DNA from: Eledone cirrhosa
Lineage: Eukaryota
Reading direction: 5' to 3'
NCBI GenBank assembly: GCA_964016885.1
Contig: OZ024743.1
Location: 146,630,001-146,694,000 of the forward strand
DNA length: 64,000 nt
The translations under genes were made by a program, and so were the position numbers. Positions 1-64,000 of the stretch are shown piece by piece; position 1 is the first letter of the stretch, and every line of letters starts with the position of its first letter. A model generated the notes under the pieces. The model was not told the DNA's origin and made no database searches. It worked only from the letters and a program-made list of their open reading frames with translations.

Positions 1-107
1 CTGAAATGGAGCCTGATGGTAAGAAGCACAATACCAGTTGTTAACATCAACACTATGAAAATAAATAATGATAATATCATTTCTTCCTTTATTTATTTAA
101 CATCATA

Positions 108-297
108 ATAATTGTTTCTACTTTAGGCACAAGGCCAGCAATTACCCAGTGCATTACTGGTACTTTATTTTATCACCCCGTAAGGATGAAAGGCAAAGTC
201 AACCTCGGCGGGATTTGAACTCAGATCATAAAGGGACGTAACTATGCTGGAAAGCATGGCATCCGACCCTCTACCGATACTGCCAATCCACCGCCCT
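108..297 (-). mobile_element. tRNA-derived SINE (family A, short form), full length, 17-bp TSD
   Basis: Minus strand reads gggcggtggatTGGCAGTATCGG (A box)...GAGTTCAAATCC (B box)...gcctttcatccttacgggg...agaaacaattat. TSD tttaacatcataataat at 96-112 and 298-314. About 18 homologues in the window. Confidence 0.9.
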
Positions 298-309
298 TTT
301 AACATCATA

Positions 310-420
310 ATAATGGTTTCTACTATAGGCACAATGCCAGCAGTTTGGGGGAGGGGAAAGTTGATGAAATCAACCCCCAGTACATTACTGGTGCTTTATT
401 ATATTGACCCAGGAATTTAA
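310..420 (-). mobile_element. SINE family A (long form), 3' fragment
   Basis: Tail gtttctactataggcacaa plus the extra gggggaggggaaagttgatgaaatcaacccc segment; head missing. Confidence 0.7.
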
Positions 421-479
421 CACCATAATAATAAAAATAGTATTACAATATCTGATTCTGTTACTCTTGTTATTTTGTA

Positions 480-660
480 GAAGGTCATTCTAGATTGAGC
501 AGACCTGTCATCAAAAGCATTCCAGTCATGACCATTCTCTCTGTATTTTCAGGCACAATATACAGGTTACAATACTCTATATATCCTTTTTTTTCAGAGT
601 GTAGGATGTGGTTTGATGAAGATTTGACTTCTATTTCTTACAGCCCTTGTAGAGGTTTCC
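480..660. mobile_element. Old interspersed repeat (SINE-like family D)
   Basis: gagcagacct...aaagcattccagtcatgaccat...gatttgacttctatttct recurs at 7898-8100, 14440-14850, 15760-15870, 39490-39690 (opposite strand), 42165-42350 and 43200-43320. Confidence 0.55.
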
Positions 661-1094
661 TCGTAGATGTATATTTGTTTGTTAGAAATCTGAGATGTTT
701 ATGTTCCATCAACAACTCTTTGTTCTTTACATGTTCAACAGCATATTAACATGCTGAAAAATAAACTATTATTTGGAATAGTGCCACCTACCCTTTCAAC
801 TAAGTTCATGTAAACATTTTGTGAATGGGGAAGCCCTTATTTTTTCCCCTGGCTGTGACTGACAACAACGTGCTTTAATTATTTTTACCTATTTAGGTAA
901 ATACAATTAAACTTTTAACCACAAAGCAAACAAAAAGAGTAGTGCTTCCTAAGCTCTGAGGTGTGTGACATTTATTTCAAAGAATCAAGCTAGCAGTCAT
1001 TTTGGAAAGGAAGAATAATCAGTTTGCTTTATACACACAATCACACACACGTTTATATATATATGCCTAATATAATGTAATATGGATGTTTAAA

Positions 1095-1130
1095 TATATA
1101 CATAGATACATACATACATACATACATATA

Positions 1131-1183
<53 letters not shown>

Positions 1184-1371
1184 CCTACATACATACACAT
1201 ATATATACAGGCATACATATATCTAATTAGATTTTTACTTTATTTCTTTTGAATTATTTCTTTCTTATATTTGTTTACTGTTTCCTTTCTTTTTGAAGTA
1301 CCTTCTTAATGCAATAAAAACATATTCTTTATTTCAAAAAGCTAATATAAACATGTAAGTGTGAGTATATT

Positions 1372-1408
<37 letters not shown>

Positions 1409-1468
1409 TCACATACAAACACACATATATGTGTATATATATATATATAAATATATATATATATTTAT

Positions 1469-1523
<55 letters not shown>

Positions 1524-1792
1524 TATATATATATAAATATATATATATGTGTATATATATATATATATATGTGTATATATATATATATATGTATATATAT
1601 ATGTATATATATATACATATATATACATATATATACATATATATACATATATATACATATATATATATATAGTATACACACACACACACATATATATATT
1701 TATATACACACATACACACACACATATATAAGTATGTATAAGTGTGTGTGTGTGTGTGTGTATGTGAGTGTGTGTGTTTGTGTATGTATATA
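1095..1792. repeat. Compound (TA)n/(CATA)n/(CA)n/(TG)n microsatellites
   Basis: Seen directly. They generate the spurious IYIY/THTH ORFs. Confidence 0.95.
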
Positions 1793-2231
1793 TGATTTGT
1801 TAGCAAGATCTATTGTGTTGGATCATGACAGTATTGACATTTTCATTTTAGCTTTTAGAAACAATGTTGTGTGAACAACAGTCCTTTTGTTCAACCGGAG
1901 ATACTCTATCAAAGAATTAAAACTAAATTATACCTACTGAACATTGAGAAATTCTAAATATCATTTCTTCCTATTTTATTTTCACGGTCTCACACCTCTT
2001 TTCTTTTGCAAGCCCTTTCCCAACACCACCACCACTGCCATATATATATATACACACATACACACATACACACATACACACATACACACCATACAGTCTG
2101 CTCTGTATTTTCATTCATGCTTTGTTTTATTACCTTATTACCTCATTTCTTTTCTTACTTCCACAGTTTACCATTGCATGATGAAAAAAAAAAAAAAGAA
2201 GAAAATTATAATAAATAAATTATAACAGATG

Positions 2232-2435
2232 CAACAACAACAACAACAACAAAAGCAATGACATTAGCATCATTGTCATCCTCTTCTTCGCCATCATCGT
2301 TTTCGTTATCACCGCCACCAACACCCCTCCTCCTTTTTCTCATCATCATCATCATCATCATCATCATCAGCATCAGCAGCAGCAGCAGTAGCAGCAGCAG
2401 CAACAATAACAACAACAATTACAACATCAACAGCA
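2232..2435. repeat. Compound trinucleotide repeat (CAA)n/(CAT)n/(CAG)n/(AAC)n
   Basis: Seen directly. Confidence 0.9.
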
Positions 2436-2779
2436 TCCATAAATGGAAACGATAAAAAAACTGTTAAACAAAACACAATCTTACAAGCATTATTGAAGAC
2501 AAAGATTACTTTGTAATATCAAAGCATTGCAGAAATTGGCAACAAAAGGATCTAATGAAATTAAGGCAATTCTTGGAAAACAATTGAACTCCAATTTCTT
2601 ATTATTGCTTTGAGGCATTGTTTTCATTAATGTGAATAACAGGAAGACAGGAATATCCACTTCCTCCTTATTGCGCCTCAGAAAAGCATTTTGACACCGA
2701 GCATATTTGAAATTTCACTTCCAATCCCATCTCCAGAAGAAGAAGCTGAACATATGCACTTGTCTACATGTAGTATAAT

Positions 2780-2908
2780 ACACACATATACACACACATA
2801 CACATACACACATATATACATATATACATATATACATATATACATATATACAATGACATTTATCATACATACATAAATGTATGTATGTGAACAAACCAAT
2901 ATATGTGA

Positions 2909-2969
<61 letters not shown>

Positions 2970-3009
2970 ATATTATATATATATACATATGCATATATAT
3001 ATATGAATT

Positions 3010-3042
<33 letters not shown>

Positions 3043-3072
3043 GTATATGTGTGTAATATATATATACATATA

Positions 3073-3147
<75 letters not shown>

Positions 3148-3174
3148 GTATATGTGTATATATATATATATGTC

Positions 3175-3217
<43 letters not shown>

Positions 3218-3260
3218 GTGTATATATATATATATATATGTCTATGTGTATATATATATA

Positions 3261-3293
<33 letters not shown>

Positions 3294-3307
3294 GTCTATG
3301 TGTATAT

Positions 3308-3362
<55 letters not shown>
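2780..3362. repeat. (CA/TA)n microsatellite block
   Basis: Seen directly. Confidence 0.95.
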
Positions 3363-3363
<1 letters not shown>

Positions 3364-4134
3364 AAAGTGATAAAGAGAAAGAAGAGAGTGGGAGAGAGAT
3401 ACCGTATATGTATAATGCAATTTCTGTATGCACAGTGGTGATGTCGGTGTGTATGTGTGATGTTCACCTAGCATCCTATTCATTAAGTCCATTGCTCTCT
3501 CTGGCAATCTCTCAGAATTGCTCAAATCTCTGTTATTAGTGAATGTTTTAAAAATTTTAATTACTACAAGTAATATGCCTCACAGTCACATGACTTGTGT
3601 AAGTGCTGGAAAAAGTTTTAAAAAACAAATAAATAAAGCAACAATAAAAAATTGCTACGAAAACTGAGAAAAATTTAAATGACAAAAAAATTATATAAAT
3701 TACCCCAAAACTAGCAAAACAAAATATTTCCGGAAATTTCCTCTGGCTTGATCTTTTGACTTGATCCTTGTAAGTTCACTTCATTTTTGCTAATATTTCA
3801 CACTAAGTGGATATTATTATTGCAAGGAAAAATTAATTTCACACTCCAGAAAAGAAAAGAAAGAGGAGAGCAGGTAAAAAGAAAGTAATAGTTCACATAA
3901 CAATAATAGATACATAATTTAGAAAAAGTGCTACCTGGGAAAATGAACCTGGCTGAAAGGCAAGTGTAAGATATTTGAAGCTGTATGGTAGTAAATCATA
4001 GCCAATGGATGTAGCAGTTCTGTCTGCAGTGATTGGAGGAATACATTTATAATAACTTACCAGGAAGTTGATATGACTCAAGAAGATGTCTAGGTTTCCA
4101 AAAGCATTGATGGATGTACATAGAACCATTTATA

Positions 4135-5968
4135 TCATCATCATCATCATCATCATCATCACCGTTTTACGTCCGTTCTTCCACGCTAGCATGGGTTAGA
4201 CGGGTTGTCCTGTTGTGGGCAGTGTCCGGTCGGCTGACCATGCCTTGCTCATACAGGAACTGATTTGGCTTGATTTCTACAGCTGGATGCCCTTCTTAAC
4301 ACCAACCTCATTTAAGTGAGTGCTGGGTGCTTTTTCGTGGCGCCTACACGTCCACTTTACAGTGTGGGCTGGGTGCTTTTTTGCCGTGGCACCTCCACGA
4401 CCACCTTGCGGTGGGGGGAGTGGGGGCATATTGTCTATATGCTTCAGCTTGTACCCATGGGAGGTCGGGTACTCTGTATTACTGCGTGACGCCAGAAGTC
4501 ACGGTCGTGTGTCATTGCTTTTGAGAGGTGTAATTGGGTAAGGTCGGCTTTTATCACCTCATCCCAGGTCATCTTGGGTCTCCTACTTGGCGGTTTCCAT
4601 CAACTTCTAGTGCTCTGCACCTTTTTATGCAGCTGTCATCCTTCATATGCATCACATGTCCATACCAGCGCAACCGCCTCTCCTGCACATAGCATTTGAT
4701 TCCTCTTATGCTCAGTCTCTCTCTCAATTCATTTATGCTTTGTCGTTCACGTATATTACTGTTACACATCCATCGGAGCATGCAGGCTTCGTTTCTCTCT
4801 AATCTACGTAAGTCTTCCACCTTCAGCGCCCAGGTCTCACTACCATGCAACATTGCTGTTCGGATACACGCATCATACAGTCTGCCTTTCATTCTGAGGG
4901 AGAAGCCTTTTGCAGCTAGCAGTGGTAGTAGTTCCCTAAACTTCTTCCATCCCGTTCTTACCCTAGTTATTGTACTTTCTGAACACCCACCTCCGCTGCT
5001 AATTCGGTCACCTAGGTAGCAGAAGCTATCTACTGTTTCTACAGAGCCCTCCCAGAGATTGGTGGTACTTGTTTCCTGTGGCTGTTTGCTGCTTGCTGTC
5101 TCATCACAGCTGCTGCATGTGAAGCCTACATTCTTAATTAAGCTTCCTGAGATCCCGCTACATCTCTTGTGTACCCATTGTTTGCATTTGGGGCAGAGAA
5201 TGGAGTTCCTACCTACACCTTTCCTACATACTGAGCAAGGCCATTTCCCTGAGGGGATCTGGGTTCTGTTTTCTCGTCTACTTACAAGGACCTTAGTCTT
5301 TGTCATGTTGACTTTGAGACCCTTTCTTTCTAGTCCCTGCTTCCAAGTTTGGAATTTATTCTCTAGTTCTACCATAGATTCAGCTATGAGTGCGAGGTCA
5401 TCAGCATACAGGAGTTCCCATGGGCATCCGGTCTTAAACTCCTCCGTTATTGCCTGCAGGACTATGATGAACAGGAGGGGGCTAAGAACAGAGCCCTGGT
5501 GGACCCCAACTAAATTCCTTGCTATACTCATTGCTAATCCTAACTTTGCTGACTGCTCCCCTATACATGGCTTCTACCGCTTTCACAAGCCATTCATCTA
5601 CTCCTAGTTTTCTAAGAGCCCACCAGATTACAGCACGTGGAACTCTGTCAAAGGCTTTCTCAAGGTCGACAAATGCCAAGTAGAGTGGCTTACTTTTAGC
5701 TAGGTACTTTTCCTGTAATTGCCTCACAAGGAAGAGGGCATCAGTGGTGCCTCTTCCTGGTACAAACCCAAATTGCATCTCGTCTATTTCCACCCGGTCC
5801 CTAATCAACTGTGCTATAACTCTTTCTGTTACTTTCATGACCTGGTCCATCAACTTTATACCTCTATAGTTTCCTCTATCTAGTGCATCGCCTTTACCTT
5901 TGTAGCAGTTGACAATGATGCTACTGCACCAATCTTTTGGTATGACACCTTCTAGTATTACCTGGTTA
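4135..5968 (-). mobile_element. RTE-clade LINE, subfamily A, 5'-truncated, frameshifted
   Basis: ORFs 5482-5853 (QFGFVPG, FVDLEKAFD) and 4569-5531 (HQGSVLSP, YADD, PHD-like C4HC3, RLRWYGHV). 3' hairpin ccatgctagcgtgg and (GAT)n tail. An 8-nt deletion near 5510 relative to the 48772 copy breaks the frame. Confidence 0.95.
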
Positions 5969-6905
5969 ATATATACATATCTATTATGAATGAGAGATGT
6001 ATGCAGGGTGAAATAAATATATTTTGATTGGTAGAAAATGTAAGATGAAATAATTTGATGAACTTGGGAATAGGGTGATTAAAAAAAGTGATGACACAGA
6101 ATAAAGGTTGTGTTGAAGCACTGATGTTAAAATATGGATGACAATATGTTTGAAGAAATGTGAAGATTTTGAGGATAAATCAATTCATTTCATTAACTTT
6201 TTTTTTCAGTAAGTTTTTTTCAGTTATTTGAACTGAAACTGGATATCTTCTTGGTTTCCTGGTCGAATGTTTTTTTTAGAAGAACTGATAAAATATTTGT
6301 TCTGGGATTGATTCAATTAATTTACATCTTCATCAATATCCAGTTGATGCTATCAGAAATATAAGTGTATAAATAAGTGCTAAATAACGAAAGCAATTCT
6401 AATACCACTCTATATGTTCAATTAATATAAAAAACTGTAGATATGTTATCAATGTTTAAAAGCTGTTTTATGATTCGCTAAAAAGGTATAATAAGGCTGA
6501 AACATATTCAGAGTTGTTACTGTACTTATTAAAGATCAGATTCATTCCTCATTGCCTGCTGCCATTTAATTTTAAATCCATTTGAATTTCAACGAAGTTT
6601 CTTTTGCTTTCTTTGACAAGAACTATAATTAATGTGAATGATTTTTTTTTAAATTTCATTTTGGATGCAATTTTAATTGATTAAACTTATTTTGACGATG
6701 CATTAAGTATGTTTATCTCCCCTGTCTATTTAACAAACAGATTTTGTCTATAGATGACATCTGCAACCTATGCTTATTTAATATTTATAGAACAGTTTAG
6801 TGGTCATCTGTGAACTATGTTAATATAATCTACCTCTAGTAGATATCTATCTGGAACACTTCTTATTCAGCATTTCAGCTTTCCTTTATCAAACTGTACT
6901 GAATT

Positions 6906-7094
6906 GGATGGTGAATTGGCAGTATCGGTAGAGGGTCGGACGCCATACTTTCCAGCATAGTTACGTCCCTTTATGGTCTGAGTTCAAATCATGTTGAGGT
7001 TAACTTTGCCTTTCATCCTTACGGGGTCAATAAAATAAAGTACCAGTAATGTACTGGGTAATTGCTGGCCTTGTGCCAAAAGTAGAAACAATTA
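6906..7094 (+). mobile_element. SINE family A, full length
   Basis: A box tggcagtatcgg, B box gagttcaaatc, tail agaaacaatta. Confidence 0.88.
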
Positions 7095-7177
7095 TATCTT
7101 GAATTAGATGTTCAATATATTGAAATGACAGACTTGAGATATTACTGAAATGATAATGAGCAGGAAATAAAAATTAA

Positions 7178-7574
7178 TATTGGTTTCTGATATAAGCACA
7201 ATTTTGGGAGAGTGGAAAGTCGATTAAATTGACCCCAGTGCATGACTGATACTTTATTTTATTGACCCCGTAAGGATGAAAGGCAAAGATAACTTTGGTG
7301 GGATTTGAACTCTGAATGCAAAGGGATATAACTATAAGCCATACAGAATATTGTCCGATGCTCTACTGATACTGCCATAATCATAATAATTGTTTCTACT
7401 TTTGGCACAAGGCCAGCAATTACCCAGTACATTACTGGTACTTTATTTTATCGACCCCGTAAGGATGAAAGGCAAAGTTAACCTCGGCAGGATTTGAACT
7501 CAGACCGTAAAGGGACGTAACTATGCTGGAAAGCATGGCATTCGACTCTCTACCGATACTGCCAATTCACCGCC
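7178..7574 (-). mobile_element. Two tandem SINE family A copies (older long form 7178-7376; younger short form 7386-7574 with TSD)
   Basis: Both match the family. TSD ccataatcataataat at ~7375-7390 and ~7574-7589. Confidence 0.88.
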
Positions 7575-7672
7575 ATAATCATAATAATAATAAAAAATCA
7601 TAATAAAAATAATCATATGGATAATGTAATTTAAAAACCTTATGTAAGATAACATTGCAACAGCACAAGTTC

Positions 7673-7897
7673 TTAACCCTTTAGCATTTAAACTGGCTGC
7701 ATCTGGCCAGAATTCTCTTATTTCTTTCTGCTCAAACCAGCCATAACTAGTCACTCATACTTATGTTAAGGCATTGTTCTCAAAATAAATAATATCAAAA
7801 TCTCATAGATTCCATATTATGTGAGATAATTATGAGGTAGAGACTTTATCATGAAAATATAAGTATATTTACAGCGATCTAAATGTTAAAGGGTCAA
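7673..7897. mobile_element. piggyBac-type MITE (TTAA target, CCCTTT ends)
   Basis: ttaa-ccctttagcattta ... taaatgttaaaggg-tcaa. A homologous copy lies at 39209-39423. Confidence 0.7.
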
Positions 7898-8100
7898 TGT
7901 TGTTGTTTAGCTCCAAATAGTCCCAGACTGAGCAAAACTTTTATGCAAAACGTTCAAGCCTTGATCATACCATCATTTTATTATGTTCAAGACTACATTA
8001 TTCAATGTATCCTTCCTATTTTTAAGATGGTAGTGTGTGTAATTTGAGGGAGATCTCACTGTTATTTCTAACATGCTGAGTGATTCCACATCCCTCATTG
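7898..8100. mobile_element. Old interspersed repeat (SINE-like family D)
   Basis: gttgttgtttagctcc...gagcaaaac...aatttgagggagatctcactgttatttcta; several homologues in the window. Confidence 0.55.
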
Positions 8101-8812
8101 GCATGAATGCAAGTACAAGGATTATGTGACCTAATTCAGTGTGTGCCAACAAATTATACACTAAATTATACAGATTATGTAATTGGATAAACCTAGGTTT
8201 TTAGTATATGAGTGCTAAGAATCTCTCAGGAGAGCTGGATCGCAGAAGGTCTTCAGAGAAGAAACCCCTGCTCTAGCAAATGTTTCGGCCCTTAACTTCT
8301 TACATTCTAAGGGGGCCCTTCTGCTGACATTTAGCTATTCAGATATTGAAGACTTGTTGTGTATTTAAATAATTGGAGATTTTGTTGACAGGATCTAGCT
8401 GGAACTCTTTCTGTTGCCTCTACTTTCAAACTTATATTCACATGCTTTCTTGAGTTTGGAAAAATAACGTTGGTAGTTATGGTATCAATGAGACATCAAC
8501 AGGATCACTGCTGCCGCCAATACTATGCCCACGACTCACTCAGAATTACTTCCCTTAGTGTGCACTAAAATACAAACATGGTGCCTTCTATGGAGGACGT
8601 TTTTGTCTTCCTCAACCAGATCCAGCTGGAATTCCTTTATGCTGCCTCTGATATTACCTTCACAGCTTTGGTCCTTGTCTTCCCAGAGACTGAAAGTTGT
8701 GTCATGAGATTGTTGGCAGATTTGCCCACAAAGCCTCTGACTCCAACTTCTATGACGAGAACTTTGACTCAAAAGTCAGATTCCCTCAGGTCTTTTTGTT
8801 CTTGATCATGTA

Positions 8813-10810
8813 TCATCATCATCATCATCACTGTTTTACGTCCGTTCTTCCACGCTAGCATGGGTTAGACGGGTTATCCTATTGTGGGCAGTGTCCGGTC
8901 AGCTGACCTTGTCTTGCTCATACGGGAACTGATTTTGGCTTGATTTCTACAGCTGGATGCCCTTCCTAACACCAACCTCATTTACAGTGAGTGCTGGGTG
9001 ATTTTTTTCCATGGAGCCTACATGTCCACTTTACAGTGTAGGCTGGGTGCTTTTTTGCCGTGGCACCTCCATGACCACTTTGCAGTGGGAGGGGTTGGGG
9101 GCATATTGTCTATATGCTTCAGCTTCGGCTTGTACCCATGGGAAGTCAGGATCTTCTGTATTACTGCGTGACACCAGAGGTCACGGTCATGTGTCATCCC
9201 CCTTGAGAGGTGCAATTGGGTAAGGTCGGCTTTTATCACCTTGTACCAGGTCTTCTTGGGTCTCCCCACTCCGCAGTTTCCATCGACTTCTAGTGCTCTG
9301 CACCTTTTTATGCAGCTGTCATCGTTCATATGCATCACATGTCCATACAAACGCAACCTCCTCTCTTGAACGCAGCATTTGATTCCTCTTATGCGCAGTC
9401 TCTCTCTCAATTCGTTTATGCTTTGCAATTCACGTATATTACTATTACACATCCATCGGAGCATGCAGTCTTCGTTTCTTTCTAATCTACGCAAGTCTTC
9501 TACAGACAGCACCCAGGTCTCACTACCATGTAACATTGTTGTTCGTATACATGCATCATACAGTCTAACCTTCATTTTGAGGGAAAAGCCGTTTGCAGCT
9601 AGTAGTGGCAGTAGCTCCCTGAACTTCTTCCATCCTGTTCTTACCCTAGTTATTGTACTTTCCAAACACCCACCTCCACTGCTAATTCGGTCACCTAGGT
9701 AGCAGAAGCTGTCTACTGTTTCTACAGAGCCCTCCCAGATTTTGGTAGTCCTTGTTTCCTGTGGCCGTTTGCTGCTTGCTGTCCCAGTGCAGCTGCTACA
9801 TATAAAGCCTACATTCTTAGTTAAGCTTCCTGAGATCTCACTACATCTCTTGTGTACCCATTGTTTGCATTTGGGGCAGAGAATGGAGTTCCTACCTACA
9901 CCTTTCCTACATACTGAGCAAGGCCATTTCCCTGAGGGGATCTGGGTTCTGTATTCTCATCTACTTACAAGGACCTTAGTCTTTGTCAGGTTGACTTTGA
10001 GACCCTTTCTTTCTAGTCCCTGCTTCCATGTTTGGAATTTCTTGTCTAGTTCCACCATAGATTCAGCTATAAGTGCGAGGTCATCTGCGTACAGAAGTTC
10101 CCATCGGCATCCGGTCTTAAACTCCTCCGTTATTGCCTGCAAAACTATAATGAACAAGAGAGGGTTAAGAACAGAGCCCTGGTGGACACCGACCTGTATG
10201 TTAAATTCCTCGCTATAGTCATTGCTAACCCTAACTTTGCTGACTGCTCCTCTATACATGGCTTGTACAGCTTCCACAAGCCATTCATCTACTTCTAATT
10301 TTCTAAGGGCCCACCAGATTATAGCACGGGGGATTATGTTGAAAACTTTTTCTAGATCAACGAATGCCAGGTAGAACGGCTTACTTTTAGCTAGGTACTT
10401 TTCCTGTAACTGCCTCATAAGGAAGAGGGCATCAGTGGTGTCTTTTCCTGGTACAAACCCAAATTGCATCTCATCTAGTTTTACCTGGTTCCTAATCAAC
10501 TGTGCTATACCTCTTTCCGTTACTTTCATGACTTGGTCCATCAGCTTTATACCTCTATAGTTTCCTCTATCTAGTGCATCACTTTTAACCTTGTAGCAGT
10601 TAACAATGATGCTGCTGCACCAATCTTTGGTATGATACCCTCTAGCATTACCTAGTTAACAATACATGCGGTTATGGTGTGACCTATGTGGTTATGGTAT
10701 GACCAGATGCCTTCAGCATCTCGGCAGCTATACCCGATGGACTGGTTGCCTTCTCCGTCTTCATATCTTTGATTGCCTTACTTACCTCGTTGCTGCTTTC
10801 AAATGGTACG
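8813..10810 (-). mobile_element. RTE-clade LINE, subfamily A, 5'-truncated, with stops
   Basis: ORFs 9957-10541 (FVDLEK, HQGS, YADD) and 9018-9665. Same 3'UTR, hairpin and (GAT)n tail as the 4135 copy. Confidence 0.95.
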
Positions 10811-11822
10811 GTGAGTTCAATCAAAATCAGCTATTTTTATGAACTAAAATGGAGTATAATATCCAGTCTCAAGTTACTCTTTCTGATGATTTCTGCTTGT
10901 TTTGTTGACCCTGGGAGGTGTGCTGTACACTCTCAGTCATTTGCACCACCCAGAAGACTTGATTTCTGTGCTCTGTATGGCATAGCTGTTCCTGGCCATG
11001 ACTTACTGCCTCAAGCATGATAAATGATCAGTAATACAAAAATACAAATTGAAATGTTGAAATTAACTATGAAATAATGTTTTAAAAGTATTACTTAATT
11101 TAAAAAAATTTATTTGTAAAGCATTATATATATCCTCTCAATGCCAGGTGCCATATTTGCCAATAGTTTGAAAAGTAATTTTACCAATCTTAATAATTTT
11201 TTAAATGAGGCAAATAATCATCAACATTTCTTTGTTAATTTTTCCATTAAAATCATGACTTTCTGGTATTTTCTCACACATTTTTGCGAGCAGGTGTGAC
11301 AACACATGATGTCGTGATATAGCACTTTTACGTAAATTTTTCTCTTTCTTTTTCTCTATCCCCCTCTCTCTCTTCCCCTTTCTCTCTCTTTCTCTCTGAC
11401 CACCCACAGTTTTCTATAGTTACTCTATTTATATTATCTGCATTAGACTGTTTAATTTTAAATTCAAATCTAACTAAAATTTCATTATTACATGACTAAT
11501 AATATTAAATTTCAATAGGTAATGCTTATCTTTTATGAAAGTGAAAGTAACTTATTTCACTAAACCTTTCATATATCATTCTTCATTATTTTCAGTTATG
11601 AAACACAAAGGCATAATATTTTTGTTAGAATATCATCACAGAAGGGTTAAATTTACTCACTGATAGTTAAATCTACTCAGTTCATGGCACATTAACAATG
11701 TGAAATTTATGCACTAAGCTGTTTATTTACTGTGCAAATGTTGTATGTTATCTAAAGAAATATCCAATTAAGTGTACTGTTGTACTGTGTGCTGAGATAA
11801 TAATCAGTATATAAAATATATA

Positions 11823-11980
11823 GACGGTGAATTAGCAGAGTTGTTAGAACATCGGATAGAATGCTTTGTAGTATACATTTCTGCTCTGCTCTGTGAGTTC
11901 AAATCCCATCGAGGTCAACTTTGCCATTCATCCATTCATGGTCGATAAAAATGTACCAGTCAAGTACTGGGGTTGATTCT
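11823..11980 (+). mobile_element. Diverged SINE family A
   Basis: gacggtgaattagcagag...gagttcaaatccc...ttgccattcatcc...gtcgataaaaatgtaccag. Confidence 0.7.
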
Positions 11981-12519
11981 TCTTCTATATCTCTTTCTTT
12001 CACTCTCTCTATCATTCACTGGAAGAAATTTACTATATTCAGGCCTTGGGAGGAGATGGGCTCTGCCAGATGTAAAAAATGCCATAGAGACGCCATATGT
12101 CAATATGGCACCACTACGACCCCCTAAGGAGTCACGGTCCCATACCATAATATATCATATAAAATATAGACAAAACTTTATATATGGGAAGTAATGTTAG
12201 TTTCTGAGAAATATGTGAGAAGATTAATTCCACTGATTTATCTTCATCATCACTATAGTACGAGAAGGAATAACTTCAGAAGTAATTTTTTGAAATGAAA
12301 TAATTTTCCTAATCTCAATATTCTTTAGTGAGTACCTATCTATTGAAGATGGATAAAAGATTCTGAAATATGTATATAGCACTCTCACATATACTCATAG
12401 CAAGATTATATAGTTATTATACATAAACATATAGTCTTGGTATGAGTATTTTAAGTTGCGCTCATATTACAACTACTTCATTATTATAAAGTAACTTATT
12501 TCACTATTTCATTATTATA

Positions 12520-12657
12520 AAGGGACGTCCCTTTACGATCTGAGTTCAAATCCCGCCGAGGTTGACTTTGCCTTTCATCCTTACGGGGTCGATAAAATAA
12601 AGTACCAGTAATGCACTGAATAATTGCTGGCCTTGTGCCTAACGTAGAAACAATTAT
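12520..12657 (+). mobile_element. SINE family A, 5'-truncated
   Basis: B box through tail, near-consensus. Confidence 0.85.
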
Positions 12658-12919
12658 TCATGTAAGGTTGTATATACATACATGCACACATACATACATA
12701 ATGCTTATATACATACATATATTTATATATATATGTTTATATACATACATATATATATATATATTCAGTATGTGTAACCTGAATATTATGCAATGATTTC
12801 TTTACATATGAAACTGCTTGCCCAAGGGGTAGCCGAAGAAGAAAATAGATGCTTTTGTGCATTTGTCCCACATATTTCATTTTTTTAATGTGTAACTTTG
12901 CTATATATATATGTATATG

Positions 12920-13042
<123 letters not shown>

Positions 13043-13094
13043 CATATATATATAAGCATATACACATATATATATGCATATATGTATACAATCG

Positions 13095-13240
13095 GCGTCT
13101 GTAGTTTGCATTTACAAAATTCTGTTCACAAGGTATTGGTCAACTTAGGCTATAGAAGAAGATACGTGTCCAAGGTATCACAAAGTGGGACTGAATGCAG
13201 AACTACATGGTTGTAAACAAACTCCTTAATCATGCCTGCA
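13095..13240 (-). mobile_element. Degraded tRNA/CORE-type SINE
   Basis: ggctatagaagaagatacgtgtccaagg...gtgggactgaa; the reverse complement gives a B-box-like motif and ttggacacgt.. CORE-like motif. Confidence 0.5.
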
Positions 13241-13846
13241 CCTATAATGTTCTTTATAGTATTTTATTTGCATTGAAATTTCAAAACTGACAGAATACAA
13301 TAAGTATATATAATCTCATCTAACATATGACGATTAGTAAATTTAAGATGTGTAAATCTTGTGAATCAGCATTTTCCTCTTAGAACATGTTCCGAAATTT
13401 TAGCAAAAATATATCAAGAACTTATAAGAAATCATTAAATTGTCAAATGTAAAATAATCAAAATAATTTCACGCACACACACATATATACACTACATATA
13501 CTATATATACATATGTATTGACAAACTACTTAATACAACTTATTTAAATTTAAGGAAATGAAATTTAATTAAGACAAAGTTTTAAAATACCACTTTCATG
13601 AATTTTATAGCAAAGAAGAAAAATATATACCAACTGTAATCACAATTCAAAGGACGCAATCATTACACATATACGTACACACAAATATACATAGACATAT
13701 TTTGTATTGTCATTTACTGACTTAATATTTTTTGGTGTTTTTTCATTTTAAGAATGCATTAATTAATTAATACATATATATACACATACATAGATGCATA
13801 TGCATACACACACACACATATATATCTATAGATAAATATATATATA

Positions 13847-13890
<44 letters not shown>

Positions 13891-14149
13891 GTGTGGGTAT
13901 ATATATATATATATATATACAAAGCTAAGTAGAGGCTTGCTAATACTCAGCTTTGAATAAACATTATTCTAGTCTACTTCATTCTATTGAGTACTTTTTT
14001 TACTTAAGTGCATTCACGCCTAAAAGATTCAAACATTAACTGTATGAGCACTCAATACTGGTGTGTAGTGTGTAGAAATTTCTAAGTAAAAAAGTGACAG
14101 TGACTTCGAAGTTTCAACTTAGTCACTTCATCTGCACACACATACATAG

Positions 14150-14430
14150 ATGTTAGTTCTGACGTTGAGTGTTCCAGTTTGAACAAAAAAATAGTCTGCT
14201 CAAGAAATTAATGTATTAATGAATGACCACTCAACAGGCACATACAACTTTATTGTAGCTCTCAGGGAGATTTAGTGTGGCACAGGAATAATTCAGTGTA
14301 ACAAGGCTGCTCCTTGTTTCATTACAGGTATAACTCAGTTTTGCTAGCTTTGTGGACTAAAGCAATGTGAAAACAATTGCCTCACTGAACCAGGAACCAA
14401 ACTTAAGACCTTACTATCATGAGCTGAATA
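14150..14430 (-). mobile_element. Degraded SINE (family C), homologous to 23545-23850
   Basis: Shares ctgctcaagaaattaatgt...ctctcagggagatttagtgtggcac with the reverse complement of 23730-23820. Confidence 0.5.
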
Positions 14431-14510
14431 CACTGTCAGTATTGATCACACATAATCAAAAGCAATCCAGCTAGTACCATCCAGTCTTTTCTTGCAACAT
14501 ATATCTATGA

Positions 14511-14731
14511 GAGTGGTGGATTGGCAGTATCAGTAGTGCGTCGGACAACATACCTTGCAGCGTAGACTTTATGGCCCTTTACGTTCTGAGTTCAAATCCT
14601 ACTGAGGTTAGCGTTGCCTTTCATCCTTACGGGTTTGATAAAATAAAGTACCAGTCATGCAATGGGTTGAATGAATTGACTTTCTCCTCCTGCCAAAATT
14701 GTTGGCCTTGTGCCTAAATCAGAAACAATTA
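14511..14731 (+). mobile_element. SINE family A (long form), 11-bp TSD, nested in a family D repeat
   Basis: TSD tatatctatga at 14500-14510 and 14730-14740; A and B boxes present. Confidence 0.9.
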
Positions 14732-15394
14732 TATCTATGACTATATTGCCTAATGTTTCATTTTTTTAAAAGACCGTAGTGTGTGTGTGTGATTTAAGAA
14801 AGAAATGGATATGATTTTAGCAGGCTGAGCAACTGTGTGGAAATTCCCTCATTGGGGTTTTGGTGGGTGGGTTGATGAAAGCAATGAAGCTGGTGGATTT
14901 GAAGTCATAGTACTTGCCAGTGGTTTACAAAAACTCAATGGCATATGGTGGTGGTATATTTTCCTATGGTGGCAATAGATATAAGGATACTGGTAGTAAC
15001 TAATGTTGCCAGTAGTGTTGTGGTTATTATTGCTGTTGTGGTTGTGGAGTTGGTGGTGGTGGGATTGCTGTTGAGATAGTGGAGTTGGTTGTGGCGGAAT
15101 GGCTGTGGTGGGAATATTGGTGAGGGTGAATAATGTTAGTTAGTATTAATGACATTAATATAGTTCACATGTGTTTTTGCTATACCTGGAATTGTGGTTA
15201 GAACATGAAATTTAATTCCTATTAAATTATCAAACAAGGTTTTCGACCATTTGTGAAACAATTATGTTATTAATTGCACATACATTAGTAGTTTGTTACT
15301 TCTTTTGTTTGTTGTAGGTATTAATGCTAAGACCATGCTAGAGCATGACAGCTGATTCTAATTTTAAAATGGTAGTTACATTTATTGTTTAGAA

Positions 15395-15671
15395 CAGAGG
15401 TTTCCAGAGAGATCTGCCTACATGCATATTATAAATAATATATAATAAATAAAATTGTCAATTTATATATAATAAATAATATAATATATACTATGTATAA
15501 ATAAGTATTATATATTTTTTATTTTACTCTATATATAATATGTATCATTTGATATTTAATATACTATTATATCATCTCTACTGCCTTCCCACCCCTTAGA
15601 CCCCCAGCATCCCGTGGACCTTCTCACTGCCCCCCCCCCCCCGGGGGTAGTGCCCACTTTGAGAACCTCTG
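15395..15671. mobile_element. hAT (Charlie-like) MITE
   Basis: TIRs cagaggtttcca / tgagaacctctg. Perfect 8-bp TSD gtttagaa at 15387-15394 and 15672-15679. Confidence 0.85.
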
Positions 15672-16040
15672 GTTTAGAAGAAGGTCAACACTTATTGAAA
15701 TGACTCTATAATCAGGCAAGAAGCTCAGCATGGTCATGGCAATGAAACTAAAGAATTATTCTGTCTTTTTATTTTTCATGGAATATGTTATACTTCTCTT
15801 TTTTTAAAAAAAAACAGTAGTGTGATCTGGGTGAGATTTATTGACTCTTTCTAGTAGGCTGAACGACCACATAATGGCAATACTCATAATACTAAGTTAA
15901 TAAAGTTATTATGACCGAGTGGAATCATTTTAGGAACTTATGAAAACTTCTTATTTCTTACTTCTTAACTTGATCAGATATTGATAGCTGAACAACTATG
16001 ATAGAATAGATCTGAGTGTCTGGTTTGGACAAACTAATTA

Positions 16041-16225
16041 CTGACTTCATATTCCCATTCTGATGACACATATGCACACACATACATGTGCATTCACACA
16101 CACACACATACACACACACACACGCACACATACACATACCCACACACACACATGCACATACACATACACACACACACTGACTTCATACTCACGTTCTGAT
16201 GACACATATGCACACACATACATGT

Positions 16226-16274
<49 letters not shown>

Positions 16275-16647
16275 TACACATACCCACACACACACATTCA
16301 CATACACATACACACACACACTGTCTTCATACTCCCATTCTGATGACACATATGCACACACATACATGTGCATTCACACACACACATACACACACACACG
16401 CACACATACACATACCCACACACACACATGCACATACACATACACACACACACTGTCTTCATACTCATGTTCTGATGACACATATGCACACACATACATG
16501 TGCATTCACACACACATACATACACACACACACGCACACATACACATACCCACACACACACACATGCACATACACATACACACACACACTGACTTCATAC
16601 TCCCATTCTGATGACACATATCCACACACATACATGTGCATTCACAC

Positions 16648-16678
<31 letters not shown>

Positions 16679-17035
16679 TACACATACCCACATCCACACA
16701 CACACATACACACACACACTGTCTTCATACTCCCATTCTGATGACACATATCCACACACATACATGTGCATTCACACACACACACACACACATACACACA
16801 CAGACGCACACATACCACACATACACACACACACACGCACGCATACACATACCCCCACACACACACATGCACATACACATACACACACACACTGACTTCA
16901 TACTCCCGTTCTGATGACACATATGCACACACATACATGTGCATTCACACACATACACACATACACATACACACACACACTGTCTTCATACTCCCGTTCT
17001 GATGACACATATGCACACACATACATGTGCATTCA

Positions 17036-17078
<43 letters not shown>

Positions 17079-17312
17079 TCTTCATACTCCCGTTCTGATG
17101 ACACATATGCACACACATACATGGGCATTCACACACATACACACATACACATACACACACACACTGTCTTCATACTCCCGTTCTGATGACACATATCCAC
17201 ACACATACATGTGCATTCACACACACACATACACAGACACACACACACACACATACACACACATACACACACACGCACACACACACACACGCACACACGC
17301 ACACACACACAC
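16041..17312. repeat. Minisatellite, 10 units of ~88-170 bp
   Basis: Core ctg(a/t)cttcatactccc(a/g)ttctgatgacacatat(g/c)cacacacatacatgtgcattc plus variable (CA)n, starting ~16041, 16176, 16321, 16453, 16588, 16719, 16892, 16980, 17076, 17164. Confidence 0.92.
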
Positions 17313-17417
17313 ATTTTCTTTCTCTTTCTCTCTCTCTCTCACTCTCTCCTTCCATGTATCACTCTTTCTCACTCTGTTAGAGAGACTAGTAAGTTGAAGA
17401 GCCTTCTACACATAACA

Positions 17418-17460
<43 letters not shown>

Positions 17461-17714
17461 GCTTATCCCTCTTTTATGCAGACATACACACATGCACACA
17501 TGCACCCGCACTCAAACACATACAGAGAAAGACAAAAATAAAGGAATAGAGCAAAAGAGAAAGAGGGAGGTGGAGGAGAGAGAAAAGGTGTAATGAGTGG
17601 CAAGCTGTTCTAATCACACAGACAATTTTTTTCCTATGTCCGTCACAAACTCCAAAGGCTCCGGATATCATTAGAATGTCTTATACATACATGTATTTGT
17701 GTGTGTGTATAATT

Positions 17715-17812
17715 GTATAATATATATATATATATATATATGTATTTTATGTGTATACATTTGTATATGTATTTTATATGTATATAAAGAAATATATATA
17801 TATTTTTATTTG

Positions 17813-17845
<33 letters not shown>

Positions 17846-17917
17846 ATGCATATATGCATATATATATATACACACACACACATACATATACACACACACA
17901 TATATATATACACACAT

Positions 17918-17964
<47 letters not shown>

Positions 17965-18079
17965 AATAAAAATATATATTTATTTATATACATATGATAC
18001 GTTATATATACAAATATATATATTTACTCTAATCAAATAATATGTATATACATATATATATATACATATAGATATATTA

Positions 18080-18112
<33 letters not shown>

Positions 18113-18155
18113 AATTATTTGTATATATATATACACACACACTTATATATATATA
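17715..18155. repeat. (TA)n/(CA)n microsatellite block
   Basis: Seen directly. Confidence 0.93.
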
Positions 18156-19570
18156 TGCATGCTTAAGTACACACAAAAACGCGTGTGCATGTGTATATGG
18201 GTATGTATATATGTATCTGTATGCACGGTTAGTTGAATGTGGAAAGATGCAGAGACAAAGTGTGAGGTGTTGAGTGTGGATAACATTTCTAATCTACAAC
18301 ACTCATTTACACATAGAAACACTTACAAATATTGTATGTATGTATTTCATGCATTGTTTGTATATATATGTGTGTGCATCTACATATATAGCTAAAAGCA
18401 AATTTAACACAGTCCATATGTTCGACCCTCACTAAATCTTTTTATCTTGATTCTTTCTTCTCGTGTGATTTCCTTTCAGTAATTATGCCTTATAAGCAGA
18501 GTAAAAACATGCAGCAATAGAAGACAGACTGAGGAATAATGGACATGAAAGACCTCTGCTGGTATCTCAGCTGAAAATTAGCCAATCTGTTTGTGAGGCT
18601 TAATAGGCTGGTTTGCTTTATGTTAAAAAAAAATAAAGAAGAAGGAGGTTTAAAAACGAAAAGAAATTCTAAAACACATCTCACACTAATTTCCAACCAG
18701 CAACTTTCAAGATTAGACATTAGTGCTTTAACTGTGAATGACTGTGGTGCTTCAGCGGTTTGGAGTTCTTTGGTGTGTGGGAGGGATGATCATAAGGTAG
18801 AGTTGATTGTTGACTCTGGGGTATTATGCTTTGCTGTAATGTGGTGTGGTGAGGTGCTTTTTTGACAAGGTGTTATTTAGTGCTTGTAATGTCATGTTTA
18901 TTATTAGTAAGATATAATGATGTGTGTGCTATGGTGTGGTTTGATGTGGTATAGTGTTTGTAAGGTGATGCGGTGTTGTATATGGAATGGTGTAGTGTGC
19001 TATGGTATGCTATGTTGAGTCCCATAGTGTGGTAAGGTATTATTTTATGTGGTATGGTGTGATGTGACATGGTGTGGGCTGATGTAGGATACTAATGCAG
19101 TGACATGTGGAGTAGTTTGTTTTTGTAAGGTGTAGATTTAAATATATTGGTACTGGAAATAACATTATCTATGAGTACAGATACTGAAAAGAATATAATA
19201 AATAGTCATGCTAGAACACAATGTATATTAGAATATTTAAGGTAAATTTACTGTAGATATAAACTACAGGTTTGGAATTAGAAGTCACTGCTTTGAACAG
19301 AATGTAAACACTTTCAATTATTCCTCTGTATACAGAAAACCAACATAAATTAGCTCAGCTGTGACCAGGATTTTAGGACTCATTCTCAACACCTGGTTTC
19401 ACTCTTCACTTGATATACCCTCATATTGATGGAAGCTGCTCTCATCCACACAAGTGAGATTAACTACCCCCCCCCCCTGCTCACTCACTTCTTGGACATC
19501 CCTTACAAACTACATTTCTTCCCAGTCTTCTACCATACCTTTCTTATTTTACATCCTACATTAATTCTGT

Positions 19571-19845
19571 GGAGGTACATGGCCTAGTGGTAACAGTATT
19601 GGACTTACAATCATTATGTTGTGGGTTTGATTCCTGGGTTGTATGTTGTGTTCTTGAGAAAAACACTTAATTTTACATTGCTCCAGTATACTCAGCTGAA
19701 AATGAGTACCAGCAATAGCTGGGGGTTTAACCCTGTGATTGACTGGTGTCCTGTCCAAGGGGTAGTCTTGTACTCTCAGTCGCTTCACATGAAACCGAGA
19801 TAAGCACTGGCCAAATGGGACTTCTGGCTTAAGACAGACTTTAGA
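19571..19845 (+). mobile_element. tRNA-head CORE-type SINE (family B)
   Basis: A box tggcctagtgg, B box ggtttgattcc, CORE-like tgtgttcttgagaaaaacacttaa. Head homologous to 63417-63555. Confidence 0.75.
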
Positions 19846-20203
19846 CTTTTAGACATTTCTGATCCTGCTACTGCTTACTTCTTTCTCAAAACAGCCTTCC
19901 TTGCCTTTAAGTATGCTTGTGATCCTCATGTCCTTCTCATTCATAGCTCCTTACCCAGGACTTCATCTAGTCCTCCTTCCTGTTCTTATACCATTGTTAC
20001 ATCACATCTCTTCATTCCCACTCAACACTCTCACTGTTCCAATCAATCATACCATCGATATCTCTCCCCCCTTTACCTGCATCACCATCAATGGCATATA
20101 CGCCTTTTAGTTTTCTGCTGATCCATTTACATCAGACAAACAGGCTGCTGGCTGATGGACTAATTTGCAGAGCACCTGAGAGCCACAAGTGTGTTTATCC
20201 CAA

Positions 20204-20298
<95 letters not shown>

Positions 20299-20299
<1 letters not shown>

Positions 20300-20615
20300 G
20301 GTGCAATCTTGGCTACCCTCTCTGACAAAACTTTATCGTACACATCAGTTGCTAGTGCACTTCTTAATACATATCTTGATTAACTAGCAACATGATCGCT
20401 AATTATATGCAAATTAGTACATTCATTTCAGAATAATACTAAGAGTGTTTGTGTATATAAGCCTGTCAAATATGTGTTTCCTTGTGGTTGTTTGGATGAT
20501 AGGCAGGCCTTCTGATGAGGGCTGAATTAGGTTCAAAAATTGATTAAAGGTGTTTCTCATTTTTTCAATTTACAGGGAAATTCATATTTTCTGGCTTGTT
20601 TACATGCCTACATCG

Positions 20616-20655
<40 letters not shown>

Positions 20656-20740
20656 TGGTGCAGTCTTGGTTACTCTATCTGTATGCATACGGATATAACT
20701 TTATCATACACTTTAGCTGCTTAGCGCACTTCTTAATACA
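20299..20740 (+). mobile_element. Partially tandem Penelope-like relic with a decayed hammerhead motif
   Basis: ~70-bp direct repeats (20299-20370, 20656-20740) bordered by microsatellites. gcctt-CTGATGA-gggct..aggttc-AAAA-attgat-TA-aaggt at 20507-20551. Confidence 0.5.
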
Positions 20741-20779
20741 CACACACACACACACTCACATATATATGAAGATATATAT

Positions 20780-21520
20780 GAAGTACGCAAGAATGATGAC
20801 TGCACTGGCATGGATATGTGGGGCATATAGAAGGTGACAAATATACAAAGAAGTGTAGAAAAATCTCAGTGGATGGGATCTGGGGAAGACATGGTATGAG
20901 GTAGTGGAGTTAGGAAACTGACCCTCACAACATAGATGACAAAGGACTGCAAGGATTGGTGACGTGGTATTGGGGAAGACTAACCTATAAAAACAAGATG
21001 CTTCTTCATTAATACCTCCTCATATATGCATCTTCTTATGTAGATGTGACATGGCCTATCCTGATACATTCATACCCTATCCCCTACACTCTTATTAACT
21101 ACTCTTATCATCACTGTACATCACCCCTGGTCTCCTTCACTTCCCACTGCCAAATCCCATCACACATGACATTATACCTATATCCTTCCTTATCCTCCAC
21201 CCACTTATTTTCATACACCCATGACTTCATACTTTCTACTCTCTCACTCCTCAAACATGGACACCCTGGGACAAAGTAGTTCCTAACCCCATAAGGTAGA
21301 GAGGATACTTCAATTAAGTCAATGACTGACAACTTCTCTAATACTAGGGCCATGAGAAAATGTTCTATGTCCTTGTTGTAAAGTGATAGTGCATAAAATG
21401 TACCTAGTACAGGCTGTAAAGTTGTTGGCATTAGCAAGGGCATCCAGTCTCAGAAAGTGACGACCAGACCAACCCATGTCAGCATGGAAGACGGATATAA
21501 AATAGTGGTGATGATGATAA
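20780..21520 (+). mobile_element. Highly degraded RTE 3' end and UTR
   Basis: ctgcactggcatggatat...ggggaagacatggtatgagg (RLRWYGH/KTW-like); gggcatccag motif; ccatgtcagcatgg hairpin and (TGA)n tail. Confidence 0.5.
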
Positions 21521-22414
21521 TGGTGATTCTGATCATAATTTAACATTTGTTTACCTTGCTAGCAAGGATTGGATCAGTTTGGGCATTAAAAATTGAAAAA
21601 TCTTGGATGCTTTAAAACTATATATTTTCCTTAACCTATTTTCTTATTTGGAAATCAAATCTCAAAACGATTTGTTATTTTAAGCTAATTGCTTTCCAAT
21701 ATTTCCAAGGTTTCAATGGTCTATCATTAAAGCAAAATAATATATAAGAAATTTTTAGCTATTGTTTATAGATAATTTTTAATTTTCAATTAAACTTGTG
21801 ACTTACACCAATAAATCTTGCACTGAACAAGGCCTAACACTTAAAACAGGCACTAGATTAAGTGGTGTCAGAAAGGAGTTGAGAAAGCAACATTTTCTTT
21901 AATGGAAGATTTAAATATTTTTTTTATAGTTATTTATTCATTAATATTTGTGTGTTTTTTTGCTTACATTTTCTTCATATTTTTCTTTATATTTATGTAA
22001 TTTTAATCTCAGTTGTTGTCATGTTTTATTTCAAAAACAACATTTAAACTATAATAGAATTGAGTATATTGCAAAAGAGGAGGTAGAATATAACAAATCA
22101 TTGATTCTCATATAAACCTGGTTTCTTGTGCTTCCTAAAGTTTTTGGTAAGAACTCCTAAACATTTCACTTAGAAAGTTCTAGATATTCTTTGTATTTAT
22201 TATTATTATTTTTTATGTTCCTTCTTTCCTTTATTCATTCATTATTCTCTCTTTCTCTCCAATGTGAAGAACTCAAAACTGTTTTTTTGTTGCTAATAAT
22301 TGAAATTTCAGAAATGTTACTAGATTTGAAAATTGTTAAGTGTTTTGATCTTGAATTAATGTAATTATTTACTTAACATATACACACACAGAGACACAGA
22401 CTGATAAATCAACA

Positions 22415-22598
22415 TATATATATATATATGTAATATACATACACACATATATACGTATTTATATACATACACACACATACACACACATATATATGTATAT
22501 ATATATATGTGTGTGTGTGCATACATCCATATATATATATGCATGTATGTATGTATATTACATATATATATATATATGCATGTATATATATTCATATG

Positions 22599-22677
<79 letters not shown>

Positions 22678-22722
22678 ATTCATATGTATATATATATATA
22701 TATATATATGCATGTATGTATA
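22415..22722. repeat. (TA)n/(TATG)n microsatellite block
   Basis: Seen directly. Confidence 0.93.
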
Positions 22723-23299
22723 TAAGTAGATATACATATGTGTAATGTGTAATTACTTATATATACGTCTATATCTAAGTGTAAATGAATGTAATTATCC
22801 ATGGATATATACAGATGCACACACACATTTACAAAAGGATGCATATTTGGATGTATGTTTGTTTCTTTATGTATGTGCATATCCAAGTGTATGTGGATGC
22901 ATAATGGATGTCTTCGTAGACTTTCCCTTCTTTAAAAATGTTTAAACTATTTAAAAATATTTAAAATATTTTGACTACATTTAGATTGATTTGATTGCAA
23001 GTTGCTAATAGATTTCACACATATCAGAGACCCTGTAAAATGTCAATGTAGAGTACTTTTAAATTTTATGTAATTTCAACACATAAGAATGAGAACTGCC
23101 ATGCTGAGAAGGACCCATCCAACCCATGCAAGCATGGAAAAACACGTACAAATGGTGATGATGATGATTATTTATATAAATGGAAAGTTAGTCTATTTTT
23201 CTTGAAACAATGTATTGCAACGCCTCTATTTCCCAGCTTCCCTATGCTGACAGTGTGGGTTGAGTGGACAATGTTTCACAGGCATTCAACCTTACTAGA

Positions 23300-24345
23300 A
23301 TATAATGATAACATTAAAATCATGGATGGAGTCACAGTCTTGATAAATGGTGATTTCAAGCAAACTTTGTTGATTATTCTAAAGTGTACACATGACTTGG
23401 GAGCTTACCTTGAAGAATCCTATATTTTGAGAGTTGCATATAACAAAAGAGTTTAACCAGCTCAGTCTCCAAATGTTTTGCTACAACTGAGCAATAGTCA
23501 AATACCAGTTGGCATTGAAAGCCTAGATGTCTCAGTACTCTGGATGCAGCAGGGCTGAATGGTGAAAGAGTTCACTTCACAATCATTAAGTTTGATCGAT
23601 CTACATGGCATCTTGGGCAAGTGTTATTTAGCATAGATTTAGCTCAACCCAAGCATTATGAGGGAAACTGAGTAGGTGGAACCTATTTGGAAGCCTGTTG
23701 GATAAATAGTACCAGCCATGCCACACACTATGTCACATTGAATTTCTTTAAGAATTACGTTAAGGGTATACTTGTCTGTGGAATGCTCAACCGCTTACAC
23801 ATTAATTTCATGAGCAGGTTATTCTGGAGAACTGATCATAGAAATCAATGAAAGTCCATTCTAGTCACATTACCAATACATCCAGGAAATGCTATTAAAA
23901 GTTTATTCTAACTTCTCATGGAATTAGAGAAAGGAAAAGTGGCTTTGTAGGTATGCCATCCTAGTTCTCAAAACACGTCAGCATAATTCAACAACTAATA
24001 GGCCAATCCAGATAGTATATAGCAGTTGACATTAACAATGTTCTCAACTATCCCATGCAGTTTCTCAATTCACTTCAACTCACTGTCATTCTACCTCATA
24101 ATTTGCAACTGAAAGTGGGAGCACACATTATGTTGTTCCAGAATTTAGATGCCCTAACATTATAATACACTATGTAATTGAAGCCACTATTATGGCAGGT
24201 TGTACAAAAAGAAAACACTTTTATTCAATGTATTCCAATCAACACATCAGATATATTATTTCAGTTGAGGCATCTCCAATTTTCAGAGACAGTATCATTT
24301 TCTATGACCATCAACAAGTCTCAGAGAGGGACACCCTGTTAAAGT
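23300..24345 (+). pseudogene. Decayed Helitron Pif1-family helicase fragments, interrupted by a SINE
   Basis: Manual translation gives GVTVLINGDFKQTLLII, KWLCRYAILVLK, NYPMQFLNSLQLTVILPHNLQLKVGAHIMLFQNLD, VIEATIMAG and IPINTSDILFQLRHLQFSETVSFSMTINKSQ. These are collinear with Helitron helicase motifs GDFRQ, LPPHxLxLKVG and FAMTINKSQGQ. Confidence 0.85.
23545..23850 (+). mobile_element. Degraded SINE (family C) inside the Helitron relic
   Basis: gctgaatggtg head, cttgggcaagtg CORE-like motif, gaattacgttaagggtatacttgtctgtggaatgctc body. Confidence 0.55.
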
Positions 24346-24879
24346 TGCTGAAGTTCAACTGATATATATGACATAGGGCCAACATCATCAATTCATTGAA
24401 GTACCAAACTACAGAACAATAAATTTTGTTCACCCCAGAGCTAACTAACACAGATTTCTGATGTGTGTTACATATTATTGTAGACTTATACGATAACATA
24501 CAAAACAAGAAACAAAGAGATGATTTTCTTGGGCTACTAGATTAAAATTAACATTAAACACATTCTCAAATGCTTGACACATTATTAGAAGACTTAACCA
24601 TTTTCAAATTAGACAACGTTCACTTGCTCTAGAAAAAAAAAAAAAATTCACAGACAAAACTATATAAAAACTTGCTATTAAGTTATTTAGGTTTAACAAA
24701 AAAGTGTTTCTCCCTATTTAGCATGTGGTTCAAGGTGGCTCTCACTGCTAGTATATTCTCCTCCTCCACTGGTCAGTACTCAAGTGAAGCCACTGACCTC
24801 CATGTGGGCTGGTGTTTGCCATACGATCGTACTCTTCCCCAAGTGCATGTTATCATGGCACCAACACTAGGGAAGCTGT

Positions 24880-25775
24880 CAAGTCCTAAACAGTGATGAT
24901 GTAAAGGAAAAGGGAGAATTTAAACAAGACAGTTAGAATAACACATTGAATAGATGGAAGAAAAAATGCATGGTCAATTCTTATGTGAAATGCCTGAGAC
25001 AGTTGACAAAGATAGGAACTGCGAATGGACTAGGAAAAGTGACTTAAAAGCTGAAACTGAGGTCCTTATATTTGCACCCCAGGAACAGGCACTGAGAACA
25101 AGCTATATCAAGTTCAATATTGACAAGTCAGTGAATTCCCCACTTTGTAGGTTGTGTGGTGAGAAAGGTGAGACAATAAACCACATTATTAGTGAATGTA
25201 AGATGCTTGCTCAGAAAGAGTACAAGAGAAAGCACAACAACATTGCCAGATTGTTTCACTGGAAGCTCTGTCATATGTATGACATGAGCAGAAGTGAGAA
25301 ATGGTTTAAACACCAACCAGAAAGGGTTGCTGCTTGCGGGACATGGCCATCAGGTGCAACCATTTTATCATTGCTAGAAGACCTGACATTGTTGTCGTAG
25401 AAAAGAAGAATAACAAGGCATGTGTTGTGGATATTGCTTCACCATGGGACCACAGGGTGAATGAGAAGGAAAAGAGCTGAAGAGAGAAATCAGGAAACTA
25501 TGGAGAATCAGACATGTAGATGTGGTACCAATTGTGGTTGGTGCACTGGGAGCAGTTAGTAGAAGGTTGGATACATGGCTTGTGAAGCTAGGAATTACCA
25601 TCAGGACGGGTTTGTTGCAGAAAACAGCCTTGCTGGGAACAGCAAGGATTCTAAGAGAAAGTTGAAGGCGAAAGAATGACCCAAAGGACCTTTGGCCATT
25701 GGCTATGGCTCGCTCTTTTCGTATAGTGTCGGTATAACATCTGCCAGTGCAAAAGTGTTATGAGTAATAATAATT
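24880..25775 (+). mobile_element. R4/Dong-like RLE non-LTR retrotransposon, 3' fragment ending in (TAA)n
   Basis: MHGQF, QEQALRT, CCHC CRLCGEKGETINHIISEC, KHN (RHD/RHN-equivalent), RRPDIVVVEK, VVDIASP. Followed by (TAA)n that is split by a SINE. Confidence 0.9.
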
Positions 25776-25974
25776 ATAATTGTTTCTACTTTAGGCACAA
25801 GGTCAGCAATTACCCAGTGCATTACTGGTACTTTATTTTATCGACCCCGTAAGGATGAAAGGCAAAGTCAACCTCGGCGGGGTTTGAACTCAGAATGGTG
25901 GCAAGGGCCGTAACTCTATGCATCAAAGCATGGCATTCGACCCTCTACCGATACTGCCAATCCACCGTCATAAC

Positions 25975-26029
<55 letters not shown>

Positions 26030-26642
26030 TCAATTTAATATCTTTGCAAAGACATTTACTCTTGTTTGTGCCCTTGTGGCATAGTTTGTGTGACAATTGA
26101 TTGTAAAATGCGTGTATTATCAAATTTTCCTCAGGTGTCAAGTTGACACTTGACATGATTTGGAAAGAAGCAGAACTCAAAGGAAGTTTCAAATCATGAT
26201 AATAATAATGATTTCTACTATAGGCACAAGCAACAATTTTTTGGGGTAGGGGAAAGTCAATTAAATTGACCCCAGTGCATTAAGGTGCTTTATTTTATCG
26301 ACCTTCTAAGGATGAAAGGCAAAACTAACCTCAGCAGGATTTGAACTCAGAACGTAAAGGGCCGTAACTCTATGCTGCTAAGCATGTTGTCCGACGCTCT
26401 ACCTATTCTGCTAATCCACCACCCTAATGATAATAATGATAATAACAAGGCCATTAATTTTGGGGATGGGAAATTCGATTAAATCGACCCCAGTGCGTGA
26501 CTGGTACTTTATTTTATCGACCCCGTAAGGATGAAAGGCAAAGTTAACCTTGGCGGGATTTGAACTCAGAATGGCAAGGGCCATAACTCTATGCGTCAAA
26601 GCATGGCGTCCGACCCTCTACCGATACTGCCAATCCACCGCC
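25776..26642 (-). mobile_element. Cluster of three co-oriented SINE family A copies (25776-25968, 26205-26424, 26446-26642)
   Basis: Each matches the family consensus and abuts an (AAT)n run. Confidence 0.88.
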
Positions 26643-26665
26643 ATAATAATAATAATAATAATAAT

Positions 26666-28210
26666 GCTTTCTTTGTTAACCACAAGGGTTTACACAAAGT
26701 AGACATTAAGGACAGTACAGGACAATATAGGACGGTACAAATGGGCATTTCTGCGTGTAAAAAAACAAAAACAGAGAATATAACAAAAAAAGAACAATGA
26801 AAAATTCCCCAATAGGGGAGACTTCCGAGGGCCATCGTGGAGAAAGCCCTTTAAAAAAAAGCTACGGTGACCCTGACCACCAGGGCAAGTGCCCTCTCCC
26901 AGTTTTCCTCCTTCAATTTACAAGCATATACTCAGAGTAGGCCCATTCACTCGGGCCATTCTTGTCTCTCTCACCCATCTTTCAACAAAATGCTGGGAAG
27001 AGAGCACTTCCCTCTCTACCCTGATTTTCCTTTTCAAATGAAATTTGAAAAAGTTAATCAGGGTATCACCGAAGAGGTAAGTGGTCGTCTTCAGTCCTTT
27101 CAGATGCATCCACCATACTATCTCTTTCGCCATGGCCACCAGACAGATAAAAACTGCCTGCCCTTCCCGGCTAAAGGAAGAGGGCGGGGCAATCCTCACG
27201 ATGGACTCAGCTGATAGCCGGATTCGTTCTATACGCGACAGCAGGTGTTCAACATAAACCCACAAGTCAGCAATGCTCGGACACTGGACGAGTGCATGCA
27301 GAACGGGTTCGTCGCCCTGCGCACATCTCGGACATGCCCGGCTGATGGCACTTCCATGCCTGTAGAGTTTATCCCGAACTGGCAAAGCTCCTCGGTAGCA
27401 CTGCCAGGCCAGGGATTTCTGGAAATTGTTCATAGGCCCCGACCCGAAAGTTCTTCCGAAGAGATTGGCTAGTTGATTTTCATCAACGCCTAGAGTTTCC
27501 CCAAGTACGTCATCGCTCTTCCCCTCTACTAATCCTCTATAGACCGCCAAGGTGGAGTTTCCACCGATCACATTGCCCGACTGGTCGAGGGCTGTGAGCG
27601 CCTGAAGACATTCCAGTCTCCAAGCGCTCCCTCTTTGTCTTCGCTTGACCCAGGACTGCAGCTCCGTAAAGGAGACGAGCTGGGGAAAGACGCGTCTAGC
27701 AAACGGCGACGACATCTGATCACCGTCGAGGAAGAGATGGAGATGTCGTAGCCTGAGTGCGTGTCTGCAAATCATCAGCCACGGTATGCACAGCCCTCCA
27801 CGTAGCGGGTGTTGACAGCAGATGGACCGCCTGACCATCGGAGCGCATCCCTTCCACAAAAAGCGAAAGAGCAAATGCTCCAGCGCAGTCAGGCGAGGCT
27901 TAGGACAAGGCACGATGGTCAGGCGGTAGTAGATGACGGACGCGATGTACACATTCGCCACCTCCGCTCGATCTTTCAGGGATAGCTTCCTCTCCGCCCA
28001 TTTCTGAGTGAGAGAAGCCACCCTGCTCATCACCTCATCCCAGTTTTTGTCCGTCTGGAGGTCCGGACCAAATCAGACCCCTAGCAATTTAACCGGTCCA
28101 TCCGTCCAGCACCTGACGACGCTGTTGGACGGCATGGACCTGCCTGTCCAGGTGCCGAGCTGCAGGCCCACCGACTTTTCCTGGTTGATCATTGCTCCTG
28201 TCACCGCTTC
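26666..28210 (-). mobile_element. L1/Tx1-clade LINE, 3' part of ORF2 and 3'UTR
   Basis: GAMINQEKS...LLGV*FG, W..RKLSLKDR, FLWKG, GGLCIP, GALPVRDKL, CCHC CPRCAQGDEPVLHALVQC. T-rich 3'UTR ending cccttgtggttaacaaagaaagca-(tta)n. Confidence 0.88.
26918..28033 (-). pseudogene. L1/Tx1-like ORF2 C-terminal remnant (zf-RVT/CCHC), 371 aa
   Basis: ORF track with L1-type post-RT motifs; RT core absent. Confidence 0.8.
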
Positions 28211-28212
28211 AT

Positions 28213-28608
28213 TCTACTTTTGGCCAGCAATTATCGCAGTGTATTACTGGTACTTTATTTTATCGACCTTGTAAGGATGAAAGGCACTGGGATAATTGCT
28301 GGCCTTGTGCCAAAAGTAGAAACAATTATTATTATTATATTATTATTATTAAGGGCGGGGTCGATAAATTAAAGTACCAGTAATACACTGGGCAATAATA
28401 ATTAACATCATCATAAACCCAATGATTTCTAACATTTAATAATGATAATAATATCATAATTTCTTCTAACAGGTACAATACCATAAATTCTGGGGAGGGT
28501 TTAATCAATGAAACCGATCACAGTACTTGATTGGCACTATATTTTATTGACCTTGAAAAGATGAAAGGCGAAATTGATCTGATCTCGGTGAGATTTGAAC
28601 TCAAAATG
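28213..28608. mobile_element. Rearranged or partial SINE family A pieces
   Basis: Minus-strand piece fused to a plus-strand tail at ~28287, an internally deleted copy at 28353-28395, and an old copy at 28457-28608. Confidence 0.7.
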
Positions 28609-28958
28609 TACTGAAAACTCTATCAATAATATTACTAATATCCTCTTATTGACACCAAAGCTTCTATGAGACCAGTAACTGCCTTCAATTTGGCATCATT
28701 TAAAAACCATCAAGACTAACTTCAAGACATTTATCAATCCAAAGGCTTTCAGTTTTGTCCCAATCTGATTCAGAGTGAAATATTTACTTTTCTTTCTTTT
28801 CATGCAGTCTATTTATTTGTTTTTGTTTTGTTTCTATCTATCTTCTTAGACTAACATTTCTTAAAAAGAATTAAAAGAAAAGATTATTATTATTATTATT
28901 ATTATTATTATTGTTGTTGTTGTTGTTGTTGTTGTTAATATTATTATTATTGTCATTA

Positions 28959-28989
<31 letters not shown>

Positions 28990-29198
28990 CATTTCCCTCT
29001 TTATTATAATTTCTCTGTGTGATCGGTAATATCTGCTTGCTTATGGTTGCCTCACAGCAATGCAGTCATTACATTCTCTTTGAAGTCTTGTGTTGTTCAT
29101 CTACACTAGGTCCATTTGTACATCATTAGCACAGGTTTGCAAGCCGCTTTGGCTTGCCTCAGTTGGACTGCAACAATAATGCCCAGAGGTGAGTGAAT

Positions 29199-29208
<10 letters not shown>

Positions 29209-29277
<69 letters not shown>
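29209..29277. repeat. (GA)n microsatellite
   Basis: Seen directly. Confidence 0.95.
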
Positions 29278-29279
<2 letters not shown>

Positions 29280-29889
29280 CACAAAGTAGTAAATGTGTGA
29301 ATTGTTTGCTAATCTTCATGTGTTCTCTTATATTGTATTGTTGTTTTGACACTGTGTGCATCTGTGTAGATACACAGGTGCATACGTATTTACACAAACA
29401 CAAGTCTTTGTGTGCATATTAACACATGCTCAGAGGGAGGAAGAGGGGATATTGATGCAACTACTCAGCACAGAATTTCTGTGTACAAATAACGATGAGT
29501 GAACACATGCAAGTGTCTACACTTGATTGTCACGAACACCTATGTACATGTAAAAAAACACCCTTACATGCATACACACATACACACATACACACATACA
29601 CACATAAATACTCATGCTAGCATGGAAAATGGACCTTAAATGGTGATGATGATGATACATAAACACATTACATACACACAGACATACATATATACATACA
29701 TACATACACACATAGGTACATACATACATATATGTATATATATATGCATATATACATACATATATGTATATATGTATATACTTTTGCCATTGAAATGAAG
29801 CTACATCAGTGATGAAGCCTTCATTTAGCTATTTATCTATTTTTTTCTTTATATCATAAATTCTGAATAATATATATACACATATGCAT

Positions 29890-30518
29890 GTATACATACA
29901 TACATACATGGTGGCTGCCAACTCGTTTTCGAGTACGGCCACTACTTTATATCCATGTAGGAGAACCCCTACCGATGCGCTGAACAAGTGTGACTTTTTA
30001 GTCCAGCCAGCGACTTGAAAACTCTGGCACAAACATTACACTTGTGACAATTATTGACACATAGTGCCAGGCCCATGGTACCATGTGACGGCAAGTGCAG
30101 AGAGATCTCCAGATATAAAGCAATGCCTGTGCCGTGAAGCTTTTATAGTGAGCAAAGGCACTGCACAAAGCCAGTCCCACTCTCTTAACCAAGATGATAT
30201 TTACCAAAAAGAAGAACAAGTCAACATCATTGGATACCATCAGGGCTGCAGGTGTTATATCTGAGTTTTCCTTCTCCTAGAATTCTGCCTTGACAAAGGC
30301 TAAGGGGTCATCTCTCCCGGTGATTTTGGATGGCCATTGACTCTTAAGAGCTCCTTTGCCCTTTGACAGGTTTTGCTTTTAGTCCTGCAGGATGTCCAAA
30401 GTCACCCCCCTCACCAAGAAACCTTGGTGGGGTTGCCAGTTTAGTCGCCAACGACAGGTTGTACTGGGATACATGTACTGGGACAGGTTGTACTGGGATA
30501 CATGTTACCAGTAGCACC
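29890..30518 (-). mobile_element. Internally deleted (bipartite) RTE-type element in (CATA)n
   Basis: Minus strand: 5'UTR-like motifs taagagtcaatggccatcc and tctaggagaaggaaaactc, then a terminal C2H2 finger HKCNVCARVFKSLAGLKSHTCSAHR* and a (TATG)n tail. Confidence 0.65.
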
Positions 30519-30574
30519 ATACATACAAGCATACATACATATATACATACATACATACATACATACATGTATGT

Positions 30575-30605
30575 ATGTATGTATGTATGTATGTATGTAT
30601 GTATG

Positions 30606-30636
<31 letters not shown>

Positions 30637-31555
30637 CATCATGTATAAATTATATACTGGGTGCCTTAACCTGTTCTTACAGGATCACTGTGCTACCAAC
30701 AACATCATAACACCTGAGCAAGCTGGTGGAAAGAGGGAGGTGTGGGGTTGCATAGATCACCTACTAACTAACAAAATGATTCAGGAAAAAACAACAAAGA
30801 ATCGCAGAAACATGACTGTCGTGTGGCTGGACTATCAAAAAGCATTTGATAGTGTACCTCATGGGTGGATTATTAAGGCTTTACAGTTAGCTAAAGTCCC
30901 ACAACCATTAGTAGCTGCTGTTGAACGCCTGACCAAGAACTGGTACACCAATTTGATCCTTAGAGGTGAGAAGGAGCAGGTTAAGACTGATAGGATACAT
31001 TACCAGAAGGGCATCTTTCAGGGTGATAGCTTGTCAGTACTACTCTTCGTTCTCTCACTGAATCCACTATCTTACCTACTCAGGAAACAAGGTGGACAAA
31101 GAAGTGGGCCCAGAAGTATCTCCCATCTTTTCTTTGTTGATGACCTGAAGTTGTATGGGCCAAATATCAATGACATCAAGAAACAATTGGACCTCATTAC
31201 ACAATTTTCAACCGACATCAAAATGAAATTTGGTGAGTCCAAGTGTGCATATTTGGCAGTAAAACGTGGAAGAGCTGTGCCCTCCTCTAGAAATCTAGAT
31301 ATGAACGGCCTGACAATACAACCTCTGCAGTCAGGTGACAACTACAGATATCTTGGACAGGATGAGAATGTCAGATATGATGGACCCATAAATAAGGAGA
31401 GAACCAGAACTGAATACCTCAGAAGAGTAAAAAAAAAAAATATGGTCATCAGAACTGTCAGCATACAACAAATACATTGCCCACAATACCTATGCTGTGC
31501 CAATTCTAACGCCAACATTTGGCCTACTGAACTGGTCATTGCAAGAACTAAGTGA
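30575..31555 (+). pseudogene. RT domain of the R4-like element (ATG comes from the microsatellite; true frame ends at the A12 run)
   Basis: RT motifs present. After A12 (31429-31440) the homologous frame continues as IWSSELSAYNK. Confidence 0.85.
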
Positions 31556-32750
31556 GATGGATGTTAGAACTCGTAAACTTCTCAGTGTTACTGGGAACTT
31601 TAACATCAATGGTGATGTGGATAGGCTATACTTCTCACGCAAGGAAGGTGGCCGGGGTCTAAAATCAATATTAACAACATATGAGACCCGGATAGTAACA
31701 CTGAAGCAACACCTTCAACAGAGGAAAAAGGTTGGCGACCATCTTGCTCAGGTTTATGAGCATGAAAAAAGAAATATCATTAGAATAGCGACTGATCTGG
31801 AGGAGAGATATGGAATAAAGCCTGATATAAATCTCTCACCCAGAGAAATCGGAAGATCCTATTCAATGTTCAAACAAGAAAAAAAAATTGACCAATTTAC
31901 AGAGAAAGTTGTGCATGGATACTTGAGGCGTAAAACACAGACCATAGAGGGGATAAACCACTCAAAAAGCCTGGCATGGAGTTCCGACAAGTTTATGACA
32001 TCACACCTTGAGGGATATCTCTATGCAATACAGGAACAAGAACTCCCTACCAAATATCTGCTGCACAAAAGAGGAGGGCCAGCAGCTGACAATAAATGTA
32101 GGCTATGTAAAACAAAGATCGAGGATGTAAGCCACATTGTTGCCAGCTGCGAAAGAATGTCATCTCGCTACTACCTCCCCATGAGACACGATGGGATAGC
32201 TAGAACTATCTGGAACGCACTTCGGAAAACAAAATTAACAACAAACGAGGAAGAATATATTGAGACAGATGGCACTAAGGAATACTGGTGGAACCTGAAA
32301 ATAAAAACTGCCACCAAATTAAAGCACAACCGGCCTGATATTGTAGTTTGGGACCACACATTGGAAACGTGTTCTGTTGTGGAGATCAGCTGCCCACTTG
32401 ATGTAAACGTTGTCAGAAAAATACAGGAGAAGGAGGACATCTACGGACCATTGATGAGGAGCTTACAAATCCAGTATCCAAGATACACCTTTAGCTTCAT
32501 ACCCATCATTATTGGTGCTACGGGTTATATACCAACCCGCTTGGACCAAAGTATGACCGAACTTGGATTTGCGGACAAAAAGCGCAGCTCCCTAATTCAT
32601 AGTCTACAAATGGCTGCGATAGCTGGCACCTTCAAAATATGCAAAACATTTTTGCGATTCAAGGGATGACAATTTCTTTTCTTTTACAACCTTGCCACCA
32701 GGAAGGTGGCCGGTCAAAAAAATATACTCGAAATTAAGAGAAAGAGAAAA
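30633..32750 (+). mobile_element. R4/Dong-like RLE non-LTR retrotransposon, 5'-truncated, single frameshift
   Basis: DYQKAFDSVPH, IFQGDSLS, HLFFVDDLKLY, GGRGL, CCHC CRLCKTKIEDVSHIVASC, RHD, RPDIVV, VVEIS. Short 3'UTR with hairpin gccacc-aggaa-ggtggc. Flanked by CATA/TATG arrays. Confidence 0.93.
31497..32669 (+). pseudogene. Thumb, CCHC and restriction-like endonuclease part of the R4-like element
   Basis: 390-aa open frame with CCHC, RHD and PD..E motifs. Confidence 0.88.
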
Positions 32751-32760
32751 CATACATACA

Positions 32761-32793
<33 letters not shown>

Positions 32794-32832
32794 GCATACA
32801 TACATACATACATACATACATACATACATACA

Positions 32833-32865
<33 letters not shown>

Positions 32866-32888
32866 GCATACATATATACATACATACA
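32751..32888. repeat. (CATA)n array at the 3' junction of the R4-like element
   Basis: Seen directly. Confidence 0.95.
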
Positions 32889-35106
32889 TTAGGAAATTAC
32901 AAGTACAATCAATTAATGGAACAGTAAAAATATGTAAAACATTCCAAAAATTTTGCATCTAATAACTGCATATACACATGTACAGATACAACGCATATAC
33001 ACATACACACATACAACTCAAAACATACACATCCACACATATAATAACATCCATATCTACACATGCATCCATACATACATATCTACCTAGTTGATGTTGT
33101 GTAAATTCCAATGAGAGAGTCTTGTGTCTATGTTAGAAACCGACTCTCTCTCTATTGGTAAAAATGTGTGAAATTATAAAACCAGAAGAACATACATATG
33201 TACATATGCCATATGTTTAATAAATATATATTTAATCTTGCTCTGAAAATATAATGTAAACAGGGTGCAGAAACTTCAGCAGCTAAAAGTAAGGGATATA
33301 CCAATAAATGTTTCATCTTATGAAAACTCATCAGGGAGGTTTACTTAAAATCCCTGTTAACCTTCACTCTTAACTCCTAAAGGTTCTGTTATCTGTGATT
33401 CTGTTCACAATATATTTTCACAACAATAATAAATATATATATTTATCAAACATATTGCATATCATTTCATATGCACATTTATTCAAAACAATGTTGTGTT
33501 GGTGCTTTCAGTTAAATATGTATATTTATTGGGTTGCCTAAGAATTAGTCTCAAAATAAATAGTTTTTATGAACAGGGTTAACCCCTACTCATGCGATAG
33601 AAGAATCTTGGAAGTATAAATTGCTAACTGCTCATTCTAAATACAAAAGAAAACAGCATGAAATTCAGCTTCCTCCATAGGTAGAACAATGAAAATTGTT
33701 TTAAATAATCATTAAAACATCAAAATAGGAAGCAAAAGAATTCCATGACAATATCACACAATCTGTTTTAACAACTGGGTCTGTTGGGGTACAATGGAGA
33801 TGAGTGTCGAGCTAGCTTTAGAAAATAATACAGATATGAACTGCAGATTACACCAATATTTTAGGATATTTGTGTAGTGGGAAATAACATTATCCCTAGA
33901 TTCACCTAAAGAAATGTCATGGGAAAACAGTTTCCAATTTGCTTATAGTTTATCGAACCTAGAACTGTTTCAATCAAAAGAAAGAAGATAGGTTAGACAT
34001 ATTGAGAGAGTTCTGCTAAGAATAGATAACTTTCAGAAAATAATAAATGAATAAATAGCAATGGTTTGGATACAAGACGATAAAGATATTAGGGATACAG
34101 TTTATGAATTAGCAAAGGAAATAATAGATATAAACTGCAATCCAATTCTATTGCAAGTCAAAACATTTAGCAAAAAAATAATTAGTCAAGGGTAGGAAAA
34201 ATTTTTGGAAGAATCTAGATAAGCTTTCACATTTCAATCCCTCATTATCTCATTCAGATCTGTTAACATTTAAAACATATCAGACAGACACTGAATAATG
34301 TTAATATATGAAGACGATGCTGACTTTGAATAAGCCATTTTCTGTTGAACTATATTTTATCATAAATAGGTCATATAAGATCACCTCCATATTCTTGTGG
34401 AGACTGTCTGAGAGAGAAGGTATCTTGAAGCTGGTCTTTAAAAATCAATCAAGATTTGAGATACAATATATTGTCAAAGACCTACAAACTATAAACAAGA
34501 TCGCTCAGTACATGGAAGCTACAAAAAGATTCAATTCCAGAAATTTTAGTGGCTTTATTATTTTTCACCTTTTTTTTTTATATTGTGCTCCTTTTACCTT
34601 CTGGTGGGCTTTTCTTTCTTTGCTCTGTCTGTCTCGACATTGTTTTTGTTTCTTAACAATAGGGGTACTACATCCTCCCCAGTATGTCATGGCTTACTAG
34701 CTTTATACAGATATTTAAATTGATTATATATATAATATATATACAACAGTATATAGCAGTTATTGATATCATGAGTGCTTTGAATGTAAATGAACTAGAA
34801 CCAAACAAGGAAATGAAGAAGTCATTCTATATATCATCAAGAAGTACTATCTGTCCTGGAAAGGTAGTGAAAATAGATTCTGAGTGCTCCTTTGGAAAAT
34901 ACATAACAAGTTGGGATGCTTAAATACATGCCAGGAAATATATATTAGGTACATATACATGAACCTACAATTTAATTCATTTAAATAAAACATTTAATCA
35001 CTGAGATTGCAAACAAATCAACAGATAGTTAGTACTATAGTTCTACATATATATGAATTAAACAAACAGGCTCACCAGAAAATGCCTTATACATGCAAGC
35101 ATGGAA

Positions 35107-35700
35107 TCATCATCATCATCATCATCACTTAATGTCCATTTTCCCTGCTAGCAAGGGTTGGACAGGTCTACATAGACCATGTCAGTACTGAAGAGGGCCA
35201 CTGACATCCCAGACAGGCAAAGGAGTTCTGCATCCGACTTACGTACAGCCATTATTGAGTGTAGAGGAGAAATTGTTGTGCCTTTTGACACAAACCGAAG
35301 GCTCCTCCTAACCCTTTGTTTGTCAAGCTTTCTATGGTTGGATGCCCTTCCTAACACCAACCACTTCACAACATGTACTGGGTGCTTTTATTGTGTAGAT
35401 CACAAGCACTAGAGAGGGTGTCATGTCTTTGACATAACTAATGGATCCTCCCAAATCTTTGTTTGGCAAGCTTCCTGCAGCTGGATGTCCTTTCTATCAC
35501 CAATCACTTTACAGCATCTACTGGGTGCGTTTATTGTGAGATCATCAATACTAAAGAAGTTGTTGTGCCTTTGACACACTGAAAGGTCCTTGTAACCCTT
35601 TTAGGCAAGGTTTCTTCAAAAAGGTGCCATTCCTGTTACCAACCACCCTTATGGAGTGTACCGGGTGCATTTTTGGAACACCATCAGTAGAGAGGTTGTT
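35107..35700 (-). mobile_element. RTE-tailed non-coding element with three tandem ~140-bp units
   Basis: (ATC)n tail and ccctgctagcaaggg hairpin. The unit ..ggatgcccttcctaacaccaaccac..tactgggtgc.. recurs at ~35340, 35483 and 35622. Confidence 0.65.
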
Positions 35701-36117
35701 GATCATAGACCCAACTGCAAAGCCCTATCAGCTATGGAAAGGAGGCAATAGGGGAGGGAGACAGGTATTAAGTTATAGGTGTTTGTGAGGATGGGTAGGA
35801 GTGGCTGATTAGTATATGAGGATGTAGTGATGTGAGGGATATGGTCAATATGGTGGGGGTAGGAGCCTGATGGAGAGATAGGTAGGAGGTAAAGGATAGG
35901 TGTAGGTGGTCAGTGTATGGGGAGAGGGGATGTAGTAGTGTGGAGGATGTTTTCAACAGAGGGGGGGTCATAGTGGAAAGATAGGAAAGAGGGTAAACAA
36001 GGGGTAGAGAGAGTAGCTACTAGGCTACTATGGTGAGGGTTTCTAAGGTCTTTAGAGGGGTTAAGGATTGGCAATGGGGTTTGAATATAGATATAAAATG
36101 GTTATGATGATGTATGT

Positions 36118-38910
36118 ATGTATGTATATATATATATATGTATATATATATATCTATATATCATCTCTGCCTATGCTCCCCAAGCAGGCCTAGGCAAAGA
36201 TGAGAAAGACTGCTTTTACGAGCAACTTTTACAAACAACCGCAATGACAGAGGACGGAGACATCGTTATGCTAGCAGGAGACTTCAATGGTCATGTTGGA
36301 CAGCTCCAGGATGGTTACACTGGGGTACATGGTGGGCACGGTTACGGCTCAAGAAATGAAGAAGGAGTGAGACTTCTTAAATTTTGTGATGCAAGTACAC
36401 TGACTATTTGCAACACAAACTTCCAGAAACCTGCCAACCACCTAATAACCTACAAATCTGGCGAGCACATAAGCCAGATTGACTTCTTACTAGTTAGGCA
36501 GTGGGACAAGCAGATAGTGTCTAATACCAAGGCATACCCTGGGGAAGAATGTACCCCACAGCATAGGTTAGTCGTTAGTGATATCTTAGTAAGCAAGAGA
36601 TGGAATGAGACATACAGGAAGGTGTGGAGAAGAAAGGTCTGGAAGCTAAAAGACCTTTCACTAAAATACAAATTTAGGAAAGCCCTTCAAGATGTGTATG
36701 ACGAAAAAGAAGACGATTTAGAGACGTATGACATAGATAATAACTGGAATTTCTTACGTGTCAACTTACTGCAGGCTACTGATGAAACTTGTGGCTGGAG
36801 CAGAGCTCCAACCAGACAGAAAGTGGCCTGGTGGTGGAACAGCACAGTAGATAAGGCCATTAGAGACAAAAGACTAGCATGGAAGGCTTGGAAAAAGGGT
36901 GGGAGTAGGGAAGAATATACAGCCACTAAGAGAGAAGCTAGACGTCAGGTGTACTTAGCACGCAGGGAGGCTGAGAGTAGGAGGTTTGCCAATGTTCTGC
37001 GACGGGAAGATCAGAGGTGTGCGGTGTTCCACATTGCAAGGCAGTGTGTCAATACCTATCAGGATGTTGTTGGAGATAAATGTGTCCGGAATGATGCCGG
37101 TGTACTTAGTGTCACAAATGATCAGAAAAAAAAGGCCTGGAAATGTCATTATGAGAGACTGATGAATGTGGAGAACGAATGGAAGAGAGAGAAATTACCC
37201 TCAGTAGATCCGACAGAGGGACCAGCTATTGAGATTGATGAATATAGGGTCCAAGAGGCGATTAAGGAAATGAAAAATGGTAAGGCTGCTGGACCATCGG
37301 GAATAGTTGCTGAGATGCTGAAGGCATCAGGGGACGTAGGCACTAAACTGGTTGCACGTATCATCAATCAGGCTATATATGGTGGTGTCATACCCAAAGA
37401 CTGGTGCAGCAGTATTCTCATAAATTGCTACAAAGGTAAAGGGGATGCTCTGGAGAGGAGCAATTATAAGGGTATAAAACTGATGGATCAGGTTATGAAA
37501 GTGGCAGAAAGGATATTAGCACAACTAATTAGAGAAAGGGTCAAACTAGATGAGATGCAATTTGGTTTTGTGCCTGGGAAGAGTACAACAGATGCCCTCT
37601 TCTTGGTGAGACAATTGCAAGAGAGGTTCTTAGAGAAAAATAAGCCACTATACTTAGCCTTTGTTAACCTAGAGAAGGCCTTTGATAGGGTACCCCGATC
37701 TGTCATCTGGTGGTCCCTAAGGAAACTAGGTGTTGAGGAATGGCTTGTGAGGACAGTGCAAACTTTGTACAGAGGTACTGTCAGTAAAGTCAGGGTAGAA
37801 ATGGAGTTTAGTGAGGAATTCCAGATACAAGTAGGAGTACATCAAGGTTCAGTCCTCAGCCCGCTCTTGTTCATTATAGTCCTCCAAGCCATAACAGAGG
37901 AGTTTAAGACTGGCTGTCCATGGGAACTTTTCTATGCTGATGATCTGGTTCTTATAGCAGAATCAGTAGAGGAGCTAGAGAATAAATTCTGGCTATGGAA
38001 ACAGCAGTTGGAAGCAAGAGGACTGATAGTGAACCTAGCTAAGACAAAAGTGTTGATGAGTAGAAAAGAGAACAAAACTCTGATTCCGTCAGGGAAATGG
38101 CCATGTTCGATATGCAGAAAAGGAACTGGCATAAATTCTATAAAATGCACACAATGCAGATCCTGGGTACACAAGAGATGTAACGGGATAGCAGGCAAAC
38201 TAACAGGTAGGGAGAAATATGTATCCAGTAGATGTACAGGGAAATTAGACAGTAGAAGTCGCATTGGTAGACACATTTTTCAAATACAGGCGGGTGCTAT
38301 AGAAGTGGTGGATAGCTTCCGGTATCTAGGAGATCAGATTAGAATGGGAGGGGGGTGTTCCGAGGCCATAGTATCTAGAATAAAGATGGGTTGGAAGAAG
38401 TTTAGGGAACTGCTTCATCTGCTGACGAAGAAGGGTTTCTCCCTGCATACAAAAGGCCGGTTATATGATGCCTGTGTGAGGAGCGCGATGCTCCATGGTA
38501 GTGAGATTTGGGCAGCAACTGCAAAGGATATGCGATGGCTGGAGAGAAATGAGGCAAGCATGCTCCGTTGGATGTGCAGTGTCAATGTGCGTGAACAACC
38601 CAGCATGAATGTGTTGAGAGAGAAACTGTGTCAGAGAAGGATAGAATGTAGTGAACGGGAGAAGAGACCGAGGTGGTATGAACATGTGATGCACATGGAG
38701 GATGACCGATGGGTGAAGAAGTGCCAGGAAATGCCAGTTGAAGGAAGACGTGGTAGAGGTAGACCACAAAAAACATGGGCAGAAGTGGTAAGAACAGACC
38801 TCAGATCGCTGAAGCTCACGGTGGAGATGATGAAGGATCGTGACAAGTGGAGAGATGCTGTGCTGAATAAGACCCGTCCCACCCTTGCAAGCAGGGAAGA
38901 GTGGACGTAA
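36118..38910 (+). CDS. RTE APE-RT polyprotein, 930-aa open frame, probably inactive
   Basis: Uninterrupted ORF, but the start lies in a (TA)n tract, RT motif A reads FVNLEKAFD (D>N) and the last PHD CxxC reads SSRC. Confidence 0.75.
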   Translation: MYVYIYICIYIYLYIISAYAPQAGLGKDEKDCFYEQLLQTTAMTEDGDIVMLAGDFNGHVGQLQDGYTGVHGGHGYGSRNEEGVRLLKFCDASTLTICNTNFQKPANHLITYKSGEHISQIDFLLVRQWDKQIVSNTKAYPGEECTPQHRLVVSDILVSKRWNETYRKVWRRKVWKLKDLSLKYKFRKALQDVYDEKEDDLETYDIDNNWNFLRVNLLQATDETCGWSRAPTRQKVAWWWNSTVDKAIRDKRLAWKAWKKGGSREEYTATKREARRQVYLARREAESRRFANVLRREDQRCAVFHIARQCVNTYQDVVGDKCVRNDAGVLSVTNDQKKKAWKCHYERLMNVENEWKREKLPSVDPTEGPAIEIDEYRVQEAIKEMKNGKAAGPSGIVAEMLKASGDVGTKLVARIINQAIYGGVIPKDWCSSILINCYKGKGDALERSNYKGIKLMDQVMKVAERILAQLIRERVKLDEMQFGFVPGKSTTDALFLVRQLQERFLEKNKPLYLAFVNLEKAFDRVPRSVIWWSLRKLGVEEWLVRTVQTLYRGTVSKVRVEMEFSEEFQIQVGVHQGSVLSPLLFIIVLQAITEEFKTGCPWELFYADDLVLIAESVEELENKFWLWKQQLEARGLIVNLAKTKVLMSRKENKTLIPSGKWPCSICRKGTGINSIKCTQCRSWVHKRCNGIAGKLTGREKYVSSRCTGKLDSRSRIGRHIFQIQAGAIEVVDSFRYLGDQIRMGGGCSEAIVSRIKMGWKKFRELLHLLTKKGFSLHTKGRLYDACVRSAMLHGSEIWAATAKDMRWLERNEASMLRWMCSVNVREQPSMNVLREKLCQRRIECSEREKRPRWYEHVMHMEDDRWVKKCQEMPVEGRRGRGRPQKTWAEVVRTDLRSLKLTVEMMKDRDKWRDAVLNKTRPTLASREEWT

Positions 38911-38922
38911 AATGATGATGAT
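36157..38922 (+). mobile_element. RTE-clade LINE, subfamily B, lacking 5'UTR and N-terminal APE
   Basis: APE motifs SAYAPQ, GDFNGHVG, SQIDF, QHRLV; RT QFGF, HQGS, YADD; PHD-like finger; stop directly followed by (ATG)n tail. Confidence 0.96.
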
Positions 38923-39208
38923 AAGGCAATTCTTTCATTCAGTTGTGATTGATGAGAAGAATAGTTTCCGAAACATGTAAATGTGAATATTCCATATTTT
39001 TAAAATCTATTTTACTTACAGCCTGTTCTTCCCAGTTTTTTAGTTCACACAAATATGAAATCATATCACTGACTACCTGTTATCGTTGTGCTATCTCAGT
39101 GGTTGAATATCTCACTTGGATGAACTAAAATTGAATTGTCTAAGTACATGTGTGTTTATATAACTACACATTTTTATGTTTTAAGTATTTTATTGCTCAT
39201 TTGTTCTC

Positions 39209-39423
39209 TTAACTCTTTAGCATTTAAACTGGTCATATCTGCCCAAAATTCCACCCTACCTTTTTCTGTTCAAACTAGCCATAATAAAATCATTGATAAG
39301 ATATCATTCTCAAAATAAACTAACATCATCAAAATATTGTTAGATTCGAGATTATGTGAGATAAAGCCTTCACCGTGAAAATATAATAGTAAATATAGAA
39401 TAATGTAAATGCTAAAAGGTTAA
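39209..39423. mobile_element. piggyBac-type MITE, same family as 7673-7897
   Basis: ttaa-ctctttagcattta...taaatgctaaaagg-ttaa, with internal homology to the 7673 copy. Confidence 0.7.
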
Positions 39424-39715
39424 AAAATATAAGTGTCTATACTTTGTATGCATACATAGATGTAAACAGGCAAAAAAAAACAAAATTCTCTACAGTAACT
39501 CAATCTGCTAAATATAACAGGCAAACCTTCCTCAGGTCACATCCCATTGCCTTAAAAAACAAAAGGATACATACACTAGATAATATAATTTTCAGTACAT
39601 TAAAAATAAAAAGAAGATGAGATGGTCATTGCTAAAATTCATTTGTAGGTTTGCTCAGACAAAACTGATATAGGGTTACTCAACATGAAAGTTAGTTATA
39701 AAGGATTAAAAAAAT

Positions 39716-39916
39716 TTAACTCTTTAGATGCTAACTTTTTGAGTTTTATAACACAAACCTACCTATTCTGACATAATTTTGTTTAAGAATATTTTTGGTG
39801 TTTTTTATGAAAAAGATTTAGCTTGATAAATCCTTCAAAATTCTTCATTATTTGTAAAATTAATTAAAGTACATAGACAATATATTTCATTAGAAATATG
39901 GAAATGAAAGGGTTAA
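39716..39916. mobile_element. Possible second piggyBac-type MITE
   Basis: ttaa-ctcttt ... aaaggg-ttaa ends. Confidence 0.4.
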
Positions 39917-40632
39917 GGAACATATTTATGGGTCAACTTTATGTTTTCCTCATTAAACTAAGCATTCATTGTTCATATTTCAGAAAGAAATAAAATTCAA
40001 GCTTTTAGAAACTAAAGATTTCTCATGTTTATAAACATATCTATGTCAAAAGAATCTGAATTTCTTTGAGGATTTAAAAAAAATGAAATGTTTGGTTTCT
40101 ATTGTCAGTTTGGCACCATGTTTTCGAGGCATTTATGATACTAAATAATCTACTATTTTTTCAAAGTTGGACATATATATGTAATATGAAAAAAATTAAC
40201 CCTCTCAAAACAAGGAATATATAAAATTCTTATATTGGATAAACAGAGTATAATCTATAACTTGTGTATCATTCTTTACGTGTTTTTATTTTAGTACTTT
40301 ATCTGAAAAAAATCAAACAAAAACATTTCATATTAAAGGTAAAATATATATATAGATAATAAATAAACAAAACAAAATGAGCAGTATAACTTTTATTGTT
40401 CTCTGCCTGATTCATTGCCCAAACTTCAAAAAATGGTTATAAATCCATATTTTTTTCTTAAGTTGGATTTTCTTCCATTCTATTTTCATTTTAGAGAATA
40501 AAAACATGAAGATGAAAAGGTTTCCAAAAAATGAATTCAATTTTTTCTAGACAATTATTATTTCATAAATATACATATCCACATATTTACATATACAGAC
40601 CTGCATGCTCACATACATGCACATATGCACGT

Positions 40633-40668
<36 letters not shown>

Positions 40669-43600
40669 ATGTTCACTACTTAAAATTAATTTATCTGTAA
40701 ATAATAGCATAAGGCATACCAGCTTTTAGCTTATTTTGATTTTGAGTGTTTTTATTATATTTTTTTATCTCTCACACACTGCCAAACGTATCTGAATCAT
40801 GCGATCGAGACAAAGAAAAAAAATATATTCAAGTAAGAAATTAATTTGTGGTGAGGGTGAGAGAGAAAGGTGGGGGTGAAAGGAAGTAAGCAGGACAGAA
40901 AAAGAGGAAGAAATAGATTTTTTTAAAAAATAAACATTCGAATTTCAGCTTAAAATAATCTACTTAAATTTTATAGACATTTTACAGAAAAAATATCAGT
41001 TTCCGTTCCCGTCAAAACTATTTTTTGAAAGTATGATCCATAGGTACTCCCTAAAAAACAACTTCAATGGAGCAAATACTTCCTCTGATATTTGTGTAGT
41101 TTTTCAACCTAAAAGGAAGAAAAAAAAATATTTGAAATTTTGGATGTTTTAAACATTTTTCAGAAAAGTTTTTTCCTTATGAAGTTTTAATTAAAACATG
41201 TTTGGCATTTAGATAACTTCCTACAGAGAAAAATTATGAGGTTACTACTATGTAGCAAGCTTTGAAACGGATATTGATCTTGAATGGCACATATGTACAT
41301 GCAAGCAGATGCACACACATACACACATAAAACATAAACACATGCATATACATGCTAACTCATTAACAAATACATTTTTACACATGAACATACATGTAAA
41401 GATTTGCACATACAAATACATACACAGATACATAAAGATATATACTTACATACACATACATATATAGATAAATACATACATATACATACATCTGAGACAC
41501 ATATTAAACATTTTTATTATTGAAGTCATATATATATTTTTTAATAATATTAGAAGAATGTAACAAACAGATAATCTGGATTGTTTCTTTTTATTTCCTT
41601 ATTGGTGTTTTCTTTTATGTTTTTATTTTACATTTTTGCTTGAAGAGAGAAACAAAATAGTTGAACGATTAATAGGTATATTGGCATTGATAAAGGAAAT
41701 TGAGGTTTAAGAAAGTTTATAGATTTAAGAAAAGAAGTGTGAAGGAGAATAACAAACAATCAGAAAAGAAGAGTTAAATCTATTTTTCACAGTTATATTT
41801 TATATGTTTTATGTTAGTATGAATTATCATTAGCATTCTATTGATAAATTGTTCCAATATTAAAAAAAAATATAAACTAATTGAAATAAACAAAATGTTA
41901 CCAAAGTTATGTTTCATTAATTTTCTTTCTTTGTTTTAACTTTTGCAGCCCATACAGATAATAGTTACCTAAGATATAATTGACAAGAGCATTTCAGTTC
42001 AAAATATTTTGAATTTAGTAACTGTGAATAAAGTATTATCTCACAAGAAACATAATGACAGTGAAGGCAAAATGATGGACTACAAGTTACATAGTCATAA
42101 GTTCAAGCTTTATAAAGATACCTGTTAATATTTTGTTGCTTGTTACGAAGTTCTTGTACATGTTGTTGGTGTAATTTAAGTCAAGGTTAGCCCTGATCTA
42201 ACAGATCTATTGTCAATGATTTTCCATCCATGATCCACCTGTTTTTTTCAAACATATTCTAGATTTACATTATTCAATTTGTTGTCTTTTTTCAAAAGAG
42301 AAAGTACAATTTAGGGGATATTCAGTTGAATACTTCCAGCATCAGGGAGATGCTTCTCTTTTCATGTTTGATAATTGTGTAGCTAAAAATTTGAAGAAAT
42401 ATCAGTTGCAAAAATATCTCTATACAATGTCTAAATTTACAAAACACCTTCCCTCCACACTAAATTTAAAATAATACAAATGGCTAAAAGGAAATCCATA
42501 AAGTACCTGGATTCCAATTTAGATATATATGAAAATTATTAATTTAGACTAAGAATATAAGTGAACTTGATGTAGAAAACATTTGTTTATATTGCACACA
42601 TATGTTTTTAGTATTATTTTATTTCTTATGAACAGCAAGTACATATTGAGGCAGCAGTCTTGTGCTATCTGTAACCCACATATGTAGAATTCACAGTGTG
42701 AGATATAAATGTTTCATGGCCCTGGCAGACAAAATGCTGAATGCATTACCCTAAAAAATGGTGAAGGAAAGTGCTGAAAGAGCCAGTGCATCTTACAGGC
42801 CTCATAGATGAAATGGTCATCTTTATCCAGGTTGAACTGATTAGGAGGTGTTTCAAGTGCCCAGGATGCCAGATATTTCTGCCACTATAAATTCAACAAA
42901 AATATTTACTGGAGGGTAGCTAGTAATTTGTCAGCTTGAGACTCTCAGCTTTTCTTGTGCTGAAACCAGGGTTTGACACCATTTTCTCTAAGTTGCCACT
43001 GGACAAATGGAAAGATATCTTTTTATTTATTAATATCACTTTGGGTTTTTTGGAAATACTGTAATTTTGATGTATGTCTCCAGCAAAAAGAGTTTGATTT
43101 ATTTATGAATAATCTTAGTTGAATTCCCAGTTTAGCTCTTTTAATTCACTAATGCCATATAACTGTAATGTATCATCATATTAGTGTGGAGAAGGATGGG
43201 TTCTGCTAGGATATGCTGCTATGTTTTTAGGCATAACATATCTAGGATTATATTAGCCAATGTATCCTTTCTGTTTGAAGACGATAGTGATGTTTTTAAA
43301 AGACATTTTGGCAGCTATAATTATGATACACATGTTTAGTTTTAAAATAAACAGGATTCATGGCATTTAAAATCTAATAGTCGATCATTTGTCATGTTGA
43401 TTTTGTTCAATCATACACTGTAAGAATCCATTTAAGTGAGAAATTATTGATATCATTTTGGGATGACAATGGATTGAATGAATGCTCAGAAATGCTGTTT
43501 CTGCAGAAAAGCTTCAAAGTTATTCACAATATGTATTCCAAAGGGGTAACTGAAGAAATAAAATACACAAGAATTGGAATAACTACATTTTTTTTTACCT

Positions 43601-44009
43601 TTTTAGCTCCACTTTTAAAAACACTTAAAGTAACTTGGCAGCTATGTGATATTTCTCTTGCACCATTATGATTTTTTACATACATAAATTTGTCAATATA
43701 TATAATTTTTACAGTTTGGCATATACAGAAAAAATCTAAATCATAGAAACATTGAGAGTGAAACAGTCAAAATATGTAATAAGTAAGATTAAATAAATGC
43801 TGAAATAAAACTCATTAGAATCCCCACCCCACAAAAAAAAAAAAAAAAAGATGTTCATGCGTAAAGGATTTGAAAATACACAATGAAGAAGACAAAAAAA
43901 ATATATCTATATCAGTAAGACAAAAAAATATATCTACAAAAATATATCTATATTATATATTTTGTAGCTAAATCTATTTAGCTCACTAAAATGTCTCATT
44001 ATTTTATCC

Positions 44010-44113
44010 CCCCGAGGTTGACTTTGCCTTTCATCCTTATGGGGTCGATAAAATAAAGTATCAGTAATGCACTGGGTAATTGCTGGCCTTGTGCCTAAAG
44101 TAGAAACAATTAT
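44010..44113 (+). mobile_element. SINE family A, 5'-truncated
   Basis: ccgaggttgactttgcctttcatcc...agaaacaattat. Confidence 0.85.
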
Positions 44114-44572
44114 TTTGAGAAGTTTTAATAGAGTATTAGTTTTATAGTCATCTACATATGAATTGGCCTTAAATTGTTTTAGTGTCAATTTTTAGCTTTA
44201 CTTGAATACTGATTCAGTCCGTGACAACCTATCCAGCCTTTGCTAACAGGGAAAATGGTGATGATGATGATGGTGACAGACTGATTGTCTCTAAAATTTT
44301 AGTTTTTTTCTATACATTTCTGAGTTTCCTTTGTACAATATTTATTTTCAGCTATATTATAATTAGCCATCAGTCAGTCTACGCTCAATCCTTGACGACG
44401 AAAGCAGCATAGTTTTGGACATGCTAATACATTTCTAGCTACCACGAATTTGTGTTGATATCTTATTCATAAAATATATTTTGGTTCAGTACATTACATA
44501 GAGTGCTTTTTTGCTTGATCTATTTTTCAGAAACTCTTGGCACTATATACATATATGTATGATATATACATA

Positions 44573-45878
44573 TCATCATCATCATTTTATGTCCACTTTT
44601 CCCTGCTTGCAAGGGTGGGATGGGTCCTATTCAGCACAGCATCTCTCCACTTGTCACGGTCCTTTGTTATCTACTCCGTGAATTTCAGCGATCTGAGGTC
44701 TGCTCTCACCACCTCCACCTATGTTTTTCATGGGCTTCCTCTACTGCGTTTTCCTTCTACTGGGATTTCTTGGCACTTCTTTACATAGCGGTCATCCTCC
44801 ATGTGCATCACATGTCTATACCATCTCAGTCTTCTCTCCTGCACACCACAACTTATCCCTCTTATACCTAGTTTCTTTCTCAACTCGTCTATGCTTGGTT
44901 GTTCACGCACATTGACATTGCCCATCCAACGGAGCATGCTTGCTTCATTTCTATCCAGCCATCGCATATCCTCTGCAGTTGCTGCCCAAATCTCACTACC
45001 ATGGAGCATCGCGCATCTCACACAGGCATCATATAACCGTCCTTTCGTATGCAGGGAGAAACCCTTCTTTGTCAACAGAGGAAGCAGCTCCCTAAACTTC
45101 TTCCAACTTGTCCTTATTCTACATACTACTATGGCTTCGGAACACCCCCCTCCCATGCTAATCTGATCACCTAGGTACCAGAAGCTATCAACCACTTCTA
45201 TAAACCCACCTCCATTGGAAAAATGTGTCTATCACTGCGATTAATACTGCCAACTTTCCCTGTACATCTACTGCATACGTAGTTTCCCCTACCTGTTAGT
45301 TTGCCTGCTATCCCACTACATCTCTTATGTACCCAAGATCTGCATTGCATACATTTTATTTAATTTATGCCAGTTCCTTTTCTACATATCGAACATGGCC
45401 ATTTCCCAGATGGAATCAGAGTTTTGTCCTCTCTTCTACTTATTAACATTTTTGTCTTAGCTATGTTCACTCTCAGGCCTCTTGATTCCAACTGCTGTTT
45501 CCATAGCCAGAATTTATTCTCTAGCTCCTCTACTAATTCTGCTATAAGAACCAGATCATCAGCATAGAGAAGTTCCAATGGGCATCCAGTCTTAAAGTCC
45601 TCTGTTATGGCTTGGAGGACTATAATGAACAAGAGCGGGCTGAGGACCGAACCCTGATGTACACCTACTTGTATTTGGAATTCCTTACTAAACTCCATTC
45701 CTACTCCCACTTTACTGACAGCACACCTGTATATAGCTTGCACTGTCCTCACATGCCATTCCTCTACACCTAGTTTCCTTAGGGACCACCAGATGGCCTT
45801 CTTTAGGTCAACCAAAGGCCTTCTCTAGGTCAACAAAAGCTAAGTATAGTGGCTTATTCTTCTCTAAGAACCTCTCTC
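44573..45878 (-). mobile_element. RTE-clade LINE, subfamily B, 5'-truncated, with stops and indels
   Basis: ORFs 45360-45815 and 44728-45195 closely match the 36157 copy; same 3' hairpin and tail. Confidence 0.93.
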
Positions 45879-45912
45879 TCTTTATATATATATATACATA
45901 TATTCATATATA

Positions 45913-46335
45913 CATCATCATCATTATCAGGTCGAGCATGCTCGGCCTTCTACGACACGCTTCCTCCATCCATCTCTGTCTCTCATAGCATTTGCCAGTT
46001 ATTCCGCAGTGCATCCAGTATTGTCCTCAAGTTGCTTGACGTATGTCTTCTTGGGACGAGCAGTGTTTCTTGCTCCATGAAATGGACTCCATAACAATAC
46101 ATCACCTGCTATTTCTTCTTTGCTGCGCCAACAGTGGCCAGCAAATCTGAGTCTCTGTTTACGTATTGACTTGCTGATAGGTGGTATATTGCCATAGAGA
46201 TCCTTATTTGTTGGGTGTTTCCTCCAAGATACGTTTAAAGCAGCATGGAGCATACGTGTGTATGCCCCGTCTAGCTTTTCCTCCAGTTTTGACGTTAGCA
46301 TCCAAGTGATAGAGCCATAAACAAGCACATATTCC
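45913..46335 (-). mobile_element. 3' end of a different RTE/RTEX-type LINE
   Basis: VLVYGSITW..LDGAYTRML..RLRFAGHCWR..RPKKTY; (TGA)n tail at 45913-45928. Confidence 0.85.
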
Positions 46336-46724
46336 AGGGCGGAAGAACTCATAAGAGTCAACGGCCATCCAAAAATTGTGTAAATATGTATATAGTGTAT
46401 ATAGTGCATATTTGGTAGTCTTGGTCGGCAATCTGTCTAGGAGAGGGACCACTCTGATTTCAAAGCTGGGGCGGACAGAGCTCTTTGGCCTTGATAGGCA
46501 ATCTGTCAAACCAATCCTGACTGGGTTAAACGACGACATTGGTAAGAAGGATGTCAGATCAGTGGATAAGGCAATGATCAAGTAACTGTGAATTTGGTTC
46601 ATACTACTAGTGGCAAGGCGTTTGTTGGATCTTTTGGTGAGGCACAACCGCTCTAATACAGAGTACTGCTTTCACTTGTATGGAGTAGTGACCGCAAGTG
46701 TATATCCAGCTATTGAAAGCTAAA
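46336..46724 (+). mobile_element. Putative RTE/RTEX 5'UTR in inverted orientation
   Basis: taagagtcaacggccatcc and ggcaatctgtctaggagagggaccactc also occur in the 5' part of the 29890-30518 element; ends ..QLLKAK at a (TA)n run. Confidence 0.55.
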
Positions 46725-47266
46725 TATATATATATATATATATATGATTTATTTTCTTTTGGTCGTTTTGGAAGCCTCAACAATGCAGATGGGTAAGTCT
46801 CCGGGTAACAGGATCTGGTGGTGAAGAGAGAGATGTAAGGGAATGTAGAATGAGATGTATAGTGTGTAGAGGAACGTAGGAAAGAGCGTAAAAATAAAAA
46901 AATAATAACACGAGATAGAGTTACCTTGGGAGAGATTTAATTGTCCCTATATTTCGGATTCGCATCCAACAACTGGGGGGTTTTCCGGCCGGGGGGGGGG
47001 GGGGTATCTGTCGGAGAGGAACGGTACGTATCCTCTTCTGTTTGTGACTAACTGAGGTATTCTGCAGAGCGCACGTGCGCGCGGAATAGGTGGAGTCAAG
47101 CAAAGGTTGAAGCAGTTCTTTTGATTGTGGGAGTGGGATGGCGTTAGCTGTTAATCCATTGTACTATTTATCTGTGCTGGTTTTTGGTACTAGCAGTGTA
47201 GTATAGTCGTATGGTAGTAGTCTGCCTGGTCGCTTGTTGGTCGGTGGAAGGTGGCGGTGCTACACA

Positions 47267-47834
47267 CATTTCTTATGCTTTTCAAAAATAATTTTGAGAT
47301 AGAGTGCCCGTGATTTTTGCTCTAATCTGATCAGTTTTGGAAATTCTTCCTGTTTTATGTGAAAAAAGTGGCTTGGAAGGTATTGAAATTTGGTTGATAC
47401 ATTTCTATCCACATATAAACACAATGACATACATAAACACATGTTCTATAGTGCAACACAAATATACACAAATTTGCATACCTTTTAATGTTTATAGATA
47501 TACACGTGCCGACACGCACATATACACATATGCACACATGCATTGCACATTGATGGGTGCATACATATTTGTACACAAGTATCCCATACGGCAGGGCCTA
47601 ATGGACTCCCTTTGCAGTACGTACAATCTGGACTCACACACGCCTTGTTGTTATGACAATACGATACATCATTTCACCTCTTTTGTTATTGATGTTATCG
47701 ATGTTCTTTTGAGAGAATCGTTTTTGCAAATGACTGAAAATATCGATTGATGTACGCTATTTTTACCAGTACCACAAAAATACTGGTCCATCCACACACA
47801 CACACACGCATGCACACGCACACACTAACATACA

Positions 47835-47893
<59 letters not shown>

Positions 47894-48296
47894 TTCTCCG
47901 TATAAGACAAGAGCTGAAAAATATGTTTCAATATGTTAAAATAACCCCCCCCCCCCAGACACACGTACACACACATTCCTACTGACCGATTCACTTCAAT
48001 CAAGCGGAAAAGGACACTCTTCAACAAACCTACATTTGGCGCGAAACCAGTTCGTGCTAAAATCAATTTAAACAATCACGTGACTTCTACCGACCAATCA
48101 AAATTGTTTGACAACAAGAATTTTTGCAACATGAATTGGTGCGAAATGTATATGACATTCAACAACCAACCAAATTTTAATACCTTCCAAGGTCCTTTTT
48201 TCACATAAAACAGGAAGAATTTCCAAAACTGATCAGATTAGAGCAAAAATCACGAGCACTCTATCTCAAAATTATTTTTGAAAAGCATAAGAAATG
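47267..48296. mobile_element. Non-autonomous element with ~130-150-bp terminal inverted repeats, unclassified
   Basis: catttcttatgcttttcaaaaataattttgagatagagtgc...ttggaaggtatt at 47267-47406 is the reverse complement of ~48147-48296. Confidence 0.8.
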
Positions 48297-48771
48297 CGCA
48301 ACCGGTAAAAACTTAAAACTAAAACTGAATACTAACTAATACTTATTACTAATTTATACTTATTCCTAATTAAACTATTTTTCACTGGCAAAAATTTGTC
48401 AGCATTTTCTTTTCCTTTTTACTAATATATCACAACTTGTGTGTCACACCTCTATTTAAAAAATATATATATATATATATATATATTATCAGTAATACTA
48501 ACATAGCATAATGCATAATTGGTGTGTATAGGAAGGTATATACAATATGTTTATGTATAATAAACAAATATAAGTCTCACTATGATAGTTTTAAGATCTT
48601 ATCAGCTCGTCAGAGTTATCTGCGTAGCCAAGTGGGAACACCAGATATTAGTATTTCATAATCCATCATCACTGACGTTTACTCACCTAGTACTGAGAGA
48701 AGAATAAGCTATAGCTTATACACATTTTGCATATAAAACATCTACTGGAGAAGTTCATTTGCATATAGTGC

Positions 48772-50376
48772 GCTCTTCCTTGTGAGGCAATTACAGGAAA
48801 AGTACCTAGCTAAAAGTAAGCCACTCTACTTGGCATTTGTCGACCTTGAGAAAGCCTTTGACAGAGTTCCACGTGCAGTAATCTGGTGGGCTCTTAGAAA
48901 ACTAGGAGTAGATGAATGGCTTGTGAAAGCGGTACAAGCCATGTATAGGGGAGCAGTCAGCAAAGTTAGGATTGGCAATGAGTATAGCGAGGAATTTAGC
49001 GTACAGGTTGGGGTCCACCAGGGCTCTGTTCTTAGCCCTCTCCTGTTCATCATAGTCCTGCAGGCAATAACGGAGGAGTTTAAGACCGGATGCCCATGGG
49101 AACTCCTGTATGCTGATGACCTCGCACTCATAGCTGAATCTATGGTAGAACTAGAGAATAAATTCCAAACCTGGAAGCAGGGACTAGAGAGAAAGGGCCT
49201 CAAAGTCAACATGACAAAGACTAAGGTCCTTATAAGTAGACGAGAAAACAGAACCCAGATCCCCTCAGGGAAATGGCCTTGCTCAGTATGTAGGAAAGGT
49301 GTAGGTAGGAACTCCATTCTTTGCCCCAAATGCAAACAATGGGTACACAAGAGATGTAGCGGGATCTCAGGAAGCTTAATTAAGAATGTAGGATTCACGT
49401 GCAGCAGCTGTGCTGAAACAGCAAGCAAACAGCCACAGGAAACAAGTACCACCAATCTCTGGGAGGGCCCTGTAGAAACAGTAGACAGCTTCTGCTACCT
49501 AGGTGACCGAATTAGCAACGGAGGTGGGTGCTCAGAAAGTACAATAACTAGGGTAAGAACGGGATGGAAGAAGTTTAGGGAACTACTACCACTGCTAGCT
49601 GCAAAAGGCTTCTCCCTCAGAATGAAAGGCAGACTATATGATGCGTGTATCCGAACAGCGATGTTGCATGGTAGTGAGACCTGGGCGCTGAAGGTGGAAG
49701 ACTTACGTAGATTAGAGAGAAACGAAGCCTGCATGCTCCGATGGATGTGTAACAGTAATATACGTGAACGACAAAGCATAAATGAATTGAGAGAGAGACT
49801 GAGCATAAGAGGAATCAAATGCTGCGTGCAGGAGAGGCGGTTACGCTGGTATGGACATGTGATGCGTATGAAGGATGACAGCTGCATAAAAAGGTGCAGA
49901 GCACTAGAAGTTGATGGAAACCGCGGAGTGGGGAGACCCAAGATGACTTGGGATGAGGTGATAAAAGCCGACCTTACCCAACTACACCTCTCAAAGTCAA
50001 TGACACACGACCGTGACTTCTGGCGTCACGCAGTAATACAGGGTACCCGACCTCCCATGGGTACATGCTGAAGCATATAAACAATATGCCCCCCCCCCCC
50101 ACCGCAAGGTGGTCGTGGAGGTGCCACGGCAAAAAAGCACCCAGCCCACACTGTAAAGTGGACGTGTAGGCGCCACGAAAAAGCACCCAGCACTCACTGT
50201 AAATGAGGTTGGTGTTAGGAAGGGCATCCAGCTGTAGAAATCAAGCCAGATCAGTTCCTGTATGAGCAAGGCATGGTCAGCCGACCAGACACTGCCCACA
50301 ACAGGACAACCCGTCTAACCCATGCTAGCGTGGAAGAACGGACGTAAAACGGTGATGATGATGATGATGATGATGA
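48772..50376 (+). mobile_element. RTE-clade LINE, subfamily A, young 5'-truncated copy, 7-bp TSD
   Basis: Intact 429-aa RT-PHD-C-terminal frame; TSD atagtgc at 48765-48771 and 50376-50382; (GAT)n tail. Confidence 0.96.
48782..50071 (+). CDS. RTE reverse transcriptase with embedded PHD-type finger (5'-truncated, open frame)
   Basis: FVDLEKAFD, HQGS, YADD, CSVC-x10-CPKC-x4-H-x2-C-x15-CSSC. Confidence 0.75.
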   Translation: MRQLQEKYLAKSKPLYLAFVDLEKAFDRVPRAVIWWALRKLGVDEWLVKAVQAMYRGAVSKVRIGNEYSEEFSVQVGVHQGSVLSPLLFIIVLQAITEEFKTGCPWELLYADDLALIAESMVELENKFQTWKQGLERKGLKVNMTKTKVLISRRENRTQIPSGKWPCSVCRKGVGRNSILCPKCKQWVHKRCSGISGSLIKNVGFTCSSCAETASKQPQETSTTNLWEGPVETVDSFCYLGDRISNGGGCSESTITRVRTGWKKFRELLPLLAAKGFSLRMKGRLYDACIRTAMLHGSETWALKVEDLRRLERNEACMLRWMCNSNIRERQSINELRERLSIRGIKCCVQERRLRWYGHVMRMKDDSCIKRCRALEVDGNRGVGRPKMTWDEVIKADLTQLHLSKSMTHDRDFWRHAVIQGTRPPMGTC

Positions 50377-50417
50377 TAGTGCATACTTTATTTGGGTAGG
50401 GTTATTTAATTATAGGC

Positions 50418-50745
50418 GATGTCACAGGACTGAGACCTCTGGCGTTATGCAGTAATACAGAAGACCCGACCTCCAATGGGTACAAGCCAAAGCTGAAGCA
50501 TATAGACAGCATGCCCCCACCCCCTCTCACTGTAAAGTGGTCGTGTAGGTGTCATGATAAAAAAGCACCCAGTACTCACTGTAAATGAGGTTTGTGTTAG
50601 GAAGGGCATCCAGCTGTAGAAATCAAGCCAAAATCGGTTCTGTATGACCAAGACAAGGTCAGTTGACCTAGCATTGCCCACAATAGGACAACTTGTCTAA
50701 TCCACGTTAATGTGGATGATGATGATAAAAGATGATGATGATGAA
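50418..50745 (+). mobile_element. RTE subfamily A 3'UTR fragment
   Basis: Homologous to 50005-50370, with degenerate hairpin and (GAT)n. Confidence 0.8.
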
Positions 50746-51984
50746 TCATGCAATTTTAGTGCAACTGATAATTAATCCAAGCCAAGGCACAATATGCAAA
50801 TGAATTTCTCTGGAAGAGATTTTATATGCAAAACGTATATAGGCTATAGCTTATTCTTTTATCAAGTGAGTAAACATAAACATGTATATGCCTTAATAAA
50901 TAAAACACATAGAAATATGTGTGTTTCATATGCTCTAATAACAAATGCACTGAATGAAGGACTCAGAATGCTGTTGTACAACCAACATGATATTTATTTT
51001 TAATAATGACTGTTTACTTCAAAGTTTCACATATATTACTGCCTTCTCAAAACAGTGCTAGTAAGATAAACTATTTTCTATACACATTAGTAATTTAATC
51101 TAGGAAATAAGTAATGTCTTCATATAGTAAACACAAATATAATGGTAGAAGGGGTAAGTGTTGGAATAGGTAGGATTATACAAAATGGATTTCATAGAGC
51201 AGGACAAATGATTCCATATAAGTAAAATAAAATAAAAGAGTGGAAAAAGTATTTGCCACATGTTTATTCAGCTATTTTTAAAAATAAATTCCAATTCCCC
51301 ATTGTATGAACTGTTGAAGTCACTAATACAAATAACTAGTAAAAATAATACTTTTCACAGGTTTATTTTTATTTACAGATCTAACTATGAAGGATAAAAA
51401 AACTTGCTTGGAATTGTTTTATTCAGAAGGTTTTTTTTATAAAACAAGATCCAACCACTAAGAAGTAGCATTGTTCATAGCATTGATCGTTTAACCTCAA
51501 TACTTAATATAGTAATAAATATACACATGATAAATATTTTTTCACTACATGCCTACTATTTTATTTTAAGTCTGATGAGCCGCCAATGCATGGGCTCCCA
51601 TTTGCTTACAATAGTGAGTATTAGGGAGAGCGGGGGAGACGGAGGCAGTGACAGTGGGAGTTTTGTTCACATATGTGTATATAAGAGAGAATGAGTCTAA
51701 AAAACATTAGCAATGAACATTTACCTATACCTAAACTTTCAGTACCTTGTTCTTTTTTGTTTATATTTGTGTTTACTATACCAACACACTACTTCTTCTC
51801 AAGACTAAATTACTAATATATGTAGGGAATGGTTCGTCTTAGTAACATTCCTTGAGTACTGTGGAAATACAGTATTATACTTATTTACTATTAATAGTGA
51901 GTAAACACTCACTATTAATAGTAAATAAGTGCATATGTGCATGTATCTATGAGTGTGTGTGTATTTTGATTTATTAATTTTCTA

Positions 51985-52345
51985 ATAGCATAGCTAGGAT
52001 CAATTGCTCGGATTTTGTCTATTGTCCACTCGAGTATTTCAAATGTTGGTGTTAGGACAGGTACATCAAACACATTGTGAGCCACTGGTTTACTGTGCGC
52101 AGAGAGTGCTGATGACCATATTTTTCTTAATCGGGTGTAATATTCCCTGTTTACGCATTTCTTATTACAAATTCCATTATAGGATATGTTCTCATCTATC
52201 TTCAGATATCTGTGGCCATTGATAAAGATGTTGCTAGATTGGCCTGTAATTTTTCCCCACTTTACAATCATATATGAACATTTATCTTGGCCAAACTCCA
52301 TTCTATATCCTTTGAGAATGTTGTAACCAGGTCAAAATTTTTCTT
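51985..52345 (-). pseudogene. Degraded R4/Dong-like RT-thumb fragment
   Basis: FSKDI/MEFGQDKC, DENISYNG..NK, RKIWSSALSA, VPVLTPTF match the 30633 element; abuts (TATG)n. Confidence 0.8.
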
Positions 52346-52668
52346 ATGTATGTATGTATGCATGTATGTATATATATTGTGTGTATGTATGCTGTGTGTG
52401 CATGCATTTACATATATGTATATTTGTGTGTGTATGATAGTGTGTGTACATACATATATATACACACACACAAATAGATACATACCTTTTATCATGGCAC
52501 CAAAACGACTACCTTCCATACATATAAATAGTGGTAGAACACTGGATGGTAATATCCGTAGTGGTAGAGCACTCAGTCCATGGGACGAGTTAGGTAGAAG
52601 TGGTTACACAACAGTTAGTTCACCATACCGAGAACAATTGTTTCACCTTTGCGGATCCTCAGCTGGTA

Positions 52669-52738
<70 letters not shown>

Positions 52739-53662
52739 ACGGCGATGAATTAGTTTTGCGAGGTTTTTTATATGAAATCGTGTGTCGAAATAAAAATATT
52801 GTTATACTTGGGGAGGGTCATATTTGTGTAATAATATTGCCAGAATTAATAACAGAACACACTCACTGTTTGGTTGGTTTTCGCTTCTGTGTCTTTTATA
52901 TCAGTTAATTTAATTTATTCGGTCCTCAATATTACCATTGACTGACCAACGGTCAAAAATACAGATACAATATAGACACAAACACATATATATAGTCTAA
53001 CTAAGTTCTTTCGTTGCACATCTGCAACTTCGTCAGTGGTGCTATTATGTTTCCTCCCATTGTATTGTATGCCTACGCCATCTTTATTTAGTCTGTTTAT
53101 TTATTTATTTTTTGTTTGTCTTCTCTGCGCATGCGTTTGCGTGTGTGTGTAGTGTTTGATGTGTGTTTGTGTTTGGGTGACTGTGTATTGGTTATTGTAT
53201 TCTATCTTAGTTTACTAGTGTGTGTTTATATGTGTTTCTTGTGATTGTGCTTGTGTATGTATTTATTTATTTATTTATTTATTTATTTATACTTTCTTAG
53301 GTCAGTATTGTTTGTTTCGGGGTTGTTGTTATTCCATTCATTTTTTCTGTTTAGCCTTGGCCTTCTAACTTCTATTTCGCTGGCTTCTCTGATTTACCTA
53401 TCTGCTAGGTCATTTCTATGTTTAGATGTTGCAGATGTGCAACGAAAGAACTTTGTTAGACTATATATATATGTGTTTGTGTCTATATTGTATCTGTATT
53501 TTTGACCGTTAGTCAGTCAATGGTAACATTGAGGACCGGATAAATTAAATTAACCGATATAAACGGCACAGAAGCGAAAACCAACCAAACAGTGAGTGTG
53601 TTCTATTATTAATTCTGGTAATATTATTACACAAATATGACCCTCCCCAATTATAACAATAT
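52739..53662 (-). mobile_element. Non-autonomous Penelope-like fold-back element H1 (inverted pseudo-LTRs plus tail) in (TA)n
   Basis: Arms 52796-53028 and 53428-53662 are inverted; ~57-bp one-sided extension 52739-52795; (TA)n on both sides; hammerhead motif. Confidence 0.75.
52998..53041 (-). ncRNA. Minimal type I hammerhead ribozyme motif (stem I degenerate)
   Basis: acca-CUGACGA-a-GUUGCA-gaug-UGCAAC-GAAA-gaac-UU-aguu. Confidence 0.6.
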
Positions 53663-53681
53663 ATATATATATATATATATA

Positions 53682-56660
53682 TCATCATCATCATCATCAT
53701 CATCATCGTCGATCTTCCACGCTTGCATGGGTTTGGACGGGAGTTTTCCCACTTGAGGCAAGAGTGGTTGTCTTGCTCGCATAGGACTGTCTGGCGGGTT
53801 TTCTATGGCTGGATGCCCTTCCTAACACCAAACACATTTACAGTGTGGAACTGGGAGGTTTTTACCGTGTTACCTACACGGCCACATTACAGCATGGACT
53901 GTGTGTTTTTTTGTCGTGACACCTACACGACCTCATTTGTTTTGGACTGGATGTTGTGGTGCCAACATAACTTTACATTGAAAGGGGTGGTGTGGATGGG
54001 GTGGCGGTAGTGGGACGGGGGTGTATTTTGTTAGAGATGCCTACTGACTGTAGTAGGTTTCACTTTGTACTTAGGTAAGGCGGGTCTTCTGTATTACTGT
54101 GTAGCGCCAAAGATCTCGGTCCAGTGACATTGTCTTGGAGAGGTGTAAGTGTGTGAGGTCGGAATTTATCAAGTCCTCCCAGGTTTTTCTGGGTTTGCCT
54201 ACTCCGTGGCTACCGTCTATTTTTATTTCCCTGCACTTTTTTATACAGCTGTCGTCTTTCATGCGCATCACGTGACCATACCAACGTAGTCTTCTCTCGA
54301 GTAAACAACATCTGATCCCTCTTATTTCTAATTTTTCCCTTAGTTCGTTTATGCTTTGCCGTTCACGTATATTACTATTACACATCCAGCGGAGCATGCA
54401 AGCTTCATTCCTCTCCAGTCTGCGTATATCCTCTGCACACAATGCCCAGGTCTCACTGCCATGTAACAGTGCTGTTCGTATGCAGGCATCATACAGCCTG
54501 CCTTTCATTTTTAGAGAGAACCCTTTAACGGCTAATAGTGGTATAAGCTCTCTGAACTTTTTCCATCCAGTTCTGACTCTAGCTACTGTACTTTCAGAGC
54601 ACCCTCCACCACTGCTGATTTTGTCACCCAAGTAACGGAAGGTGTCCACTATTTCTATAGAACCATCTGTGCAATGGAATGAGCTAGTATTCTGTGGGCA
54701 CTTGCTGCTACTTATTGCACCAGAGCACCGGCCACATATACAATCTATGTTATTAGTTAGCTTACCTGTGATCCCACTACATCTTTTATGCACCCATACT
54801 TTGCATTTGGGACATAAAATGGAGTTTCTACCTACTCCTTTCCTACACATTGAGCATGGCCATTTCCCGGATGGGACCGGTGCCCTATTTTCCTTCCTAC
54901 AAACTAGAACTTTAGTCTTAGACAGGTTAATTTTAAGGCCTTTTGATTCTTGGCCATGCTTCCATGTTTGGAATTTCTTCTCTAGTTCGGCCATTGATTC
55001 AGCTATGAGCGTTAGATCATCTGCGTATAGGAGTTCCCATGGGCAGCCGGTCTTGAACTCCACTGTTATAGCCTGAAGGGCAATAATAAATAGTAGGGGC
55101 TAAGAACGGAGCCCTGATGAACACCAACTCTTACGCTAAACTCTTCACTATATTCGTTGTTAATTCTAACCTTGCTGACTGTTTCTTTATACATGGCTTG
55201 TATAGCTCTCACAAGCCATTCATCAACACCTAGTTTTCTAAGAGCCCACCAGATAACGGAACGGAGGACTCTGTCGAAGGCTTTCTCCAAGTCGACAAAA
55301 GCTAAGTATAGGGGTTTACTTTTAGCTAGGTACTTATCCTGTAGTTGTTGTACAATGAAAAGAGCGTCTATGGTACTTTTTCCTGACACAAACCCGAACC
55401 GCATTTCATCTAGATCAATTCTCTCTCTGATTAGTTGCGCTATTACTTTTTCTGTGACCTTCATGACCTGGTCGATTAATTTAATGCCTTTATAGTTACT
55501 CCTATCTAGGGCGGCTCCTTTACCCTTGTAGCAGTTAATGATGATGCTGCTACACCAGTCCTTCGGAGCAACCCCATTCTGTATGACTTGGTTTACTATC
55601 CGGGTGACCATGGTGTGTCCCACCGTTCCAGAAGCTTTCTGCATTTCAGCAACTATTTCCGAAGGCCCAGCCGCCTTACCCGTCTTCATATCTTTGATTG
55701 CCTTACTTATTATACTACCTTCGACTAACACTGATGGTCCCTCTATTGGATCAATGTGGGGGAGACTGTCTTTCTCCCATTTATTCTCCTCATTTAGTAG
55801 CCTTTCGTAGTGACACTTCCAAGCTACCTTCTTATCAGCGTCAGTGATTGCAAGTACACCTTCATCATTAATCACACACTTCTCCCCGACAATATCACGG
55901 TTTTCCTTGACACATTGCCTAGCAATCCTGAACACCTCACGTTTTTGGTCCTCGCATTGTAGAACATGCTTGAACTTTCTTTCCTCTGCTTCCCTTCTTG
56001 CGAAGTACACTTGTCTCCTAGCTTCCCTCCTGGCCACTTGATACTCTTCTCTACTTCCCCCATCCCGCCATACTTTACAAGCCTGCTTTTTGGCCTTAAT
56101 TGACTCCTCCACCTTACTGTTCCACCACCACGTTACTCTCCTCCTGCCTATAGGCCTGCTCCAGCCACAGACATCGTCTGCCGCCATCAGCAGGTTTGCT
56201 TTCAGGAATTCCCACTGCTCCTCTATATTGTACGACTCTAAATGCTCTTACTTACTGTCGAAAGCATCAAGTAATATGCTTTTAAATTTATTTCTGGCTG
56301 TGGGGTCCTTTAGCTTTAGCTTCCATATTTTTCTCCTGAGGATAGTCCTCTTCTGTTGTCGAGTACGTCTCGTCCTGACTATGAGATCGCTAATTATCAG
56401 TCTATGTTGGGAGGTGCATTCTTCATGGGGGAGGGATTTAGTGTTTACAACAGACACTTTGTCACGTCTTCTGGTAAGATATAATCTACCTGGCTGGTAT
56501 GTTCCCCTGATCTGTAGGTGATCAAGTGATTGTCTCATTTTTTGAAGTTAGTGTTACAGATAGTTGGGTTATTTGCCTCACAGAATTCCAGGATTCTGGA
56601 GCCTTCCTAGTTTCTAGTACCAAACCCATAGCCTCCGTGATTTCATCATAGCTGTCACAA
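53682..56660 (-). mobile_element. RTE-clade LINE, subfamily C, partial APE through 3'UTR, frameshifted
   Basis: ORFs 56248-56538, 55066-56187 and 54071-55063 give QHRL, WWWN, FVDLEKAFD, YADD and a complete PHD-like finger; hairpin and (GAT)n tail. Confidence 0.95.
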
Positions 56661-56661
56661 T

Positions 56662-56711
<50 letters not shown>

Positions 56712-56713
<2 letters not shown>

Positions 56714-57250
56714 TTGTTATACTTTGGGAGGGTCATGTTGCCAATAAGAAACACACGCACCAGTTGTTTCACTTCAATTTATTATATATTTATAAATTTA
56801 TAAATTTACAAATCTACAAACTTATAAATTTCTGGTTGGTTGGTTCCACAACCAGATAGTTGTTTATATATAGTCATAGTCCTTTCGTCACACACTCTGT
56901 GACCTCTTCAGTGACTGGGGATTCCTTTCTTTGTTTCTGTGCCTTTCCTTTCTTCTGTCCTACACCATTTTGTTTCTGTGTGTGTGTTGAAGAGGTCACA
57001 GAGTGTGTGACGAAAGGACTATGACTATATATAAACAACTATCTGGTTGTGGAACCAACCAACCAACCAGAAATTTATAAGTTTGTAGATTTGTAAATTT
57101 ATAAATTTATAAATATATAATAAATTGAAGTGAAACAACTGGTACATGTGTTTCTTATTGGCAACATGACCCTCCCAAAGTATAACAATATCGGTTTCAA
57201 CACACGATTTCAGATAAAGAATCTTGCTAAACAAATTCAGAAACGAAATA
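56712..57250. mobile_element. Non-autonomous Penelope-like fold-back element H2 in (TA)n
   Basis: Near-perfect inverted arms 56712-56910 and 56988-57191; extension 57192-57250 is homologous to the H1 extension; (TA)n flanks. Confidence 0.8.
56872..56916 (-). ncRNA. Minimal type I hammerhead ribozyme motif
   Basis: AGUCA-CUGAAGA-g-GUCAC-agagugu-GUGAC-GAAA-ggac-UA-UGACU; stems I and II perfectly paired, core nucleotides present. Confidence 0.75.
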
Positions 57251-57339
57251 TATACATATACATACATATATATACATATATATACAGCATTCGTTAGCTT
57301 GCCTGCAACCAGAGCTCCGATTATGCTGTACTACTTTCT

Positions 57340-57588
57340 TGTATATATATATATGTATATATGTATGTATGTATATGTATGTATGTATATGTATGTATGT
57401 ATATGTATGTATGTATGTATATATATATATATATATGTATATGTATGTATATGTATGTATGTATATGTATGTATGTATATGTAAGTATATGTATGTATGT
57501 ATATATACGTATGTATGTATGTGTATGTATGTATATATATCTATGTATGTATGTATGTGTATGTATGTATATATATATGTATGTATGG
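57340..57588. repeat. (TATG)n/(TA)n microsatellite
   Basis: Seen directly. Confidence 0.93.
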
Positions 57589-57796
57589 ATAAAGTGGTTG
57601 CGTTGCTGACACAGCTAAAAGTACCTGGTCTACCCTGTAAGATGTTCATGTTGTAAATATCGCTGGGGTTAGGAAGGGAATCCAGCTGTGGAAGGCAAGC
57701 CGGAGGAGGTTCTGTATGAGCAAGACATAATCAGCTGATCTGACTTGTCTCACGATATGAGAACTCGTCTAACCTATGTTAATGGACATTAAGTGA

Positions 57797-57987
57797 TAAT
57801 TGTTTCTACTTTTGGCACAAGGCCAGCAATTACCTAGTGTATTACTGGTACTTTATTTTATCGACCCCGTAAGGATGAAAGGCAAAGTTAACCTCGGCGG
57901 GATTTGAACTCGGACCATAAAGGGCCGTAACTCTTTGCTGCAAAGCATGGCGTCCAACCCTCTACCAATACTGCCAATCCACTGCCC
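57797..57987 (-). mobile_element. SINE family A, full length, 18-bp TSD, inserted in an RTE 3' tail remnant (57600-58010)
   Basis: TSD tggacattaagtgataat at 57783-57800 and 57988-58005. Confidence 0.92.
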
Positions 57988-58031
57988 TGGACATTAAGTG
58001 ATAATGATGATTATATATATATGGACATGCA

Positions 58032-58186
58032 CAGGGCCGTTTTATCAGGGGTTGGTGTTTGCAAAAGCTCTGTTCCCCCTCATCAAACTGCTCCCTCCAT
58101 CCGAACAGGGCTCCTTCTTCGAGCAAGACCCCACTTCAAGCAGACCTTCTGTTACCTTTTAAGAACAAGCTAGAATCGGGGCCCTG
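58032..58186. mobile_element. Possible small MITE
   Basis: Ends cagggcc / ggccctg; no convincing TSD. Confidence 0.3.
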
Positions 58187-58490
58187 AGCATAAAGAACAT
58201 TTTTATCTCTTAGAGACTGTTTTTAAAAATGTAGTTGATGTCACTTTTGTGCCGATTTATCAAAATGTCTCTACTTCAGTGACACAAGTTGATGAGAGTA
58301 GGGGGAATTACTGTATATAGTGTATATTTACTTTTGTGTATGAGTGTATGTATAATTTTATCAATGTTGGTGCTTGATGTGTATATAATATTTGTGTGTA
58401 TGTGTGATTGGTTGTATGTGTGTGGTGTTTGTGTATGTGTGTGTGTGTACAATGACCATTCCTTTGCTACCTCCATTATTTGACCTCATG

Positions 58491-58682
58491 GAGGGCGGTG
58501 GATTGGCAGTATCGGTAGAGGGTCGGGCACCATGCTTTCCAGCATAGTTACGTCCCTTTACGATCTGAATTCAAATCCCGTCTAGATTAACTTTGCCTTT
58601 CATCCTTACGGGGTCGATAAAATAAAGTACCAGTAATGCACTGGGTAATTGCTGGCCTTGTGCCTAAAGTAGAAACAATTAT
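58491..58682 (+). mobile_element. SINE family A, full length, 16-bp TSD
   Basis: TSD attatttgacctcatg at 58475-58490 and 58678-58693. Confidence 0.92.
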
Positions 58683-58921
58683 TTGACCTCATGACCTGGT
58701 AGTGGACTGGTGTATTTGAAGAAATTCAAATTTTTTCCTCTCTATTCAATCTCTGGTGTCTTCCTCTTTCTCCCTGCTTATGTGTGTGTGTGTGTATTTG
58801 TAAATGTATATGTGTGTGTGTGTGTGTATATATATATATCTATATCTATATCTATCTATCTATCTATTTCTATATATATATATGTCCAAACCCATGCAAG
58901 CGTGGAAGATGGACGTTAAAC

Positions 58922-58994
<73 letters not shown>

Positions 58995-59009
58995 TTCTCT
59001 ATAAAGTTA

Positions 59010-59300
59010 TGTTAGTACCACAACATCCAGTCCAAACTAATGAGGTCATGTAGGTGTCACGACAAAAAACACACAGTCCACGCTGTAATGTGGTCATGTA
59101 AGTAACACGGTAAAAAGCTCCCAGTCCACACTGTAAATGTGATTGGTGTTAGGAAGGGCATCCAGCCATAGAAAACCTGCCAGATAGTCCTATACGAACG
59201 AGACATGGTCACCCGACCAATCTTGCCTCAAGTGGGACAACTCCCATCTAACCGATGCTAGCGTAGACGATAGACGTTAAACAATGATGTTGATGATGAC
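59010..59300 (+). mobile_element. RTE subfamily C 3'UTR fragment (plus a solo 3' hairpin and tail at 58888-58955)
   Basis: Reverse complement of ~53700-53965. Confidence 0.8.
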
Positions 59301-59867
59301 ATGTATCCATAGACACATTTACATATATACATACATACTGCAATATGTAAGTAAGATATAACGCTATTAAAAATATGTTATATTGGGTGTTTGTGTACAT
59401 CTATGTATATTTATTTATGAGCATATGTGTGTGTGTCGGGGGGGGGGGGGGGCAGTCTGAGAAAGCATACGTAAAAGAAATGAGCTTTGAAAAGTGGCTG
59501 TAAGTGATTGAGTGTGTAAATGAGAAAGAAAATAGAGAGACTGAGACAGATTGGGTGAGAGTGGATTTGTATGTGTCACCATCTACTCTATTTCAATTAT
59601 CAGATTTTGTTTCTAAGAATTGGAGCTCATCATTAAGTAAAAAAACTATACATATGTGTTCACATACATATACACACACACACATATATAGATAATATAC
59701 CCTTCCATATATATGTATAATATGCACACATCCCACATGTATATATTTATATAATTTTATTCTGAATTTAATCTCTTCTATTTAGAAATTCTTTTTCTTA
59801 CTTAACCACTACTTCTTAATGGACCCATTGCAGAGACCTGTCTTGGGATGCTGCCTCTAGATGGCAA

Positions 59868-60019
<152 letters not shown>

Positions 60020-60033
60020 TATATATATATATA

Positions 60034-60186
60034 TAATTGTTTCTACTTTTGGCACAAGGCCAGCAATTATCTCAGTGTATTACTGGTACTTTATTTTATC
60101 GACCCCGTAAGGATGAAAGGCAAAGTTAACCTCGGTGGGATTTGAACTCAGACCATAAAGGGCTGTAACTCTTTGTTGCAAAGCAT
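60034..60186 (-). mobile_element. SINE family A, 5'-truncated, in (TA)n
   Basis: Consensus match; the terminal ~24 bp are duplicated at 60198-60221. Confidence 0.85.
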
Positions 60187-61012
60187 TATATATATATATA
60201 ATTGTTTCTACTTTTGGCACATATAATGAAGCAGAGACATATGAACTAAAAGTGAAAATGCTGAGTAGTTTAGGTTTAATATATAACTGGGCAGTAGCTC
60301 ATGAGTACATATCCCATTATAGATATTTCCTTATTCTTAGGGAGCAAAGAAACATAAAGATAATCCAACATAAATTTAATGTATGGATAACTATGTTTTA
60401 TTTTTAATCATAGGTATGTTTCTGAAAATGTAAATAAATGTAAATATTGAAATTTGGGCATATGTTTTGCTTTATGCAAAGCTATCCCAACATAAGATTT
60501 AACTATAAAATAGTTGAATAAGTCACTGATACTGAAAAAGTAAACAAAATCCACATGTGAGGTTTGTTTCCTGTGGGCAATTCTGTTCACATCTTTTCAA
60601 TTTCAAGAGGTTATACCCCAAAATTATTCAACTATTTTATAGTTAAAACCTTGTGTAGTGGTAGCTTTGTTTAAAGAAAAAAATATTCCTAAATTTCCTT
60701 CACATTACTTGCTTCATAGACGTTTTCAAATGTAAATAATTTCACTACTCTCTTCATAAACAGGCTGCCTTTGTATGTTTCCCAGCTTATTGGCTGTCCA
60801 CCAAAAGACAAACACCTCTATCCTTCTGACCATGAAAGGAACGTATAGCAAATTGCTATTTATGTCAAGCACAACTCAGAACTTAATTAAAAGGACAACC
60901 CTGATTTGCAATAGTTGGTTATGTAATTGATTAAATAATAAATGACAATGCACTCAATTAAAAAAATGTAGTCATACATACAGTAAACTTTTTAGTATAG
61001 TTTGTGATTTAT

Positions 61013-61136
61013 ATGGTTTGAGTTCAAATCCCGCCGAGGTTAACTTTGCCTTTCATCTTTACGGGATCGATAAAATAAAGTACCAGTAATGTACTGGGAT
61101 AGTTGCTGGCCTTGTGCCAAAAGTAGAAACAATTAT
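61013..61136 (+). mobile_element. SINE family A, 5'-truncated
   Basis: B box to tail. Confidence 0.85.
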
Positions 61137-63044
61137 TTCATTAATCCCATCCTTTTAATGGTTTATTTAAGGGATTAAAAACAGTACCCATGACCATTTG
61201 TTGGACTTCCAAGACTGGGAAGTTAATGGTAGATATAACAACAGGCCTTGTTTCTGATTTACAGAAACAGGACCTGTCGTAGTTCTAAATAGGTATTTAT
61301 TGAGCACTTTGGTTATTATGAGTTATGTTAGATTACTTAGAATGTATTGCATCGTATCTAAATCATGAGTGTGTATGCATCAGGAAGTGTATATACATAT
61401 ATCATCATTTTTATGTTCACTTTTTGATGTGGACTTGGGTTGGATAGAATGTTTTGAGACAATGTTTTACAGTTGGATACCCTTTTAGTTACCTTTTACA
61501 ACACTCATGGATATAATCTGACTATTCTAAAAACTGGGAATCAATTATGGTAATCCAGGTTTGTTGTGCATCAGCCTGGCAAGAAATATATCTCTAGAAT
61601 AGTTTGCCAACAAAAACAGGAGTACAATGTATTGCCCCGTGAAGAAAAAGCAGAGGAATTAACATTTCTGTTAATTATGTCAATAGTATGTAAGTGAGAT
61701 GCAAGCTCCTAGCCTATCTGAGAGGTCAGTAGCCCTGCTTGAAGACAAGCTCTTTTTGTGAAGACATATCCAACCCTTACTAACAGAGAAAATACAGGTT
61801 AAAAGATGATGAAGATGATGATGATGATGATGATGAACTGTCTGAGGTGACAAAAACTGATCTCAATACACTGAATCTTACAAAGGAAATGACGAAGGAA
61901 CCCAACAAGTGGATGGAAGCTGTGCTGGAAGAAGACCCCTCCCCAACCCATGCAAGCATAAAAAGACTAGTCTAAAAGGATGATGCGAGAGAATTTTTTC
62001 TGGTTTTGTTAATTACTATATTAATGTATTTCAATGAGCAATGCAAGTGATAATTAAATTTTTTTGTAACTAAATATTGTCAATGAATCATGCTAATATA
62101 ATGCTAATATATTCAGCACTGACATATTTAGGTGTGCAATGATTCCATGGTGGCAGCCTATCACCGATGAAGCTGCATCAATTGGATGTGTCATTATATT
62201 TCTTTATTAGAGCTGCTAGTGACATTTTCGTGGAATCCCTCACCCCATATTATATATATTTTGAAGAGACACTTAAAGACAGATCTTGCTGTGTCAGCAC
62301 TGACAACACCGTAGAGACGGCTGACATCTGTGAAATAAACAAGTACAAAAACGAAAATGCCAACAACATTTGCAGATATCACTGAGAAAGGGGAAGAAAT
62401 GAACTTACAGAAAATCGAGAAACAAATAAAATGGGAGATGTATTTTGCATGGAAGCAGGCCTTGTTACCTAGAAGGTTTGTCAAGGAGAGACATAGGTTA
62501 ACAATGACAAGTCTCTTCTACTTCAAAGGTAACAAAGTAGGATCCTCATGCTAGTGAAGGGGAACATTTGGCACATTTGGCAAAACGAGGTTTATGGAAT
62601 CTTAAGCCTGATGCTAAAAAACTTGGGTAGGGGGAGGCCAAACAACAGTTCAGCACTCATGCAACACATGCCAACCTATATGTTTTGTGGCCAAGTATAT
62701 AGGGCAAATAACACAAGAGTAACACATGAGGAGATGGACAAAGACATTTATCCATGCTTGATAGTGACCTTCATGAAACCTAAGGAAATGAAACTTGCAC
62801 ACAGAACCTGAAAAAGATATTGGGAAAGTATTCATTGTGTTTAGCATTTTAGTATATTTTTTATTAATTTATCATTTTTTGTTATTATTCAGAATACTAA
62901 ATTTCTCTATGCCATTAATGTTGATATAATAATTTAATATTATAAAACACAACTTTATATTTCAAATATTAACAAAATCACTCATAATAATTCCGAGTCA
63001 ATAAATTACTATACTTCTCATACAGGGGTAAATAACACTTTTGG

Positions 63045-63368
63045 TCATGAATGACCATGAGATTTGCACCTAGAAAATTCCCCTCTGAAGCACAAGTCAG
63101 GGCAAGGTAGTTTGTGGGTGGAGGATTAGCAGATGCTCATGCATACCAGTCTCCCTGCTCCATGCGACCAATGTTGTCCAAGGGAAAGGCAATGGCTGAT
63201 ACAGCTTGGCACCAGTGACATTGCAACTCACTTCTACAGCTGAGTAAACTGGAGCAATGTAAAATAAAATGTCTTGCTCAAGGACACAATGCATCACCCA
63301 GTTCAGGAATCAAATTCACGTCATGATTGCAAACCCAACACTCTAACTACTAAGCCATGCACATTCAC
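63045..63368 (-). mobile_element. tRNA/CORE-type SINE (family B head)
   Basis: Reverse complement catggcttagtagttagagtg...tgtgtccttgagcaagaca..ttttacattgctccagtttactcagctg; head-to-head with the 63417 copy. Confidence 0.7.
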
Positions 63369-63416
63369 TTCTTATATAACCCGAGTTATTATTTGTAATT
63401 TGTATTACATATTTCT

Positions 63417-63760
63417 GGAGGCACATGGCTTAGTGGTTAGAGCATTGGCTTTGCAATCGAAAGGTTGTGAGTTTAATTCTCAGACCGGGTGATGTGTTGT
63501 TTCCTTGAGCAAGACACTGTATTTCACATTGCTCCAGTTTACTCAGCTGTAGAAATGAGATGATAGGGACTGGCGTCCCTATCATTCCACTGCAAAGTGG
63601 TTGTGGAGGTGCCACAGCAAAAAAGCACCCAGCACTCACTGTAAATGAAGTTGGTGTTAGGAAGGGCATCCAGCTGTAGAATTCAAGCCAGAATCAGTTC
63701 CTGTCCCACCCTTGCAAGCAGGGAAAAAGCGGACGTAAAATGAAATGATGATTTCTGATG
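63417..63760 (+). mobile_element. Chimeric SINE: tRNA/CORE head + RTE-A 3'UTR body + RTE-B terminal hairpin
   Basis: tggcttagtgg A box; ccttgagcaagacac; gtggaggtgccacagcaaaaaagcacccag...gggcatccagctgtaga; gtcccacccttgcaagcaggga...gacgtaaaatga. Confidence 0.7.
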
Positions 63761-63960
63761 ATGATTTCTGATGATAAAATTTATCTCTATCACACATTTT
63801 TATATTAGAAGGTTTGTATTTTGAATTTTTAATAGTATTTCTGAATTCAATTTTACATAAGTATTCTTTTGTACTGATGATAGTGATGATGACCTTTTTA
63901 TGCTTTTACTAATTATTCAACTAGCTAGGACAAAAAGTCTTTTTGTTTGTTTCTTATATA

Positions 63961-64000
63961 TGTTTCTTTATTAGCCACAGGGACACAAAAGAAGGGGACA
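63961..64000 (-). mobile_element. Probable 3' terminus of another L1/Tx1-like element, running off the window
   Basis: tgtttctttattagccacaggg resembles tgctttctttgttaaccacaaggg at 26665-26688. Confidence 0.45.

What the first reader, a model, noticed from the sequence alone, without database searches (positions are those of the whole stretch)
52739..53662. Second, divergent member of the hammerhead fold-back family, with stem II covariation and a shared tail
Seen: inverted arms 52796-53028 / 53428-53662 in (TA)n. The arm interiors differ from H2, yet two things are kept. First, the ribozyme layout CUGACGA-a-GUUGCA gaug UGCAAC-GAAA-gaac-UU: stem II has a different sequence but is still paired, with the same extra nucleotide and a gRac stem III. 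Second, the terminal ~80 nt (atgaccctccc.aagtataacaatat...tttc.acacacgatttca.ataaa.aa.ct.gc.aaac.aattca). In both elements one arm is truncated within the ribozyme and the tail-less arm ends at ..tataacaatat, running into (TA)n. Inference: selection on the fold and on a 3' cis-element, with target priming via TA microhomology.
Basis: partly seen in the sequence, partly recalled or inferred. Interest (0 to 1): 0.75.

Follow-up and report, generated by a model that had tools for sequence, protein, structure and literature searches.

The report
Two-armed Penelope retroelement insertion stub
This fold-back is one of many thousands of broken insertions of a Penelope-like jumping gene, and because such mirror-image pairs almost always join one short-ended arm to one long-ended arm, they likely record the enzyme copying its RNA once from each side of a DNA cut.

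Summary
The repeat is real but is not a separate ribozyme family. It is the 3' end of a high-copy Penelope-like retroelement (RT, CxxC linker, C-terminal GIY-YIG; Neptune/Nematis type) joined head-to-head to a second, shorter copy. H2 is a sister family (63% protein identity). Hammerhead in the pLTR, inverted arm, one-sided tail and (TA)n targets are all published PLE traits. The shared 80 nt are codons 1-27 of the element's ORF, not a free-standing RNA tail. Breakpoints are not enriched in the hammerhead (7 vs 7.6 and 1 vs 4.3 expected); they cluster just before a shared YY1-like motif, a likely transcription start. What adds to print: 49 of 50 and 26 of 27 head-to-head pairs join one tail-less to one tailed arm, and in 26 of 49 neither arm contains the other, which favours two priming events at two fixed RNA sites over fold-back copying. 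Earlier notes of this scan reached the same two-ended reading on other DNA.

The parts
52669..52738 (.). (TA)n target, left side
52739..52795 (-). Tail: ORF nt 27-~82, present on this arm only; ends where template TAT meets the TA run (predicted second RT start site)
52796..52821 (-). ORF codons 1-9 (ATG at 52821); nt 26 (52796) is the fixed tail-less end used by 86 of 92 family arms
52739..53424 (-). Long, tailed arm: 5'-truncated copy of family A
52998..53041 (-). Minimal type I hammerhead motif: core 53036-53003, predicted scissile bond 53003/53002; first stem I pair is broken in this copy
53076..53084 (-). YY1-like motif shared with family B; arms stop in excess just 5' of it (likely transcription start)
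53127..53135 (-). Second shared upstream motif (GCGCATGCG; NRF1-like name is recalled, from no call)
53283..53423 (-). Last ~45 codons of the GIY-YIG endonuclease domain, with one internal stop
53425..53427 (.). Head-to-head junction; 3 nt (GAT) fit both arms
53425..53662 (+). Short, tail-less arm: starts at G8 of the hammerhead core (lacks the first five core bases), ends at ORF nt 26
53663..53681 (.). (TA)n target, right side
56711..57251 (.). H2: same architecture from sister family B (tail-less minus arm 56711-56990, tailed plus arm 56988-57251)

Best explanation
This is a truncated, two-armed insertion of an endonuclease-bearing Penelope-like retroelement, whose arms were likely made by two reverse-transcription events primed from the two ends of one cut in a (TA)n repeat. 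Shown: family identity, coding nature of the shared 80 nt, fixed outer ends, one-tailed/one-tail-less pairing, TA flanks. Inferred: the RT-endonuclease protein (probably a dimer) binds the 5' part of its ORF RNA and cuts both strands; one DNA end primes at ORF nt 26, the other 43-60 nt further 3', with local TA/AT pairing setting the register; both cDNAs run 5'-ward, stop early or run off the RNA start near the YY1-like motif, and are joined by end-joining. The hammerhead is carried along in the pLTR and does not set the breakpoints; this copy is a dead end.
For: Copies extend into a ~4 kb ORF with RT (RVT_1 E 2.5e-6 to 6e-4) and a GIY-YIG-type end; pLTR-ORF-pLTR copies L063, L188, L274. Pairing: family A 49 of 50 classifiable unique pairs mixed, 1 tail-less/tail-less; family B 26 of 27, 1 tailed/tailed. 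Tail-less arm reaches further 5' in 26 of 49 A pairs, tailed in 21, equal in 2, so in 26 neither arm contains the other. Ends: 86/92 and 39/39 tail-less arms at nt 26; 44/60 A tails at nt 69, 71 or 84, 34/38 B tails at nt 86, none at the ATAT at nt 47-50 of A. Partner arms are closer to each other than the family median in 34 of 36 pairs. In vitro, the anole PLE cuts and extends both strands, starts RT at two internal sites that bound the tail, is predicted to be a dimer, and does not need its hammerhead (PMC11167929).
Against: No RNA, protein or activity data here. [quoted passage not shown] Two same-type pairs exist (L153, L275). Many arms are solitary, mostly tail-less (37 tail-less, 11 tailed rows before removing family-B cross-hits, internal tails and 4 short tail remnants). 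RVT_1 scores are below Pfam's cut-off and Pfam found no GIY-YIG. This very copy (tailed arm longer) is also compatible with fold-back, and its arms are no closer than the family median (41st percentile). Sample is from contig C1 only.
Confidence: 0.65

Rival explanations
1. L1-style twin priming on one long partial-tandem RNA: the first end primes at a tail-less 3' pLTR followed by read-through (UA)n, the second primes internally at the tail behind an upstream pLTR. Same two-ended chemistry, but the two sites lie on different pLTR copies and no dimer asymmetry is needed.
For: Partial tandems with an internal tail and a tail-less 3' end exist (L188, L274); inverted internal pieces abutting an arm occur (L207, L209, L307); solitary arms are mostly tail-less. 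Twin priming is the proposed L1 model (PMC10760644).
Against: Tailed arms reach up to 2-2.9 kb upstream (L147, L190), and L063 has a full-length tailed arm with an inverted tail-less arm, which needs RNAs of 8 kb or more; both arms can stop at the same YY1-like site (L146, L285).
Confidence: 0.2
2. Self-priming or fold-back: the inverted arm is copied from the first cDNA or from an antisense template (the model of PMC3846280).
For: Explains near-identical partner arms; 2 of 49 pairs are perfect palindromes; 21 of 49 have the tailed arm longer.
Against: In 26 of 49 pairs neither arm contains the other; fold-back would not stop the second arm at nt 26. An antisense-RNA version is not excluded by these counts.
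Confidence: 0.1
3. One reading: a non-autonomous hammerhead fold-back family that moves as a unit, with breakpoints set by the ribozyme.
For: Both window elements break inside the core; the core is conserved across families.
Against: Inner junctions differ from copy to copy over a range of more than 3 kb; no excess in the core or at the scissile bond (A 7 vs 7.6, 5 vs 2.5, P 0.11; B 1 vs 4.3, 2 vs 1.4); the arms are parts of a coding element.
Confidence: 0.03

Closest known systems
Canonical EN+ Penelope-like elements, Neptune/Nematis type (PMC8557442, passages; PMC3846280, passages and Discussion)
   Same: Single ORF RT + CX2-5CxxC linker + C-terminal GIY-YIG with CCHH; 5' truncation; partial tandems; inverted 5'-truncated copy; tail at one end; pLTR plus tail encode the first codons of the ORF (12 and 22 aa in Adineta Pen2a; 9 and 23-28 here); Asn-rich ORF segment; (TA)n targets.
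   Different: Tail is 43-60 nt rather than 30-40; the papers call it 'optional' or 'often at one end', here it is on exactly one arm in 75 of 77 pairs. Neptune versus Nematis not resolved.
Poseidon of Anolis carolinensis, PAc (PMC11167929, parts 1-2 of 4 read)
   Same: Two RT start sites inside the 5' part of the ORF bounding the tail; AT-rich targets; hammerhead upstream.
   Different: PAc ORF starts inside the hammerhead and RT starts ~111-118 nt into it; here ATG is 145-185 nt past the scissile bond and ends fall at nt 26 and 69-86. PAc lacks the linker Zn finger by clade; no strand bias seen in vitro.
Minimal hammerheads of metazoan PLEs (PMC4209133, parts 1-2 of 4 read)
   Same: Type I core, long stem II, unpaired base between 9 and 10.1, G10.1-C11.1, 2-bp stem III, family-level covariation, pairs on opposite strands 100-700 bp apart.
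   Different: Family A has only 2 continuous stem I pairs (5 in family B); loop 3 (AA or GA) is not palindromic.
L1 twin-priming inversions (PMC10760644, passage)
   Same: Two primings at one target, cDNAs joined by microhomology into an inversion.
   Different: L1 inversions do not duplicate the 3' end; here both arms carry it and both start sites are fixed.
Metazoan non-LTR retrozymes (bioRxiv 10.64898/2026.07.22.740005, part 1 of 5 read)
   Same: Type I hammerhead, PLE connection.
   Different: Retrozymes are non-coding tandem monomers; this is a stub of the coding element.

Membership tests
EN+ Penelope-like element | RT domain in a single long ORF | tested here: met
   RVT_1 in 3 of 4 ORF pieces, E 2.5e-6 to 6e-4, below curated cut-off; one ORF broken by decay in L063 and by one frameshift in L274; Atlas neighbours 0.95-0.98 carry RVT_1/GIY-YIG in a minority of members
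EN+ Penelope-like element | C-terminal GIY-YIG endonuclease with two Cys between the GIY and YIG boxes (CCHH) | tested here: met
   Read by eye in translations of both families; Pfam gave no GIY-YIG hit
EN+ Penelope-like element | pLTR formed by partial tandem, with tail running into the ORF | tested here: met
   L063, L188, L145, L315, L329, L274
EN+ Penelope-like element | Inverted 5'-truncated copy and tail at one end | tested here: met
   tail 43-60 nt, longer than the published 30-40
EN+ Penelope-like element | RT groups with PLE/telomerase RTs in a tree | not tested
   No reference set was built
Neptune or Nematis clade | CX2-5CxxC linker before the endonuclease | tested here: met
   C-x4-C-x2-C in both families; definition
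Neptune or Nematis clade | Placement in one of the two clades | not tested
   Needs a tree with named references
Minimal PLE hammerhead | Conserved core, extra base after A9, G10.1-C11.1, long stem II | tested here: met
   Core invariant and stem II 97.9% paired in 16 rows; 152 of 178 cores fully paired
Minimal PLE hammerhead | Stem I of 4-5 bp | tested here: not met
   Family A has 2 continuous pairs and this copy has lost the first; family B has 5
Minimal PLE hammerhead | Palindromic 15.2-16.2 and loop 3 | tested here: inconclusive
   G15.2-C16.2 pair kept in 14 of 16 rows, loop AA/GA not palindromic
Minimal PLE hammerhead | Self-cleavage | not testable with these tools
   No assay; no RNA holder listed
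Non-LTR retrozyme | Non-coding tandem monomers each with a hammerhead | tested here: not met
   Arms are parts of a coding element
MITE / fold-back DNA transposon | Fixed structure with equal terminal inverted repeats shared by copies | tested here: not met
   Outer ends unequal, inner junctions differ per copy

The most novel reading that the evidence does not exclude
Penelope-type integration is obligately asymmetric and two-ended: a protein dimer assigns one DNA end to the near RT start site and the other to the far one, so the 'optional tail' is the fixed mark of the second protomer and inverted pLTRs are the normal product; transcription starts at a YY1-type element about 80-95 nt before the hammerhead, as in L1.
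Probability: 0.5. Interest if true: 0.62.

Novelty: new member of a known kind. Interest (0 to 1): 0.4.

Why it matters
How Penelope-like elements make inverted pLTRs and one-sided tails is named as open in PMC8557442 and PMC3846280. A near-strict pairing rule with base-exact sites in two families of more than ten thousand ends each gives a direct prediction for the in vitro system of PMC11167929. The element itself and its hammerhead are ordinary for the class.

Tried and rejected
Rfam at E<=1 showed only microsatellite-driven miRNA hits. Pfam missed the endonuclease; PDB gave only weak RT matches, E 0.013 and 0.025. Folding did not recover the hammerhead beyond stem II (z -0.87, -1.88, -0.84) or any tail structure. 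Ribozyme-set breakpoints rejected. Extra nucleotide-level constraint on codons 1-9 (2 of 9 third positions differ against 37 of 73 downstream) is not significant, P 0.16. Sequencing runs: no RNA holder listed; contigs of X1-X3 did not span the junction, so they neither confirm nor question it; 5-6% arm divergence argues against an assembly duplication. First arm annotation lost diverged copies and was redone. Target-site duplication cannot be read inside (TA)n. The original twin-priming paper was not held; a review passage is cited. R-scape was not available. Look-up by sequence in earlier findings was empty.

Full report
Observation. The arms are real: 52790-53031 against 53425-53668, 94% alike, between two TA runs. 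The minus strand of the left arm has a full hammerhead core at 53036-53003; the right arm starts at G8 of the same core. H2 (56711-57251) has the same layout and shares only the outer ~80 nt (82% over 79 nt). The core pattern occurs 28,692 times in the genome against 84 for the reversed control. Rfam did not show a hammerhead among the 150 of 152 rows printed.

Identity. The 30 best genomic copies are polar: one sharp 3' end in TA repeats and variable 5' ends. Longer copies continue into an ORF; the window's spacer itself encodes its last ~45 residues. Twenty long copies reach about 4 kb with weak RVT_1 hits in 3 of 4 pieces scanned, a C-x4-C-x2-C linker and a GIY-YIG-type domain with two internal Cys. 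L063 (family A) and L274 (family B, H2's family) show pLTR-ORF-pLTR with an inverted arm. The ORFs are 63% identical over 421 aa. An exact 26-mer anchor occurs 11,853 times for A (6,330 running straight into TA, 4,384 into the tail) and 27,081 times for B (11,579 tailed). By the features in PMC8557442 (passages) this is a canonical EN+ PLE of Neptune/Nematis type; no tree was built. The host is a ~3.0 Gb animal genome; its species was not tested.

The shared 80 nt. In internal copies the tail runs on, in frame, into the ORF. The segment is codons 1-27; between L188 and L274, 11 of 18 differences are at third positions, 8 codons differ silently and 7 change the residue. No common fold was found. 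PMC3846280 (passages) already reports that pLTR plus tail encode the first 22 residues in Adineta, and PMC11167929 (parts 1-2) that RT starts at two sites in the 5' ORF that bound the tail. So the segment is coding and likely also the RT start region.

Hammerhead. In 16 hand-picked rows of three lineages the core is invariant and stem II is 97.9% paired, with two pairs changed on both sides (U-A/C-G, G-C/A-U); slid controls pair 21-42%. The changes trace to about one lineage split, and the count of pairs with double changes was reached by 260 of 500 shuffles, so covariation alone is modest; the stronger point is an invariant core in otherwise unalignable pLTRs. The extra base is T in A and G in B; A is private to this copy, which also breaks the first stem I pair. 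All of this matches the minimal PLE hammerheads of PMC4209133 (parts 1-2), including pairs on opposite strands.

Breakpoints. I fetched loci around the first 100 A anchors on contig C1 plus 40 further sites, and 50 B loci, and removed tandem and segmental duplicates (157 A arms, 78 B arms, the latter including B copies met in A loci; 41 and 26 ran beyond the 900 nt examined). Stops inside the core: 7 against 7.6 expected (A), 1 against 4.3 (B); within 5 nt of the scissile bond 5 against 2.5 (P 0.11) and 2 against 1.4. Stops are in excess in the 19 nt ending at a shared AA(G/A)ATGGCG motif 80-94 nt upstream: 12 against 3.8 and 10 against 2.0 with a local baseline; the best window was matched by 8 and 2 of 300 simulations. 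The window was chosen after seeing the data and lies next to A-rich sequence. The motif resembles the YY1 site at L1 5' ends (PMC5381506, passages), and the Drosophila element has its promoter in the pLTR (PMC2377424, passages), so I infer run-off at the RNA start. I took the run-off reading from earlier scan notes and tested it here.

Pairing rule. One search listed 46 head-to-head rows; dropping 7 tandem repeats, 1 segmental duplicate and 4 rows with an unclassifiable arm leaves 34, of which 33 are mixed (L187's tail is cut by another insertion) and 1 is tail-less on both sides (L153). One search adds 16 mixed pairs (L304 resolved); L307, L327 and L333 were not classifiable. Total 49 of 50 (48 of 49 gave P 9e-14). 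Five more tail-less arms have a 12-40 nt inverted tail remnant at their inner end and are not counted. For B, 24 of 27 pairs among the first 100 anchors were mixed by exact pattern (P 2e-5) and 26 of 27 after inspecting the three exceptions; 13 of the 24 'non-tail' calls were checked by eye. Tail-less arms end at ORF nt 26 (86 of 92, 39 of 39); tails end at a few TA/AT positions 43-60 nt further on and not at an equally good ATAT nearer by. In 26 of 49 A pairs the tail-less arm reaches further 5', so neither arm can have been copied from the other. Partner arms are closer than the family median in 34 of 36 loosely defined pairs, in the top tenth in 19; shared age or gene conversion could also give that.

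Mechanism. Most likely two priming events, one per DNA end, at two fixed RNA sites, then joining of the two truncated cDNAs (3 nt fit both arms at this junction). Shown: sequence anatomy and counts. Inferred: double-strand cutting, dimer, RNA start, end-joining. Rivals are L1-like twin priming on a long tandem RNA, and antisense self-priming (PMC3846280 Discussion).

Novelty. The architecture is in print. Four searches (listings only) found no paper stating the strict one-tailed/one-tail-less rule or two-ended priming for PLEs; subscription papers, among them the 2005-2006 reviews, and all supplements were not seen. Earlier notes of this scan (538 match the words; same genome) propose two-ended copying on other DNA; these are unchecked and not independent support. 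Verdict: new member of a known kind, interest 0.4.

Noticed in passing
window 52505-52668: A different dispersed repeat directly left of the TA run (23 hits in 1.37 Mb of fetched loci); minus strand has hammerhead-like boxes with a palindromic stem III but a poor stem II. A copy interrupts the tail in L187.
   Followed up: partly
window 53675-53990: Another dispersed repeat beginning with (CAT)n right of the element (80 hits in fetched loci; several in the window).
   Followed up: partly
L137 604 (-), L146 2173 (+), L163 1559 (-): An unrelated hammerhead family with a 7-bp stem I and palindromic stem III, 12+ hits, not followed by the shared ORF start.
   Followed up: no
L193 395-1933; L205 4587-5685: Whole two-armed stubs amplified in tandem (5 and 4 units).
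   Followed up: no
L063 4300-4700; L274 ORF: Asn-rich low-complexity segment in the N-terminal third of both ORFs, recalling the N-rich inserts of Adineta Penelopes (PMC3846280).
   Followed up: no
L029 2000-2255: Endonuclease-like end of another, unrelated Penelope-type family inserted beside a family A copy; no Pfam hit.
   Followed up: partly
family B arms, -44 to -36 from the scissile bond: Six of 78 arms stop at the 5' strand of stem I, just outside the core (bin 6 of 55 at risk); not seen in family A and not tested separately.
   Followed up: partly
L015, L158, L228: A third lineage with family B's stem II and family A's flanks.
   Followed up: partly
window 4137-5740, 8812-10655, 36097-38910, 44575-45877, 48737-50377, 54071-56615; 30515-32669; 26918-28072: Several decayed RT-coding non-LTR elements (RTE-like, restriction-endonuclease-type and L1/Tx1-like by recalled motifs); the window is TE- and microsatellite-rich with no obvious host gene.
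   Followed up: no
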